From: Patescibacteria group bacterium
GTDB lineage: Bacteria > Patescibacteriota > Saccharimonadia > Saccharimonadales > JAUPVS01
Length of the DNA stretch: 64,000 nt
Assembly (NCBI GenBank): GCA_030916945.1
Contig: JAUPVS010000002.1
Location: forward strand, 10,688-74,687
Direction: 5' to 3'
In this document: in pieces, positions 1-64,000 of the stretch
How the letters are laid out: each line of letters opens with the position of its first letter
How positions within the stretch are numbered: position 1 is the stretch's first letter
Notes under the pieces: generated by a model
What the model saw: only the letters and a program-made list of their open reading frames with translations
What the model was told of the DNA's origin: nothing
Database searches by the model: none
Position numbers and translations under genes: made by a program

Positions 1-240
1 AGATGCTCCGACTGCTGGCGCAATTACACGATACCCAGCGTCAGCAATAGATTTGAATACTTCGTTCTCGTAGTTACGACCCACACCGGTCCCAGACGGT
101 TTAATAATCGTCAACGCGTTGCCGGCAGAATCAGCTCCGCCGTGAATAAAAATAACCGCCGGTAACGATTTAAGTGCACCCTGGCGACGTTCAATTATAA
201 GGGTATTGTTGTTAAGAGCCTCTACTCTGTAGTTGCTCAT
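1..240 (-). CDS. alpha/beta-hydrolase-like protein, N-terminal part (gene continues beyond window start)
   Basis: Hand-translated minus-strand ORF starting at ATG 238-240 (MSNYRVEALNNNTLIIERRQGALKSLPAVIFIHGGADSAGN...). HGG oxyanion-hole-like motif typical of esterase/lipase folds. Start overlaps upstream stop by ATGA. Confidence 0.35.
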   Translation of the reverse strand, partial: MSNYRVEALNNNTLIIERRQGALKSLPAVIFIHGGADSAGNALTIIKPSGTGVGRNYENEVFKSIADAGYRVIAPAVGAS

Positions 241-995
241 CTGCGAATAACCTGAATGTAGGGGTAAAAATTACCGAAGAAAGTAGCACCAGCATAACCA
301 GTTACTGTAATACTGGAGGTGCAAAATAACTGTACCTTAACAGAGGCGGCGACTCCCACCGAAAGAGTTTGGGCGCCATTTGGTAGACGAGTTGAAAAAT
401 CAAACCGCATGGTAGTACTAGATCCAGAAGATGTAAAGTTTTCCTGACCAACTTGCACATATCCTCCCCCTCCACCATTATCTACCAGGACACGGCAGCC
501 CACTGTCACTGCATCGGTAGCAACAACTACTTGAGACAGTACTACCCTGACCTCTACTGGTCGAGTATCGGCTGGTGTCCATGTTGTTTCAAAGTTACTA
601 ATATCTTGAACAATGTTTGCCGTGAAGGCTCTTGTCTGACCACCAAAACCATCTTTAGCGCTCCACGCATTGCCGGTTGTCGGAAAGGCATTTATTTCTG
701 TGTAGGCTAGTTCTTGGCCTCCACTATCTAGTACCCCGGAACTAAGTTGAGTCCAAGAGCTACCATCGGAGTAGTACTGTGTACCTCCATTGATATCAGT
801 GGATAACCATAGCCCACTACCGGAACTAGCAGCTGGGCGACTAGCATTGAGTCCGCTGCCTAGCCATGTTGGCTTAGTAGAGATTGCGCCAACATTCTTT
901 GGAAGACCATCGCTAGTATGCGCTACAGACAGAAAATCGTTTAGTAGTTGCCCCCAGGCGCCACTGTCTGAACCAGGAACTGGAAGTCTAACCAT
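237..995 (-). CDS. hypothetical Gly/Ser/Thr-rich beta-rich protein (possible surface or fibre-like protein)
   Basis: 252-aa ORF with no recognisable catalytic motif. Gly/Ser/Thr-rich throughout, including a G5 run. Translationally coupled to the downstream hydrolase-like ORF. Confidence 0.4.
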   Translation of the reverse strand: MVRLPVPGSDSGAWGQLLNDFLSVAHTSDGLPKNVGAISTKPTWLGSGLNASRPAASSGSGLWLSTDINGGTQYYSDGSSWTQLSSGVLDSGGQELAYTEINAFPTTGNAWSAKDGFGGQTRAFTANIVQDISNFETTWTPADTRPVEVRVVLSQVVVATDAVTVGCRVLVDNGGGGGYVQVGQENFTSSGSSTTMRFDFSTRLPNGAQTLSVGVAASVKVQLFCTSSITVTGYAGATFFGNFYPYIQVIRR

Positions 996-1052
996 TACCT
1001 CTACCCCACTTATGCGCCCAGTATAACTTGGCCAAAGAAATTTTAGAACCTT

Positions 1053-3281
1053 TTATTCTTCTGTATCAGTTTTTTCCTCATACTCACTGGTGCCGACAGT
1101 TTCTGCATCAATAACGGGCTCAGCAGGAGCCTCGCTAACAGGTGCGGCTGCAAAAACTTCGTCGATTGAGTTTACCAGAACTTCGCGCGGGCGAGCACCA
1201 TCAGCTGGGCCAACTATGCCCTGTTCTTCCATGGCCTCGATAATTCGGGCGGCTCGGGCGTAGCCCACACGCAAACGGCGTTGCAGCAAGCTAGTGCTGG
1301 CCTTGCGACCATCAATCACAACTTGGACAGCATCGCGCCACATGTCGTCATCGGCTTCGTTAGCGCCATAGTCAGTCACCACGCCACCCTTGCCATTAAG
1401 TTGAACAGGCTGGCTAACAACTTCGTCGTCGTATTGTGGTGGTCGTTGCATGCGCAAGAAGTCAGTTACTTTCATGGTTTCGGCGTCTTCTATAAAGGCC
1501 GCCTGAACACGCTTAGGTTTAGGCATATCCGAAGTTAACAACAGCATGTCACCCCGCCCCAGCAGTTTTTCGGCACCAATCTGATCGATAATGGTACGTG
1601 AGTCCACCTGGCTGGCAGTGGTAAAGGCAATCCGAGCTGGTACGTTGGCCTTGATCAGACCAGTAATGACATCAACTGATGGCCGTTGCGTTGCCAATAC
1701 CAAGTGGATACCGGCGGCTCGAGCTTTTTGAGCCAAGCGTACTACCAAGGCTTCGACATCACGCGCCGCTACCATCATCAGGTCGGCCAATTCGTCTATA
1801 ACAATCACAATGTAGGGCATGCCCTCTTCTTTTTTGAGATTGTTATACTCTTCGATGTTACGGCGGTTCACCTCGGACATAGTCTTGAGGCGGCGTTCCA
1901 TCTCGGCAACAGCCCACTTGAGCGCGCTGATGCACTTTTCGGGTTCATTAATGACCGGTGTCAGCAGGTGCGGAATATCGTTATAAGGGGTTAGCTCAAC
2001 CTGCTTAGGGTCAACCAAAATCAGCTTAAGATCACTCGGCGTGTTGCGGTACAGCAAGCTGGTCAGGATATCGTTAATCATGACCGACTTACCAGAACCG
2101 GTTTGACCAGCCACCAATAAGTGCGGCATCTTGGACAGATCACCGACAATCGGCTGACCGGCAATGTCCTTACCAATCACAAATCCTAATGGGCCCTTAA
2201 CGTCGCTCCACTCGCCCGACTGCAGTAAACTGCTAATCCGCACCGTCGCTGGCTTAACATTTGGCACCTCAATACCAACGGCGCGTTTACCAGGAATTGG
2301 CGCTTCGATACGAATTGAGTGAGCCGCTAGGTCCAGAGCCAGGTTATTCTCGAGCGCTAACATTTTAGTTAGCTTCACACCGGTTGGTGGTTTAAGTGTG
2401 AACTGGGTAACGCGGGGACCAATATTGGCGCCTTCCATTTCGACTTCTATATTAAAGTGAGCAAACGATTCTTGAATGGCCTTGGCATTACCCTCGACAT
2501 CACCAGCATCGGCCTTGTCCTGTTTTTGGTTCAATAAGTTAACATCAGGAAACTTCCAGTCGGGATCACTAGCCATAGTTAGAGCTTCGTGGTTATCGGC
2601 GGGCGCTAATTTGGCGGCCGAGTTACGGAAACTACTCATACGGGCTGGAGTTTTGGCGCCGTGGTGTTCGACCGGCACACCTTCGTTCATGGTAAAGCCT
2701 GGGGTTTCAGCCTTTTGTTTAAGTTCGGCTAGGTCGGTATCGTCATCGGAACGTTTAAATAGACCGCCTAAGCCCAAAACAACCTTGGGCGATATACCAA
2801 ACGCAAAAAAGAAAGCTAAAGTAGCGAAGACGATAAACAAGAAGCTGGCTGGGACTTGGTCAAGGATAGCAAAGGTCGCCTTCCCTAGAGTTTCACCAAC
2901 CACGCCGCCCTGTCCGCCACTGTGAACGCCATTGACTTCGCTGGCGAACATGACGTCCAGCAAACCGGCCGTTAGGCCAACAAAAGCTAACATACTGACA
3001 AACTTGGCTAGGGGGATTTGGCGGTCTTCGCTGACAAACTTATGAATTCCAAAGAAGATGAGTGCCACCGGTGCCAGCCAGGCCGCCCAGCCCAGTGTCC
3101 AGTAGGCGCCGTGAAACAAAGTCTTGGGCAAACTACCGCCAGTACCAAAACCACCCAGCAGTAAGAAGAGAGCGGCCACCATCATCAGGACGGCGCCGGT
3201 ATAGGCCCAGAACGGCGATGGCTCAACGGCCTCGACTTTCTTTTTTCGACTTTTTGCGACTGGTTTTTTCTTTTTTGCCAT
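1053..3281 (-). CDS. ftsK: DNA translocase FtsK/SpoIIIE
   Basis: N-terminal multi-TM segment, then a linker and a motor domain. Walker A motif GQTGSGKS and the LVLATQRPSVDVITG box are present, and there is a C-terminal gamma-like winged-helix tail. Basic Lys-rich N-terminus. Confidence 0.9.
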   Translation of the reverse strand: MAKKKKPVAKSRKKKVEAVEPSPFWAYTGAVLMMVAALFLLLGGFGTGGSLPKTLFHGAYWTLGWAAWLAPVALIFFGIHKFVSEDRQIPLAKFVSMLAFVGLTAGLLDVMFASEVNGVHSGGQGGVVGETLGKATFAILDQVPASFLFIVFATLAFFFAFGISPKVVLGLGGLFKRSDDDTDLAELKQKAETPGFTMNEGVPVEHHGAKTPARMSSFRNSAAKLAPADNHEALTMASDPDWKFPDVNLLNQKQDKADAGDVEGNAKAIQESFAHFNIEVEMEGANIGPRVTQFTLKPPTGVKLTKMLALENNLALDLAAHSIRIEAPIPGKRAVGIEVPNVKPATVRISSLLQSGEWSDVKGPLGFVIGKDIAGQPIVGDLSKMPHLLVAGQTGSGKSVMINDILTSLLYRNTPSDLKLILVDPKQVELTPYNDIPHLLTPVINEPEKCISALKWAVAEMERRLKTMSEVNRRNIEEYNNLKKEEGMPYIVIVIDELADLMMVAARDVEALVVRLAQKARAAGIHLVLATQRPSVDVITGLIKANVPARIAFTTASQVDSRTIIDQIGAEKLLGRGDMLLLTSDMPKPKRVQAAFIEDAETMKVTDFLRMQRPPQYDDEVVSQPVQLNGKGGVVTDYGANEADDDMWRDAVQVVIDGRKASTSLLQRRLRVGYARAARIIEAMEEQGIVGPADGARPREVLVNSIDEVFAAAPVSEAPAEPVIDAETVGTSEYEEKTDTEE

Positions 3282-3311
3282 AACCGTTAAAGTATATCAG
3301 TTTTACCGTTG

Positions 3312-3716
3312 TTAATCATCTTTGAGCCGGCTAGAATTTTGTAAATACTGCCGAGCTAGCGGGATGTGAACGCTCAATACAGGATATTTAGTTATGTCTT
3401 GCTGGATTCGTTCGTAGTTTTTGCGAAGTCTCGCACTCTGCGCTACGTCCTGCTCCGGATTGCTTTCCACGGCAATAATATCGTCTAGTAGTGAGCTCCG
3501 GCGCATAAGTAGTTCATATAGGTGCAGATCCCCTTCGGCCTCATCCATCATCGATTCGGCGAGCTTAGGCTCGCCGTGCAAAGACGGGGGAGCAATTGGC
3601 CCATGCTGAATGCCTTCCGATACCGGCGAGAAATCGAACGGCAGTTCGGGCAAAGACTGGTAAGGTTTTTGCTTCATAACAGATGTTATTATAGCAAAAA
3701 TTACATCATTTGTCAA
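3312..3716 (-). CDS. hypothetical protein
   Basis: 134-aa ORF between ftsK and RNase J on the same strand. No recognisable motifs. Confidence 0.35.
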   Translation of the reverse strand: MTNDVIFAIITSVMKQKPYQSLPELPFDFSPVSEGIQHGPIAPPSLHGEPKLAESMMDEAEGDLHLYELLMRRSSLLDDIIAVESNPEQDVAQSARLRKNYERIQQDITKYPVLSVHIPLARQYLQNSSRLKDD

Positions 3717-3728
3717 TCAAGGTTGTGC

Positions 3729-5828
3729 TTAGTCGGGTTGGTCGGTACCGAGCAAACGAGCGCGCATTTCTTGGAAACGTTTTTGCTGGTCGGCTACGGC
3801 TGCTTCGGGACTTGGTTCTGGTGCGGCATTGCTGGCGGGAGCAGCTTTACGTCGACCATTAGGCGACTTACCTTCTGGCTTACCACCAATTACATTTACA
3901 ACCGGAATGACAATTGGCGAACGGCCAGTTTTGTCATAGAGGAAGTGCGTAACATGCTCTTTAATCTCTTGCTTAAAGCGGTCTAGGTCGATGCGCTTAA
4001 AGCGTTGACCGACGGCCCGGCGTAGCTCGGCCCGGAACTCGTTCATTAGATCCTCGGAGTCACGCATATATATAAAGCCACGACTAATGATGTCGGGGCT
4101 GGTCAGCAAGGCGCCAGTTTTGCGATCTACCGTAAGAATAACGGCCACTAGACCCTCTTCGGCCAGCATTAAGCGGTCCTTGACAACGACGTTGTTAACG
4201 ATCATGCCGGTCTGATCAACCAAGATGATACCGTGTGGTACTTCGCCAATGATTTGCAGATGGTTGGCAGTTAGGGCGACGACGTCACCGTTGTCAAAGT
4301 TCAAAGTATTCTTACGTGGTATGCCCTGCTCAACAGCGATTTCGATGTGTTGGCGCTTGGCGGTAAAGTCACCGTAAATTGGCATAAAGAATTTTGGCTT
4401 GGTGAAGTCGATCATATCTTTATACTCGTCAATGCTGGCGTGACCAGATACGTGTAGTGGGCCACAACCGTCAATTTCACGGGTTTCGTGACGGAAGACG
4501 TGCACACCCTTGCGGTAGAGGTCATCGACCATAGAACGCACTAAGGCGTCGTTACCAGAATATGGGATTGGTGTACTAGCCAGAATAACGGTGTCTTGTT
4601 CTTTAAGTTTAACGTGGCGGTGCTCGCCGTTACTCATACGCTGCAAGGCTGAGTTAGGCTCACCTTGCGAACCGGTACAGACCACGACGACTTCTTCGTC
4701 TTTCATGGTGCCAACGGCAGCGATTGGGACAAAAGTACCCTTAGGGATCTTGGCAAAGCCAAGCCGAACGGCCATTTCTAGGGTACTAACCATACTACGT
4801 CCGTCCATGGCGACCTTACGGCCGTTTTGGACGGCGGCGTTGATGATCATCTGAACACGGTTCATGTTGGTTGAGAACAAGCCGATGAAAATACGGCCGG
4901 GCGCTTGGTTCATGATGTCGACAAAGCTTTGTTCGATAGTACTTTCGCTCGGTGTACGACCGGGACGCTCAGTCGTGGTGCTTTCGCTCAACAGCGCTAG
5001 AACACCTTCGTTACCAAGTTCTATTAAACGTTCAGTGTCGGTTTTTTCGTGGTCTAGCGGGTTCGGGTCAAGCCTAAAGTCACCGGTGTTAATAATACGT
5101 CCGACTGGTGTATCGACAACGATACAGGTAGAACCAGGGATAGAGTGCGTAATCCGCACCAGTTCTACAAAGAACTCGCCAATCTTAAGCCGTTCATGAT
5201 TGTCTTCGTTCATAACGACAGTTTTAAGTTCAAAACCATCGGGTTGTGGCAAGCCAAAGTTCTGAAAGATTTCTTCGACGCGGCCAATTGTAAAGCGACT
5301 ACCGTAAACAGGCGCCGGGAACTTAGGTAAGATGTGTGGCAAACCACCAATGTGGTCCAAGTGTCCGTGGGTAATGACGTAGGCCTTAAGTTTGTGTCGA
5401 ATGGTTTCTAGGTAAGTGGTGTCGGCGATACCGTAGTTGATACCCGGTAAATCGACACCAAGGTCGTTACCGCAGTCCATAATAATGGCGTCGTTAAGAT
5501 ATTCCATGATAATCATGTTCTTAGAACCACCGCTATCTTGGCCACCCAGGGCGATAATTTTAACCTGAGGACCGTCGTCGATCATCGGTGCCCGCTTGGG
5601 CTTGTCTGATGTCTTTGAAGCGCTGGGCAGGTATTTATTGGCAATCTTTTGGGCATCGTCCTGAGAACGACGCTGGGCCCGTATAGCGGCACCGCGGCTA
5701 ACGCTGCGGCCACCGTTGGCTGGACTACCACCCTGCTTAGGCTGGCTGCCTCTAGAATTTGGGTTTTTAGACCGTTTAGGATTTCCAGATTCTTCTGGTC
5801 TTGGCGGTCTTGGTTTAGTTGTTTCCAT
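3729..5828 (-). CDS. rnj: ribonuclease J (metallo-beta-lactamase/beta-CASP RNase) with basic low-complexity N-terminal extension
   Basis: HGHLDHIGG metallo-beta-lactamase motif and beta-CASP region. About 90-aa Arg/Lys/Pro/Ser-rich N-terminal extension and a Pro/Ala-rich C-terminal tail. Strong RBS AAAGGAG upstream of the ATG. Confidence 0.85.
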   Translation of the reverse strand: METTKPRPPRPEESGNPKRSKNPNSRGSQPKQGGSPANGGRSVSRGAAIRAQRRSQDDAQKIANKYLPSASKTSDKPKRAPMIDDGPQVKIIALGGQDSGGSKNMIIMEYLNDAIIMDCGNDLGVDLPGINYGIADTTYLETIRHKLKAYVITHGHLDHIGGLPHILPKFPAPVYGSRFTIGRVEEIFQNFGLPQPDGFELKTVVMNEDNHERLKIGEFFVELVRITHSIPGSTCIVVDTPVGRIINTGDFRLDPNPLDHEKTDTERLIELGNEGVLALLSESTTTERPGRTPSESTIEQSFVDIMNQAPGRIFIGLFSTNMNRVQMIINAAVQNGRKVAMDGRSMVSTLEMAVRLGFAKIPKGTFVPIAAVGTMKDEEVVVVCTGSQGEPNSALQRMSNGEHRHVKLKEQDTVILASTPIPYSGNDALVRSMVDDLYRKGVHVFRHETREIDGCGPLHVSGHASIDEYKDMIDFTKPKFFMPIYGDFTAKRQHIEIAVEQGIPRKNTLNFDNGDVVALTANHLQIIGEVPHGIILVDQTGMIVNNVVVKDRLMLAEEGLVAVILTVDRKTGALLTSPDIISRGFIYMRDSEDLMNEFRAELRRAVGQRFKRIDLDRFKQEIKEHVTHFLYDKTGRSPIVIPVVNVIGGKPEGKSPNGRRKAAPASNAAPEPSPEAAVADQQKRFQEMRARLLGTDQPD

Positions 5829-5865
5829 ATTGTTTTCTCCTTTTAGAGTTTAATATTTTGGATTT

Positions 5866-6432
5866 CTAATTTGATATTGCTTCGATGACCGCCGGAATAG
5901 TGGCGAAGTCATCAAGTAGGGTTTGGCGCATACCGCCGTTGTAAAGCGCGGCTGCTGGATGGAAAAGTGGCAGATACACCTGTCCGTTTTTGCGCTTTGC
6001 TTGGCCATGCACCTCGGAAATTTTCAACCCAGGCAGAAAGCATTCCATGCTATGCCTGCCTAGGGTGACAATAACTTTGGGCTGAATAATTGCCATCTGT
6101 TGCTGCAAGTACGGCAGAAAGGCCGATTTTTCTTCCGGCAACGGATCGCGATTATTGGGCGGTCGGTATTTAACTATGTTGGTAATGTAGATATCTTCCC
6201 TTTTAAGGTTGATAGTAGCCAGCATCTCGTCTAAGAACTTGCCAGCCGCCCCGACAAACGGCAGTCCCTTAAGGTCTTCGTTCTTGCCGGGCGCTTCCCC
6301 TACAAAAACTATTTGCGCATCGGGGTTGCCATAACCAAACACAAGTTGTGTGGCCGCGCCGGCCAGTTCAGGGCAAACATCATCCTTTAGAATTTGCGCT
6401 TTTAGATTTTCGAGTTTAGCTTGTTTGGTCAT
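5866..6432 (-). CDS. uracil-DNA glycosylase, family 4
   Basis: GEAPG...FVGAAGKFL motifs and an Fe-S cluster cysteine context typical of family-4 UDG. Confidence 0.8.
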   Translation of the reverse strand: MTKQAKLENLKAQILKDDVCPELAGAATQLVFGYGNPDAQIVFVGEAPGKNEDLKGLPFVGAAGKFLDEMLATINLKREDIYITNIVKYRPPNNRDPLPEEKSAFLPYLQQQMAIIQPKVIVTLGRHSMECFLPGLKISEVHGQAKRKNGQVYLPLFHPAAALYNGGMRQTLLDDFATIPAVIEAISN

Positions 6433-6626
6433 TATTTTCTAATTAGACGGACGAGATTCTGGAGACCGCCAACTAGCAGCAGAATCGTAAATGCATACTG
6501 CCACCAGCTACCGGTGTCCAGGGCGCGGGAACCAACTGCATAAGCCAGAACAAGTTCAACAATCGCAAACACGGCGTAACCTTGTTTGGTGTTTTTCCAC
6601 CTATCGAACTTTAGTATCGCTTTCAT
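6432..6626 (-). CDS. small hypothetical membrane protein
   Basis: 64 aa with two predicted hydrophobic helices. Stop/start abut the UDG gene. Confidence 0.3.
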   Translation of the reverse strand: MKAILKFDRWKNTKQGYAVFAIVELVLAYAVGSRALDTGSWWQYAFTILLLVGGLQNLVRLIRK

Positions 6627-6642
6627 TGGTTCCCCTCCCCTT

Positions 6643-8781
6643 TTATTTCTTATCGTTTAACTCGCGTTGGGCAGCTTTCATGCTTAGCTGCAAGCGACCT
6701 TTGTCGTCGATAGCAACCAGCTTGACAGTAACTTTTTGGCCTTCTTTAACTACGTCACCAGGGCGCTCAACCCGTTCTTCGCGCATTTCGCTAACGTGCA
6801 CTAGGCCGTCTTTGCCGGGCATAATCTGCACAAAGGCACCAAAGTCCATCACCGTTACTACCGGTACATCAACGTAAATCTTACCGACTTCTGGTTCGGC
6901 TGTAATGTTCTCGATGTACTGCTTGGCGGCGTCGATTGATGTCTTATTTGGGCTAGCAATAAATACCAAGCCATCATCTTTAATATCAATCTCGGCACCG
7001 GTTTCGGCGATGATCTTATTGATCATCTCGCCACCCTTACCAATTACCTCGCGGATTTTGTCGGGATTAATTTTGATCGATTCAACCCGTGGCGCGTACG
7101 GGCTCATCTCCTTACGAGCTTCTGGCAAGATGCTGGTCATGTGATCAAGAATGTGTGAACGGCCGACTTTACCTTGATCCAGAGCCTCTTTAAGCACGTC
7201 TACAGGCAATCCGTGGAGCTTCATGTCCATTTGGAGGGCCGTGATGCCTTTGGCGGTTCCAGCAACCTTAAAGTCCATGTCACCAGCAAAGTCTTCGGCG
7301 TCAGCAATGTCGGTTAAAATCATTGGCTTGTCGCCATTCATCATCAAGCCCATGGCAATACCACTAACCGGTGCCTTAAGTGGGACACCGGCGTCGAGTA
7401 AGGCCAAACAGCTAGAACAAGTAGCTGCCATACTAGTGCTACCGTTCTGGCTCATAATCTCGGTTACAGAGCGAATGGTGTAAGGAAACTCCTCTTCGGT
7501 TGGTAAAACGGCTGCTAGAGCTCGTTCCGCTAAGTAGCCGTGGCCGATTTCGCGACGACCCGGACCACTCAGGCGCTTAACTTCACCAACAGTGTAGCCG
7601 GGAGCATTGTAGTGGTGGAAGTAACGACGTTCGCCTTCCCTTTCCATGGTGTCAACCAGCTGTACATAGCTAAGTGGTGCCACTGTTACGATATTCATCG
7701 CTTGGGTTAGGCCACGCGTAAAGATACTGGAACCATGGGTTCGCGGCAACACGCCGACTTCGCTACTTAGTTCACGCACCTCGGTGAGCTTGCGGCCGTC
7801 GGGTCGGATACCTTCTTCGACGATACCCTGGCGAACATCTTTGTGCAGAGCCATCTGGAAGGCATCGTTATATTCGTTCTTGGCTTCGTTATAGGCATCT
7901 TCGCCAATCTCTTCGACAAAGTGATCTTTCATCTGATCGCGTAGCTGACGAACTAGGTCGTTGCGCTCCGGGTAAGGGGCTCGTAGACCAGCGCCTAGTT
8001 TACCGCTTAACCAGCTTTCGACCCGCTGTTGAATGTCGGTGTCGGGCAGGCTCAGTTCAAACTCTTGCTCGACAACCCCTACCTTCTTTATCAACTCTTC
8101 TTGCAAGACAATGGCTGGCTGAATAATCTTTTGGGCGTATTCGATGGCTTCGATGACTTCGGCTTCGGTGACTTCGTTAGCGCCGGCTTCTACCATCATG
8201 ACACCGGCTTTAGTGCCCGCTACTACGAGGTCAAGTTTGCCGTTCAGCTCTTCCGGGGTGGCAAAGGCTTTAAACTTGCCGTCTACCATACCAACGCGAA
8301 CACCAGCGACGGGGCCGTCAAAAGGGGCGCCGGTCAGCATAAAGGCCGCACTCAGCGCCACCATAGCGATCATGTCAGGGCGGAAGTCAGGATCCATACT
8401 AAGCACACTGGCGACACCTTGAACTTCGTGCCTATAGCCTTTCGGCCAGAGCGGTCTAATTGGGCGGTCAATTAAACGACCGATCAGAATAGCATCGTCA
8501 CTGGGGCGACCTTCGCGCTTAATAAAGCGACTGCCGCTGATTTTACCCGAGGCATACATCTTTTCTTCGTAATCGATGCTCAGCGGAAAGTAGTCGAAGC
8601 CCTGTAATGGCTTATCGCCTACCATGGTGCTGGCTAGTACGACAGTGTCGCCGTAACGAGCCACGACTGAAGCACTGGTTCGAAAACCGAGGCGACCGAC
8701 TTCGAGGCTCAGGGTGCGACCACAGAATTCGGTTTCTACGGTAATTATTGGTTTTCCGGCGGGGTTAATGGTTTTTCCCAT
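6643..8781 (-). CDS. pnp: polynucleotide phosphorylase (PNPase)
   Basis: Two RNase PH-like domains plus KH and S1 domains at the C-terminus. Located in the conserved rpsO-pnp arrangement. Confidence 0.95.
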   Translation of the reverse strand: MGKTINPAGKPIITVETEFCGRTLSLEVGRLGFRTSASVVARYGDTVVLASTMVGDKPLQGFDYFPLSIDYEEKMYASGKISGSRFIKREGRPSDDAILIGRLIDRPIRPLWPKGYRHEVQGVASVLSMDPDFRPDMIAMVALSAAFMLTGAPFDGPVAGVRVGMVDGKFKAFATPEELNGKLDLVVAGTKAGVMMVEAGANEVTEAEVIEAIEYAQKIIQPAIVLQEELIKKVGVVEQEFELSLPDTDIQQRVESWLSGKLGAGLRAPYPERNDLVRQLRDQMKDHFVEEIGEDAYNEAKNEYNDAFQMALHKDVRQGIVEEGIRPDGRKLTEVRELSSEVGVLPRTHGSSIFTRGLTQAMNIVTVAPLSYVQLVDTMEREGERRYFHHYNAPGYTVGEVKRLSGPGRREIGHGYLAERALAAVLPTEEEFPYTIRSVTEIMSQNGSTSMAATCSSCLALLDAGVPLKAPVSGIAMGLMMNGDKPMILTDIADAEDFAGDMDFKVAGTAKGITALQMDMKLHGLPVDVLKEALDQGKVGRSHILDHMTSILPEARKEMSPYAPRVESIKINPDKIREVIGKGGEMINKIIAETGAEIDIKDDGLVFIASPNKTSIDAAKQYIENITAEPEVGKIYVDVPVVTVMDFGAFVQIMPGKDGLVHVSEMREERVERPGDVVKEGQKVTVKLVAIDDKGRLQLSMKAAQRELNDKK

Positions 8782-8962
8782 TGGTTTCCTTTCGAGAATG
8801 GCTTGGTTACACAGGTCAAATCTATTTTGGCGGCTTCTTGTGCTGATACGCCAGCTAGATCTGTTGCTGTATAACCAATACCCTAGTTAGTAAGCTTTTA
8901 ATGTGCACAAGCTTAGGCGGCCAGCCCCAGGTAATCTGGATGGCCGCGCCAGTCTACGCAAA

Positions 8963-9229
8963 TTAGCGGCGAATCTTGAGCTTTTCGGTTAGCTCAAGGT
9001 ACTTGTTGCTGTCTTTTTTAGCCAAGTAGCGCAAAAGACGCTTACGTTGACCGACCATTTGCAACAGACCACGACGAGCCATAAAGTCTTTTTTGTTAAC
9101 TTTAAGGTGTTCCGTAATCTCGTTGATACGGCTGGTTAGAATACCGATCTGGACCTCTGGTGAGCCAGTGTCAGTCTTACTTGTTTGCAAATCCTTGATA
9201 ATAGCTTGCTTCTTTTCGGTTGAAATCAT
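8963..9229 (-). CDS. rpsO: 30S ribosomal protein S15
   Basis: 88 aa. The signature ...[15 protein letters not shown]... is present. Sits upstream of pnp as in most bacteria. Confidence 0.9.
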
Positions 9230-9277
9230 CTACTTCCTTATGCTGTTAATTAGAGATTATTGATGGCGTTGACCCGT

Positions 9278-9306
9278 ATTATAGCAGAGTCGCCTCTGTT
9301 TAGCAA
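9278..9306 (-). promoter_or_regulatory. sigma70-type promoter for rpsO (TTGCTA-N17-TATAAT on minus strand)
   Basis: On the minus strand: TTGCTAaacagaggcgactctgcTATAAT about 50 nt upstream of the rpsO ATG. Near-consensus spacing and -10 box. Confidence 0.45.
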
Positions 9307-9326
9307 CCATATATTACAAATTGTAC

Positions 9327-10031
9327 TCAAGCCTTGGTCTGTAGATTTTGGTAGATTGCTTCTGAACTCAATTTGTCTACAGCCAGGGCATCGCTAACCA
9401 TATATTTACTGATGCTGGTGCGCCGTAATTGGCTGGTGTAGGCGCCTGTTTTTAACAGACTACCGATGTCCTCTACCAGTGTCCTGATATAGGTTCCACT
9501 AGACACCGCAACACTGAACGACAACTGCGGATAGTGGTACTCAACATCGGTGATGTCGTAAATCTTGACCAGTCTGGGCTTGATTTCGACCGGTTTGCCC
9601 TCACGTGCCAATTTGTAGGCCCGTTTGCCGTTAACCTTAACGGCCGAGAAGGCTGGTGGCACCTGTTCAATCTCACCCTTAAACCGCTCCAGAGTGCTTA
9701 AGATGTCCTCATTTAGAGGTTCGGTATTAGATATTCGAATTTTCTCCCCTTCTTCGTCACCTGTAGTGCTGGTTTCGCCCAGCCTAGCGGTAACCTGATA
9801 GGTTTTATCAAGCTTGCTAAAGCTTTCGGCTTGCTTGGTGTAGTCACCCACCATCACGATGAGTAAACCAGTTGCCAAGGGGTCAAGCGTGCCGGCATGC
9901 CCAACCGGAAAACGTTTCTTGCCAGTTGTATTGAGGCCTGAGTCCTGAATAATGTGGCGTACTTTGTTAACAACGTCAAAACTGGTCCAACCGGACGGCT
10001 TGTCAATCAGTAAGAAGCCACTGATTGGCAT
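9327..10031 (-). CDS. truB: tRNA pseudouridine(55) synthase TruB
   Basis: GHAGTLDPLATGLL catalytic Asp motif. Position between the nrnA-like gene and rpsO. Confidence 0.9.
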   Translation of the reverse strand: MPISGFLLIDKPSGWTSFDVVNKVRHIIQDSGLNTTGKKRFPVGHAGTLDPLATGLLIVMVGDYTKQAESFSKLDKTYQVTARLGETSTTGDEEGEKIRISNTEPLNEDILSTLERFKGEIEQVPPAFSAVKVNGKRAYKLAREGKPVEIKPRLVKIYDITDVEYHYPQLSFSVAVSSGTYIRTLVEDIGSLLKTGAYTSQLRRTSISKYMVSDALAVDKLSSEAIYQNLQTKA

Positions 10032-10032
10032 A

Positions 10033-11943
10033 CTATACCTGTGGTGGCATCAGAGGTGGTGGGACTGGTGGTGGCGCACCTGGTGTGCTGTCACCGGCCG
10101 TCCGATCAACTGGCTGGGATGGTGGCAATAAACTAGGTGGGATGTCGGTTGAAGGAGACAGATTTGGGTTCACACCATTCATATCGGCCGGGGCGCCAAA
10201 AGGCGTTGTCGTGCTAGGCTGGGTCGGTGTTGGCAACGGTACTCCCGCAGGGGTTGGCGTTGGTGGCAGACCTGGGTTGGGCGCGAATGGTTCTGGACTT
10301 GGCGGCGAAGTTGGTGCCGGTGTTGGCGCAAACGCTGGGTTTGGCGGCGTTGTGGCCGGCGCGGCATAGTTATTGCCCAAATTCAGGTTAACTGGCTGAG
10401 CGCCGAGGGCTTCGATGGGAGCCAGTGGTTGGCTAGGCGCTTCTGAAGCGATGGCCACATCAACTGCTTCTCGGGCATCGTCAATAACTTCTTCTTTGGT
10501 TTCGACGTCCGGCACAGCTGCGTTACCAGCTGCTGGGGCGGCGTGAGGGCTACCAACCGATGATTCAAGATTACTAAGAGTCGGTAATGGGTTGGACTGC
10601 TGGATAGGCGTTCCAGCCATGTTGCTCGGCCTATTTAACAGTGGTGGCAATGGGTTATTATCAACTGCCGGGAGGCTCAACGGATCGGTCGAGGGCTCTT
10701 TTTGCAGATGTTCAGGCTGACTGTTGGCCGTGAACTGACCACCCATCACAGGCGGCTGCAGAGCCATTGTATTAGGATTTGAGCCCAAGTCGGACGGCGC
10801 CAAGCGCGGTGTGCGATCGTTGGCTTTGCTAATTGCCGAGTGTGATATTAGCGGAGACTGCGCCTGGTCTACCGGCTTTGCCCCTTCTTCGAGCGGCTGC
10901 ACCGGTGTTGCCAAAGGCTCCGAATCAAGTGGCTTACCCAACATCCCCGAGGCGTTCACATCGAGTGGCTCAGATTCTTCGGGAGTTTCGGTTTCTTTAG
11001 GGGATTCTTCTGCTGCAACCTCTTCTGAAACGTCTTCAGAAACTTCTTCCTTGTCGTCTTCACTGCCCTGATGTTCTATCTGTAATTCGCCAGTGGCAAC
11101 TTTTTCGGGAGTTGGCTCATCGCTTTCGGTTACGGGGGCTGGTTTTTCGTTAGCAACTTCGAGTTTGCTGGCAATCAGTTGCTGGTTAGCGCCGACACTC
11201 ATAAGCTCGGCTGACAAAGTCATGGTACGAGGGCTGGTCTTGGCATTGCTAAAGCGATCGGTTTCGGCCACGATTCCAGTCATAAAGGCGGTAGCCATCT
11301 GGGCATCGAGTGGGTTGGGCGAAAGACCTTTAGCCAGCTCTACCAACATTTCTGACAAGCTACTGGCCGTTATATCGATCCAGTTAATCGCTCCGAGTTC
11401 GCCCTGGTCTTTGTTATTAACAGAGATGACGGTGGCATCGTGCAGAATCCGGCCATGGGCTGTAATCGCCTGGTCAAGCTCGGTGCGTTCATGCACGCCC
11501 AGCGCCACAACGGCATCGACATTAAAGTCACCCTGACTAAAGTCGAGGTCTTTGTCGCTCAAGCTGGTGCGGTAAGGCGTAATAAAGATCTTAACAACCT
11601 TGTCTTCTACCTTATAGCGCAGCTTATCAGCCTTGGCTTTATCTAAAGCAATAATGAAGTCGCGCAAGCTGTCGGTGTTCTTTTCGATGGTATCGTCGGG
11701 TTTTAAGAACTCGATAGTAGAAGGAATGGTGCCACTAAAAACAGCCGTACCGTGCTTGCCGAGATGGTTCAATAACAGAGTAAAACCGATACAAGCCGCT
11801 AGCTGGTCAACCGATGGGTTGTTACTAACTGTAACCAGTACATTATTTGCCTCTTTAAGGCGTTCAATGATTTGTTGTCGGGCGTTTTGGTCCATAAATG
11901 GTTTTTTATTTTTAGATAACTCTGTTGAAAATCGTATCATCAA
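10033..11943 (-). CDS. NrnA-like DHH-family domain protein with degenerate catalytic motifs and ~370-aa Pro/Thr/Ala-rich C-terminal tail
   Basis: The N-terminal ~260 aa align by eye to B. subtilis NrnA (DITASSLSEMLVEL and GIVAETDRF blocks are conserved). The metal-binding motifs are replaced: DPD by SVD and DHH by VHE. No DHHA1/GGGH domain is present. The rest is low-complexity proline-rich sequence. Confidence 0.7.
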   Translation of the reverse strand: MMIRFSTELSKNKKPFMDQNARQQIIERLKEANNVLVTVSNNPSVDQLAACIGFTLLLNHLGKHGTAVFSGTIPSTIEFLKPDDTIEKNTDSLRDFIIALDKAKADKLRYKVEDKVVKIFITPYRTSLSDKDLDFSQGDFNVDAVVALGVHERTELDQAITAHGRILHDATVISVNNKDQGELGAINWIDITASSLSEMLVELAKGLSPNPLDAQMATAFMTGIVAETDRFSNAKTSPRTMTLSAELMSVGANQQLIASKLEVANEKPAPVTESDEPTPEKVATGELQIEHQGSEDDKEEVSEDVSEEVAAEESPKETETPEESEPLDVNASGMLGKPLDSEPLATPVQPLEEGAKPVDQAQSPLISHSAISKANDRTPRLAPSDLGSNPNTMALQPPVMGGQFTANSQPEHLQKEPSTDPLSLPAVDNNPLPPLLNRPSNMAGTPIQQSNPLPTLSNLESSVGSPHAAPAAGNAAVPDVETKEEVIDDAREAVDVAIASEAPSQPLAPIEALGAQPVNLNLGNNYAAPATTPPNPAFAPTPAPTSPPSPEPFAPNPGLPPTPTPAGVPLPTPTQPSTTTPFGAPADMNGVNPNLSPSTDIPPSLLPPSQPVDRTAGDSTPGAPPPVPPPLMPPQV

Positions 11944-11967
11944 CGGTTATGTTTGTCTACTCTTTTC

Positions 11968-11996
11968 TTTACAAAGAGGTCGACCCCTGGTATAGT
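11968..11996 (+). promoter_or_regulatory. sigma70-type promoter for rpsT (TTTACA-N17-TATAGT)
   Basis: TTTACAaagaggtcgacccctggTATAGT lies about 40 nt upstream of the rpsT start, with an AGGA RBS before the ATG. Confidence 0.4.
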
Positions 11997-12035
11997 GGTC
12001 ATGATTAGAAAACAATCTAAGGTGTAAGGATAGAC

Positions 12036-12401
12036 ATGCCCATTATTAAGTCAGCTAAAAAGCGCGTTCGCGTTGCCAGTAAAGCAACCGCTCGCAATAC
12101 TAAAACTAAACGTAACTTTCGTACTGCCATTAAGGACTTTCAGGCCGCTTTGACCTCTGGTAAAGACGTCAGCAAAAAGCAGAGCCAGGCCCAAAGTAGC
12201 ATCGATACCGCCGTTAAAAAAGGCGTCATGCACAAGAACAAGGCTGCTCGCAAGAAAAGCCAGCTCGCCAAGGCCGCTAAAGCTTCTGGTGCCAAGCCAG
12301 TCGCCAAGAAGGCAGCCGCCAAAGCCCCTGCTAAAAAGGCCGCTCCCAAAAAACCAGTAGCTAAGAAACCAGCTGCTAAAAAGCCTGCTACAAAGAAATA
12401 A
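12036..12401 (+). CDS. rpsT: 30S ribosomal protein S20 with Lys/Ala-rich histone-H1-like C-terminal extension
   Basis: N-terminus MPIIKSAKKRVRVASKATARNTKTKRNFRTAIK is the classic S20 start. The last ~40 aa are AKKAAAKAPAKKAAPKKPVAKKPAAKKPATKK. Confidence 0.85.
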   Translation: MPIIKSAKKRVRVASKATARNTKTKRNFRTAIKDFQAALTSGKDVSKKQSQAQSSIDTAVKKGVMHKNKAARKKSQLAKAAKASGAKPVAKKAAAKAPAKKAAPKKPVAKKPAAKKPATKK

Positions 12402-13710
12402 GCTCTCCGGCGGCCGGCGATAAGCTTGGCTCCACGCCTAGTAAACGACTACGAGTTTGCGGGTCTTTCCATTCTGCCAGAACGATACGGGCAGCTTCTT
12501 CACGATTACGCGATCGCTTATCAAGATCTTCAGAGCCTTGCAGGCCAGCCTCGACCTCATTGAGTCTAGTCGCCACCAGCTCAAACACATCCGGGCGACC
12601 ATAGAGGCTGATAAGGCGGTTTTCTACCTCAGACTGAGTTTGCAGCCTGTTTTCTTCCCCTTGGGCACTATATGCTCTGGATACGACCTGCAGTGGCAGG
12701 TATTCGTAGTTCAACCATCCTATATCACCCTCCAGTAACTCTTCTTGGAAAGGATGTTGGACGGCTTCGAACAACTGACGGTAGCCGGTGTAGACTCCCC
12801 AGTCACCATGTCGTTGCTCTGGGTCAACGACTTCCCATTGCCCATGGTGAAAAACCTGATGAAAGTGCTCGGCCATGACCTCATCTACCCATGTTGGCCC
12901 AAATCTAAAAAATAGATGATTCAGTTCGTGCCCTGTAGTGTTTTCTATGGCCTCCTGCAGGGTTGTCCTTTCGTCAGTTGGCTCAACAATAAAGGCCGCC
13001 AATGTGGCATGTTCGCTGTTGGTAAGGTTCTTTACGGCTTGCACACCGGCGTATCCGGTTACGTGACCCAAAGCCGTAGCATCCCAAAAATCGGTAATTA
13101 TTACCTTGGCATTATTGGTTTGGCTAATCACATCAGCGGCTGATGGATCAAAGTAGTCTTTGTCTATGGCCAACTGAATGCCCGAATTGAAAAGATATTT
13201 TTCGTAATCGATAGCATCGGTGACGTCCTCGTACTGCTGCAGGGCATCGAACCTACTAGCGTGCCACTGGCAGAAGTTTAGTACTTGTTCTTCGTTTGCA
13301 TCTTCGGCTAACCATTCTAGCCATGTGCCCTCTCTTGCGTTTTGCTCAGGAGCGATGTCTCGAAAGAATTGAGGTAAATGCATGTCTATCACACGGTTCA
13401 TGATGCTTGTAAACTTCGGGGAGAAGTCTTTTATATTCTGCTGCAGCGCTTGGCTTTGGACTCCTCTAGTCCACAATAGTTGGGAGGCCTTGGCGTCCAT
13501 GATCTCACTCTTTTTTGCAAAGTGTGGGTAGTAATCGGCAACATCTCGCCAGTCGTCGGCGCGTAGTAGATTACCAACCCTGGCTTCTTCGGTAAGCACT
13601 AAGTTGCGACCGAACAAGTCGCGCGCCATCCATGGATGATCTTGGTCAGAAATAAATAGCGGCTCAGGGGGTAAATTAAACTGGGGGTGTTGTTCAGCCG
13701 GCCTACTCAT
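12388..13710 (-). CDS. hypothetical protein with HExxH (HELNH) zinc-metallopeptidase-like motif
   Basis: 440-aa soluble protein. TGHELNHLFF and a second His-rich segment (EHFHQVFHHGQ) suggest a zincin-like fold. No signal peptide. Confidence 0.45.
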   Translation of the reverse strand: MSRPAEQHPQFNLPPEPLFISDQDHPWMARDLFGRNLVLTEEARVGNLLRADDWRDVADYYPHFAKKSEIMDAKASQLLWTRGVQSQALQQNIKDFSPKFTSIMNRVIDMHLPQFFRDIAPEQNAREGTWLEWLAEDANEEQVLNFCQWHASRFDALQQYEDVTDAIDYEKYLFNSGIQLAIDKDYFDPSAADVISQTNNAKVIITDFWDATALGHVTGYAGVQAVKNLTNSEHATLAAFIVEPTDERTTLQEAIENTTGHELNHLFFRFGPTWVDEVMAEHFHQVFHHGQWEVVDPEQRHGDWGVYTGYRQLFEAVQHPFQEELLEGDIGWLNYEYLPLQVVSRAYSAQGEENRLQTQSEVENRLISLYGRPDVFELVATRLNEVEAGLQGSEDLDKRSRNREEAARIVLAEWKDPQTRSRLLGVEPSLSPAAGELISL

Positions 13711-13750
13711 ATGATTTGGCTATTCTACAACTATACCTGCCTTTTCGCAA

Positions 13751-14668
13751 CTAGTGTAACGACGTCAGGAACGTCATCATGGCCTCGTCGCCATCGATTG
13801 ACTGCCGTTTGAGGCGCACATCTAACTGGGCCGCCCGGTGAATCCACTGCTTTATCTGAGTCAGGCTACTGTGTTGGGCCAGCCGCTGGGTTTTGCCAAC
13901 CACGTAAGGGCTAACTTTAGCCTGGGAGGCAATTTCGCCAGCGCTGCGACTGCCGGCGGCTTTTACCAAAGCTAATATATGTAATTGCCAGGCAAACATC
14001 CCCATTATGGCCATGGGCTCAACCTTTTGCTGACGCTGCTCTTGATACAGAGCAACGGTTTTTTGGTTATTACCAGACATGGCTGCGTCCAATAAGTCGA
14101 AGACGCTGCTCTGCGGGGTTGGTTCGGTTAAGAGATCGATTGTTTGGCGGCTGATTATCGGGTCATAGCTAAGTAGTTTACGTACCTCGCTGGCTACCAA
14201 CAGTTGATTGACGCCGACACGACGTACTAAGTACAGAGCATCTTCGCGGTTCAGCTGACCGTTGTTGGCTTTGGCCAGTTGCTGCGCCCACTGCGCTAGG
14301 CCGAGCTCGTCGAGCTCTTTGAACTCTAAAAGATCAGTATTCTTCTGCAGGTTCTTATAGAAACTAGTTCGTTTGTCGGGGGAATCTTCTACCAAAATGA
14401 GTTCGGTACTTTCGGGAACATCATGTAGAGCCTCGAGGAGTTTTTCGGCCACCAGTTTATTGCGCGATACGTTGCGCAATACAACCATTCGCTTGGCTGT
14501 TAAAAATGGTAGCGCTTGAATAGTTTCGGTAACCTTTTCGGGGGTGATGGCTTCACCGTCATAACGCTCCAAAGCCATGTCGGAAAACTCTGACACAAAG
14601 GCATTAGTCCGTCTTTTAAGCTCGGCCTTAAGTAGAAATGAGTTTGCTCCCGTTAACGTCATTGCCAT
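13751..14668 (-). CDS. holA: DNA polymerase III delta subunit (HolA-like)
   Basis: Size, position and overall similarity to HolA. The LVLRNV...LVEDSPDKRTSFYKNL region is typical. Start placed at the internal ATG (MAMTLTG) at 14668, which avoids a 62-nt overlap with fpg. The longer ORF extends to 14740. Confidence 0.5.
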   Translation of the reverse strand: MAMTLTGANSFLLKAELKRRTNAFVSEFSDMALERYDGEAITPEKVTETIQALPFLTAKRMVVLRNVSRNKLVAEKLLEALHDVPESTELILVEDSPDKRTSFYKNLQKNTDLLEFKELDELGLAQWAQQLAKANNGQLNREDALYLVRRVGVNQLLVASEVRKLLSYDPIISRQTIDLLTEPTPQSSVFDLLDAAMSGNNQKTVALYQEQRQQKVEPMAIMGMFAWQLHILALVKAAGSRSAGEIASQAKVSPYVVGKTQRLAQHSSLTQIKQWIHRAAQLDVRLKRQSIDGDEAMMTFLTSLH

Positions 14669-14678
14669 ATGTAAAGGA

Positions 14679-15560
14679 TTATACGCTACCGGGAGGTTTC
14701 TGACAGTTTGGGCAGGTATGCGTACCCCGGCCGGCGACACGCGACTTTACAATTTCGTGACCACAGCGCGGACAAGGTTGACCTTCGCGCCTAAAGACAT
14801 TGGCAAAAGTTAGGTAGCTCCCCTTTTGGCCGCTGGCATCGACATAATTCCTGTCACTGGAGCCGCCCTTATCAATACTGAGTTGCAGCACGTCTCGCAG
14901 AGCTGTATAAAGCCGGTTGAGTTTAACTGCCGAAACATCTTTGACGCGAGTGGCTGGATGAATACGGGCGCCCCACAAACCCTCGTCTGCATAAATATTA
15001 CCGATGCCGGCTACCACCGACTGGTCGAGTATGGCCGCCTTGATAGTGGTATTGGATCGACGTTGTAATCGCTCTTTAAAGTCTTGGGCCGTAAAATCGG
15101 CACTAAGCGGCTCTGGTCCGATTTTTTTGAAGAAATCAATGTTAGGAACTTCTGGAGTTGGCATTAAGCGCATCCAACCAAAACGTCGCTGATCATTAAA
15201 GAATAATTTGGCGCCATCTAGTTCCACCGTAACTCTAGTTGAGTTATCGGGTAACTTTCCCACCAAACTATCATTAGGGTGTCCGGCACCAAATCGCTGA
15301 CCACCATCGGCTCGATAAACCAGCTGACCGGTCATTTTAAGATGTACCAGCAAAGTAAAGTTAGTATCAAGTTCGAGTAATAAAACCTTCCCGCGTCTTT
15401 TGACGGCAGTGACATGACTGCCAATCATAAATTGCTGAACATCAGCCGCGGCGTTCGGGAACGAGCGATCGTAGTTACTGACGACGCCCTGGATGGTATG
15501 ACTAGGTAGCAACCGAGCCAAGCCTCGTCGGACCGTTTCTACCTCTGGTAATTCTGGCAT
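14679..15560 (-). CDS. mutM: formamidopyrimidine-DNA glycosylase (Fpg/MutM)
   Basis: N-terminal MPELPEVETVRRGL, with the catalytic Pro2 and Glu3. C-terminal zinc finger CPRCGHEIVKSRVAGRGTHTCPNCQ. Start taken at the MPELPEV methionine. Confidence 0.85.
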   Translation of the reverse strand: MPELPEVETVRRGLARLLPSHTIQGVVSNYDRSFPNAAADVQQFMIGSHVTAVKRRGKVLLLELDTNFTLLVHLKMTGQLVYRADGGQRFGAGHPNDSLVGKLPDNSTRVTVELDGAKLFFNDQRRFGWMRLMPTPEVPNIDFFKKIGPEPLSADFTAQDFKERLQRRSNTTIKAAILDQSVVAGIGNIYADEGLWGARIHPATRVKDVSAVKLNRLYTALRDVLQLSIDKGGSSDRNYVDASGQKGSYLTFANVFRREGQPCPRCGHEIVKSRVAGRGTHTCPNCQKPPGSV

Positions 15561-15828
15561 GGTTCTATTGTATACTACCTCTATGACACACGCGCTATCC
15601 GACATCCTAGCCGACCGCTTCGAAGAAGAACCCCACGAGATAGTGGTGATAAAAACTTATATCCGGGATAATTTTAACGAGACCGTAGCCGTTTCTACCC
15701 GTGGTGACCAGATTATTATCATGACGCGCTCCAGTGCCCTAGCGGGTGCCATCCGCCCCCATTTGCACAAACTAGCCAAGGTTTGCGAAACGCCTAAACG
15801 CTTGATGATTCGCGTTGGCCAGTTCTAG
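15559..15828 (+). CDS. small hypothetical protein, possibly DUF721/DciA-like
   Basis: 89-aa ORF (likely true start at MTHALSD, 15583). The C-terminal pattern ...VAVSTRGDQIIIMTRSSALAGAIRPHLHKLAKV...LMIRVG resembles the DUF721 fold-back ending. Weak call. Confidence 0.3.
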   Translation: MVLLYTTSMTHALSDILADRFEEEPHEIVVIKTYIRDNFNETVAVSTRGDQIIIMTRSSALAGAIRPHLHKLAKVCETPKRLMIRVGQF

Positions 15829-16442
15829 AATATTGCGTTATTAGAAGAAGTACCGGTAACATTGACGCCATTAGTGATGGTCGTGTAATCCGGGATCTGA
15901 GCCTTGAACAAATTATTTGTCACCGTGCTGCCGGCGTAGGTACCTTTAGTGCAAGATGCCGTCCATAGGTTCATGACATCTTTGTTATTATCGTTAATAA
16001 CATAGAATGATCGGTTACCGGTCGGGCAAATTGACTGGGTGTTAATGTTATCGCCGATGCGACGTTCCCTGGTAAATCCAGTCCGTGCCAGGGCCGCTAG
16101 GAAGTCACTGTAGGAGTTATTATCGTTGGGATAAGTTTGGCTGCGCAGAACCTGGCCCTCATACCCTGTCAGGACGTCGATGACACGAGTTGTTGGGCTG
16201 ACACGGATTGAGATAGTGCGGTGGTTTTCGAGGGCATTAATTGGACCTTGCACAGTATATTCAACCGAAGCACTGTTGTTAGTGACGTAGTCACTCAACT
16301 TAATGGCTCGGCGTCCGGCTGGGTTGTTAGGCTGACCACTATCACGATTAAAAATCACGATTCCAAAGATGATCAGTAACACCACCCCGAAAGTAATAAG
16401 AATGTATCTCATAGTGCTTGTTTTACGTACTAATAATAACAC
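15825..16442 (-). CDS. hypothetical secreted/membrane-anchored protein
   Basis: 205 aa with an N-terminal TM/signal anchor (ILITFGVVLLIIFGIVIF). Remainder is Asn/Thr/Ser-rich. Confidence 0.4.
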   Translation of the reverse strand: MLLLVRKTSTMRYILITFGVVLLIIFGIVIFNRDSGQPNNPAGRRAIKLSDYVTNNSASVEYTVQGPINALENHRTISIRVSPTTRVIDVLTGYEGQVLRSQTYPNDNNSYSDFLAALARTGFTRERRIGDNINTQSICPTGNRSFYVINDNNKDVMNLWTASCTKGTYAGSTVTNNLFKAQIPDYTTITNGVNVTGTSSNNAIF

Positions 16443-16481
16443 ATTTACTTTTTACTGGCAAGGCTGAAGGAGACCCTAAAA

Positions 16482-19130
16482 CTACAGTTCACCCCAGTTT
16501 TTACCGCTACTAACATCAACTTTTAGCTCTACTGGCAGTTTATAAATGCCCTCCATGGTGTCTTTGAGTATTTCGGCTACTCGCTTGGCTTCGGTCTGAG
16601 GGGCTTCGACCAAGATTGAGTCATGAATTTGTAGCAGTTGCTTGGCTTCTAGGTCGACCAATTTCTTATCAACTTCTATCATGGCCATCTTCATAAGATC
16701 AGCCTCAGTACCCTGTATAGGCATGTTAATGGCGGCCCGTTCAGCAGCCTGGCGAACTACAAAGTTACTCGATTTTATATCAGGCATCGGGCGGCGGCGA
16801 CCAAATAAGGTTTCGACATAGCCATCGTTGCGAGCGCGCTCTTTTAATTCGTTCATGTAGTCTAGCAACGGCTTACGTAGCTCAAAGTACTTCTTAATAA
16901 AGTCGCTGGCCTGCTCTCTGGTCATCCCGGTAGCAACGCTAAGGCCATGCGGACTCATGCCGTACATAATGCCAAAGTTAATCACCTTGGCATCGCGACG
17001 TTGGTTTTTAGTAACATCTTGCGGCTTGACGCCGTAAACCTGGGCGGCGGTGGCGGTATGGACGTCGGCGCCCTCATTAAACATCTTTATCAGCTCCTTA
17101 TCATTAGCTAGGACGGCCGCCAGGCGTAACTCAAACTGTGAATAGTCAGCGCTAACCAGCACTTTGCCCTTACCTGCCACGAAAGCAGTTCGAATGTGTT
17201 TGCCAAGTTCGGTTCTAATTGGAATGTTCTGCAAGTTGGGGTCGTTACTACTGAGCCGTCCAGTTTGGGCGACAGTCAGGTTAAAGGTGGTGTGCAGTCG
17301 TGAGTGTGCGTCAACCTGCTTGGGCAAGGTGTCGACATAGGTGCTTTTAAGCTTAGTGACCTCACGATACTGGGATATCAAGTCGATTATGGGGTGCTGG
17401 TGGCGAAGTTTATCTAGTTCATTGGAGGCCGTCGAATAGCCTGTTTTACCTTTTTTTACACCGGCCGTTGGTAGCTCGAGGTCATGAAACAGGACTTCGG
17501 CTAGCTGAGCCGGCGAACTGATATTAAACTCATGATCGGCATAGCCATAGATTTTTTGTTCAAGATCACTGATGCTGTCATTAATCTCGACCGAAAACTT
17601 ATTTAGATAGGCTGTATCCAGCTCAATACCCTCGTGTTCCATGCGCGCCAGCACTGGAATTACCGGCCACTCGATATCCTGGGCCAGCTTGGCAACCTTG
17701 GGCATGTCTTTGAGGTCTTTGACTTGTTGATCGTGGAGTCCAGAAACGATAGCAATTATTTCGTTACTGCGGGCCACAAAGTCTTCGTTAGTCAGATTAT
17801 CAAAGCCTTCTCCCTGATAGCCCAAATCGGTCTGAGCTAATTCTTGAAGCGACTGCACCCGGCGCAGGCTATTAAGTAAGAATGCGCCAATCAGAACATC
17901 GTGTCCGACCGGCGGTAATTCTAAGTTAAACTCGACGAACACTTTCAGGGTTGCTTTAACATCGTAACCAACTAGCGGTGTCTTTTTGAGCGATTCAAGT
18001 ACTCGTTTTACTTTGTCGGTACTCAGCTTTTTCAAGTCGAGCACATATACGGGAGTGCTGTTCTGCGCCAGAACAATATAAGTAGGTTCTCGACCGTGCA
18101 CACCGGCGCAACGACTATGAATAAGCAGCGGTTTTTTTAGATCTAGTTCTAGATTGCTAAGTGCCTGGTCGTTATCAACGACGACAGTTTTACCAACTTT
18201 AAGTTTAGCCGGCAGGTGCGCCGGTGTCTCCGGTTCGTCGGCCACTTTCATTACCTCGGGTAGTTGACGAACTAGGCTGCGAAATTCCAGTTTTTGGAGT
18301 AGGTCACGTACTTCTTCGGGCCTGCAGGCCGAACCATCCATCGCTTTGGTGTCGAGCTGGAGCGGCGCATCAGTCCAGATGGCGGCCAGTTGTTTGCTCA
18401 AATAGGCCGATTCTTTACCGGCTTCGAGCTTTTTACGGGTTGTTTCACGGATTAAATCGAGGTTTTCGTAGACACCATCAAGAGTTTTGAACTCTTTGAG
18501 TAAATCTAATGCCCCCTTCTCGCCAACACCCGGCACCCCTGGGATATTGTCAGATGAATCCCCTTTCAAAGACTTAAGGTCCAAAAATTGATTCACAGCA
18601 ATGCCGTACTTAGCCTCAAAACTCTTGGGTGAATACAATTCTATGTTGCTAAGGCCTTTCTTGAGTGCAAAAACGTGCACATGCGAATTAACCAGCTGCA
18701 ACATGTCCAAGTCGGAAGTAATCAGCATGGTTTCAATATCTTTTTTGGTGGCCTGAACCGCCAGTGTACCCATAATGTCGTCGGCCTCATAATCATCGAA
18801 TTCGTAAAGAGGCCAGCCAAAGGCATCGAGTAGTTCGTGCAAAATCGGGACTTGGGCATGAAAATCAGCCGGCGCTGGCTTGCGGTGAGCCTTGTACTGC
18901 GGATACAGCTCCAACCGCCGCCGAATATTGGTCTTGGGCTTATCCCAAGCTACACAGACGTAGTCTGGTTTTAACCGTCGCAACACCTCTAGCGCCATGG
19001 TTGCAAAGCCAAAAACACCACCAGTCGGCGTACCATCCTGGGTTGCCAGATTGGGCATAGCGTAGTAACCCCGGTAGAAGACCGACTTACCATCTATAAT
19101 TGCCAGTTTTTTGCGTTTTGCCTCTGCCAT
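16482..19130 (-). CDS. polA: DNA polymerase I
   Basis: 5'-3' exonuclease N-domain, a central 3'-5' exo-like domain and a family A polymerase domain. Motifs include RRxAKxxNFGxxYG-like RRDAKVINFGIMYG and the HDSILVE motif C. Confidence 0.95.
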   Translation of the reverse strand: MAEAKRKKLAIIDGKSVFYRGYYAMPNLATQDGTPTGGVFGFATMALEVLRRLKPDYVCVAWDKPKTNIRRRLELYPQYKAHRKPAPADFHAQVPILHELLDAFGWPLYEFDDYEADDIMGTLAVQATKKDIETMLITSDLDMLQLVNSHVHVFALKKGLSNIELYSPKSFEAKYGIAVNQFLDLKSLKGDSSDNIPGVPGVGEKGALDLLKEFKTLDGVYENLDLIRETTRKKLEAGKESAYLSKQLAAIWTDAPLQLDTKAMDGSACRPEEVRDLLQKLEFRSLVRQLPEVMKVADEPETPAHLPAKLKVGKTVVVDNDQALSNLELDLKKPLLIHSRCAGVHGREPTYIVLAQNSTPVYVLDLKKLSTDKVKRVLESLKKTPLVGYDVKATLKVFVEFNLELPPVGHDVLIGAFLLNSLRRVQSLQELAQTDLGYQGEGFDNLTNEDFVARSNEIIAIVSGLHDQQVKDLKDMPKVAKLAQDIEWPVIPVLARMEHEGIELDTAYLNKFSVEINDSISDLEQKIYGYADHEFNISSPAQLAEVLFHDLELPTAGVKKGKTGYSTASNELDKLRHQHPIIDLISQYREVTKLKSTYVDTLPKQVDAHSRLHTTFNLTVAQTGRLSSNDPNLQNIPIRTELGKHIRTAFVAGKGKVLVSADYSQFELRLAAVLANDKELIKMFNEGADVHTATAAQVYGVKPQDVTKNQRRDAKVINFGIMYGMSPHGLSVATGMTREQASDFIKKYFELRKPLLDYMNELKERARNDGYVETLFGRRRPMPDIKSSNFVVRQAAERAAINMPIQGTEADLMKMAMIEVDKKLVDLEAKQLLQIHDSILVEAPQTEAKRVAEILKDTMEGIYKLPVELKVDVSSGKNWGEL

Positions 19131-19155
19131 ATTGTTTAGTATACCTTAGCTATTG

Positions 19156-29762: not shown

Positions 29763-30058
29763 GAATGTCTAATTAAGCCCTGCACTTCTTCCCAGGGCAA
29801 CTGTCCGCTCAGAATAATCGTGTTCCAATGTTTCTTATTTAAATGATAGCCCGGTAAAACAGTTTCGTATTTTTCGCGTAGCTTTTCGGCTAATAGCGGG
29901 TCGCACTTTAGACTTACTCTTAGCGGGTCCTTGCCTTCACTAATCAGAGCAAACATTTTGTCGCCCCTTTTATAGACTGCCACGCCTTCGCCGAACGGAT
30001 AATCCAGTCGGGCATTAGGCATGCTCAGGATGTAATCTTCAACTGTCTTGTGATCCAT
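29744..30058 (-). CDS. MmcQ/YjbR-family DNA-binding protein
   Basis: 104-aa protein with the YjbR-like pattern ...DYPFGEGVAVYKRGDKMFALI.... Confidence 0.55.
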   Translation of the reverse strand: MDHKTVEDYILSMPNARLDYPFGEGVAVYKRGDKMFALISEGKDPLRVSLKCDPLLAEKLREKYETVLPGYHLNKKHWNTIILSGQLPWEEVQGLIRHSYELVG

Positions 30059-30611
30059 CAGTCTTGAACCAATCTAAATAATGCTGCAGCTCGGCTATGC
30101 TAGCCTGAATGTCGTCAAAGGCACGATGAACCTCGGGTTTTTCAAAAACTTCACCGTATTTACCCTGCATAACAATTTTAAAGCTAGTCACATCGAGCAT
30201 GCGGTAATGAAGCTTGAGGTCGAGGGCTGGCATCCACTGCTTTATAAAACCGCGATCACTATGTATTGAGTTCCCCGCCAAAATTGCCGGATCGTTACCA
30301 AAGTGCTTCTGAATAATAGCTACTAATTCTTGTTCAACTTGCTGCAGAGGCTTGCCCTCGGCTAGCTTTTGAACAAATTCATCACGGTTCTGCGGGTAGT
30401 CTTTCCACCAAATATTGGCTTGCATGCGTTTGACAACCGTTTCCTGCGGGTGACTAATGCGGGCTTCGTAGCTTTCTAGTGTTTTAAAGTCAAAGTCCGT
30501 TATTTCGGCGGCGATCTCTAATATAACGTCTTGCTGAGCATCAAGGCCGGTCATTTCTAGGTCGACCCACAGTAGTTTAGTCGGTATTTTATCCTTGTCT
30601 ATATCGGTCAT
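30039..30611 (-). CDS. orn: oligoribonuclease (DEDDh 3'-5' exonuclease)
   Basis: LLWVDLEMTGLD exo I motif and the H...D exo III motif (HRAFDDIQASI). Confidence 0.85.
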   Translation of the reverse strand: MTDIDKDKIPTKLLWVDLEMTGLDAQQDVILEIAAEITDFDFKTLESYEARISHPQETVVKRMQANIWWKDYPQNRDEFVQKLAEGKPLQQVEQELVAIIQKHFGNDPAILAGNSIHSDRGFIKQWMPALDLKLHYRMLDVTSFKIVMQGKYGEVFEKPEVHRAFDDIQASIAELQHYLDWFKTDGSQDS

Positions 30612-31000
30612 GCGGCTTTTTCCTTAAAATTTAATGCCACCGAGTTAATGCAGTAACGTTGCCCGGTTGGCGTCTGTGGCGCATCATTAAAAACATGTCC
30701 CAAGTGGCTACCACAGGTAGCACAAACTACTTCGGTTCTTGTGGCACCCATACTTGAGTCATCCTTGAGTTCAAGTTTGGAGCTGTTTTTAACGTCATAA
30801 AAGCTGGGCCAACCACTGCCTGAATCAAATTTATGTTCGCTGCTAAAAATTTCGGTGCCGCAAGCTGCACATGAGTACATTCCTGATGCTTCGTTATGAA
30901 GCAAGGTGCCCGTAAACGGAGCCTCTGTCCCCTTTTGACGCAGAACAGCGTACTGTTCTTTGGTGAGCTTGGCTTTCCAATCTTGGCTGGTAGCTGACAC
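30608..31000 (-). CDS. msrB: peptide-methionine (R)-S-oxide reductase MsrB
   Basis: Two CxxC pairs, the GWPSF motif and the catalytic RTEVVCATCGSHLGHVF. Confidence 0.9.
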   Translation of the reverse strand: MSATSQDWKAKLTKEQYAVLRQKGTEAPFTGTLLHNEASGMYSCAACGTEIFSSEHKFDSGSGWPSFYDVKNSSKLELKDDSSMGATRTEVVCATCGSHLGHVFNDAPQTPTGQRYCINSVALNFKEKAA

Positions 31001-31404
31001 TACTTTTCTTTCTTTTTGGTCAGCTTGTCGAGCTTAAGACCGTGCACCACAAAGTACACCAAGGCGGCCACTATCGCGAAGCTAATGAATTGCATCACAA
31101 AAGCGCCCCAAGTGAAGACGGCTACTTTTTCGCCATTAGTTACACGTAGGGTTTTTTGGCCGAGATCGCCGTTACCTGGCAAAATTAGACCTAGTAATGG
31201 GTTGATGAAGCTAAATACAAACGAATCAACCAACGACTTGATCTGAGCACCCAGCACAATACCAATCGCTAGGCCGACTACACCTTGCTCGCGCAAGAAA
31301 TCAACAAAGCCCTGCAGCGGCTTTAACACCTTTGGCATGGTTATTGCCGGAAAGGTGACGGTCGTCTCATGTGCTTTTACGTGCTTTTTTTCGGCCATAT
31401 GCAA
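31000..31404 (-). CDS. mscL: large-conductance mechanosensitive channel MscL
   Basis: FLREQGVVGLAIGIVLGAQI TM1 signature and overall ~130-aa two-TM architecture. Confidence 0.85.
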   Translation of the reverse strand: MHMAEKKHVKAHETTVTFPAITMPKVLKPLQGFVDFLREQGVVGLAIGIVLGAQIKSLVDSFVFSFINPLLGLILPGNGDLGQKTLRVTNGEKVAVFTWGAFVMQFISFAIVAALVYFVVHGLKLDKLTKKKEK

Positions 31405-31441
31405 TTATTTTACCTTTTTCGCAAGCTAAAGCCAAGTATGA

Positions 31442-33118
31442 CTACATCTGTTCGGGCGCAGCAATATTGAGTAGTTCCAAGCCGTTTTTAAGAACTTGGG
31501 CATACGCCGCCACCAAACTTAGTCGAAAGTCTTGCCGTTCATCACCAATTACACGGTTCTGTTCATAAAAACGATTAAAAGTCTGGCACAGTTCATAGAG
31601 GTAGGTGGCAATGTAGTGCGGCATCCGGTCGTGCGACGATCGTTCAACGGCATCGGCGTATTCTGACAGCTTGCGAACTAACGAACGTTCAGCTGGCTGA
31701 AGTTCATCAACCTCGCTAGCTCCTTGAACCTCGGCCTTACGCAAGATACTGCGAGCGCGAGCATGCGCATATTGCAGATAAGGTCCGGTGTTCCCTTCTA
31801 GGCTGACGCTCTCGGCAGGATCAAACACGATGTCACCGCCAATTCGGGCTTTCAAGAAGAGATAGGCGATGGCGGCAAACTGACTATCGGCCTGGCTATC
31901 CCCGGTGTAGCCCTTGTCCTGCTGCGCCGCTGCCACCACATCAAACAACCACTCAATATTAATCACATCACCGGTTCGGCTACTCATTTTGCCAGTGGTG
32001 AGTTTAATTATGCCGTGCGGTAGACTGAAGCATTTGTTGGCCAATTCCGGCATAAAGTTACCTAGCGCCGCGTAGACCACCTTAAAGTAGGCCTGCTGTT
32101 CATTGCCAGTTATTACAATCGAAGCATCCATCTTAAAGTCTTCGTCTTTTTGAACGGCCAGCGCCAAGTCACGGGCGGCATACAGAGTCGTCCCCCTCTG
32201 AGTAATAAACACGGCAGTGTGTAGGCCATCCTTTTCACCCTCATAAATAACCGCACCGTCGCTCTCCGTAAAGACATCAGGTACATGGTCGAGCACTAGT
32301 TGCTTGCCCAAGACGTCGGCGTCGCGCTCCAAGTACCTCTTTTCGACCGGGGTCGACTGGAGTTGTTTAAAGATAGTGTCAAAGTATTCAAAACTCCACT
32401 GATTACATGTCTCGTAAACCTCGGTGAAGATTGGATCATCGAGGCGAAAGCTCTGTTTGGTAAGTTCCTCGATTTCGGCTTGTGCCTGCTGGTTGTCCTT
32501 GTAAGCGGCCGAGCCTTGGCGGTACATTTCGCTCATAAACTTGGCTCGTTCGGCCTGGCCAACAGCAGCTAGTTGCGACGGATCATTGTTGATGTGCTTG
32601 AGGATCGCCCACATGCTTTTGCCCACATGCAAACCAACATCGCCGTGATAACTAACACGATGAACTTTTGCTCCGGCGGACTCTAAAATATTGGCGATCG
32701 TATTAGCGACGATAATGTTATAAGCATGGCCGATGTGAAGATCTTTGAAAGGATTAGGGTTGTTGGTTTCGATAACAATCGTTTGGCCAGCCAGAGTCTG
32801 ATTCTTGCCAAAGTCAGTTTTTTTAGCCTGTACCTCGTGCAAAACGTTAAGCAGTAGCTTGTCGGCCAGGGTTAGGTTCAGAAAGCCCGGTCCAGCCACG
32901 CTGACACTGGAGATTGAACCATCGTTATTGGCTTCTAGGTAAGATTTAATTTGCTCAGCTATGTCGCGCGGAGGTTGCTTGGTCTGTTTGGCAAGCTGCA
33001 AAGCAACGTTACTAGAGAAATCACCGAACTGCTCGTCGGGACGAGTCAGTTCCGGTTCAACGGTAATGCCAAATAGTTCGTTACAGGCTGTCGCTAAAAG
33101 CTCCACAAGATAGGTCAT
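31442..33118 (-). CDS. argS: arginine--tRNA ligase
   Basis: Class I signature PNPFKDLHIGHAYN (HIGH) and KMSSRTG (KMSKS-like). C-terminal DALR anticodon-binding region. Confidence 0.95.
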   Translation of the reverse strand: MTYLVELLATACNELFGITVEPELTRPDEQFGDFSSNVALQLAKQTKQPPRDIAEQIKSYLEANNDGSISSVSVAGPGFLNLTLADKLLLNVLHEVQAKKTDFGKNQTLAGQTIVIETNNPNPFKDLHIGHAYNIIVANTIANILESAGAKVHRVSYHGDVGLHVGKSMWAILKHINNDPSQLAAVGQAERAKFMSEMYRQGSAAYKDNQQAQAEIEELTKQSFRLDDPIFTEVYETCNQWSFEYFDTIFKQLQSTPVEKRYLERDADVLGKQLVLDHVPDVFTESDGAVIYEGEKDGLHTAVFITQRGTTLYAARDLALAVQKDEDFKMDASIVITGNEQQAYFKVVYAALGNFMPELANKCFSLPHGIIKLTTGKMSSRTGDVINIEWLFDVVAAAQQDKGYTGDSQADSQFAAIAYLFLKARIGGDIVFDPAESVSLEGNTGPYLQYAHARARSILRKAEVQGASEVDELQPAERSLVRKLSEYADAVERSSHDRMPHYIATYLYELCQTFNRFYEQNRVIGDERQDFRLSLVAAYAQVLKNGLELLNIAAPEQM

Positions 33119-33136
33119 GGTAGCTAGTATAACAGA

Positions 33137-33826
33137 TTAGCGCCTGGCTTCGTGGCTGTTCTGCCGAGCCAGCCGAACTAGCTGATAGCCAACCGCATAA
33201 ATACTCGTCAGCAAGGCAAAGAACATAAGCGTAGTGGTAAAGACCTGCGGGTGACTCGACGGGTTAACAAAGGGCTCCGAAACATCAAAGATCAGTCCAA
33301 ACGGATTCAGGATAATATCCCAGCTGTTCCAGCGCAGATAGCGCCCGAGGTAAATTGCAAAACTGCACAGTAGTAACACTAACCCGGCCAAGAAGTGGGC
33401 GACGTTGCGTCCCAAGGTTTGGCGTAGCCTGGCGTGGATACCATACAAACTGACATAGCCTAAAATGAAGCCGTTGAACATGAACGAAATAAACATCGTG
33501 ACGTCGTATAGCAGGCTGATGTCACCGGTGGCACGCAGATGAATCATGTCACTGGCAATGTAAAAGGCATTGGGTAGAAAGGCCAGCCATAGCACTGTTA
33601 ATAAAAGGTTCGTCCAGTGATGCCAGCGTGTCTTGCCAAGACGAGCCAGTAGCCACCAGGCAAACGCCAAAGGAAGCCAGGCCAGTGCCAAATTCCAAGC
33701 TAAGAACCAGTAGGTCCAGGTTTGTGTCGCCAAAATACGCACCAATAGGAAGCCTAAACTAACGGCACTTGAAGCCATCAAGGTTAGCAAGAGCTGGTCG
33801 CGTGACGTTCGTGTAGTAGCTCCCAT
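33137..33826 (-). CDS. hypothetical integral membrane protein (Trp-rich, ~6 TM)
   Basis: 229 aa, almost entirely hydrophobic, with repeated W-rich helices. No catalytic motif recognised. Confidence 0.45.
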   Translation of the reverse strand: MGATTRTSRDQLLLTLMASSAVSLGFLLVRILATQTWTYWFLAWNLALAWLPLAFAWWLLARLGKTRWHHWTNLLLTVLWLAFLPNAFYIASDMIHLRATGDISLLYDVTMFISFMFNGFILGYVSLYGIHARLRQTLGRNVAHFLAGLVLLLCSFAIYLGRYLRWNSWDIILNPFGLIFDVSEPFVNPSSHPQVFTTTLMFFALLTSIYAVGYQLVRLARQNSHEARR

Positions 33827-33863
33827 ACTCTCCTATTATAGCAAGTGGGTTATAATATAGCCG

Positions 33864-34496
33864 ATGCAACCACTCTACAACCTACTCGACAGTTGTCGAA
33901 AATTGGTCCAGCGCGGCGCTTTGGCCGTTGCCAAGCTATTAAATAAACTTAGCGGCGGTAAACTTTCGCCCAACGCTGTTACCTTGTTTGGCTTTGCCAT
34001 GCACCTACCAATTGCCCTGCTAATTGCCCGTGGTTACTTTATATACGCCGGCTTATTCCTGATTATTTTTGGCTTATTTGACACCCTAGACGGTCAGTTA
34101 GCTCGCCTCCAAGGACGGGCCAGTAACCTCGGCATGTTCTTAGACTCGGTCACCGACCGCATGAAAGAAGCCTTGCTCTATATTGGAATTGCCTACTTCT
34201 TTGTATGGTCCGGCCAGCCCAACATGGCAGTTTGGGCAGTGGTGGCTTGTGGTGCCGGTTTACTGGTTAGCTACATTAACGCTTGGGGCGAAGTTGTTAC
34301 TAAAGACATAGAGAATGAACGCCACCAAACCAACAAGGTCTTTCGTGGCGGCATTATGAGTTTTGATGTTCGAATGTTCGTGATTATTGTTGGTCTACTC
34401 TTTAATCAGCTACCCGTTGCCATAGTTGTGATTGCTCTCCTGGCCTGGGTTACAGCCCTACAAAGAGTTCGAATGGTAATGCAGAAACTCCGCTAG
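33864..34496 (+). CDS. CDP-alcohol phosphatidyltransferase family protein (PgsA-like)
   Basis: DTLDGQLAR...GMFLDSVTDR matches the D-G-x2-A-R...D-x3-D signature of CDP-alcohol phosphatidyltransferases. Multi-TM. Confidence 0.75.
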   Translation: MQPLYNLLDSCRKLVQRGALAVAKLLNKLSGGKLSPNAVTLFGFAMHLPIALLIARGYFIYAGLFLIIFGLFDTLDGQLARLQGRASNLGMFLDSVTDRMKEALLYIGIAYFFVWSGQPNMAVWAVVACGAGLLVSYINAWGEVVTKDIENERHQTNKVFRGGIMSFDVRMFVIIVGLLFNQLPVAIVVIALLAWVTALQRVRMVMQKLR

Positions 34497-34498
34497 CC

Positions 34499-35152
34499 AT
34501 GCTTAAAATTGATCTTCACACCCACTCAATCGCATCAGACGACGGCGGCATCACCCCCCGCCAATACCAGCACTTGCTGGACAGTGGCCATCTAGACTTT
34601 ATTGCCGTGACCGACCACAACCAGATAGCGCTAGCCCTGCAGTTAAGACAGGATCTTGGCAAACGCATTATCGTTGGCGAAGAGGTTATGACCCGCCAAG
34701 GCGAAATCATCGGCTTATTCCTAAAAAAGCCCGTTAAACCCGGGGTGACCGCCCTAGAAACTGTTAAGGCAATTCACGACCAGGGCGGCCTGGTATACAT
34801 CCCCCACCCTTTCGAAACCATTCGGCATGGCCTCCAAGCCGTCGTTCTGGACAGTTTAGCCGACTACATTGACATCATTGAGGTTCATAATGGTCGGGCA
34901 GTGGCTCAAAACCGCAGCACCGAGGCCTTGGTTTGGGCTAAGCGACATAATGTTCAGATGGCAGCCAGTAGCGACGCTCATACCGTGCGCGGCGTTGGTC
35001 ATACCTACACGGTCACCGACCAAGCCATTACTAAAGCCAATCTACTTGAAATGCTAGAGCAGGCCACGCTTTGTGCCGCCCGACCACCTCTAATAACATT
35101 GGCCGCACCTAAATATAATAAACTTCGAAAGAAACTGCAGAGGAAATCATGA
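34499..35152 (+). CDS. PHP-family metal-dependent phosphoesterase
   Basis: MLKIDLHTHSIASDDG N-terminal His motif plus downstream His clusters of the PHP fold. Start is 3 nt after the previous stop. Confidence 0.7.
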   Translation: MLKIDLHTHSIASDDGGITPRQYQHLLDSGHLDFIAVTDHNQIALALQLRQDLGKRIIVGEEVMTRQGEIIGLFLKKPVKPGVTALETVKAIHDQGGLVYIPHPFETIRHGLQAVVLDSLADYIDIIEVHNGRAVAQNRSTEALVWAKRHNVQMAASSDAHTVRGVGHTYTVTDQAITKANLLEMLEQATLCAARPPLITLAAPKYNKLRKKLQRKS

Positions 35153-35667
35153 GCTGGCTACAAGCGATTTTACTTTTTTTGCCGGCTGGTTTAGCCAACG
35201 CCACCCCGGTTATAGCCAATAAAATACCAGTCATCAAGAACTGGCAGACACCGATGGACTTTGGTATTAGCTGGCACGGCAAACGCCTGCTAGGCACCAA
35301 CAAAACTTGGCGGGGTGTTCTAACGGGTAGCTTAATCGGTGGTTTAACCGCCCTACTATTGTCACCGATCGTCGATTATCATAGTTCGTTGTGGGCTACT
35401 TTTGGGCTGGGCTTTATTATGGGCTTTGGCGCTCTGTTTGGAGACGCCGTCGAGAGTGCCATAAAACGCCGCCGCGGCATCCCGGCCGGCTCCAGCTGGT
35501 TCCCGTTTGATCAAACCGACTATATTATTGGCGGCCTACTATTCTTGTACCCCTGGATGCAGCTATCTGTGCAAACAATGGCTGTTATCATTGTCAGCTA
35601 TTTTGGTCTACACCTGGTTGTTGTCTATGTTGCCCACTCTCTAGGCATTAGAGACAAGCCAATCTAA
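35149..35667 (+). CDS. short CTP-transferase family 1 membrane cytidylyltransferase (CarS/DUF46-like, CdsA-related)
   Basis: 172 aa, ~5 TM. The C-terminal FGDAVESAIKRRRGIPAGS matches the CdsA/CarS GDxxES..KR..G.K box. N-terminal PAGLANATPV...KTWRG resembles CarS. ATGA overlap with the PHP gene. Confidence 0.55.
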   Translation: MSWLQAILLFLPAGLANATPVIANKIPVIKNWQTPMDFGISWHGKRLLGTNKTWRGVLTGSLIGGLTALLLSPIVDYHSSLWATFGLGFIMGFGALFGDAVESAIKRRRGIPAGSSWFPFDQTDYIIGGLLFLYPWMQLSVQTMAVIIVSYFGLHLVVVYVAHSLGIRDKPI

Positions 35668-36104
35668 GCTTCGCCGCGCTCTTTTTTGCGTTGTTCGGGC
35701 GTTTCGTCGGGGCGGGCATAGTCATCTTCTAAGCGCCAGGTGGTGCCCAGTTCGGGTGTCGATACTTCGATAATGTCACAGTCGGTCACACCAACCAAGC
35801 GGTGCTTCTGGCCCAGCTGGGTACTATAACCCTGTCCGGGTTGCAATACAGTTTCGATCAACTGACCGGTGTTGTCTTCCCAGATAACTTTAGCCTCACC
35901 GGCGTGGATAAACCAGCTTTCCTGTTTTTGGTCGTGAATCTGCAGACTTAGCTTAGCACCGGCCTTAATGTGCAGCAGCTTACCCATGTAAGGAGCGTCG
36001 GCAGGCACCCAATGCACCTCGTAGCCCCAAGGTTTATCGACTTTCTTGGCATACGGTTGGTTGCTAAATTGGCTGGGGTCAAAAATTGGCGCTTGGTCAC
36101 TCAT
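35664..36104 (-). CDS. cupin-domain protein (mannose-6-phosphate isomerase type-II-like cupin)
   Basis: KLLHIKAGAKLSLQIHDQKQESWFIHAGEAKV matches the cupin two-motif pattern. Overlaps the upstream PGI/PMI gene by 4 nt. Confidence 0.6.
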   Translation of the reverse strand: MSDQAPIFDPSQFSNQPYAKKVDKPWGYEVHWVPADAPYMGKLLHIKAGAKLSLQIHDQKQESWFIHAGEAKVIWEDNTGQLIETVLQPGQGYSTQLGQKHRLVGVTDCDIIEVSTPELGTTWRLEDDYARPDETPEQRKKERGEA

Positions 36105-37156
36105 GAGTCTAATGCTACCTTAAATTTCTCGACCAAATCAACCGGAGCTGGGTTTAGGCCGTTCAATAAAGCTAAATAGATACTAACAAAGTCGCCCAAC
36201 GCCGATGTCCACAGCACTTGCTCTAATACTGTGTCCCCTTTAGCCTGTACGGTAATTGGTTCTGGACGCATGCCAGAAAGTAAACGCGCACTGACTTCAA
36301 AGCGTTTCTGGACGCGCGGATGTTCAAAACTACTTCTTAAGTCAACCACAGTGTAAGGCTTGTCGGTCGGCTGCTTACTCCAGCCAATAAATTCATTGTG
36401 ATTGAACTCCGGTATCTGGTTTAGCCAAGCGACTTGCTTGGCGTTCTCGTTCACACTAATCTTCCACTTATAGGCCGCCGGATACAAATGTGGTCCAGCA
36501 TATACAACAACTGACTTCCCAATTAACTCTTGGGCGATTTGTTTGGCAAGATTATCTTTGACCGCAACATCAGGTCGCCAGGCAGCAACTTCACGGTTCA
36601 AAAACGACCCAGCTGCCTCAACGGTTTGGACGAAGTCCTTAGCCGCCACTACGCCTGACTTTTCTAGGGTTACTAACAAGGCCTTGAAGTTAGCCAGCAC
36701 AGCGTATCTAGGCTGAGCAGTCTTAGGAAGCTCCAATAACGGGTAATTCTTGGTTTGGGCGGCCTCTTTTAACTTGCCGCCACCAGTAATAATAACGATC
36801 TGTGAACCTTTCTGTTCGGCCTGGGCCAGAGCCGATAAGGTCTCTTCGGTATTGCCCGAGTAGCTAGCGCAAATAACCAGTGTTCTTTCGTTAACGTAGT
36901 GAGGTAGGTCGTAATCACGTACTACCTGAAATGGCACAGTCACCGGTGGCCAGGTTTGGGCCAGCAAGGCAGCCAGGGCCGACCCGCCCATGCCGGCATA
37001 GACAATATTTTGAATCGGCTGAAAGGCAGTTGCGCCCGATAAACTAAAGGCCTGGGCCAGCTGTTGGCCTTGCTTTTCAACAATTCCCAGGGCATCTTCA
37101 ACATCACGTTCATGAATATAGGCAAGATCGTCTAACATACGCTGCACAGCCTCCAA
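36101..37156 (-). CDS. bifunctional phosphoglucose/phosphomannose isomerase (archaeal-type, SIS domain)
   Basis: SIS-domain GMGGSALAALL motif, a second SIS repeat, and the size and arrangement typical of PGI/PMI family enzymes. Confidence 0.7.
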   Translation of the reverse strand: MEAVQRMLDDLAYIHERDVEDALGIVEKQGQQLAQAFSLSGATAFQPIQNIVYAGMGGSALAALLAQTWPPVTVPFQVVRDYDLPHYVNERTLVICASYSGNTEETLSALAQAEQKGSQIVIITGGGKLKEAAQTKNYPLLELPKTAQPRYAVLANFKALLVTLEKSGVVAAKDFVQTVEAAGSFLNREVAAWRPDVAVKDNLAKQIAQELIGKSVVVYAGPHLYPAAYKWKISVNENAKQVAWLNQIPEFNHNEFIGWSKQPTDKPYTVVDLRSSFEHPRVQKRFEVSARLLSGMRPEPITVQAKGDTVLEQVLWTSALGDFVSIYLALLNGLNPAPVDLVEKFKVALDS

Positions 37157-37232
37157 TTAATACCTTTTAGTATACGCCATGGCTATGGTATAGTGCTTAT
37201 AGTTTAATAGTAATCTAATAGGGGGTGGGTAC

Positions 37233-37823
37233 ATGTTTGGCCACGACGATAACGACGAAAAAAAAGATGAAACTGTAGTGGTGGCGCCAACCACCGATCC
37301 AACTACCAGCGATACCCCAGATGTTAGCAGTGTCGGTGCGGTTACCGATCCAAGCCCGGCTACAGACAGCCCTTCCACTCCACCATCGGACAATCCATTA
37401 GTTAGCTCGCCGGCTGATGACAACTCCGACCAAGCTGAAGAAGCCGCCACACCAGATGTGCCAGCTAGTGAACCAACCGAAGAGCCTAGTGCTGCCCCCG
37501 AAGTAACCCCAGAAGTTACGACAACAGACTCCTCAACCGAAGAAGCCCCAGCAAGTAGCAACACATCGCCCAACAGCGAAGACGACGATGAGCTACTCAC
37601 CCTCAAGAAACAAGCGCTAGAAGAACTTGCTCCACTAGTCGATCAGCTCGATCAAACCCCAGAAGAAAAGTTCAAAACCACCATGATGATGATCCAGGCA
37701 ACCGATAGCGCCAGCCTAGTTAAGGTTGCGCACGAAGCCGCTCAAAAAATCAGCGACGAAAAAGTACGTGCCCAAGCTCTGTTAGATATCGTTAACGAAA
37801 TCAACTACTTTACACAAAAGTAA
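37233..37823 (+). CDS. hypothetical acidic low-complexity protein
   Basis: 196 aa, extremely Asp/Glu/Thr/Pro/Ser-rich N-terminal two-thirds, then a short helical C-terminal module. The antisense 149-aa Ser-rich ORF is considered spurious. Confidence 0.4.
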   Translation: MFGHDDNDEKKDETVVVAPTTDPTTSDTPDVSSVGAVTDPSPATDSPSTPPSDNPLVSSPADDNSDQAEEAATPDVPASEPTEEPSAAPEVTPEVTTTDSSTEEAPASSNTSPNSEDDDELLTLKKQALEELAPLVDQLDQTPEEKFKTTMMMIQATDSASLVKVAHEAAQKISDEKVRAQALLDIVNEINYFTQK

Positions 37824-37828
37824 TCTTT

Positions 37829-38269
37829 TTACTCGTCGCTAGTAGGACCGGTACGCGGTAAGTCTGTTACCGTTGGACCAGTTGCTGGTGTCTGGGTGGG
37901 AGTTGGAGCTGGAGCTGTATTGCCGGAAGTGCTACCAGAATTATTTGGCGCCGGTGTTGATGTTTCTGGTGTTGATGGTGCCGGTTGATCACCGGCTGCC
38001 TTTTGTTCGGTCTGATCAGTGCCCTGGGTGGTCGGAGTACTTGTTGGCTCATCGTCTTTAGTAACAGCGTTCCAAGCCCATTGGCCGAACCAAAACAAAC
38101 CAAGCACAAATAGAGCCGTAACAATAAACGTTGCGATCGAAACCAACCATACCCGGCCCATACCCTGTGAACTATTGGGCTGATATATGTCTTTGGCAGA
38201 ATTTACTTCTGGCGACTCAGTCGTTTCAACTGGTTGATCGGTTTGCTGTTTTCGGCGAAATGACCACAT
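37829..38269 (-). CDS. hypothetical membrane-anchored protein with Thr/Pro-rich tail
   Basis: 146 aa. One TM (VSIATFIVTALFVLGLFWF) followed by T/P/S-rich sequence. Confidence 0.35.
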   Translation of the reverse strand: MWSFRRKQQTDQPVETTESPEVNSAKDIYQPNSSQGMGRVWLVSIATFIVTALFVLGLFWFGQWAWNAVTKDDEPTSTPTTQGTDQTEQKAAGDQPAPSTPETSTPAPNNSGSTSGNTAPAPTPTQTPATGPTVTDLPRTGPTSDE

Positions 38270-38341
38270 ATGCTACTCCCTTAGCCCACCAACACCTTAA
38301 TTTTACCTACAGTAATACAGAACTAGCGGGAGCGCAAGCTA

Positions 38342-39994
38342 TTACATGCCCATCATGCCACCGCCCATACCAGCAGCGGCTGCAGCAGCGTCATTGTTCT
38401 TTTCGGGTATATCAACCACCAAGGCACCCATTGTCATGCTTGTACCGGCCACCGACACAGCGTTTTGAACGGCTTCTTTAGTTACTCGAGCTGGGTCAAC
38501 TACACCCTTAGCCTTCAGATCAACCAGCTTATCTGGAGTATTAACGTTAACACCCTGCCCTGGCTTCTTGGCATCGCGAATCTTGGGTAACCACTCGTCG
38601 GGGTTCAGGCCAGAGTTGCGCATCAGCTCAAAGAAAGGCTGTAATAGAGCTGTCTTGAGTAGCTGACGACCAGCCGCTTCGCTATCCGAGCCCTCAACCT
38701 TTATACCGTCGCTCAGGTTTAGCAGCGTCACGCCACCACCGGCCACAATACCTTCGTCCAAGGCGGCCTTAACAGCGGCCACGGCGTCGTCGACACGGAA
38801 TTTCTTTTCTTCGATTTCGGTTTCGGTGGCACCACCAACCTTAATTACGGCAACTTTACCACTTAGAGCAGCTCGGCGTTTTTCAAAGTTTTCTTTGTCG
38901 TATTCACTGCTAGCAGTCAACGCCTGGCCATTAATTTGGTCGATGCGGACTTTGACGTCTTGGGCCCGACCAGCACCTTCGATAATAGTGGTTTCGTCTT
39001 TGCCGACAATAATCTTGCGGGCGCTACCAACGACATCAAGGTCAACGTTTTCGAACGTCATGCCTTGGTCTTCGGTAATAACGGTTGCCCCTGTTAGGAT
39101 GGCGATGTCTTCAAGGATTTCCTTGCGGCGATCACCAAATGATGGCGCCTTAACGGCGATGGTGTTAAATACGCCCTTGAGCTTGTTGAGTACTAGGGTA
39201 CCTAAGGCTTCGCCCTCAACATCCTCGGCAATTAGAACTAGGTCTTTCTTACCAGCCGCCGCCAATTTTTCTAGCAAAGGTAGGAATTCTTGAATACTGG
39301 TAATTTTTTGTTCGGTAATAACTACGGCCGGCTTTTCGGCGATTGCCTCCATGCGAGTGGTGTCAGTTACCATGTAGGCACTGACAAAACCACGGTCAAA
39401 GGTAAAGCCTTCAACAACTTCACTCTCTAGATCTAGACCCTGGCCTTCTTCTACAGTGACAACGCCTTCTTTACCAACCTTGTCGATGACATCTGCAATT
39501 AATTGGCCAATTTCGGCATCACCAGCCGAGATAGTAGCAACTTCGGCCACGCGCGACTTCTTACCCTTAATATCTTCGGCCAAGCCACCCAGTTTGCTAA
39601 TAACTTCGTGGGCAGCACTTTCTAGGCCCTTGCGTAACAGCATTGGGTTGTGACCAGCGGCAATTAGCTTATTAGCTTCATTCAAAATGTGGTAAGTTAG
39701 CACCGTTACAGTGGTAGTTCCATCACCGGCAACATCATTCATCTTATTAGCAGCCTGCTTAATGAGCTCGGCACCAACCTTGTAGCCCAAGGTTTCGTCG
39801 TCTTCTTCGGCCAATTCGACGCCTTTAGCAACAGTTACACCGTCATGAGTCACGGTTGGGCTGCCGTAGGCTTTACTGATAACTACGTTGCGGCCTTTTG
39901 GACCCATGGTAGTTTTAACTGCGTTGTACAAAATCTCGGCACCAGCTAGCACGCGGCGGCGAGCATCGTCATCGTAAAATACTTTTTTTGCCAT
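38342..39994 (-). CDS. groL: chaperonin GroEL
   Basis: Full-length Cpn60 with AAVEEGIVAGGG... equivalents and the C-terminal GGM repeat (GMGGGMMGM). Confidence 0.95.
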   Translation of the reverse strand: MAKKVFYDDDARRRVLAGAEILYNAVKTTMGPKGRNVVISKAYGSPTVTHDGVTVAKGVELAEEDDETLGYKVGAELIKQAANKMNDVAGDGTTTVTVLTYHILNEANKLIAAGHNPMLLRKGLESAAHEVISKLGGLAEDIKGKKSRVAEVATISAGDAEIGQLIADVIDKVGKEGVVTVEEGQGLDLESEVVEGFTFDRGFVSAYMVTDTTRMEAIAEKPAVVITEQKITSIQEFLPLLEKLAAAGKKDLVLIAEDVEGEALGTLVLNKLKGVFNTIAVKAPSFGDRRKEILEDIAILTGATVITEDQGMTFENVDLDVVGSARKIIVGKDETTIIEGAGRAQDVKVRIDQINGQALTASSEYDKENFEKRRAALSGKVAVIKVGGATETEIEEKKFRVDDAVAAVKAALDEGIVAGGGVTLLNLSDGIKVEGSDSEAAGRQLLKTALLQPFFELMRNSGLNPDEWLPKIRDAKKPGQGVNVNTPDKLVDLKAKGVVDPARVTKEAVQNAVSVAGTSMTMGALVVDIPEKNNDAAAAAAGMGGGMMGM

Positions 39995-40007
39995 TACGTG
40001 TGTCTCC

Positions 40008-40274
40008 TTATTTAACCGTCGCCAGGACGTCTTCTTCTTTTACTAAAATATAGTCTTCTTTTTCTACCTTTACATCGGTAGTGCTGTAGCTCTTATAGAT
40101 GATACGATCACCTTTTTTTACCTGTGTAACGGCCGGACCAGTCGCCAATACGGTGGCAGTCTTAGGCTTTTCTTGAGCATTATTGGGCAAGTACAAACCA
40201 CTAGCTGTGCGCTCGTTAGCAGTATCACCTTGCGCAACGATGTAATCCGCGAGAGGGTGTAGATTGAGGGACAT
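40008..40274 (-). CDS. groS: co-chaperonin GroES
   Basis: 88-aa Cpn10 sited directly upstream of groL. Strong RBS AAAGGAGGT. Confidence 0.9.
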   Translation of the reverse strand: MSLNLHPLADYIVAQGDTANERTASGLYLPNNAQEKPKTATVLATGPAVTQVKKGDRIIYKSYSTTDVKVEKEDYILVKEEDVLATVK

Positions 40275-40335
40275 AATAAAAACCTCCTTTTAAAACGTTA
40301 AAAACCTCTTGGTAGAGGCATTGTAGCGAAGATTT

Positions 40336-40362
40336 TTAGCACTTTCAAGCCTAGAGTGCCAA
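40336..40362. promoter_or_regulatory. CIRCE inverted repeat (HrcA operator) overlapping the groES promoter
   Basis: TTAGCACTT-tcaagccta-GAGTGCCAA matches the CIRCE consensus TTAGCACTC-N9-GAGTGCTAA. On the minus strand it overlaps TTGAAA-N17-TACAAT upstream of groES. Confidence 0.6.
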
Positions 40363-40373
40363 ATTTAGCTTAG

Positions 40374-41183
40374 TTATCGTTCTGGTGGAGACATGTAGCC
40401 ACGTAAAGCTACTTGGGCGGCGTGATCAGCCCGATCCTGACGCTGGGCATCGATCTCGAAAATCATTTCTTTGGCTTCGTCCATGCCGGGCATCCAGTCA
40501 CCTTGATCAAAGTCGATACAGTAAATATCCATGGTCTCTGGGTCAACAAGTATATTTTTGGTTTTACTTGTAGTGGTTGTTTTTTCGGCATCTTGGTCGG
40601 TGAACTTATAGTCCACGCTTTCACCTTTTACAAAGTCAGAGATACCACCAAGATCAAGCTTACCGTCTAAGTTAACCCCGTCACTTGTGCGGCTGTTAAC
40701 TTCACCGATCACTGAGTACATATACTTCAAACCATTGAACAGGCCACGAACGTTATGCAGTAAACGGGGGTCACGCTGCTGGTCAGGATTAAGATCCATA
40801 AATCTAACGTTTGGAACCCGCTTTTGAACAATTATTTCGGCTGGGCGCGACACGCCATTCTCTTCAACGGTTGACGCCAGGAACATTGACTCGGGGATGT
40901 AATCTCCCAAAAAGTGCGTCAAAATTTCGTACTTATTCTTCTTGTAATGAGTGCCCCGGACAACCGCTTCATCGGCTTGGTGAATTGACCAACGCTCTTG
41001 GCGGCGTTGGTTGGGGGTCTTGTGACTAATCTTAACCACCCAGTCACCACTTTCAGCTAAAAGTCGTGCTTCGGGCGGCAGCTTCAAGCCATGAACAAGG
41101 TTATCTTGACCGCGGCCGACAATATTACCGCTTTCGGCGTGCAATCCGCTTACTTGCGGGCGACGGCGCTGTTGCTTTGCCAT
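40374..41183 (-). CDS. hypothetical protein (weak atypical-kinase-like NILVD...IDFD segment)
   Basis: 269-aa basic protein. KNILVDPETMDIYCIDFDQGDW is reminiscent of a kinase catalytic-loop/DFG-like arrangement, but no Gly-rich loop was recognised. Confidence 0.4.
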   Translation of the reverse strand: MAKQQRRRPQVSGLHAESGNIVGRGQDNLVHGLKLPPEARLLAESGDWVVKISHKTPNQRRQERWSIHQADEAVVRGTHYKKNKYEILTHFLGDYIPESMFLASTVEENGVSRPAEIIVQKRVPNVRFMDLNPDQQRDPRLLHNVRGLFNGLKYMYSVIGEVNSRTSDGVNLDGKLDLGGISDFVKGESVDYKFTDQDAEKTTTTSKTKNILVDPETMDIYCIDFDQGDWMPGMDEAKEMIFEIDAQRQDRADHAAQVALRGYMSPPER

Positions 41184-41215
41184 AATGCTGTTATTATATC
41201 ACACTTATGCTTAAT

Positions 41216-41518
41216 TTACAACTGTGGGTCCGTTGCTGTGGTTTGGTTGCTTTGTCTTGCGATCAGCTTCATGAAGTTCCTAGCCATTATCGTGTCCAGC
41301 ATAATTAATTCTTCGTCCGGTTCAACTTCAGCAATATCGCCAACCACAACAGTTTCAGCTGTTGCGAGATAGCCTTCAAGATCATCACCATCATAGTGAA
41401 AAAAACTTGCGGCCTCAGCTAATTCAGCCTCGGTTAAAGTTTGTTCGTCAGTAACTGGCTCTGCCACTCTGTCACGACGATATTCATCTAAATAAACAAT
41501 GTTGTCTAAATCTGTCAT
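41216..41518 (-). CDS. small hypothetical acidic protein
   Basis: About 100 aa starting at MTDLDNIVYLDEY. The longer ORF to 41608 would overlap the divergent gene. Immediately downstream of the previous hypothetical on the same strand. Confidence 0.3.
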   Translation of the reverse strand: MTDLDNIVYLDEYRRDRVAEPVTDEQTLTEAELAEAASFFHYDGDDLEGYLATAETVVVGDIAEVEPDEELIMLDTIMARNFMKLIARQSNQTTATDPQL

Positions 41519-41591
41519 AATTTGCCATATTATACTTGTCTTATGCCTTTTTGTCAACAGTTTGGGCACTTGGTGGCCAGTGCTACAATCT

Positions 41592-42452
41592 ATGCTAATG
41601 GCTACCATAAATCGTCGCGTATTGATGTCTGGAACAGATTATTTTTCTGACGATTTTGCGATTAACCCGTATATGGATAGTTCTCTGGCGGTCGACCGAC
41701 AAAAGGCTAATCAGGAACACCAGGCTATACAGGCCGCTTTTAAAGATGCCGGCATAGCAATAGAAACAGTGGCTGCACCTCCAGATTGCCAGGACGGGGT
41801 TTACACGGCCAACTGGGCGCTTACCAGGGGTAATATGGCAGTTATGTCTTCCCTTCCCAACAAGCGCCAAGCCGAAGAGCCCCACGCCAAAGAGGCCCTA
41901 GAAAACCTAGGCTTTGTCACCGTGGAGGCGCCTTTTCACTTCAGTGGACAGGGCGATGCTCTACCTTGCGGTGACCTAGTCTTTATGGGTAGTCGTTACC
42001 GGACCGACCCGCAAATGCACCGTTTTATCGCCGAAACCCTAGGCTATCAAGTAATCGGCCTACAGACCGTGCCGTCACGGCTTAAGGGCGTTCCGGTGGT
42101 AAATGCTGTGACTGGTTGGCCAGACAGCTTTTTTTATGACATCGACTTAGCCTTATCAGTATTGACGCCAAACCTGATCGCTTGGTGCCCCGAAGCTTTT
42201 GTACCAGAGAGTCAGAATAAAATTGAGCGTCTGCCAATCGATAAAATTGAAGTTTCATTAGAAGAAGCTACCAAAGGTTTTGCCTGTAATCTGGTTTCTA
42301 GCGGTGAAACGGTGATCATGAGCGCCCAAGCACCGGAGCTAAAAAAAGCGATTGAAGCGCACGGGCTCAAAACAATCACCCCAGCAGTCAGTGAGCTAGC
42401 CAAAGGTGGTGGTTATATTCGTTGCGTTAGCTTAACGCTTGATAACGCGTAG
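41592..42452 (+). CDS. amidinotransferase-superfamily hydrolase (DDAH / arginine-deiminase-like)
   Basis: The C-terminal GGGYIRCVSL matches the GGG-x-RC catalytic Cys motif shared by arginine deiminase, DDAH and amidinotransferases. Size (~285 aa) fits DDAH-like enzymes. Start uncertain (41592, 41598 or 41634). Confidence 0.55.
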   Translation: MLMATINRRVLMSGTDYFSDDFAINPYMDSSLAVDRQKANQEHQAIQAAFKDAGIAIETVAAPPDCQDGVYTANWALTRGNMAVMSSLPNKRQAEEPHAKEALENLGFVTVEAPFHFSGQGDALPCGDLVFMGSRYRTDPQMHRFIAETLGYQVIGLQTVPSRLKGVPVVNAVTGWPDSFFYDIDLALSVLTPNLIAWCPEAFVPESQNKIERLPIDKIEVSLEEATKGFACNLVSSGETVIMSAQAPELKKAIEAHGLKTITPAVSELAKGGGYIRCVSLTLDNA

Positions 42453-43796
42453 CGCTTTTTTGACTGTCGCCACCTCGTCGTAATCGCGTTTTACTACCCG
42501 GCGCGGGTCGTCGTCACTTTGGACCATGTGGCGCAGTTCAGCCGCCTTAGGACCATTGCTTAAGATGGATTTTTCGTGCCCCTTCCCTAACAAGATGACG
42601 ATATCGTCTTTTTTGGCCATTTCGATGGCTTTTTGCACGGCGTCTTCGCGTTTGTGCACCAAAAACAAGTCCTTGCCGCGGTGTTTGCCGGCTTTTTCGG
42701 CGCCACTGGCGATTTGTTCCAAGATTTCTTGACCATCAATGTCGCGATCATCTTCTTCGGTAGCAATGACGACGTCGCAGAGTTTGCCAGCCACTTCGCC
42801 TTGAGCCGCCCGTTTGCTTTCGTCACGCCGGCCAGCCGAGCCAAATACGGTAATTAAGCGCTCCTTGGTGAGCGGTCTAACCTCGGTAAAAATCTTTTCA
42901 AAGCTTTCTGGTGTGTGGGCGTAATCAACGATTACCGCGAAATCCTGCCCCTCATCAACCCGGGTCATACGGCCTTCGACGGCTTGCAAGCTAGCAATCC
43001 CCTGCTCCACCTGTTGCTTGGTTAAGCCAATCGCCCGTCCCACGCCAACTGCGGCTAACGAGTTGTAAACGTTGAAACTGCCTGGCAAGTGACAGGTAAT
43101 ATCATAGCTGTCGCCGTCGATGGTAGCCTTGTAGGTGCTGCCAACTGGGGTCAACTTAACGTCCTCGGCACGCAAGCCACCCTTCTTTAGGCCGTACAGT
43201 ATCGGGTTCTTGACCTCTTTGGCAAATAGCTCACCGCTGGGGTCGTCGGCGTTGGCAATACCAACTCTCAGCCCTTTACGATTACGATTAGTCTGCGTAA
43301 ACAACATCTTTTTGGCGTCACGATAACGCTCAAACGTACCGTGGTAGTCAAGGTGTTCATGGCTCAGGTTGGTCATTACGGCCACGCTGTAAGGCACCGC
43401 CCAAACCCGGTGTTGAGCCAGAGCGTGCGAGGTGGTTTCGAGCACCAGCCACTCGGCCCCGCTGTCTTTGATTTTCTTAAGTTTGCCGACCAGGTCCATC
43501 GCCCCCATGGTAGTCATCCGACTGGGGTTGGCCTGCTCGCCCTTGCCATCACCATAATCAACCGAAATAGTCGTCATCATGGCCACTTTATAGCCATTGG
43601 CGCGCAACATTTGCGTAATTAGGCTGCAGGTACTGGTCTTGCCGTCGGTACCAGTAACACCGATGATCTGGAGCTGGCGGGCCGGAAAACCATGCTTAGC
43701 TTGAGCAATTACCGCCTCGCCCCAGTGACCATAGGGCTCAATGGCCTTAAAGGCTTTACCGGGGATAACTTTCTTAACTATTCTTCGCAAACCCAT
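42432..43796 (-). CDS. murE: Mur ligase, probable UDP-MurNAc-tripeptide synthetase MurE
   Basis: P-loop IIGVTGTDGKTST and the DYAHTPESFEKIF block (MurE DYAHTPDAL-like). C-terminal Mur ligase domain. Confidence 0.6.
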   Translation of the reverse strand: MGLRRIVKKVIPGKAFKAIEPYGHWGEAVIAQAKHGFPARQLQIIGVTGTDGKTSTCSLITQMLRANGYKVAMMTTISVDYGDGKGEQANPSRMTTMGAMDLVGKLKKIKDSGAEWLVLETTSHALAQHRVWAVPYSVAVMTNLSHEHLDYHGTFERYRDAKKMLFTQTNRNRKGLRVGIANADDPSGELFAKEVKNPILYGLKKGGLRAEDVKLTPVGSTYKATIDGDSYDITCHLPGSFNVYNSLAAVGVGRAIGLTKQQVEQGIASLQAVEGRMTRVDEGQDFAVIVDYAHTPESFEKIFTEVRPLTKERLITVFGSAGRRDESKRAAQGEVAGKLCDVVIATEEDDRDIDGQEILEQIASGAEKAGKHRGKDLFLVHKREDAVQKAIEMAKKDDIVILLGKGHEKSILSNGPKAAELRHMVQSDDDPRRVVKRDYDEVATVKKALRVIKR

Positions 43797-43819
43797 TAAC
43801 CCCCAGTATACTAGGTTTC

Positions 43820-44881
43820 ATGAAGATTCTTGGGATTGAGTCCAGTTGTGACGAAACAGCCGCCGCTATAGTAGAGGATGGCTATACTTTACTGGGCAAC
43901 GCCGTGGCTACCAGTATGGATATCCATGCTCAGTATGGTGGTGTCATTCCAGAAATCGCCGCCCGTAGCCACATCGAGTCGATTATCCCCGTAATCAAAG
44001 AGGCTCTAGAGCAAGCCGCCTGCACCTGGGACGACATTGATGGTATAGCCGTAACCTACGGCGCCGGTCTAAGCGGCAGCCTTTTGGTAGGTGTTATGAC
44101 GGCCCGTAGCCTGGCCATAACTAAGCAGAAACCGCTATACGCCGCTAACCATGTTGAGGGTCATGTTTACGCCAACTTCTTAACGCAAACTCCCCTGCCC
44201 GGCTACACCTTGCCATCCAACCAGCCATCTTTCCCCTTATTAGCCCTAATTGTCAGTGGTGGTCACAGCCAACTCGTATTATTCCGCGACCACTTTGACT
44301 ACACCCTGCTGGGCCAAACCCATGACGACGCCATTGGCGAAGCCTTTGATAAGGTCGCCAAGGTACTAGGCCTTCCCTACCCCGGTGGCCCCAGCATTGG
44401 CAAAAAGGCCCTCGAAGGGAACCCGCTGGCTTTCACCTTTCCCAAGGCTAAGATGCCGGGCAAGTATGATTTTAGTTTTTCTGGGCCAAAAACAGCCGTT
44501 TTAAGAACTATTCAAGAACTTTGTGGTAAACCACACGATTTTCCCTCATTTGAGCTTGCAGGGCTACTCAGCGAACCTCAGAAGGCCGATATTGCCGCCA
44601 GCTTCCAGCGTATTGCCGTCGAAACCGTGGTTGATAAGACAATCTTGGCCTACAAGGAGTTTCAACCCGCCAGCGTGGTTATTGCCGGTGGTGTAGCTGC
44701 CAGCCCAGAGTTACGGAAACAGTTGGCCGATCGCCTCCCCTGTTCAATCAGCTACACCGACCCCAAGCTGTGCACCGACAATGGCGCCATGATCGCAAAC
44801 TTAGGCTGCTTTATGGCCAAGCACCAGCGACCTCTGGCCGACCCCTATACTCTAGGGATTGAACCTAACCTTTCTATGTAA
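43820..44881 (+). CDS. tsaD: tRNA N6-adenosine threonylcarbamoyltransferase TsaD
   Basis: MKILGIESSCDETAAAIV N-terminus and the Kae1/YgjD His-His metal-site region (VEGHVYAN). Confidence 0.9.
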   Translation: MKILGIESSCDETAAAIVEDGYTLLGNAVATSMDIHAQYGGVIPEIAARSHIESIIPVIKEALEQAACTWDDIDGIAVTYGAGLSGSLLVGVMTARSLAITKQKPLYAANHVEGHVYANFLTQTPLPGYTLPSNQPSFPLLALIVSGGHSQLVLFRDHFDYTLLGQTHDDAIGEAFDKVAKVLGLPYPGGPSIGKKALEGNPLAFTFPKAKMPGKYDFSFSGPKTAVLRTIQELCGKPHDFPSFELAGLLSEPQKADIAASFQRIAVETVVDKTILAYKEFQPASVVIAGGVAASPELRKQLADRLPCSISYTDPKLCTDNGAMIANLGCFMAKHQRPLADPYTLGIEPNLSM

Positions 44882-45201
44882 TATTGCTTGTGCTTTGTCA
44901 ATGTAGCACAGGTCAGTTTTGTGTAGTATGCTAGTGCTTGAAAACAAACACTGGGAAATGAACGCAGCAGGCCTGCACGTTCTCAGCCTTAGAGCTTAGT
45001 TTGATTAAAATAGTAGACATTATTACAGCAAGTTCCAGGGGTAGGGGAGCTTGATTTAATAATGTTTTAATAATTTTCACATGAATCTGTATCTGTTTGC
45101 GTCTTAATTAAAAGTTAAGAATTGGTCGAGGCGAATAGGGTTGTGAATTATTAAATTCTAGCTCTCTAACAGATGTGGTATTCTTAAGAAGTTAATATTA
45201 G

Positions 45202-47781
45202 GTGAATCAGGGGCAGGGAAATTACGTGAAGCTATCAAAAGCCTACGAACCGGGTCAGTACGAAGAAACCATCTACGCTCTTTGGGAAAAGAGCCAAGCC
45301 TTTACGCCGCAAAGCGGCAATGGCAAGCCCAGCTTTAGTATTGTCGTCCCACCGCCTAACGCCAACGGCAACCTGCACATCGGCCATGGCCTAACTAATG
45401 CTATCGAAGATATTTTGGTTCGCTACCACCGTATGAAAGGCTATAACGCGCTGCTTTTACCAGGGGCCGACCATGCCGGCTTTGAAACTCAAGTGGTTTA
45501 CGAAAAACACCTGGCCAAAGAAGGGAAGAGTCGCTTTGACTTTACCCGCGAGCAACTCTACGACCAGATCTACGAATTTGTCGCTCAGAACAGAGATAAC
45601 TATGAGGCCCAGTTCCGCAAGCTAGGAGCTGGTATAGACTGGAGTCGCTTCACCTTTACCCTTGACCAAAAGATTGTCGACCGCGCCTATGCCACATTTA
45701 AACAGATGTGGGACGACAAACTAATATACCGCGGTAAGCGCCTGGTTAACTTCTGTACCTTTCATGGCACCGCCTTTGCCGACATTGAGGTAGCATACCA
45801 AGAAGATGCTGGCCATTTGTGGCATATTAGCTATCCTCTGACCGATGGTAGCGGGGAAGTGGTCGTCGCTACAACGCGCCCCGAAACCATGCTGGGCGAT
45901 ACTGCCGTGGCCGTTCACCCCGACGATAAACGTTATGCCAAATACATTGGCAAAACCATTCATTTACCTCTGACGAAACGCGAAATACCAATCGTTGCCG
46001 ACGCCATGGTGGAGCAGACCTTTGGTACCGGCGCCGTTAAGATCACGCCGGCTCACGACCCCAACGATTACGAGGTCGCTCAACGTCATGACCTGCCGAT
46101 GATCACCGTAATCGACCATGAAGGCAAGATGACCGATGTCCCCGAAGCTTATCGCGGCCTCTCCGTTACCGACGCCCGCAAACAAGTTGTGGCAGACTTA
46201 GAAGCGGCCTCGTTGTTAGTCAAAACCGAGGCCGTTAAACACAGTGTTGGTCACTGCTATAAGTGTGGTACGGTCATTGAACCGCTGTTGCGCGAACAAT
46301 GGTTCGTCAATATGCAACCTCTGGTAAAACCGGCCATCAAAGCCCTGGAAGACAAGCAAATCACTTTCTATCCAGACAATAAACGAACTCAACTAATCAG
46401 CTATCTGCAGGGTTTGCGCGACTGGAACATCAGTCGCCAGATTGCTTGGGGGATTCCTATCCCGGCTTTCCAGAACATCGACAACGAAGACGACTGGATC
46501 TTTGACGACCGCGTTAAAGAAGAACTGATTGTAGTGGAAGGCAAGACCTACCGCCGCGACCCCGATGTATTCGATACTTGGTTTAGCAGTTCGAGCTGGC
46601 CTTATGCCACCCTGGACTTTCCCGAAGGGGCCGACTTTAAAGAGTTTTACCCCTTAAGCGTCATGGATACTGGGGCTGACATTTTGTACCCATGGGTTAG
46701 CCGTATGATCATGTTTGGTCTCTATATTACCGGGGAAGTTCCATTTAAAAACGTCTACTTGCATGGCTTAGTGTTAGACCAGCATGGCGCCAAAATGAGC
46801 AAGAGCAAGGGCAATGTCATCGACCCGATCACCAAGGTAGAAGAGTTTGGCTCAGACGCCTTCCGTATGGGCGTGATTGCCGGCCAAACCGCTGGCAATA
46901 ACCAGCCGTATGACGAAACTAAGGTAATTGGCGCCCGCAACTTCTGTAACAAACTCTGGAATGTAGCGCGCTTCATAGAAGACAAGCTTGGCGACAAAGC
47001 AGTAAGTACTGTGCCGCAACCACAAACACCAGCCGATCACTGGATGTTGAGTAAGTTACAACAATCTACAGAGGTAATTGGTTTATATTTAGAGTCCTTC
47101 CGCCTGGCCGAGGCTTATGACACGATCTATCATTTACTATGGGATGACTTTGCCGATTGGTATATTGAAGCCTCAAAAGAAGCCCATAACCCCTCGGTAT
47201 TGGCCTATTCTTTAGAAACTATCCTGAAGTTAGCTCACCCGTTCGCGCCTTTTGTGACCGAAACCATTTGGCAAACACTGGCCTGGCAACCTGATAGCCT
47301 ACTAACAACCAGTGACTGGCCAGAGCCAGTTACGGCCAACGCCAAGCAGGCCAAAGACTTTGAAGCGATTAAAACCATCGTAACAGAGGTGCGCGTGATG
47401 GCACGAGCTCTTAAAACCAATGACCTCGAGCTGCAACACAGTGGCGAGGCTTTCTTGAACGACCACGCCGCCCAAATCGCCAAACTAGCCAAGATCACCG
47501 CCGTTAGCGAAGCGCCGGGCGGGCAGGGGGTAAAACTAATTCAATCGACTTACCCGTGCTGGCTAAATGTTTCTACCGAAAAGGCCCAGGCCTACCTAAA
47601 AGAATTGGACGATCAGCAAACCCAGCAGGCTAGCATCGTTCAGCAACTAAAGAAACGCCTTGGCAACAAGTCTTACGTAGACAACGCACCAGAGGCGATT
47701 GTGAAGCAGACCAAAGAACAGTTGGCCGAAGCCGAACGACTCTTACAAGGTATCCAGGAACAGAAACAACGCTTTAGTTAA
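45202..47781 (+). CDS. valS: valine--tRNA ligase
   Basis: PPPNANGNLHIGHG (HIGH) and KMSKSKGN, a CP1 editing domain, and a C-terminal coiled coil. The true start may be the GTG at 45226 (VKLSKAYEPGQYEE aligns with the ValS N-terminus and has an AGGGA RBS). Confidence 0.95.
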   Translation: MNQGQGNYVKLSKAYEPGQYEETIYALWEKSQAFTPQSGNGKPSFSIVVPPPNANGNLHIGHGLTNAIEDILVRYHRMKGYNALLLPGADHAGFETQVVYEKHLAKEGKSRFDFTREQLYDQIYEFVAQNRDNYEAQFRKLGAGIDWSRFTFTLDQKIVDRAYATFKQMWDDKLIYRGKRLVNFCTFHGTAFADIEVAYQEDAGHLWHISYPLTDGSGEVVVATTRPETMLGDTAVAVHPDDKRYAKYIGKTIHLPLTKREIPIVADAMVEQTFGTGAVKITPAHDPNDYEVAQRHDLPMITVIDHEGKMTDVPEAYRGLSVTDARKQVVADLEAASLLVKTEAVKHSVGHCYKCGTVIEPLLREQWFVNMQPLVKPAIKALEDKQITFYPDNKRTQLISYLQGLRDWNISRQIAWGIPIPAFQNIDNEDDWIFDDRVKEELIVVEGKTYRRDPDVFDTWFSSSSWPYATLDFPEGADFKEFYPLSVMDTGADILYPWVSRMIMFGLYITGEVPFKNVYLHGLVLDQHGAKMSKSKGNVIDPITKVEEFGSDAFRMGVIAGQTAGNNQPYDETKVIGARNFCNKLWNVARFIEDKLGDKAVSTVPQPQTPADHWMLSKLQQSTEVIGLYLESFRLAEAYDTIYHLLWDDFADWYIEASKEAHNPSVLAYSLETILKLAHPFAPFVTETIWQTLAWQPDSLLTTSDWPEPVTANAKQAKDFEAIKTIVTEVRVMARALKTNDLELQHSGEAFLNDHAAQIAKLAKITAVSEAPGGQGVKLIQSTYPCWLNVSTEKAQAYLKELDDQQTQQASIVQQLKKRLGNKSYVDNAPEAIVKQTKEQLAEAERLLQGIQEQKQRFS

Positions 47782-48631
47782 AGCTCAATGCCTCTTTGAT
47801 GTGGGCTACACTCTGTGCCGGCCGATAGTCGTCGAACCACATAACGTGCCAACCCAGTTTTTCGGCTGCCATCAGGTTGCTGCGGCTATCATCGACGAAG
47901 AGTATTTCATGGGGCGCCACGCCGGCCTTTTCTTGAGCGATCTGGTAGATTTTAGCTTCTGGCTTAATCGCTTTTACCTGCGAGGAATCAATAACAGAGT
48001 GATAGGGAAGGGTAGGCACCTTGCCAGCAGCCTGAAGAGCCTCAATAAATCCGGGCATGATATTAGTTAGCAAGCCAACCTCGTAGTGCTCGACAGCCCA
48101 GGGTAGAAAGGCCTCCATTTCGGTAATTGGCTCGACGGCATCCAGGTAGTACTTTTGCCAATCTAGGCTGGGTAGCTTGAGTCGCTTGGCATAGGCCTGA
48201 TTAAATTCTGCCAGCGACACTTCTCCCCGACAAACGGCATCGTTATAATGCCAGAAAGTGGTTTCTATCTGATCAACCGGTAGACCGGTTTCATGCGCCA
48301 AGCGCGAAAAGGCCTGGTGGAAAAAGCGCACCAGGCAACCGTTAACGTCAAAGTAGACAAAGCGTACACCCGATTTAGCCGTCTTTTTAACCGGTTTTGG
48401 CTTACTAGGTGCCCCTGTGCCAATTAATTCGTCTAAACTCAGCCCAACGGTGTCAGCGATGCTCTGAATGGTAAAGATTGACGGGGCCTTAATGGCACCA
48501 CGCTCAATCTTGGCCAATGTTGAGTAGGCCAAATGGGCCTTCTGGCACAGTTCCTGCTGCGTTAAGCCAGCCGCTTTGCGAGCAGCTTGCAAACGTAAAC
48601 CCAGACTTTTTTCGTCCACCCCATTACTCAT
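47774..48631 (-). CDS. XRE-family HTH regulator fused to HAD-like hydrolase domain
   Basis: N-terminal Cro/C1-type HTH (LGLRLQAARKAAGLTQQELCQKAHLAYSTLAKIERG). A C-terminal ~200 aa carries HAD motifs (FDVNGCLV motif I-like; FVDDSRSNLMAAEKLGW motif IV). Confidence 0.65.
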   Translation of the reverse strand: MSNGVDEKSLGLRLQAARKAAGLTQQELCQKAHLAYSTLAKIERGAIKAPSIFTIQSIADTVGLSLDELIGTGAPSKPKPVKKTAKSGVRFVYFDVNGCLVRFFHQAFSRLAHETGLPVDQIETTFWHYNDAVCRGEVSLAEFNQAYAKRLKLPSLDWQKYYLDAVEPITEMEAFLPWAVEHYEVGLLTNIMPGFIEALQAAGKVPTLPYHSVIDSSQVKAIKPEAKIYQIAQEKAGVAPHEILFVDDSRSNLMAAEKLGWHVMWFDDYRPAQSVAHIKEALSFN

Positions 48632-48697
48632 ATACCCATATCATATCAGTTATCGGGTGGTTGTGGCGAATAAAATTGGTATTAAACGGCTAGTTTA

Positions 48698-48865
48698 GCT
48701 AGGCAGGAGTGATCCAAGCAAAAAGAAGACCACTAAGAACACTAGTAGGGCGACAATTCCGGCAGCAGTTAGTGAAGAACGGACATTATTGCCCGAGGTA
48801 CGCATCAGATGCATGTAAATCCAGCCACCAATACCAGCCGCCAGCATAAATGAGATCAAAAACAT
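48698..48865 (-). CDS. possible small two-TM membrane protein (55 aa, below ORF-track cutoff)
   Basis: Hand-translated: MFLISFMLAAGIGGWIYMHLMRTSGNNVRSSLTAAGIVALLVFLVVFFLLGSLLPS. GGAG about 12 nt upstream of the ATG. Lies in an otherwise empty 250-nt gap. Confidence 0.2.
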
Positions 48866-48880
48866 GTCTTTATTATACTC

Positions 48881-49273
48881 CTAGAGTGCCAGCTTTTGGG
48901 CCAGCTCGGCCATCTTGGCTTCATCTGGTGGACTGCTCTCGTCAGCAGCCTGGCGATATTCTTCGATGGTATCGAAAGCAACAACATGAACATGAACATG
49001 CGGCACATCCAAGCCAACAATCTGCAGACCAACCCGTTTGGTCTGTAAGCGTTGTTTCATGTGTTGGGCCATCATTTTGACGGTTTTCATGAGTGCTTGG
49101 TAGTCGCCGTCGGCCAGATCTTGAAATTCATCGACCTGAGTCTTTGCTATAACCAGTAAATGGCCCTTGGCGATTGGGTGCAAGGGGACGATGACCAAGG
49201 TTTTATCATCTTCAAAAATTTTGTGGGCGGGCAATTCGCCCTTGATAATCTTGGTAAATACGCTGTCTGACAT
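48881..49273 (-). CDS. HIT-family (histidine triad) nucleotide hydrolase
   Basis: HVHVHVV histidine triad motif. ~130-aa HINT-like size. Confidence 0.8.
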   Translation of the reverse strand: MSDSVFTKIIKGELPAHKIFEDDKTLVIVPLHPIAKGHLLVIAKTQVDEFQDLADGDYQALMKTVKMMAQHMKQRLQTKRVGLQIVGLDVPHVHVHVVAFDTIEEYRQAADESSPPDEAKMAELAQKLAL

Positions 49274-49297
49274 GCTTACAGCATACCATTTTGTCAG

Positions 49298-50041
49298 TTA
49301 GCGAACGGGGTTTGGCGGAACAAACAGGTCTTTAGCCACAAAGTCCCGCACAAAATCGGCTTGCTGGCCAGCAATGCGCTCGGCGCCACTAAACGATATG
49401 GCACCTTTTAAGGCAATCCTGTCTAAGCGGTTAAGCGCAGCTAGCAACCCAAACTGGTGTTCCGGCAATTCAACTGGGTACATCCACATTTTATTAACTT
49501 GCGCTGTTGCAGCGTCGATTGACCCGGCAATCTTCTCTTGTATTTCTGTTTCTACCTCATCCGCAACATTGGCCGACTCGACCAAAATCGCCTTTACGGT
49601 GCTGTGCGTCAATAGGGCCCCCATAATATGCACTTTTAAATCGTGCCTAAAATCTTGTTCGCCCCACTCGGTGACTATCAACTCACCGACAGCCACATGA
49701 GTGAAGTATGTCGGAAGGGTTGTTCTTTCGGTATCGTCCAAGTGAACCGGTCGCAAACCGCCGAATTCATCTTCACCGGCCACATATCTAAGGCTCGTAA
49801 AAGCTTGTGTAAAGCGATCAAAGCCAACTTGGTTATAAAAGGGAATATGATCAACAGTGCCAAGGGCTTTAAGCGTGTATCTACTGTCTCCCATCGAACG
49901 GCCGGCCGAAGCCTGTAACGTCACATAAGCACTCTGCATATCGGCTTGCTGTTCAGGGGTAAATTCAGCAAAACGCTCCAAGCTGACTTGGTGGGGGTTT
50001 GGCATTAATGCCACGCCGTCGCGCGCTGCAACCTCTATCAT
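49298..50041 (-). CDS. hypothetical protein
   Basis: 247 aa, soluble, no motif recognised. Co-oriented with and 24 nt upstream of the HIT gene. Confidence 0.45.
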   Translation of the reverse strand: MIEVAARDGVALMPNPHQVSLERFAEFTPEQQADMQSAYVTLQASAGRSMGDSRYTLKALGTVDHIPFYNQVGFDRFTQAFTSLRYVAGEDEFGGLRPVHLDDTERTTLPTYFTHVAVGELIVTEWGEQDFRHDLKVHIMGALLTHSTVKAILVESANVADEVETEIQEKIAGSIDAATAQVNKMWMYPVELPEHQFGLLAALNRLDRIALKGAISFSGAERIAGQQADFVRDFVAKDLFVPPNPVR

Positions 50042-50083
50042 AAGAGGCTATTTTACAATAAGTTACTACTAAAGTCAATGTGA

Positions 50084-50173
50084 TGGCGGAAGGGGAGGGA
50101 TTCGAACCCTCGGTACCATTGCTGGCACACTTGTTTTCGAGACAAGCCAGTTCAACCACTCCTGCACCCTTCC
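50084..50173 (-). tRNA. tRNA-Ser (anticodon CGA), class II with long variable arm, CCA encoded
   Basis: Reverse complement folds as GGAAGGG acceptor, 3-bp D stem, anticodon stem CTTGT/ACAAG with loop CTCGAAA, an 18-nt variable arm, and T arm GAGGG-TTCGAAT-CCCTC, ending CCA. Confidence 0.8.
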
Positions 50174-50252
50174 GTACCGCTATTTTAACAGATAAGCCCC
50201 TCTAGCGTTAAATAACATTCTGTGATAGGATTACCTCTGTTGCACACAATTT

Positions 50253-50329
50253 GTACCCGTAGCTCAGCTGGATAGAGCGTCGGCTTGCGGAGCCGAAGGT
50301 CGTAGGTTCGAATCCTGTCGGGTACACCA
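50253..50329 (+). tRNA. tRNA-Arg (anticodon read as GCG; unusual, verify)
   Basis: GTACCCG acceptor pairs with CGGGTAC. The D arm GCTC-AGCTGGATA-GAGC is almost identical to E. coli tRNA-Arg. Anticodon stem TCGGC/GCCGA with loop TTGCGGA. T loop TTCGAAT. Discriminator A and CCA. Confidence 0.7.
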
Positions 50330-50394
50330 ATAAAAACGTCTCACACTAGTGGGGCTTTTTTATTGGCCCACGGGCTTAGTGGTATGCTCTACAT

Positions 50395-51561
50395 ATGTTA
50401 ATCAGTAGAATTCAACGGCGTTTGCTGCCCTTATATTTGGCCAGCTTTTCGCAAGGCTTAATTTTTTGGTACGCGATTGACAAGGTATTCATGGTAGACA
50501 TTGGCTTTACGGCAGCAACAATCGCTGTAGCTTCAATCGTCCTGAGCCTTACGGGGCTACTAACCGAAATTCCGTTCGGTATTTTGGCCGATCGCTGGAG
50601 CAGGCGAGGGGTACTTATAATCTCCAGTGTTGTGCTAGGCTTAGCTTCTTTGTTGCTAGGGCTATCGGACAGCGTAGTGGGGTATACGCTGGTTAGCATT
50701 CTTGTAGGTCTGCATTATTCGCTCAGTTCCGGCACATACGACTCGATTGTTTACGATACACTGCTTGAAGATAACGGTAGTCGTGAAGGCTACGAAAAGT
50801 ACTACGGTTTTGTAACCTTATCAACCGGGGCTGGCATGGTTGTTAGTTCACTGCTAGGCGGTGTGGCGGCCAACACTTTTGGATTGGCAGCCCCTTATTT
50901 TATGAGCATACCCGGCGCAGCAGCCGCCGTTATGTTTTTGCTGCTATTTCGGGAGCCTCAGTTACATAAAAACAACTCGGATAATCACATACTGGCTCAC
51001 ATTAAAGATACATTTAAAATTTTCCTTAAGAAGGGTGAATTTAGCCTGTTAATTAGTACAGTAGTCCTGATTAGTGTGGTTCTGGAATTCTTTTTGCAAG
51101 TTGACCAATTATGGCCGCTTGCACTTGCTTTACCTTTGGTTTTGTACGGTCCTCTGAACGCCTTGCTACTACTTGCCTACGGATTAGCAGCGCCATTCGC
51201 CGCTAAATTAGCCAAAAGCAGGACATTGCTGGTGCTAAGTTGCGTCTTGGTTATACTTTTCGTTTCCTTGCTTACTATCTCGAATTTAAAGCTCGTGGTT
51301 ATCGCACAGGCGGGCGCCACGGCAATATTATCGGCGCTTGTCGTTCTGCTGAGCGGCAGACTCCATGATAATTTGCCCTCGCATTTACGTAGTGGCGGCT
51401 CTTCGGCTGTCAGCACCTTGAGAACACTTGTATACGTTCCTCTAGTTTTTGCATTCGGCCTGATTACCACTAAATATTCGGTGTTCGTGGCTGCCTATAT
51501 GCTGATACCGCTAATCATCATAGGGGTCCTGGGAACGCTAAAAGCGAATGCGGTGCATTAG
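50395..51561 (+). CDS. MFS transporter
   Basis: 388 aa, ~12 predicted TM helices, with the GILADRWSRRG motif between TM2 and TM3 typical of the major facilitator superfamily. Confidence 0.75.
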   Translation: MLISRIQRRLLPLYLASFSQGLIFWYAIDKVFMVDIGFTAATIAVASIVLSLTGLLTEIPFGILADRWSRRGVLIISSVVLGLASLLLGLSDSVVGYTLVSILVGLHYSLSSGTYDSIVYDTLLEDNGSREGYEKYYGFVTLSTGAGMVVSSLLGGVAANTFGLAAPYFMSIPGAAAAVMFLLLFREPQLHKNNSDNHILAHIKDTFKIFLKKGEFSLLISTVVLISVVLEFFLQVDQLWPLALALPLVLYGPLNALLLLAYGLAAPFAAKLAKSRTLLVLSCVLVILFVSLLTISNLKLVVIAQAGATAILSALVVLLSGRLHDNLPSHLRSGGSSAVSTLRTLVYVPLVFAFGLITTKYSVFVAAYMLIPLIIIGVLGTLKANAVH

Positions 51562-52164
51562 GCGGTCGATGGCATCTTTTTTGCCTTCTTCGAAGGGTAG
51601 GTAGGCACTGAGTACAGTTAAGACATGTTCCTCGTCTCTTGGATCGTAGTACATGCTGATAGCCGGCATAAAGCGTTTCATTGGTACTAGGCTAATCGAA
51701 TTAAAAACACCCTCGTCGATCAGGGCGAACGACTTAAAGTCGTTGTAGGGGTAAGTCTTGGATCCTATGTGGACACCTTCGCCATCGGCCTGATACTGCA
51801 AGGTTCGTGGCTTACGACCAGAGTAAATACCAAAGGCCAACAGAATAATTGCCACTAGGACCGATGAAAAAATTTCTCTGGTAATAAAATACACCAGCGC
51901 CACACCGACAACACTACATAGTGCCCAGGCGATGTACCAGCCGCTGTTTTTTTGGTGCAACACAAACTCCGAGGCCGTCCAGCTGACCGATAACTCTTTG
52001 GTCTTATCGGCTACTGGCTCGGCGGCCGGTGCGGGTGTAGGTGCGGATCCAGCAAGAGCATTGTATTCGGCAGTTTGTTCGGCGGATGGAGCTGCTGTGT
52101 TGTCGCCTGGCTTAAATTCCCAGCCCGGCTCAGGAGTATTTTGATTTACGGCGTCGGGATGCAT
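51538..52164 (-). CDS. hypothetical membrane protein
   Basis: The ORF as tracked (to 52314) would overlap tRNA-Ser, so the start is moved to the internal Met (MHPDAVNQ). Acidic Pro/Ala-rich N-terminus, two TM helices, then a C-terminal domain. Confidence 0.4.
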   Translation of the reverse strand: MHPDAVNQNTPEPGWEFKPGDNTAAPSAEQTAEYNALAGSAPTPAPAAEPVADKTKELSVSWTASEFVLHQKNSGWYIAWALCSVVGVALVYFITREIFSSVLVAIILLAFGIYSGRKPRTLQYQADGEGVHIGSKTYPYNDFKSFALIDEGVFNSISLVPMKRFMPAISMYYDPRDEEHVLTVLSAYLPFEEGKKDAIDRLMHRIRF

Positions 52165-52257
52165 AAGCGTATTGTATTCGTCTGCCACTGTAAAAGCAAC
52201 GCTCTCTCTGATATAATCTCCCTGTTCAGCCTGTGTAAAACCACAATGTTCATGTAC

Positions 52258-52350
52258 GGAGGAGTACCCAAGTGGCTGAAGGGGACGGTTTGCTAAATCG
52301 TTAGTGGGGCGCAAGTTCCAGCGAGGGTTCGAATCCCTCCTCCTCCGCCA
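52258..52350 (+). tRNA. tRNA-Ser (anticodon GCT), class II, CCA encoded
   Basis: GGAGGAG acceptor pairs with CTCCTCC. Anticodon loop TTGCTAA. Long variable arm. T arm GAGGG-TTCGAAT-CCCTC. Confidence 0.8.
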
Positions 52351-52355
52351 ATTTT

Positions 52356-52457
<102 letters not shown>

Positions 52458-52485
52458 ATAGTCGTACTTGTTGGTACGGCTCTTT

Positions 52486-53163
52486 TTATGCCTTCTGGGC
52501 AAATGTCACGGCTCTAACCTCTGCCGCGCCAGCCTTAATAAGTACCTGGGCGGCTGTTTCAATGGTTGCGCCAGTGGTCAACACATCGTCAACCAATAGG
52601 ATTGACTTGCCCTGTACCCTGTGCGGCCACGGACAGTAATAGGCATTCTGTAACTGCTTCAACCGTTCCTGCCTGTTGGCTCCAACCTGCCGGGTCTTAC
52701 CTAGTCGTCTTAATAGCGGCTGATAGGGGAGGGTTCTGGCGCGAGCGAACTCGCGGGCAATTAGCTGGGCCTGATCATAACCACGCTGGCGCACCCGGGC
52801 AGTGGCCGTGGGCACATGAACAACCACCCCGGCCAAACTAGAAGATAGGCGTCTGTCCATAATAAGGGCGGCGATATGGGCGGCGGCTTGGGTACGTGAG
52901 AACTTAAGGCGGCCGATCAGTTGCACTGCTAGGCCACTATAAGCCGTGGCGACATCTACGGTTGTGAGATTCTTCGAAGCCAAGCATGTCGTGCAAACCA
53001 CGCCTAGCGTTGCATTTCGGCAGACGTAACAGACACCGGACAGGGGAGGGACGCAGTTATACTGGCAGACCTTACACAATAACGAGCCCTCCAAGCCACA
53101 TCCCAAGCAGTCGAACGGGGCAAATAACTGTAAAATTTGATCGACTTTCCACATACTCACCAT
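52486..53163 (-). CDS. comFC: ComF-family protein (ComFC-type phosphoribosyltransferase with N-terminal Cys4 zinc finger)
   Basis: N-terminal CxxC...CxxC pairs and the C-terminal PRTase motif ILLVDDVLTTGATI. Confidence 0.8.
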   Translation of the reverse strand: MVSMWKVDQILQLFAPFDCLGCGLEGSLLCKVCQYNCVPPLSGVCYVCRNATLGVVCTTCLASKNLTTVDVATAYSGLAVQLIGRLKFSRTQAAAHIAALIMDRRLSSSLAGVVVHVPTATARVRQRGYDQAQLIAREFARARTLPYQPLLRRLGKTRQVGANRQERLKQLQNAYYCPWPHRVQGKSILLVDDVLTTGATIETAAQVLIKAGAAEVRAVTFAQKA

Positions 53164-53337
53164 GCTACAAGAGCACTATTAAAGGGTTCTTAACAGGGGC
53201 TAATAAAACTGTTGTGATTATTGTGTTGTAAATATGTGCCCCTAGACGTTGCCTGCTAACTATTGTCTAAGTTATACTGACAGGAAAGACAAAAATCTCG
53301 AAAAATTATTAATGATGTACGTGGAGGGTAACACACG

Positions 53338-53820
53338 ATGGCGCGACGAAACCGCGATGACGATTTATTGATGGAAGATGAGTTGACCGCCGCCTTCCTA
53401 GGTGATGATGACCTACCAACTAGCGACGCTCCGGCCGACGCGCCTGCAGCAGCCCAACCGGCTGCCAACGACGAATGGGACGAAGACGAAGCTGTACCAG
53501 GCCAATTGGCCGTTGATGTTTACGAAACTACCGAGAAGCTAGTTGTTAAAGCCCGCACCGCTGGCGTTAACAAGAATGAGCTCGATGTTAGTATTGCCGA
53601 CAATACACTTAGCATTCGTGGCACGCTATCTGCCGGAAACGAAGAAGAGGTAGAAAACTACTTCGTGCAGGAATGTTACTGGGGCGAGTTCTCACGCAGC
53701 ATTGCCTTACCGGTACCGGTTAAAGAAGACGAAGTCGAAGCCCTCCTTAAAGACGGCGTTTTGACCATTAGCTTCCGTAAGCTCAAGCAAGACACTGTTA
53801 AGAAGATCCAAGTCCTGTAG
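53338..53820 (+). CDS. Hsp20/alpha-crystallin family small heat-shock protein
   Basis: Alpha-crystallin domain (LAVDVYETTEKLVVKARTAGVNKNELDVSIADNTLSIRG...). Acidic N-terminal arm. Confidence 0.85.
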   Translation: MARRNRDDDLLMEDELTAAFLGDDDLPTSDAPADAPAAAQPAANDEWDEDEAVPGQLAVDVYETTEKLVVKARTAGVNKNELDVSIADNTLSIRGTLSAGNEEEVENYFVQECYWGEFSRSIALPVPVKEDEVEALLKDGVLTISFRKLKQDTVKKIQVL

Positions 53821-53840
53821 AAAAACTACTAGGCATTAAA

Positions 53841-53867
53841 AAACCGCCCCGAGAGGCGGTTTTTTTG
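53841..53867. terminator. bidirectional rho-independent terminator between convergent hsp20 and pilin genes
   Basis: aaaaaCCGCCCCgagaGGCGGttttttt. GC stem with A-tract and T-tract on either side, so it can terminate both strands. Confidence 0.6.
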
Positions 53868-53883
53868 TTATCAGGAGCAACCA

Positions 53884-54303
53884 CTAAGTTGTTGCGTTCG
53901 ATACCTTGGAAAGAACGAACTTGACGATGAACTGCGACAGCGCAACCACTACAAGCCCGACTACTGCGAACAGAATTGTGTTCTTGGCAGACTGAACGTT
54001 ACCCGAGTCACCACCAGAGATGATGTATCGGAAACCACCAACGATGATCATAATCACAGCGGCTACACCGACTATGATAGAGAACGTGTTGATCACAAAT
54101 GTGATGGTGTTATTCACCGTACCCTGGGCTTCTTCGGCTGTAACGTCACAGCTACCGTCCGATGAGGCGTTAAGGTTGGCACCAGAACAAAGACCTTGTT
54201 CAATTTCGTCGGCAGCATAGACCGCGGCAGGCACCATAAGTGGAGCTGCAAACAGGCTTACTGAAACAAAAGCGACTATCGCAAGTTTAATTTTTTTGAT
54301 CAT
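53884..54303 (-). CDS. VirB2/TrbC-like T4SS pilin-family protein, paralog 1
   Basis: Signal peptide (cleavage near AVYA), a variable region, then a conserved two-TM module: INTFSIIVGVAAVIMIIVGGFRYIISGGDSGNVQSAKNTILFAVVGLVVVALSQFIV. Same topology and GG...Ax loop as VirB2/TrbC pilins. RBS AAAGGTA. Confidence 0.55.
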   Translation of the reverse strand: MIKKIKLAIVAFVSVSLFAAPLMVPAAVYAADEIEQGLCSGANLNASSDGSCDVTAEEAQGTVNNTITFVINTFSIIVGVAAVIMIIVGGFRYIISGGDSGNVQSAKNTILFAVVGLVVVALSQFIVKFVLSKVSNATT

Positions 54304-54378
54304 GAATTCTTTTTACCTTTCTTTATAACTGTTTTGGTTATATCACATCTCTGTTGTGTTGAGCAAGTCCAAATACCG

Positions 54379-54762
54379 CTAAAGCTTTGGATTTGTCAGC
54401 ACAAAGTTAACAATTAACTGGGCCAGCATAGCTACGACCAAGCCAATCACCGAGTATAAAATAGTGTCCCGAGCGCTGGCAATTTTGGCCGGCTCGCCAC
54501 CGGCGGTAATAAACTTAAAGCCAGCGATCATCAACATCACGACGGCCGCAAATCCAATTAGATAGCTCAGAATGCTTATAGCCGCTTGTAAGGTGCTTTG
54601 GACAGTTGGGCCGTCGGCCGGCGGTTTACAGTCGCTTGTGCCACCAGTTAATCCAATACCGGCACATACCGAGTCTTTAGCAGTTGCGGCCGACACAACA
54701 GCCGGGCTGGCAACCATAACCAAACTCAGTGCTATGAGGGTTAAGGTTAATAATTTCTTCAT
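54379..54762 (-). CDS. VirB2/TrbC-like T4SS pilin-family protein, paralog 2
   Basis: Start moved to MKKLLTLTL (RBS AAAGGAAAG). Signal peptide, then ISILSYLIGFAAVVMLMIAGFKFITAGGEPAKIASARDTILYSVIGLVVAMLAQLIV. Confidence 0.55.
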   Translation of the reverse strand: MKKLLTLTLIALSLVMVASPAVVSAATAKDSVCAGIGLTGGTSDCKPPADGPTVQSTLQAAISILSYLIGFAAVVMLMIAGFKFITAGGEPAKIASARDTILYSVIGLVVAMLAQLIVNFVLTNPKL

Positions 54763-54786
54763 ATGGGCTTTCCTTTTTAAGTTCAT

Positions 54787-55173
54787 TTATACTTGTCTAA
54801 CAACAAATCCGGCTATTACCTGCGCCAGTACTACAATAACAATTCCAATAACCGCAAAAATCAGACTGTTTTTAGCTTTGCTCAAGGCGGCCGGCTCCCC
54901 TTGGGAAGTTATAAAGCTAAAGCCAGCCACCATAATAACAATTACTGACGCAACGCCAACCAAGATACTTAGTAAGTCGATGGCTCGTCCAATAATACCG
55001 CCAGGACCAGTCAGCGGGTCATCGGTCTGGTTAGTAGTACAGACACTTGAGGCATCGGCGCCAGTAGCGTTACAGGCATCTTGCGTCAGATTCTCGGCGT
55101 AAACCGGTGTTAGTGCAGTTAGCACCAAGACTGACATAACGATAGCTAGCACAACTGTAAGATATCTACGCAT
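54787..55173 (-). CDS. VirB2/TrbC-like T4SS pilin-family protein, paralog 3
   Basis: Signal peptide (MRRYLTVVLAIVMSVLVLTALTPVYA), then IDLLSILVGVASVIVIMVAGFSFITSQGEPAALSKAKNSLIFAVIGIVIVVLAQVI. Abuts paralog 2. Confidence 0.55.
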   Translation of the reverse strand: MRRYLTVVLAIVMSVLVLTALTPVYAENLTQDACNATGADASSVCTTNQTDDPLTGPGGIIGRAIDLLSILVGVASVIVIMVAGFSFITSQGEPAALSKAKNSLIFAVIGIVIVVLAQVIAGFVVRQV

Positions 55174-55472
55174 TATTTGGTTATCTCCGTGACCACAAAA
55201 GCGACAATGGCATAAGACAGTAGGGAAATGACCAAACCAATTACCGCGTACATAATTGTGTCTTTGGCCTTAGCGACACGTTGCGGGTCACCTTGCGAAA
55301 TAACGTACTGAAAGCCACCGATCACAATCATTAAAACAGAGATCGCCCCCAGCGCCGCGAACACCACACTCATAATAACTGGGATGGCATCATCGCTAGT
55401 CGTCCCTCCCGGCCCGTTGGGTAAAGGGGAAAGATCGATTTCGGCGGCGATTTGGCGTAGGTGTTGCAACAT
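55173..55472 (-). CDS. VirB2/TrbC-like T4SS pilin-family protein, paralog 4 (short, no obvious signal peptide)
   Basis: 99 aa. IMSVVFAALGAISVLMIVIGGFQYVISQGDPQRVAKAKDTIMYAVIGLVISLLSYAIV. TAATG overlap with paralog 3. Confidence 0.5.
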   Translation of the reverse strand: MLQHLRQIAAEIDLSPLPNGPGGTTSDDAIPVIMSVVFAALGAISVLMIVIGGFQYVISQGDPQRVAKAKDTIMYAVIGLVISLLSYAIVAFVVTEITK

Positions 55473-55484
55473 ACTTTCTCCAGT

Positions 55485-55886
55485 TTACAATCGATTACCA
55501 ATAAATGACACTATCTGGGTAGCCATCATAACAATCACCAAACCAATGATTGCGCCGATAATTGTCTCTTTAGCCTGCTTTGTACGATCGGGTTCGCCTT
55601 GGCTGGTCATATACAGAAAACCACCATAAATTACATAAATAACAGCGGCGATGCCACCGACTCGCAATAGAATATCGATAATACCCAACATGATAGCCCA
55701 GACATCAGATGGGTTTTGAGCAAAGTCAATATTAACCTTGCAGACCGAAACCCCATCCTTGTTGACCGTCTCCATATTGAGATACTTGTACCAAACCGGT
55801 AGACCAAAAAAGGTTTTGGCCTTGTCGGCGGCACAGTCGAGGGCCGGTTGCTCGGCGGCAAAGCGGGTTAATGTGCTTAATAACAT
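55485..55886 (-). CDS. VirB2/TrbC-like T4SS pilin-family protein, paralog 5 (no obvious signal peptide)
   Basis: 133 aa. IMLGIIDILLRVGGIAAVIYVIYGGFLYMTSQGEPDRTKQAKETIIGAIIGLVIVMMATQIV. Confidence 0.5.
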   Translation of the reverse strand: MLLSTLTRFAAEQPALDCAADKAKTFFGLPVWYKYLNMETVNKDGVSVCKVNIDFAQNPSDVWAIMLGIIDILLRVGGIAAVIYVIYGGFLYMTSQGEPDRTKQAKETIIGAIIGLVIVMMATQIVSFIGNRL

Positions 55887-56546
55887 TTAAAGACCTCCTG
55901 GAACAATCCATTGTAAGAAACCGTATAGGAACATATAGGCAACCAGAGCAAAAATCGCATTACGGATTCGGTTCTTGGCCTTGCCAATCCGCTGCGGGTC
56001 GCCACCGGCGGTGGTGTACTGGATTCCAGCGATAATAATAACAATAATCACAATCAGGCCAATGCTACCGGACAAGATATTGATGGCTACGTTGACGTTC
56101 TCGATGATACAGTTGTCGCTACTGGTAACCTCCTTGCCGTTACACTGAGTACCGTTAAAGCTGGGGTCGGCTTGAATATCCTCTTTGTTGCTAAACGGCA
56201 GGTTAGTTTTAACAGGGTTGCCGGCTTTACCGTCGGTTGGCTGCAAAATTCCTCGTTTAGGGTCTGGCGGGCTGTCGCAGCCAACTTTAACGGGTGGGCT
56301 TGGCCCAAAGCCGGTTGCCCAACTGTAATAGCAACCGTCAGCGGCCGGGTCGAGGCTCGGGTATACGGTTTTTAAGACTTCGCAGTCTATCTTGGCAAAG
56401 CCCGGAGAAGACGGGGCATAACTATAACAACCAGGATCATTGGCAGCCAAAGCTGTACCTTGTAGCCCAAATAACATGCCAGCCATAAATAGAACAGCCA
56501 TAATAAACTTGCTGGTATTGGTTTTTAGGTTGGGTAGTTTCTTCAT
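55887..56546 (-). CDS. VirB2/TrbC-like T4SS pilin-family protein, paralog 6 (long form with Cys-rich extracellular region)
   Basis: 219 aa. Signal peptide, a ~110-aa Cys/Pro/Gly-rich region, then INILSGSIGLIVIIVIIIAGIQYTTAGGDPQRIGKAKNRIRNAIFALVAYMFLYGFL. Confidence 0.5.
   Translation of the reverse strand: MKKLPNLKTNTSKFIMAVLFMAGMLFGLQGTALAANDPGCYSYAPSSPGFAKIDCEVLKTVYPSLDPAADGCYYSWATGFGPSPPVKVGCDSPPDPKRGILQPTDGKAGNPVKTNLPFSNKEDIQADPSFNGTQCNGKEVTSSDNCIIENVNVAINILSGSIGLIVIIVIIIAGIQYTTAGGDPQRIGKAKNRIRNAIFALVAYMFLYGFLQWIVPGGL

Positions 56547-64000: not shown

What the first reader, a model, noticed from the sequence alone, without database searches (positions are those of the whole stretch)
33864..35667. 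Compact three-gene operon that could convert phosphatidic acid to phosphatidylglycerol
Three overlapping or abutting plus-strand genes encode a CDP-alcohol phosphatidyltransferase, a PHP phosphoesterase and a short five-TM CdsA/CarS-family cytidylyltransferase. The last combines a GDxxES..KR..G box with a CarS-like N-terminus. Together they could perform lipid-P to CDP-lipid, then CDP-lipid plus glycerol-3-P to PGP, then PGP to PG, with the PHP enzyme standing in for PgpA/B. No fatty-acid or glycerol-phosphate acyltransferase genes are seen in the window, while a GGPP-type prenyl synthase is present at 19156..20223. The short CarS-type enzyme is the archaeal form. This hints that the organism re-headgroups scavenged or isoprenoid lipids.
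Basis: inference. Interest (0 to 1): 0.6.

Follow-up and report, generated by a model that had tools for sequence, protein, structure and literature searches.

The report
Saccharibacterial operon for inositol phospholipid synthesis
A tightly packed three-gene operon in an ultrasmall parasitic bacterium (Saccharibacteria) most likely turns scavenged lipid into phosphatidylinositol, not phosphatidylglycerol, using an archaeal-type activating enzyme and a candidate for the still-unidentified final phosphatase of this pathway.

Summary
The three plus-strand genes exist as described: a CDP-alcohol phosphatidyltransferase, a PHP phosphoesterase and a 172-aa CarS-type cytidylyltransferase. They have a 2-bp gap and a 4-bp overlap. 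The window is from a Saccharibacterium (CPR/Patescibacteria). The triad is conserved in at least 50 of 80 related loci while the outer flanks change.

The transferase matches AIP/PIP synthase models (1e-30/1e-25) against pgsA (3e-4). It keeps both phosphate-binding arginines of PIP synthases. In orthologous loci a myo-inositol-1-phosphate synthase (1.9e-130 to M. tuberculosis Ino1) sits in or beside the operon.

A DAG-kinase-family lipid kinase is also linked by adjacency and by fusion to a second transferase. That favours diacylglycerol-type lipid over isoprenoid lipid.

The cytidylyltransferase is CarS-type by fold (TM 0.82 to ApCarS; 0.34 to TmCdsA). The PHP protein keeps its metal ligands, has a polybasic C-terminal helix and no characterised close relative. 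It is a candidate PIP phosphatase.

This is a new variant of a known pathway. Nothing is biochemically tested.

The parts
33851..33856 (+). Possible -10 promoter hexamer (TATAAT), 7 nt upstream of the first ATG. It would imply a leaderless or near-leaderless transcript. No -35 match.
   Evidence: Read directly from the sequence. It is a consensus match only, and the promoter scan did not report it because there is no -35. The 37-bp intergenic region is shared with the divergent DUF1361 gene.
33864..34496 (+). Gene 1: class I CDP-alcohol phosphatidyltransferase of the inositol-phosphate-acceptor clade (PIP/AIP-synthase-like), a multi-pass membrane protein.
   Evidence: PF01066 7.7e-16. NCBIfam AIPS 4.5e-30, PIPS 5.1e-25, pgsA 3.5e-4. 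All 28 aligned family members hit the AIPS, PIPS and DIPPS models. Family profile versus PDB: MtPgsA1/PIPS 3e-19, MkPIPS 8e-19, AF2299 3e-16, RsPIPS 1e-15, SaPgsA 1e-3. Full DxxDGxxAR..G...D...D motif (D73 D76 G77 A80 R81 G90 D94 D98). S136, R170 and R201 match MtPIPS S132, R155 and R195, and are conserved in 59-60 of 61 orthologues.
34499..35152 (+). Gene 2: soluble PHP-family metal-dependent phosphoesterase with a polybasic C-terminal helix. Candidate headgroup (PIP) phosphatase.
   Evidence: PHP_C 1.5e-8 and PHP 1.6e-3. Invariant metal-ligand motifs: H7 H9 D15 H40 E62 H103 D159 H161. No TM segment. AlphaFold pLDDT 94.7 with a C-terminal helix at 198-216. The tail averages 6.5 K/R and 0.08 D/E in its last 20 residues across 62 orthologues. 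Nearest solved structures are uncharacterised PHP proteins and RNase AM, TM 0.58-0.69. It lies between the two lipid genes in 61 of 80 loci.
35140..35144 (+). Shine-Dalgarno-like GAGGA, 4 nt upstream of the CarS start codon and inside the end of the PHP gene.
   Evidence: Read directly from the sequence. Together with the ATGA stop/start overlap it suggests translational coupling.
35149..35667 (+). Gene 3: CarS-type (archaeal-type, five-helix) CTP:lipid-phosphate cytidylyltransferase.
   Evidence: PF01864 6.2e-30 over the full length, PF01148 only partial. NCBIfam CarS model 127.5 bits against a cut-off of 148, CdsA model 16 bits. 31 of 31 family members hit the CarS model. ApCarS 5GUF 1.5e-14 by sequence. 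AlphaFold pLDDT 92 with five helices. Foldseek: 5GUF TM 0.75/0.82 at rmsd 2.2 A, TmCdsA 4Q2E TM 0.48/0.34. Invariant N17, D37, K52, R55, G98-D99, S103, K106-R107 and W117-F-P-F-D-Q-x-D124.

Best explanation
The operon is a headgroup-building module for an inositol phospholipid. It is the two-step prokaryotic phosphatidylinositol route, but with unusual parts. Step 1 (inferred from family, fold and conserved catalytic box): the CarS-type membrane cytidylyltransferase uses CTP to convert a lipid phosphate into the CDP-activated lipid. The lipid phosphate is most likely phosphatidic acid made from scavenged diacylglycerol-type lipid. Step 2 (inferred from HMM classification, conserved acceptor-site residues and operon linkage of orthologues to inositol-1-phosphate synthase): the PIP/AIP-synthase-like CDP-alcohol transferase moves the lipid phosphate onto L-myo-inositol-1-phosphate, giving phosphatidylinositol phosphate and CMP. 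Step 3 (inferred only from gene position, intact metal site and a membrane-seeking basic tail): the PHP phosphoesterase removes the terminal phosphate to give phosphatidylinositol. In related Saccharibacteria the same triad is extended by myo-inositol-1-phosphate synthase with a LysR regulator, which would supply the acceptor. It is also extended by a diacylglycerol-kinase-family lipid kinase, which would supply the lipid phosphate. Together these give a plausible DAG to PA to CDP-DAG to PIP to PI salvage route in organisms that cannot make fatty acids. No step has been shown biochemically.
For: Conserved unit: the transferase lies upstream of CarS on the same strand in 60 of 80 loci and PHP in 61 of 80. 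All three are present in at least 50 loci at 40-57% identity. The median gap at both junctions is -4 bp, while the outer flanks differ between clades.

Inositol-phosphate acceptor: AIPS 104.9 bits and PIPS 88.3 bits against pgsA 21 bits; 28 of 28 family members hit AIPS, PIPS and DIPPS, and only 10 of 28 hit pgsA. Profile versus PDB gives MtPIPS 3e-19 and SaPgsA 1e-3. The arginines shown by mutagenesis to bind the inositol-phosphate phosphate (Clarke 2015, PMC4634129) correspond to R170 and R201, each present in 60 of 61 orthologues. The only one lacking them is the pgsA-like WWE3 outlier.

MIPS linkage: PF01658 3e-35 and 1.9e-130 to M. tuberculosis Ino1. MIPS is in line with the triad in L039 and L061 and adjacent in L040, L047 and L051. 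L039 shares the window's N139 variant.

Lipid kinase linkage: a DAGK_cat protein is in line in L055 and adjacent in L032, L035, L040 and L051. At least 13 protein clusters fuse DAGK_cat to a second CDP-alcohol transferase, and the fusion gene lies head-to-head with the triad in L081-L084.

Phosphatase step: where PHP is absent, IMPase-superfamily phosphatases lie directly upstream of CarS (L028, L033, L037, L048). PHP keeps all metal ligands and has a conserved polybasic C-terminal helix.

Cytidylyltransferase: CarS fold and catalytic box.

Biological context: Saccharibacteria lack fatty-acid synthesis, and PI/PIM synthesis from scavenged PA has been proposed for one genome (Starr 2018, PMC6031116).
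Against: None of the three proteins reaches NCBI's equivalog cut-offs: AIPS 104.9 versus 180, PIPS 88.3 versus 170, CarS 127.5 versus 148. Exact specificities are therefore unproven.

The window itself has no MIPS, lipid kinase or second transferase within 64 kb. MIPS and kinase linkage is seen in only 5 of 80 loci each, from a related but different subclade at 42-52% identity.

The window's transferase has N at the position of MtPIPS K135.

Characterised CarS strongly prefers isoprenoid DGGGP and does not complement E. coli cdsA (review PMC9385802). Activity on diacyl PA would be new for this family.

The PHP protein's nearest solved relatives include RNase AM and a pAp phosphatase, and a basic tail could bind nucleic acid rather than membrane. 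The IMPase-family neighbours are too divergent to assign.

The DAGK_cat assignment rests on a 38-bit Pfam hit and source names, with no PDB sequence match.

The module seems absent from the cultured oral species S. epibionticum, so it is not essential to the phylum.
Confidence: 0.6

Rival explanations
1. First reader's version. The triad makes phosphatidylglycerol: CarS-like makes CDP-DAG, the transferase is a PgsA equivalent that adds glycerol-3-phosphate, and PHP replaces PgpA/B/C.
For: The three-step logic is the same, and PG is the most common bacterial anionic lipid. The transferase has the generic CDP-alcohol motif and a weak pgsA hit of 3.5e-4. Two phosphate-binding arginines could in principle bind the phosphate of glycerol-3-phosphate.
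Against: pgsA scores 21 bits against 105 for AIPS and 88 for PIPS, and only 10 of 28 family members hit pgsA at all. SaPgsA is 16 orders of magnitude weaker than MtPIPS in the profile search. Orthologues are operon-linked to inositol-1-phosphate synthase, not to glycerol-phosphate metabolism. A separate second CDP-alcohol transferase (c39 type, which JGI names PGP synthase) exists beside the triad in some genomes and could cover PG or cardiolipin.
Confidence: 0.1
2. A genuinely archaeal-type pathway in a bacterium. CarS makes CDP-archaeol or another CDP-isoprenoid glycerol ether lipid, the transferase is an archaetidylinositol-phosphate synthase, and PHP is the AIP phosphatase.
For: The best NCBIfam hits are the archaeal models: AIPS above PIPS, and the CarS equivalog model at 127.5 bits. 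The fold is nearly identical to ApCarS. Characterised CarS prefers DGGGP over PA. A short-chain polyprenyl synthase is in the window.
Against: No GGGPS, DGGGPS or G1P dehydrogenase was seen in the annotated part of the window or of about 1 Mb of related loci. The linked kinase is of the diacylglycerol-kinase family. The prenyl synthase is 14 kb away on the other strand next to polA, and one is needed anyway for the peptidoglycan lipid carrier. One Saccharibacterial genome was reported to lack an IPP pathway (Starr 2018). Cultured Saccharibacteria live on Actinobacteria, which have diacyl lipids.
Confidence: 0.1
3. The PHP gene is not part of the lipid pathway. It is a nucleotide or RNA phosphoesterase (RNase AM-like or pAp-phosphatase-like), or a pyrophosphatase, that is merely co-transcribed. 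[quoted passage not shown]
For: The closest solved PHP proteins include RNase AM (7ug9, 9etk) and the pAp phosphatase Cv1693 (2yb1). A polybasic tail can bind RNA. About 10 loci have transferase-CarS with no PHP between them. PHP homologues (5765) far outnumber CarS-like homologues (823).
Against: PHP lies between the two membrane lipid genes with overlapping stop and start codons in 50 or more loci across 40-60% sequence divergence. Similarity to RNase AM is weak (E about 1e-4 to 1e-7, TM about 0.58). Where PHP is missing, another phosphatase family (IMPase-like) appears next to CarS in 4 loci. The pathway chemically requires a phosphatase, and none has been identified in Actinobacteria or Archaea.
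Confidence: 0.15
4. The transferase makes a soluble inositol phosphodiester, such as a di-myo-inositol-phosphate-like or glycerophosphoinositol-like osmolyte, from a soluble CDP-alcohol. PHP would dephosphorylate that product.
For: AF2299 is the top single-sequence PDB hit and DIPPS is also hit. These enzymes use soluble CDP-alcohol donors with inositol-1-phosphate (Clarke 2015).
Against: There is no soluble nucleotidyltransferase domain or gene in the triad. The conserved partner is instead an integral-membrane lipid cytidylyltransferase. With the family profile, lipid-dependent PIPS enzymes outrank AF2299 and DIPPS. The linked kinase is a lipid kinase.
Confidence: 0.05

Closest known systems
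Actinobacterial two-step phosphatidylinositol pathway (CdsA, PgsA1/PIP synthase, unidentified PIP phosphatase; Ino1 supplies inositol-1-phosphate)
   Same: The same reaction logic. The transferase is the closest solved relative (MtPgsA1 3e-19 with the family profile), with the same phosphate-binding arginines and serine. The MIPS linked to orthologous triads is very close to M. tuberculosis Ino1 (1.9e-130).
   Different: The cytidylyltransferase is a 172-aa five-helix CarS type, not a CdsA type. A PHP phosphoesterase is encoded inside the operon, whereas the actinobacterial phosphatase is described as unidentified. The transferase scores below the PIPS equivalog cut-off. There is no pimA or acyltransferase in the operon.
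Archaeal CDP-archaeol synthase CarS plus archaetidylinositol-phosphate synthase
   Same: Best-scoring curated models for genes 1 and 3. The CarS fold superimposes at rmsd 2.2 A with 31% identity, and the GD..S..KR...DQxD box is identical.
   Different: The host is a bacterium. No ether-lipid core genes (GGGPS, DGGGPS) were seen. The linked lipid kinase is of the diacylglycerol-kinase family. Scores fall below both equivalog cut-offs. Characterised CarS does not use PA efficiently, so the substrate here may differ.
Bacteroides inositol-lipid cluster (BT_1526 MIPS, BT_1523 PIP synthase, BT_1525 PgpA-like PIP phosphatase; Heaver 2022, PMC9246714)
   Same: A clustered MIPS, PIP synthase and dedicated PIP phosphatase. 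It is a precedent for a phosphatase gene sitting next to a PIPS gene.
   Different: The phosphatase there is PgpA-family and here it is PHP-family, which is unrelated. The BT_1523-type model is only the third-best hit (64 bits). The Bacteroides cluster contains no cytidylyltransferase.
PHP-superfamily phosphoesterases (RNase AM/TrpH, Cv1693 pAp phosphatase, histidinol-phosphate phosphatase, TM0559, BVU_3505)
   Same: The same distorted TIM-barrel fold and trinuclear metal-ligand set (Foldseek probability 1.0).
   Different: Sequence identity is only 16-25% and TM 0.43-0.69. It has a unique polybasic C-terminal helix and sits in a lipid operon. To my knowledge, and in the literature searched, no PHP member is known to act on a lipid headgroup.

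Membership tests
Class I CDP-alcohol phosphotransferase (PF01066) | Signature D(x)2DG(x)2AR(x)8G(x)3D(x)3D on TM2-TM3, and a Pfam score above the gathering threshold | tested here: met
   D73-x2-D76-G77-x2-A80-R81-x8-G90-x3-D94-x3-D98, invariant or nearly so in 61 orthologues. PF01066 scores 59.3 bits against a cut-off of 22.
Phosphatidylinositol-phosphate / archaetidylinositol-phosphate synthase | Score above NCBIfam equivalog cut-offs (NF045883 170 bits; NF040950 180 bits) | tested here: not met
   88.3 and 104.9 bits. These are the best-scoring models for all 28 family members, but none reaches the cut-off.
Phosphatidylinositol-phosphate / archaetidylinositol-phosphate synthase | The two arginines that bind the phosphate of inositol phosphate (RsPIPS R153/R191 = MtPIPS R155/R195), plus S132 and K135 | tested here: met
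   R170, R201 and S136 are present in the window protein and in 59-60 of 61 orthologues. The K135 equivalent is N139 in the window but K in 46 of 61. R201 and S136 align directly to Mt R195 and S132. R170 aligns to the second R of RxxR via MkPIPS and AF2299.
Phosphatidylinositol-phosphate / archaetidylinositol-phosphate synthase | Genomic association with an inositol-1-phosphate supply (MIPS) | tested here: inconclusive
   Met for orthologues in 5 loci: in the operon in L039 and L061, adjacent in L040, L047 and L051.
Phosphatidylinositol-phosphate / archaetidylinositol-phosphate synthase | Catalysis: CDP-lipid + L-myo-inositol-1-phosphate gives lipid-inositol-phosphate + CMP | not testable with these tools
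   Requires an enzyme assay.
PgsA (CDP-DAG:glycerol-3-phosphate phosphatidyltransferase) | TIGR00560 score above 109 bits, or closest similarity to solved PgsA | tested here: not met
   21.1 bits. SaPgsA 7drj has E=0.035 with the single sequence and 1.2e-3 with the profile, against 3e-19 for PIPS.
CDP-archaeol synthase CarS (PF01864 / NF003114) | Full-length match to the CarS-like Pfam model, and the five-TM fold of ApCarS | tested here: met
   PF01864 scores 104.9 bits against a cut-off of 22, covering 167 of 175 positions. Foldseek to 5GUF gives TM 0.75/0.82, rmsd 2.2 A and 31% identity. The model has five helices.
CDP-archaeol synthase CarS (PF01864 / NF003114) | NCBIfam equivalog cut-off (148 bits) | tested here: not met
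   127.5 bits. All 31 family members hit the model, with a best E-value of 1e-43.
CDP-archaeol synthase CarS (PF01864 / NF003114) | Substrate is unsaturated archaetidic acid (DGGGP), with GGGPS and DGGGPS co-occurring in the genome | not testable with these tools
   No such genes were seen among the annotated ORFs of the window and loci, but the whole genome could not be scanned. Substrate choice needs an assay.
CdsA (bacterial CDP-diacylglycerol synthase, PF01148) | Full-length CTP_transf_1 match, about 9 TM helices, and the PRK11624 equivalog score | tested here: not met
   PF01148 matches only positions 169-230 of 264, the catalytic core. NF008635 scores 16 bits against 385. There is no sequence hit to TmCdsA in the PDB. 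Fold TM is 0.48/0.34. The protein is 172 aa with five helices.
PHP metal-dependent phosphoesterase superfamily | Conserved His/Asp/Glu metal ligands in four motifs, and the PHP fold | tested here: met
   H7, H9, D15, H40, E62, H103, D159 and H161 are invariant. PHP_C is above its cut-off (34.5 versus 21.3), while the PHP domain model is below its own (19.2 versus 26.4). Foldseek probability is 1.0 to several PHP structures.
Known lipid-headgroup phosphatases (PgpA, PgpB/PAP2, PgpC/HAD) | Sequence membership in one of these families | tested here: not met
   No Pgp-family hit in the Pfam or NCBIfam scans of the PHP protein.

The most novel reading that the evidence does not exclude
Two claims together. 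First, the PHP protein founds a new class of lipid-headgroup phosphatase: the PIP phosphatase that reviews still list as unidentified outside Bacteroides. Second, a CarS-family enzyme natively makes CDP-diacylglycerol in bacteria, so the CarS/CdsA split does not follow the archaeal/bacterial lipid divide. With the linked DAG kinase and MIPS, this would define the first concrete lipid-salvage and re-headgrouping pathway in CPR/Patescibacteria.
Probability: 0.35. Interest if true: 0.75.

Novelty: new variant of a known kind. Interest (0 to 1): 0.6.

Why it matters
CPR/Patescibacteria cannot make fatty acids. A 2024 perspective states that their lipid uptake and processing mechanisms have not been identified (PMC11665869), and the origin of their membrane lipids is described as elusive (PMC7242380). 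This operon, with the DAG-kinase and inositol-phosphate-synthase genes attached to it in relatives, gives a specific and testable route from scavenged diacylglycerol-type lipid to phosphatidylinositol.

It also offers a candidate for the PIP phosphatase that is unidentified in Actinobacteria and Archaea.

Finally, it provides a natural test of whether CarS-type enzymes are restricted to isoprenoid lipids, which bears on arguments about the lipid divide. All three genes are small and can be expressed in E. coli, so the tests are straightforward.

Tried and rejected
1. An Exo_endo_phos gene downstream of CarS in a WWE3 locus (L079) first looked like a third alternative phosphatase. NCBIfam shows it is exonuclease-III-like, and the L079 transferase is pgsA-like, so I dropped it as support.

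2. A PIG-L/MshB-like deacetylase next to the triad in 15 loci looked like an inositol-glycolipid link. It belongs to the convergent PGI/cupin operon and scores equally to BshB, so I treat it as weak evidence.

3. A GT4/GT5 glycosyltransferase plus GH57 downstream of the triad in L081 could have been PimA-like. The combination looks more like alpha-glucan metabolism, so I did not use it.

4. The IMPase-family neighbours could not be assigned to IMPase, CysQ or HisN.

5. I could not check for canonical cdsA, pgsA, plsC, MIPS or GGGPS elsewhere in the genome.

6. The search for archaeal or actinobacterial orthologues of the PHP protein next to AIPS/PIPS failed. Homology listings show only the top 120 hits, all close Saccharibacteria, and AFDB was unavailable.

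7. Literature searches for CarS in Saccharibacteria or CPR, and for Saccharibacterial lipidomics, found nothing relevant. The CarS structure paper and the DIP-pathway paper were not held.

8. c40 (about 490 aa, between the kinase and the triad in 3 loci) and the DAGK-like protein gave no PDB sequence hits.

9. Neighbours such as PIF1 helicase, KwaB, RadC, MraW, CofD, IMPDH, aaRS, NYN, MBL and AKR are unrelated housekeeping genes.
Full report
OBSERVATION. Genes 1 and 2 are separated by 2 bp. Genes 2 and 3 overlap by 4 bp (ATGA), with a GAGGA 4 nt before the third start. A perfect TATAAT lies 7 nt upstream of the first ATG, in the 37-bp gap shared with a divergent DUF1361 gene. Pfam assigns CDP-OH_P_transf (7.7e-16) to gene 1 and PHP_C (1.5e-8) plus weak PHP to gene 2. 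Gene 3 gets CarS-like (6.2e-30, full length) with only a partial CTP_transf_1 hit. PHP has no hydrophobic segment, and the other two are membrane proteins.

ORGANISM AND CONTEXT. The window encodes bacterial housekeeping genes (DnaG, sigma-70, PolA, a Mur ligase, GroEL, tRNA synthetases) and type IV secretion components. The closest relatives of the CarS-like gene are all in Candidatus Saccharibacteria/Saccharimonadales MAGs, with a few in other CPR phyla. Apart from a short-chain-type polyprenyl synthase at 19156-20223 on the minus strand next to polA, no other lipid gene was found among the ORFs scanned.

THE TRIAD IS A CONSERVED UNIT. I ran tblastn of seven window proteins against 80 genome loci and clustered all neighbouring ORFs. 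PHP lies upstream of CarS on the same strand in 61 loci and the transferase in 60. All three are present in at least 50 loci at 40-57% identity, including a complete genome (CP025011). ArgRS, DUF1361 and PGI flank the triad only in the closest 23-28 loci, and other clades have other flanks. The median gap at both junctions is -4 bp. This is strong evidence that the three genes function together.

THE TRANSFERASE. NCBIfam ranks archaetidylinositol-phosphate synthase first (104.9 bits), then PIP synthase (88.3), the Bacteroides-type PIPS (64) and DIPP synthase (55). These are far above pssA (26), ClsA (25) and pgsA (21). All 28 aligned family members hit the AIPS, PIPS and DIPPS models, and only 10 hit pgsA. 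A profile of the family finds MtPgsA1/PIPS at 3e-19, MkPIPS at 8e-19, AF2299 at 3e-16, RsPIPS at 1e-15 and DIPPS at 3e-12, but PssA at 7e-5 and S. aureus PgsA at 1e-3.

Clarke et al. (PMC4634129) showed that two arginines (RsPIPS R153/R191, MtPIPS R155/R195) bind the phosphate of inositol phosphate, with S132 and K135 contributing. The alignments place window S136 at Mt S132 and R201 at Mt R195. R170 aligns with the second arginine of the RxxR motif. Across 61 orthologues R170 and R201 are each present in 60 and S136 in 59. The single sequence lacking both arginines is the WWE3 outlier, whose best model is pgsA, which serves as an internal control. The K135 position is K in 46 sequences and N in 12, including the window. 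No member reaches NCBI's equivalog cut-offs, so this is a divergent member of the inositol-phosphate-acceptor clade and not a certified orthologue.

GENOMIC LINK TO INOSITOL PHOSPHATE. In five loci a myo-inositol-1-phosphate synthase flanks the triad. It scores PF01658 3e-35, and 1.9e-130 (438 bits, full length) to M. tuberculosis Ino1 (1GR0). In L039 its stop is immediately followed by the transferase start, giving MIPS-transferase-PHP-CarS. L061 has the same order. In L040, L047 and L051 MIPS is just downstream on the other strand. A LysR regulator is always divergent from MIPS. L039 carries the same N139 variant as the window.

THE CYTIDYLYLTRANSFERASE. By sequence it matches ApCarS (5GUF, 1.5e-14) and no CdsA structure. 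The AlphaFold model (pLDDT 92) has five helices and superimposes on 5GUF with TM 0.75/0.82 and rmsd 2.2 A, against 0.48/0.34 for TmCdsA. The catalytic box G98-D99..S103..K106-R107...W117-F-P-F-D-Q-x-D124 is invariant. All 31 family members hit NCBI's CarS model, but the window protein (127.5 bits) is below the 148-bit cut-off. What it activates is not established, because characterised CarS prefers DGGGP and does not replace E. coli CdsA (PMC9385802).

WHICH LIPID. A DAGK_cat-family lipid kinase (PF00781) is adjacent to the triad in five loci. In L055 it is in line as kinase-transferase-PHP-CarS. Its 370 homologues are named diacylglycerol kinase family proteins by NCBI and JGI. At least 13 protein clusters are fusions of a CDP-alcohol transferase domain with DAGK_cat. 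The fused transferase is a second, divergent type (c39), which also occurs as a separate gene beside the triad in L032, L035 and L047. The fusion gene lies head-to-head with the triad in independent contigs L081-L084.

This places the triad in a diacylglycerol/phosphatidate context and suggests the CarS-type enzyme supplies CDP-lipid to more than one transferase. In WWE3 and Peribacteria, CarS also sits directly after other CDP-alcohol transferases. I saw no GGGPS or DGGGPS among the genes I annotated. I therefore favour diacyl-type lipid (about 0.6) over isoprenoid lipid (about 0.1-0.15), but this is inference only.

THE PHP PROTEIN. All metal-ligand motifs are invariant, and the model is confident (pLDDT 94.7). 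The nearest solved structures are uncharacterised PHP proteins (BVU_3505, TM0559), RNase AM, PsfC and the pAp phosphatase Cv1693, at TM 0.58-0.69 and 16-25% identity. There is no functional analogue. The family has a conserved C-terminal helix, LLYPKYNRLRKKL, with on average 6.5 K/R and 0.08 D/E in the last 20 residues. That would suit docking on an anionic membrane surface, although it could also bind nucleic acid.

In four loci lacking PHP, IMPase-superfamily phosphatases lie directly upstream of CarS. This looks like non-orthologous replacement of a phosphatase step, though their specificity cannot be assigned. The pathway needs a phosphatase. Reviews list the PIP and AIP phosphatases as unidentified outside Bacteroides, where a PgpA-like enzyme does the job. 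Assigning PHP to this step is the weakest link in the model (about 0.55).

WHAT IS ALREADY KNOWN. Automated annotation already names these genes individually (CDP-archaeol synthase, PHP domain-containing protein). Starr et al. 2018 proposed, from KEGG-style annotation of one Saccharibacterial genome, that scavenged PA is converted via CDP-DAG to PGP, cardiolipin or PI and PIMs. I found no paper that describes the operon, the CarS-type nature of the enzyme in CPR, the PHP candidate or the kinase/MIPS linkage. The library is open-access only, so absence is not proof. The cultured oral species S. epibionticum appears to lack CarS-like, CdsA, PHP_C and IMPase entries. Its single CDP-alcohol transferase is non-essential. 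The module is therefore an accessory trait of larger-genome, mostly environmental lineages.

VERDICT. It is a new variant of a known pathway with two non-canonical parts. I score interest at 0.6, because it offers testable candidates for an unidentified enzyme and for CPR lipid salvage. Every functional statement remains inference from sequence, fold and gene context.

Noticed in passing
L081 5401-7035; L082 9001-10653; proteins P0280-P0352: At least 13 Saccharimonadales protein clusters are natural fusions of a second, divergent CDP-alcohol transferase (motif DxxDGxxADR..G...D...D) with a DAG-kinase catalytic domain (about 530-554 aa). They are encoded head-to-head with the triad. The function of such a fusion is unknown to me.
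   Followed up: partly
L061 3572-4705; L039 3506-4717: The Saccharibacterial MIPS is strikingly close to M. tuberculosis Ino1 (438 bits, E 1.9e-130). Cultured Saccharibacteria parasitise Actinobacteria, so this may be a gene acquired from hosts.
   Followed up: no
window 33137-33826 (-): A DUF1361 multi-pass membrane protein is divergently adjacent to the operon, 37 bp away, and keeps that position in 23 related loci. A functional link, for example lipid handling, is possible but untested.
   Followed up: no
window 35664-37156 (-); L014 6485-7222 (-): A convergent operon of a small cupin (PMI C-terminal-like) and a bifunctional PGI/PMI abuts the CarS stop codon, overlapping it by 4 bp. In 15 related loci a PIG-L/MshB-like deacetylase is inserted between CarS and these genes. 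PGI makes glucose-6-phosphate, the MIPS substrate, but the link is only thematic.
   Followed up: partly
L028 50-1234; L033 78-1061; L037 1717-5440; L048 3166-4224: Divergent IMPase-superfamily proteins, up to three copies in L037, lie directly upstream of CarS where PHP is missing. Their best models (CysQ, HisN, IMPase) all score far below cut-offs.
   Followed up: partly
L077 5959-6507: A MAG labelled 'archaeon' (SI047_bin43) carries a CarS-like gene 45% identical to the window's, closer than many Saccharibacterial copies. Its neighbours include a Peptidase_C92. This may be mis-binning or CPR-DPANN gene exchange.
   Followed up: no
L079 5413-6531; L080 5396-6555: In WWE3 and Peribacteria the CarS-like gene directly follows other kinds of CDP-alcohol transferase (pgsA-like in WWE3). 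CarS-type enzymes may therefore be the general CDP-lipid synthase across several CPR phyla.
   Followed up: partly
L040 1052-2635; L047 1-1267; L051 3175-4635 (-): An uncharacterised protein of about 490 aa (c40: N-terminal TM helix plus a large soluble domain, no PDB relative) sits between the lipid kinase and the triad in three loci.
   Followed up: partly
window 33851-33863: TATAAT lies only 7 nt before the ATG of the first gene and there is no Shine-Dalgarno sequence. This suggests a leaderless or near-leaderless transcript.
   Followed up: no
window 55887-61911: A type IV secretion or conjugation-like gene set (T4SS pilin, PrgI-family protein and large ORFs with no Pfam match), typical of Saccharibacteria.
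   Followed up: no
window 21507-24812 (-); 10033-11943 (-); 58375-60939 (+): Three large ORFs (1101, 636 and 854 aa) have no Pfam match at E of 1e-3 or better.
   Followed up: no

Follow-up and report, generated by a model that had tools for sequence, protein, structure and literature searches.

Gene content of the locus

The 64-kb window (the whole stretch of DNA analysed here) belongs to the chromosome of a Patescibacteria/Saccharibacteria MAG and contains six small tandem open reading frames on the minus strand between positions 53884 and 56546, all present where a preliminary description of this DNA had placed them and annotated by NCBI only as 'hypothetical protein'. We refer to them as P1 to P6. 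P1 (55887-56546, 219 aa, class 1), which is 100% identical to the NCBI entry 'hypothetical protein QG553_169 [Patescibacteria group bacterium]', consists of a signal peptide, a Cys-rich ectodomain, a disordered linker, a two-helix hairpin and a C-terminal VPGGL tail. The ectodomain spans ~115 aa with six Cys, in good agreement with the Cys-rich insertion of ~110 aa reported earlier. The AlphaFold model of P1 is poor (mean pLDDT 59), with the Cys-rich module reaching 63-80 and resembling a small beta-rich domain, the linker disordered (residues 99-151) and the helices at 146-179 and 184-214. P2 (55485-55886, 133 aa, class 2) lacks a classical signal peptide and carries a C...FFGLPVWYKYL...C motif ahead of the hairpin, residues C18, P30, W32 and C49 being invariant among 18 orthologues. 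P3 (55173-55472, 99 aa, class 3) is a minimal version with an acidic N-terminal tail of ~30 aa, two hydrophobic segments only, no Cys and no signal peptide. P4 (54787-55173, 128 aa) and P5 (54379-54786, 135 aa), both of class 4, are composed of a signal peptide, a Cys pair and the hairpin, in that order. P5 probably starts at Met9 (54762), since a AAAGGAAA Shine-Dalgarno-like sequence lies upstream of Met9 and none before Met1, and its homologues are 127 aa long; its AlphaFold model comprises two long antiparallel helices (54-86 and 91-123, pLDDT 80-86). P6 (53884-54303, 139 aa), also of class 4, is preceded by a 75-nt spacer, followed by a terminator and is the most conserved member, with 98% identity and a dN of 0.015 to its orthologue in the related locus L001. 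According to hydropathy, on which all signal-peptide and transmembrane calls for P1 to P6 are based, all six proteins have two transmembrane helices, to which P1, P4, P5 and P6 add a hydrophobic segment at the N-terminus while P2 and P3 do not, consistent with the previously proposed division into four proteins with and two without a signal peptide. The N-termini were also described as otherwise unrelated, which is true only in part as a Cys pair precedes helix 1 in P2, P4, P5 and P6.

The six genes are tightly packed in an operon led by a seventh gene that the preliminary description had not included (g186-P1-P2-P3-P4-P5-P6), and the translational coupling suggested there is evident in an ATGA overlap between g186 and P1, an abutting TAA-ATG between P1 and P2 and a TAATG between P3 and P4. 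The product of g186 (56543-57103, minus strand, 186 aa) has an N-terminal membrane anchor and a domain of ~125 aa with a weak match to the NTF2-like family PF05223 (21.9 bits against a cut-off of 22). A counterpart occupies the same place in loci L001, L003 and L007, and g186 is a candidate VirB8/PrgL-like (NTF2-like) subunit. Between P6 and a convergent Hsp20 gene lies a bidirectional intrinsic terminator (53838-53865, both strands) made up of an A-tract, a 12-bp hairpin and a T-tract. This hairpin was missed by the terminator scan but has a folding energy of -16.3 kcal/mol (z = -3.8), with 0/200 shuffles folding as well.

At its other end the pilin operon is divergent from a T4SS machinery operon, and the intergenic region (57104-57233) contains a promoter-like site on the plus strand (TAGACA-17-TATAAT, 57179-57207, 11/12 matches); the promoter scan found no convincing minus-strand promoter for the pilin operon. 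The plus-strand genes begin with g343 (57234-58265), which encodes a membrane-anchored, lineage-specific protein detected only in L003 and L007 and with no Pfam or NCBIfam match. It is followed by an extended VirB6/TrbL-like polytopic membrane protein of 854 aa (58375-60939), which has a weak PF04610 TrbL match and orthologues in L003 and L004 with precomputed PF19590 TrbL_3 assignments, and by a PrgI family (VirB3-like) protein (60994-61911; PF12666, 44.1 bits against a cut-off of 27). Next comes a TrsD-like protein (61939-62823; NCBIfam NF041427 TrsD, 27.3 bits) that is similar to the VirB4 N-terminal region and matches VirB4 models below threshold in their N-terminal parts. The last gene encodes a VirB4-like ATPase (62823-64000) of which the N-terminal 392 aa are present before it runs off the window, with P-loop matches to PF19044, PF01935 and PF12846 and an L003 orthologue assigned to PF26593 TraC-like. 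No coupling protein or relaxase was recognised near the array among the scanned window ORFs, and no VirB5 was recognised.

The shared C-terminal module and its family

As claimed in the preliminary description, all six genes end in the same two-helix hairpin: a helix, [GA]G[FI]x[YF], x[ST/IA][SA][GQ]G[DE][PS], four residues, [KS]A[KR] and a second helix. Pairwise identity among the paralogs is 25-46% over the ~75-aa module and 24-30% over the full length. When every six-frame ORF of 45 aa or longer in the 64-kb window was searched with an HMM of the module, only these six proteins matched, indicating that the shared module is not due to chance. All six exceed the curated cut-off of PF18895 (T4SS_pilin, 26.6 bits), at 38.2 (P1), 45.1 (P2), 44.5 (P3), 36.6 (P4), 50.3 (P5) and 43.9 bits (P6) and E values of 5e-9 to 2.6e-13, and PF18895 is the top match for each. 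PF04956 (TrbC/VirB2, cut-off 27.9 bits) is matched significantly by P2 (33.0 bits, E 7e-8) and below the cut-off by P5 (22.2) and P4 (17.3), with no match in P1, P3 or P6 in the profile search, and all six match NF045849, 'pilin-like conjugal transfer protein', at E 1e-6 to 1e-8. Each protein has an acidic N-terminal part and two helices whose connecting loop carries a charge of 0 to +4, a charge and hydropathy pattern that agrees with an N-out, loop-in orientation. The curated profiles, the two-helix topology and the T4SS neighbours together support the earlier proposal that the six proteins are VirB2/TrbC-like pilins.

One could argue that these are generic two-TM hairpins unrelated to T4SS pilins, and that the Pfam matches reflect hydrophobic composition. 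Fold searches return generic hairpins only, PDB profile searches with class-4 (A2) and class-2 (A5) alignments found no solved pilin chain at E up to 10 and only insignificant matches to the transmembrane parts of MacB and HtrII, and the name of PF18895 itself derives from annotation rather than experiment. However, PF18895 is matched at roughly 1e-9 to 1e-13 as against 9e-4 or weaker for other membrane families, the PF04956 match is independent and significant and is joined by that to NF045849 from Mycoplasma conjugative elements, the loop motif is conserved, and 20 of 28 related loci have VirB6 divergently placed beside the array (the others having too little upstream sequence or no match). 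We therefore give this explanation hardly any credence.

It is only slightly easier to credit that the genes encode secreted effectors resembling pertussis toxin, as was suggested for a similar array in Nanosynbacter lyticus TM7x (McLean et al. 2020, PMC7427843). Signal peptides occur in four of the six proteins, giving the same four-plus-two split as in TM7x, and T4SS genes adjoin the array; in stable symbiosis, a rise is reported for half of the TM7x array (10.1101/2022.03.25.485537). Against this, two strongly hydrophobic helices remain in all six proteins after any signal peptide (KD 19-mer peaks of 1.8-2.9), which makes them integral membrane proteins rather than soluble cargo, and Pfam returns no pertussis-toxin domain but PF18895 as the top match in each case, making an effector role very improbable.

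Positional classes in related loci

We compared the window with 29 related loci retrieved by similarity to P6 (using A3, a tight P6-centred alignment), a sample thereby biased toward relatives of one lineage. A query with P2 against the genome collection returned 2 loci only, and no named cultured strain was among the best 120 matches of a class-2 profile protein search. Arrays comprise six genes in 17 loci, seven in 9, eight in 2 and nine in 1; relatives thus carry six or more such genes, and not a single one as the preliminary description had considered they might. Gene order is fixed across the 29 loci and the extra copies are class-4 genes. Position 1 has a variable Cys-rich ectodomain and a PGG tail (PGG in 24/29, at no other position), and position 2 a P-x-W-Y motif and two Cys (P-x-W-[YWF] in 25/29, again at no other position). 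The proteins at position 3 are ~97 aa long and have no N-terminal hydrophobic segment in 27/29 loci, and those from position 4 onward combine a signal peptide with two Cys (N-terminal hydrophobic segment in 102/103). Best matches between loci keep their position for 95% of P1, 100% of P2, 73% of P3 and 96% of P6 proteins; P4 and P5, with 46-49% positional best matches, cannot be told apart clearly from P6. Hsp20 lies directly downstream of the array in 27/28 loci, and the T4SS-adjacent layout recurs in L001, L003 and many metagenome loci; L002 has a different array layout.

The P6 proteins of the compared loci are 44-61% identical to that of the window, and the finding of positional orthologues at such distances indicates that the duplications are old. 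Judged by their sequences, the paralogs form four or more old classes, each with a fixed position, that have been retained together in divergent relatives. Hairpin modules have low dN (0.012-0.056); in the comparison of the window with L001, dS had reached saturation (about 1-2 where it could be computed at all), so omega values are not reliable and only dN and identity were used. By comparison, close relatives that share 98% identity in VirB4 and Hsp20 share only 48% in the P1 ectodomain, whose Cys module has been duplicated or lost between relatives.

These patterns bear on whether the array is a variation cassette, that is, a set of interchangeable alternative pilins of which one or few are used at a time for evasion or host matching. 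The low identity among paralogs, the rise in copy number from six to nine via extra class-4 genes and the fast divergence of the P1 ectodomain with its gained or lost Cys module all point that way, and the idea is raised in a survey of such arrays (PMC12102498). On the other hand, each class has positional orthologues and so derives from old duplications, each retains its own motifs and its signal-peptide status, translational coupling links the genes within a single operon, the hairpins have very low dN, and in Southlakia epibionticum the whole pilin series is reported to be essential (PMC10633639). We found no lineage-specific, interchangeable paralogs, and the only group of variable number is the class-4 copies (P4-P6 and the extras). 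A variation cassette is therefore an unlikely explanation, and the age and distinctness of the paralogs favour a heteromeric assembly instead. Among the three suggestions of the preliminary description, a heteropolymeric or multi-component assembly fits best with classes that are old, fixed in position and apparently co-transcribed; variation under selection may apply to the P1 ectodomain and to copy number in the P4-P6 class, but not elsewhere.

Proposed assembly and known systems

We conclude, with a probability of about 0.72, that P1 to P6 make up the chromosomal array of VirB2-like pilins belonging to the Saccharibacterial T4SS, the same feature as in S. epibionticum ML1 and TM7x, and that the six proteins would form a heteromeric structure, the latter suggested by classes that are distinct and, by their operon arrangement, presumably co-expressed. 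In the cytoplasmic membrane, P1 to P6 would adopt an orientation in which the N-terminal part faces outward and the basic GG(D/E)P...AK loop faces the cytoplasm. Insertion would proceed via Sec-cleaved signal peptides for P1 and P4-P6 and via short acidic or non-canonical N-terminal tails for P2 and P3, and the Cys pairs would form extracellular disulfides. A machine powered by VirB4 may then pull the hairpins out of the membrane and assemble them, in the manner in which VirB2/TraA pilins stack, into a tube that resembles a pilus or spans the wall. Conservation patterns suggest that the P4-P6 class, and P6 in particular, could make up the bulk of the structure, with P2 and P3 acting in low copy number as initiators or adaptors and P1, with its fast-evolving Cys-rich ectodomain, as the distal, host-contacting subunit. 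As four old, non-interchangeable classes in fixed order, the six genes should be treated as different parts of one structure. More tentatively, the array may be a fixed four-class kit whose order is conserved across the Saccharibacterial class and not a variant set and, with similar reserve, the kit may consist of a PGG-tailed, Cys-rich 'tip' pilin, a pilin with the P-x-W-Y motif, a leaderless minimal pilin and several bulk pilins. Were this so, the VirB2-type structure would be heteromeric and would have subunits dedicated to initiation and to the tip, an organisation that to our knowledge is known for type IV and chaperone-usher pili and not for T4SS pili.

The tube need not be a pilus. It is possible, if rather doubtful, that the T4SS components only line or scaffold a short membrane-wall passage at the contact between epibiont and host. 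According to PMC12102498, a related class of monoderm T4SSs has no pili, and a T4SS-attributable pilus has not been seen in any Patescibacterium, a filament being called a possibility and the role of the T4SS 'completely unknown' (PMC12857230, PMC11665869); epibionts sitting directly on the host surface may also have little need of a long filament. The PF18895 and PF04956 matches tell the type of subunit alone, pilin-like, and do not discriminate a short channel from a pilus.

Six-pilin clusters are already known from cultured relatives and essential in one of them. The T4SS locus of S. epibionticum contains a series of predicted pilins that are essential by Tn-seq (Wang et al. 2023, PMC10633639), and a 2025 review puts their number in ML1 (SEML1_0006-0019) at six (PMC12857230). 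This series belongs to the same organism class as the window, lies within a monoderm-type locus with VirB3-, VirB4- and VirB6-like genes, and has six members alike in structure and divergent in sequence; gene-by-gene orthology with the window array is suggested by layout, and essentiality is known for ML1 only. In ML1, the only strain tested, the T4SS is indispensable to epibiotic life (PMC10633639). The six-gene 'secreted protein array' of TM7x likewise lies beside VirB4 and VirB6 homologues, has four members with and two without signal peptides, is reported to be conserved across Saccharibacteria (PMC7427843) and is transcribed (10.1101/2022.03.25.485537). It was read there as pertussis-toxin-like effectors, whereas the hairpins and Pfam matches reported here favour pilin-like membrane subunits. 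Quinonero-Coronel et al. 2025 counted 441 arrays of 2-11 pilins with about 25% mean identity, and in Patescibacteria such VirB2 arrays are most abundant in Saccharimonadia and Microgenomatia and lie near virB4 without a relaxase (PMC12102498); with tandem PF18895/PF04956 genes, six members and 24-30% identity, the window falls within this range. The available part of that survey reports variability and suggests host adaptation, and does not mention a fixed four-class order. The window is a further environmental instance that leaves the published picture unchanged, and what we add is the fixed-order classes from 29 related loci. The array had been called unusual for T4SSs, which holds when it is set against canonical systems (PMC12857230, PMC12102498), but it is a published hallmark of Saccharibacteria. 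It is also the most unusual part of their T4SS.

Canonical VirB2, TrbC and TraA proteins are likewise small, with two hydrophobic helices, a short basic loop, in most cases a cleaved leader, and VirB3, VirB4 and VirB6 neighbours. They differ in being single-copy subunits of diderm T4SSs, whereas the window has six copies in a monoderm system, with Cys-containing ectodomains and no VirB5 recognised; only P2 passes the PF04956 cut-off, P2 and P3 lack a signal peptide, and solved canonical pilins give neither a sequence match nor a discriminating fold match. Several divergent tandem VirB2 genes also occur in the host-interaction T4SSs of Bartonella and Anaplasma phagocytophilum, where the paralogs are thought to serve antigenic variation (PMC12102498), in contrast to the old, position-conserved and translationally coupled classes of the window. 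A further counterpart is the pilin-like protein of Mycoplasma conjugative elements (Mbov_0395 / MMCAP2_0565, NF045849), from a wall-less monoderm with a VirB4 of related kind. Alignments of the six hairpins cover nearly all of the 80-residue model, at scores of 27-35 bits that lie below the equivalog cut-off of 40. As far as is known, the Mycoplasma gene is present in a single copy. If this hairpin homology is true, monoderm T4SSs may have possessed a VirB2-like subunit from the start rather than having borrowed one from diderms.

The pilin genes and their shared hairpin

Six head-to-tail open reading frames on the minus strand, lying exactly where the preliminary description put them, span 53884-56546 and are numbered here in operon order: P1 (55887-56546, 219 aa), P2 (55485-55886, 133 aa), P3 (55173-55472, 99 aa), P4 (54787-55173, 128 aa), P5 (54379-54786, 135 aa) and P6 (53884-54303, 139 aa). 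In NCBI, the entries ‘hypothetical protein QG553_169/168 [Patescibacteria group bacterium]’ match P1 and P2 with 100% identity. The common C-terminal module reported for all six is confirmed; its ~75 residues form two hydrophobic helices, between which lie [GA]G[FI]x[YF] and then a polar turn G[DE][PS]....[KS]A[KR]. Identity between pairs is 25-46% in the module and 24-30% over the full length, and when the six modules were made into an HMM it matched these six only among all six-frame ORFs of 45 aa or more in the 64-kb window. The loops joining the helices are neutral to basic (net charge 0 to +4) and the region before the first helix is mostly acidic (net -1 to -4; +1 in P5). An AlphaFold model of P5 consists of two long antiparallel helices (pLDDT 80-86).

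Hydropathy agrees with the claim that four paralogs have a leader and two do not, identifying three hydrophobic segments (leader plus two helices) in P1, P4, P5 and P6 and two in P2 and P3. The P2 and P3 classes have in common a short N-terminal leader, h-x-x-[FL]-A-A, without a basic n-region or long hydrophobic core, which on P2 is replaced by a full signal peptide in some lineages. The Cys-rich insertion noted in one paralog corresponds to a P1 ectodomain of ~115 residues with 6 Cys. The N-terminal regions were described as otherwise unrelated, but a Cys pair precedes helix 1 in P2, P4, P5 and P6, so that they are not wholly unrelated.

All six proteins exceed the curated cut-off of PF18895 (T4SS_pilin; 36.6-50.3 bits vs 26.6). 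P2 also passes PF04956 (TrbC/VirB2; 33.0 bits vs 27.9), with P5 (22.2) and P4 (17.3) falling below that cut-off. These assignments, together with the adjoining type IV secretion system (T4SS) genes, uphold the original VirB2/TrbC-like pilin reading. Each protein further aligns over nearly the whole of NCBIfam model NF045849 (E 1e-6 to 1e-8), under its strict equivalog cut-off. That P1-P6 are merely generic hairpins is contradicted both by the matches to three independent curated profiles and by conserved linkage to T4SS genes.

Operon signals and gene neighbourhood

Translational coupling of several paralogs, as previously proposed, is borne out by abutting TAA-ATG codons at P1/P2 and a TAATG overlap at P3/P4, and the P1 start has an ATGA overlap with g186 (56543-57103, minus strand), the 186-aa gene heading the operon. 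P2 and P3 are 12 nt apart and a 75-nt spacer precedes P6. The true P5 start is most likely Met9 (54762), because a Shine-Dalgarno-like sequence (AAAGGAAA) lies upstream of Met9 and none before Met1, and because P5 homologues are 127 aa. After P6, an A-tract, 12-bp hairpin and T-tract (53838-53865; -16.3 kcal/mol, z = -3.8) can terminate both the pilin operon and the convergent Hsp20 gene; a consensus terminator scan of 53300-58500 missed this hairpin, which folding confirmed. Promoter-like sites in 53300-58500 number 14 vs 6.6 expected from shuffling (~2x) and lie mostly within coding sequence.

The Hsp20 gene (53338-53820, plus strand) is convergent with the last pilin gene and directly downstream of it in 27 of the 28 related loci, followed in 20 of 28 by a ComF-like phosphoribosyltransferase gene (here 52486-53163, minus strand), and VirB6 is divergent upstream in 20/28. 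The Hsp20/ComF-like neighbourhood is stable to an unusual degree for a secretion locus. Divergent from the pilin operon are, in order, genes for a 343-aa membrane protein, an 854-aa VirB6/TrbL-like protein, PrgI (VirB3-like), a 294-aa TrsD-like protein (61939-62823, plus strand) and a VirB4-like ATPase extending past the window end. By NCBIfam the 294-aa protein is similar both to TrsD and to the N-terminal part of VirB4 ATPases (24-27 bits), and there is a one-base overlap between its stop and the start of VirB4. The product of g186 combines an N-terminal membrane anchor with a ~125-aa domain that gives a borderline NTF2-like match (PF05223, 21.9 bits vs 22). Since the same architecture and fold are found in VirB8/PrgL proteins, g186 may encode the VirB8-like subunit. 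It evolves fast, with identities of 48%, 34% and 25% to its counterparts in related loci L001, L003 and L007, respectively.

Chromosomal housekeeping genes make up the remainder of the window (FtsK, RNase J, PNPase, Pol I, sigma-70, DnaG, ArgRS, GroEL, a Mur ligase family protein, TsaD, ValRS and tRNAs), and the window ORFs that were scanned include neither a recognisable relaxase nor a coupling protein. Two other minus-strand ORFs lack a confident family assignment: a 1101-aa protein (21507-24812), whose only match, a faint one, is to a met-zincin-like HExxH near residue 551, and the 420-aa protein following it (20242-21504; weak DUF3137 match). Two further large minus-strand ORFs, of 636 aa (10033-11943; weak DHH N-terminal match, 18.6 bits) and 440 aa (12388-13710), are without Pfam matches at usual thresholds.

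Pilin classes in related arrays

The nearest genome locus to the array belongs to an uncultured Candidatus Saccharibacteria MAG. Scanning metagenomes with P6-type proteins as the seed recovered 80 loci, and the proposed comparison of copy number across relatives was made on 29 Saccharimonadia-like loci (window included) with arrays clear of contig ends, which contain six (17 loci), seven (9), eight (2) or nine (1) pilins. Judged from these sequences, the order of pilin types along the array is fixed. Position-1 proteins (120-335 aa, median 168) have a leader in 26/29, at least four Cys in 18/29 and a PGG tail, confined to this position, in 24/29. Those at position 2 (116-174 aa, median 136) carry a P-x-W-[YWF] motif found nowhere else in the arrays (25/29) and two Cys (25/29), a classical leader being present in only 13/29. 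At position 3 (median 97 aa) the N-terminal hydrophobic segment is absent in 27/29 and Cys in 23/29, and from position 4 onward (class 4; median 139 aa) a leader occurs in 102 of 103 proteins and two Cys in 74.

When each protein of the 17 six-gene loci was compared with every other locus, the best match was at the same position for 95% (P1), 100% (P2), 73% (P3), 46% (P4), 49% (P5) and 96% (P6), and the P6 proteins of the compared lineages are 44-61% identical to the window P6. The pilin duplications are therefore older than the split of these lineages. By the same sequence comparison P4-P6 form one looser group, into which the extra copies of larger arrays fall. A second Saccharibacteria MAG (locus L002, 7769-12328) has an array built differently, with three pilin-hairpin proteins bearing large N-terminal domains (497, 315 and 289 aa) followed by three small ones; layout thus varies between lineages.

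Relative to the close relative L001, the hairpins are 92-97% identical (dN 0.012-0.056), P6, VirB4 and Hsp20 98% and VirB6 70%, with only 48% for the P1 ectodomain. The latter includes a Cys-rich module (P1 residues ~38-92; PGCY..K.DC..YP..DP..CY.W..GFGPS.PV..C) that has no Pfam match and that AlphaFold modelling suggests is a small beta-rich domain (pLDDT 63-80) followed by a disordered linker. One copy is present in the window, two in loci L003 (5916-6923), P0016 and P0017, and none in L004, a distribution in which the module behaves as a cassette. The idea that the paralogs constitute a variation cassette fits in part, agreeing with the P1 ectodomain and class-4 copy number but being at odds with the fixed classes and translational coupling.

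Proposed assembly model and comparison with known systems

The array encodes PF18895 membrane hairpins that are co-transcribed, translationally coupled and tied to a VirB4/VirB6/VirB3-type machine, and whose classes are old and distinct. As these classes are distinct, conserved and co-expressed, the best reading of their product is a heteromeric structure. By analogy with VirB2/TraA pilins, the hairpins would adopt a membrane topology in which the termini lie outside and the basic loop inside, be pulled out by the VirB4-containing machine, and stack helically into a tube, which may be a long pilus or a short conduit across the wall. Class 4, above all P6, would provide the bulk subunit, P2 and P3 low-copy adaptors, and P1 an exposed, fast-evolving, host-facing subunit.

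McLean et al. (2020; PMC7427843) described an array, conserved in Saccharibacteria, of 4-6 small proteins beside VirB4/VirB6. In TM7x it has six members, four with signal peptides, and it was interpreted as a pertussis-toxin-like effector set. The TM7x array is transcribed (10.1101/2022.03.25.485537). An effector role for the six proteins is contradicted by the two transmembrane helices kept in each. In Quinonero-Coronel et al. (2025; PMC12102498), PF18895 and PF04956 applied to 3,035 genomes identified 383 assemblies with 441 arrays of 2-11 pilins each (mean identity 25%), mainly in Saccharimonadia and Microgenomatia. Wang et al. (2023; PMC10633639) reported that the T4SS locus of Southlakia epibionticum holds a series of predicted pilins that are essential. 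Given these published arrays and that of S. epibionticum (Wang et al., 2023), the preliminary description is a correct rediscovery: the observation is real, and its pilin interpretation is supported and already in the literature.

What is new is limited to the fixed order of four classes, with the link to a Mycoplasma pilin-like protein. In Mycoplasma conjugative elements, NF045849 stands for the ‘Mbov_0395 family pilin-like conjugal transfer protein’, and the matches of P1-P6 to it are sub-threshold. Because all six hairpins align to it, a VirB2-like hairpin appears to be present in a monoderm T4SS of related class. In the array survey this T4SS class is said to have no VirB2, and capture from diderm systems is left open (PMC12102498). 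The Mycoplasma link bears on whether a VirB2-like subunit was original to monoderm T4SSs.
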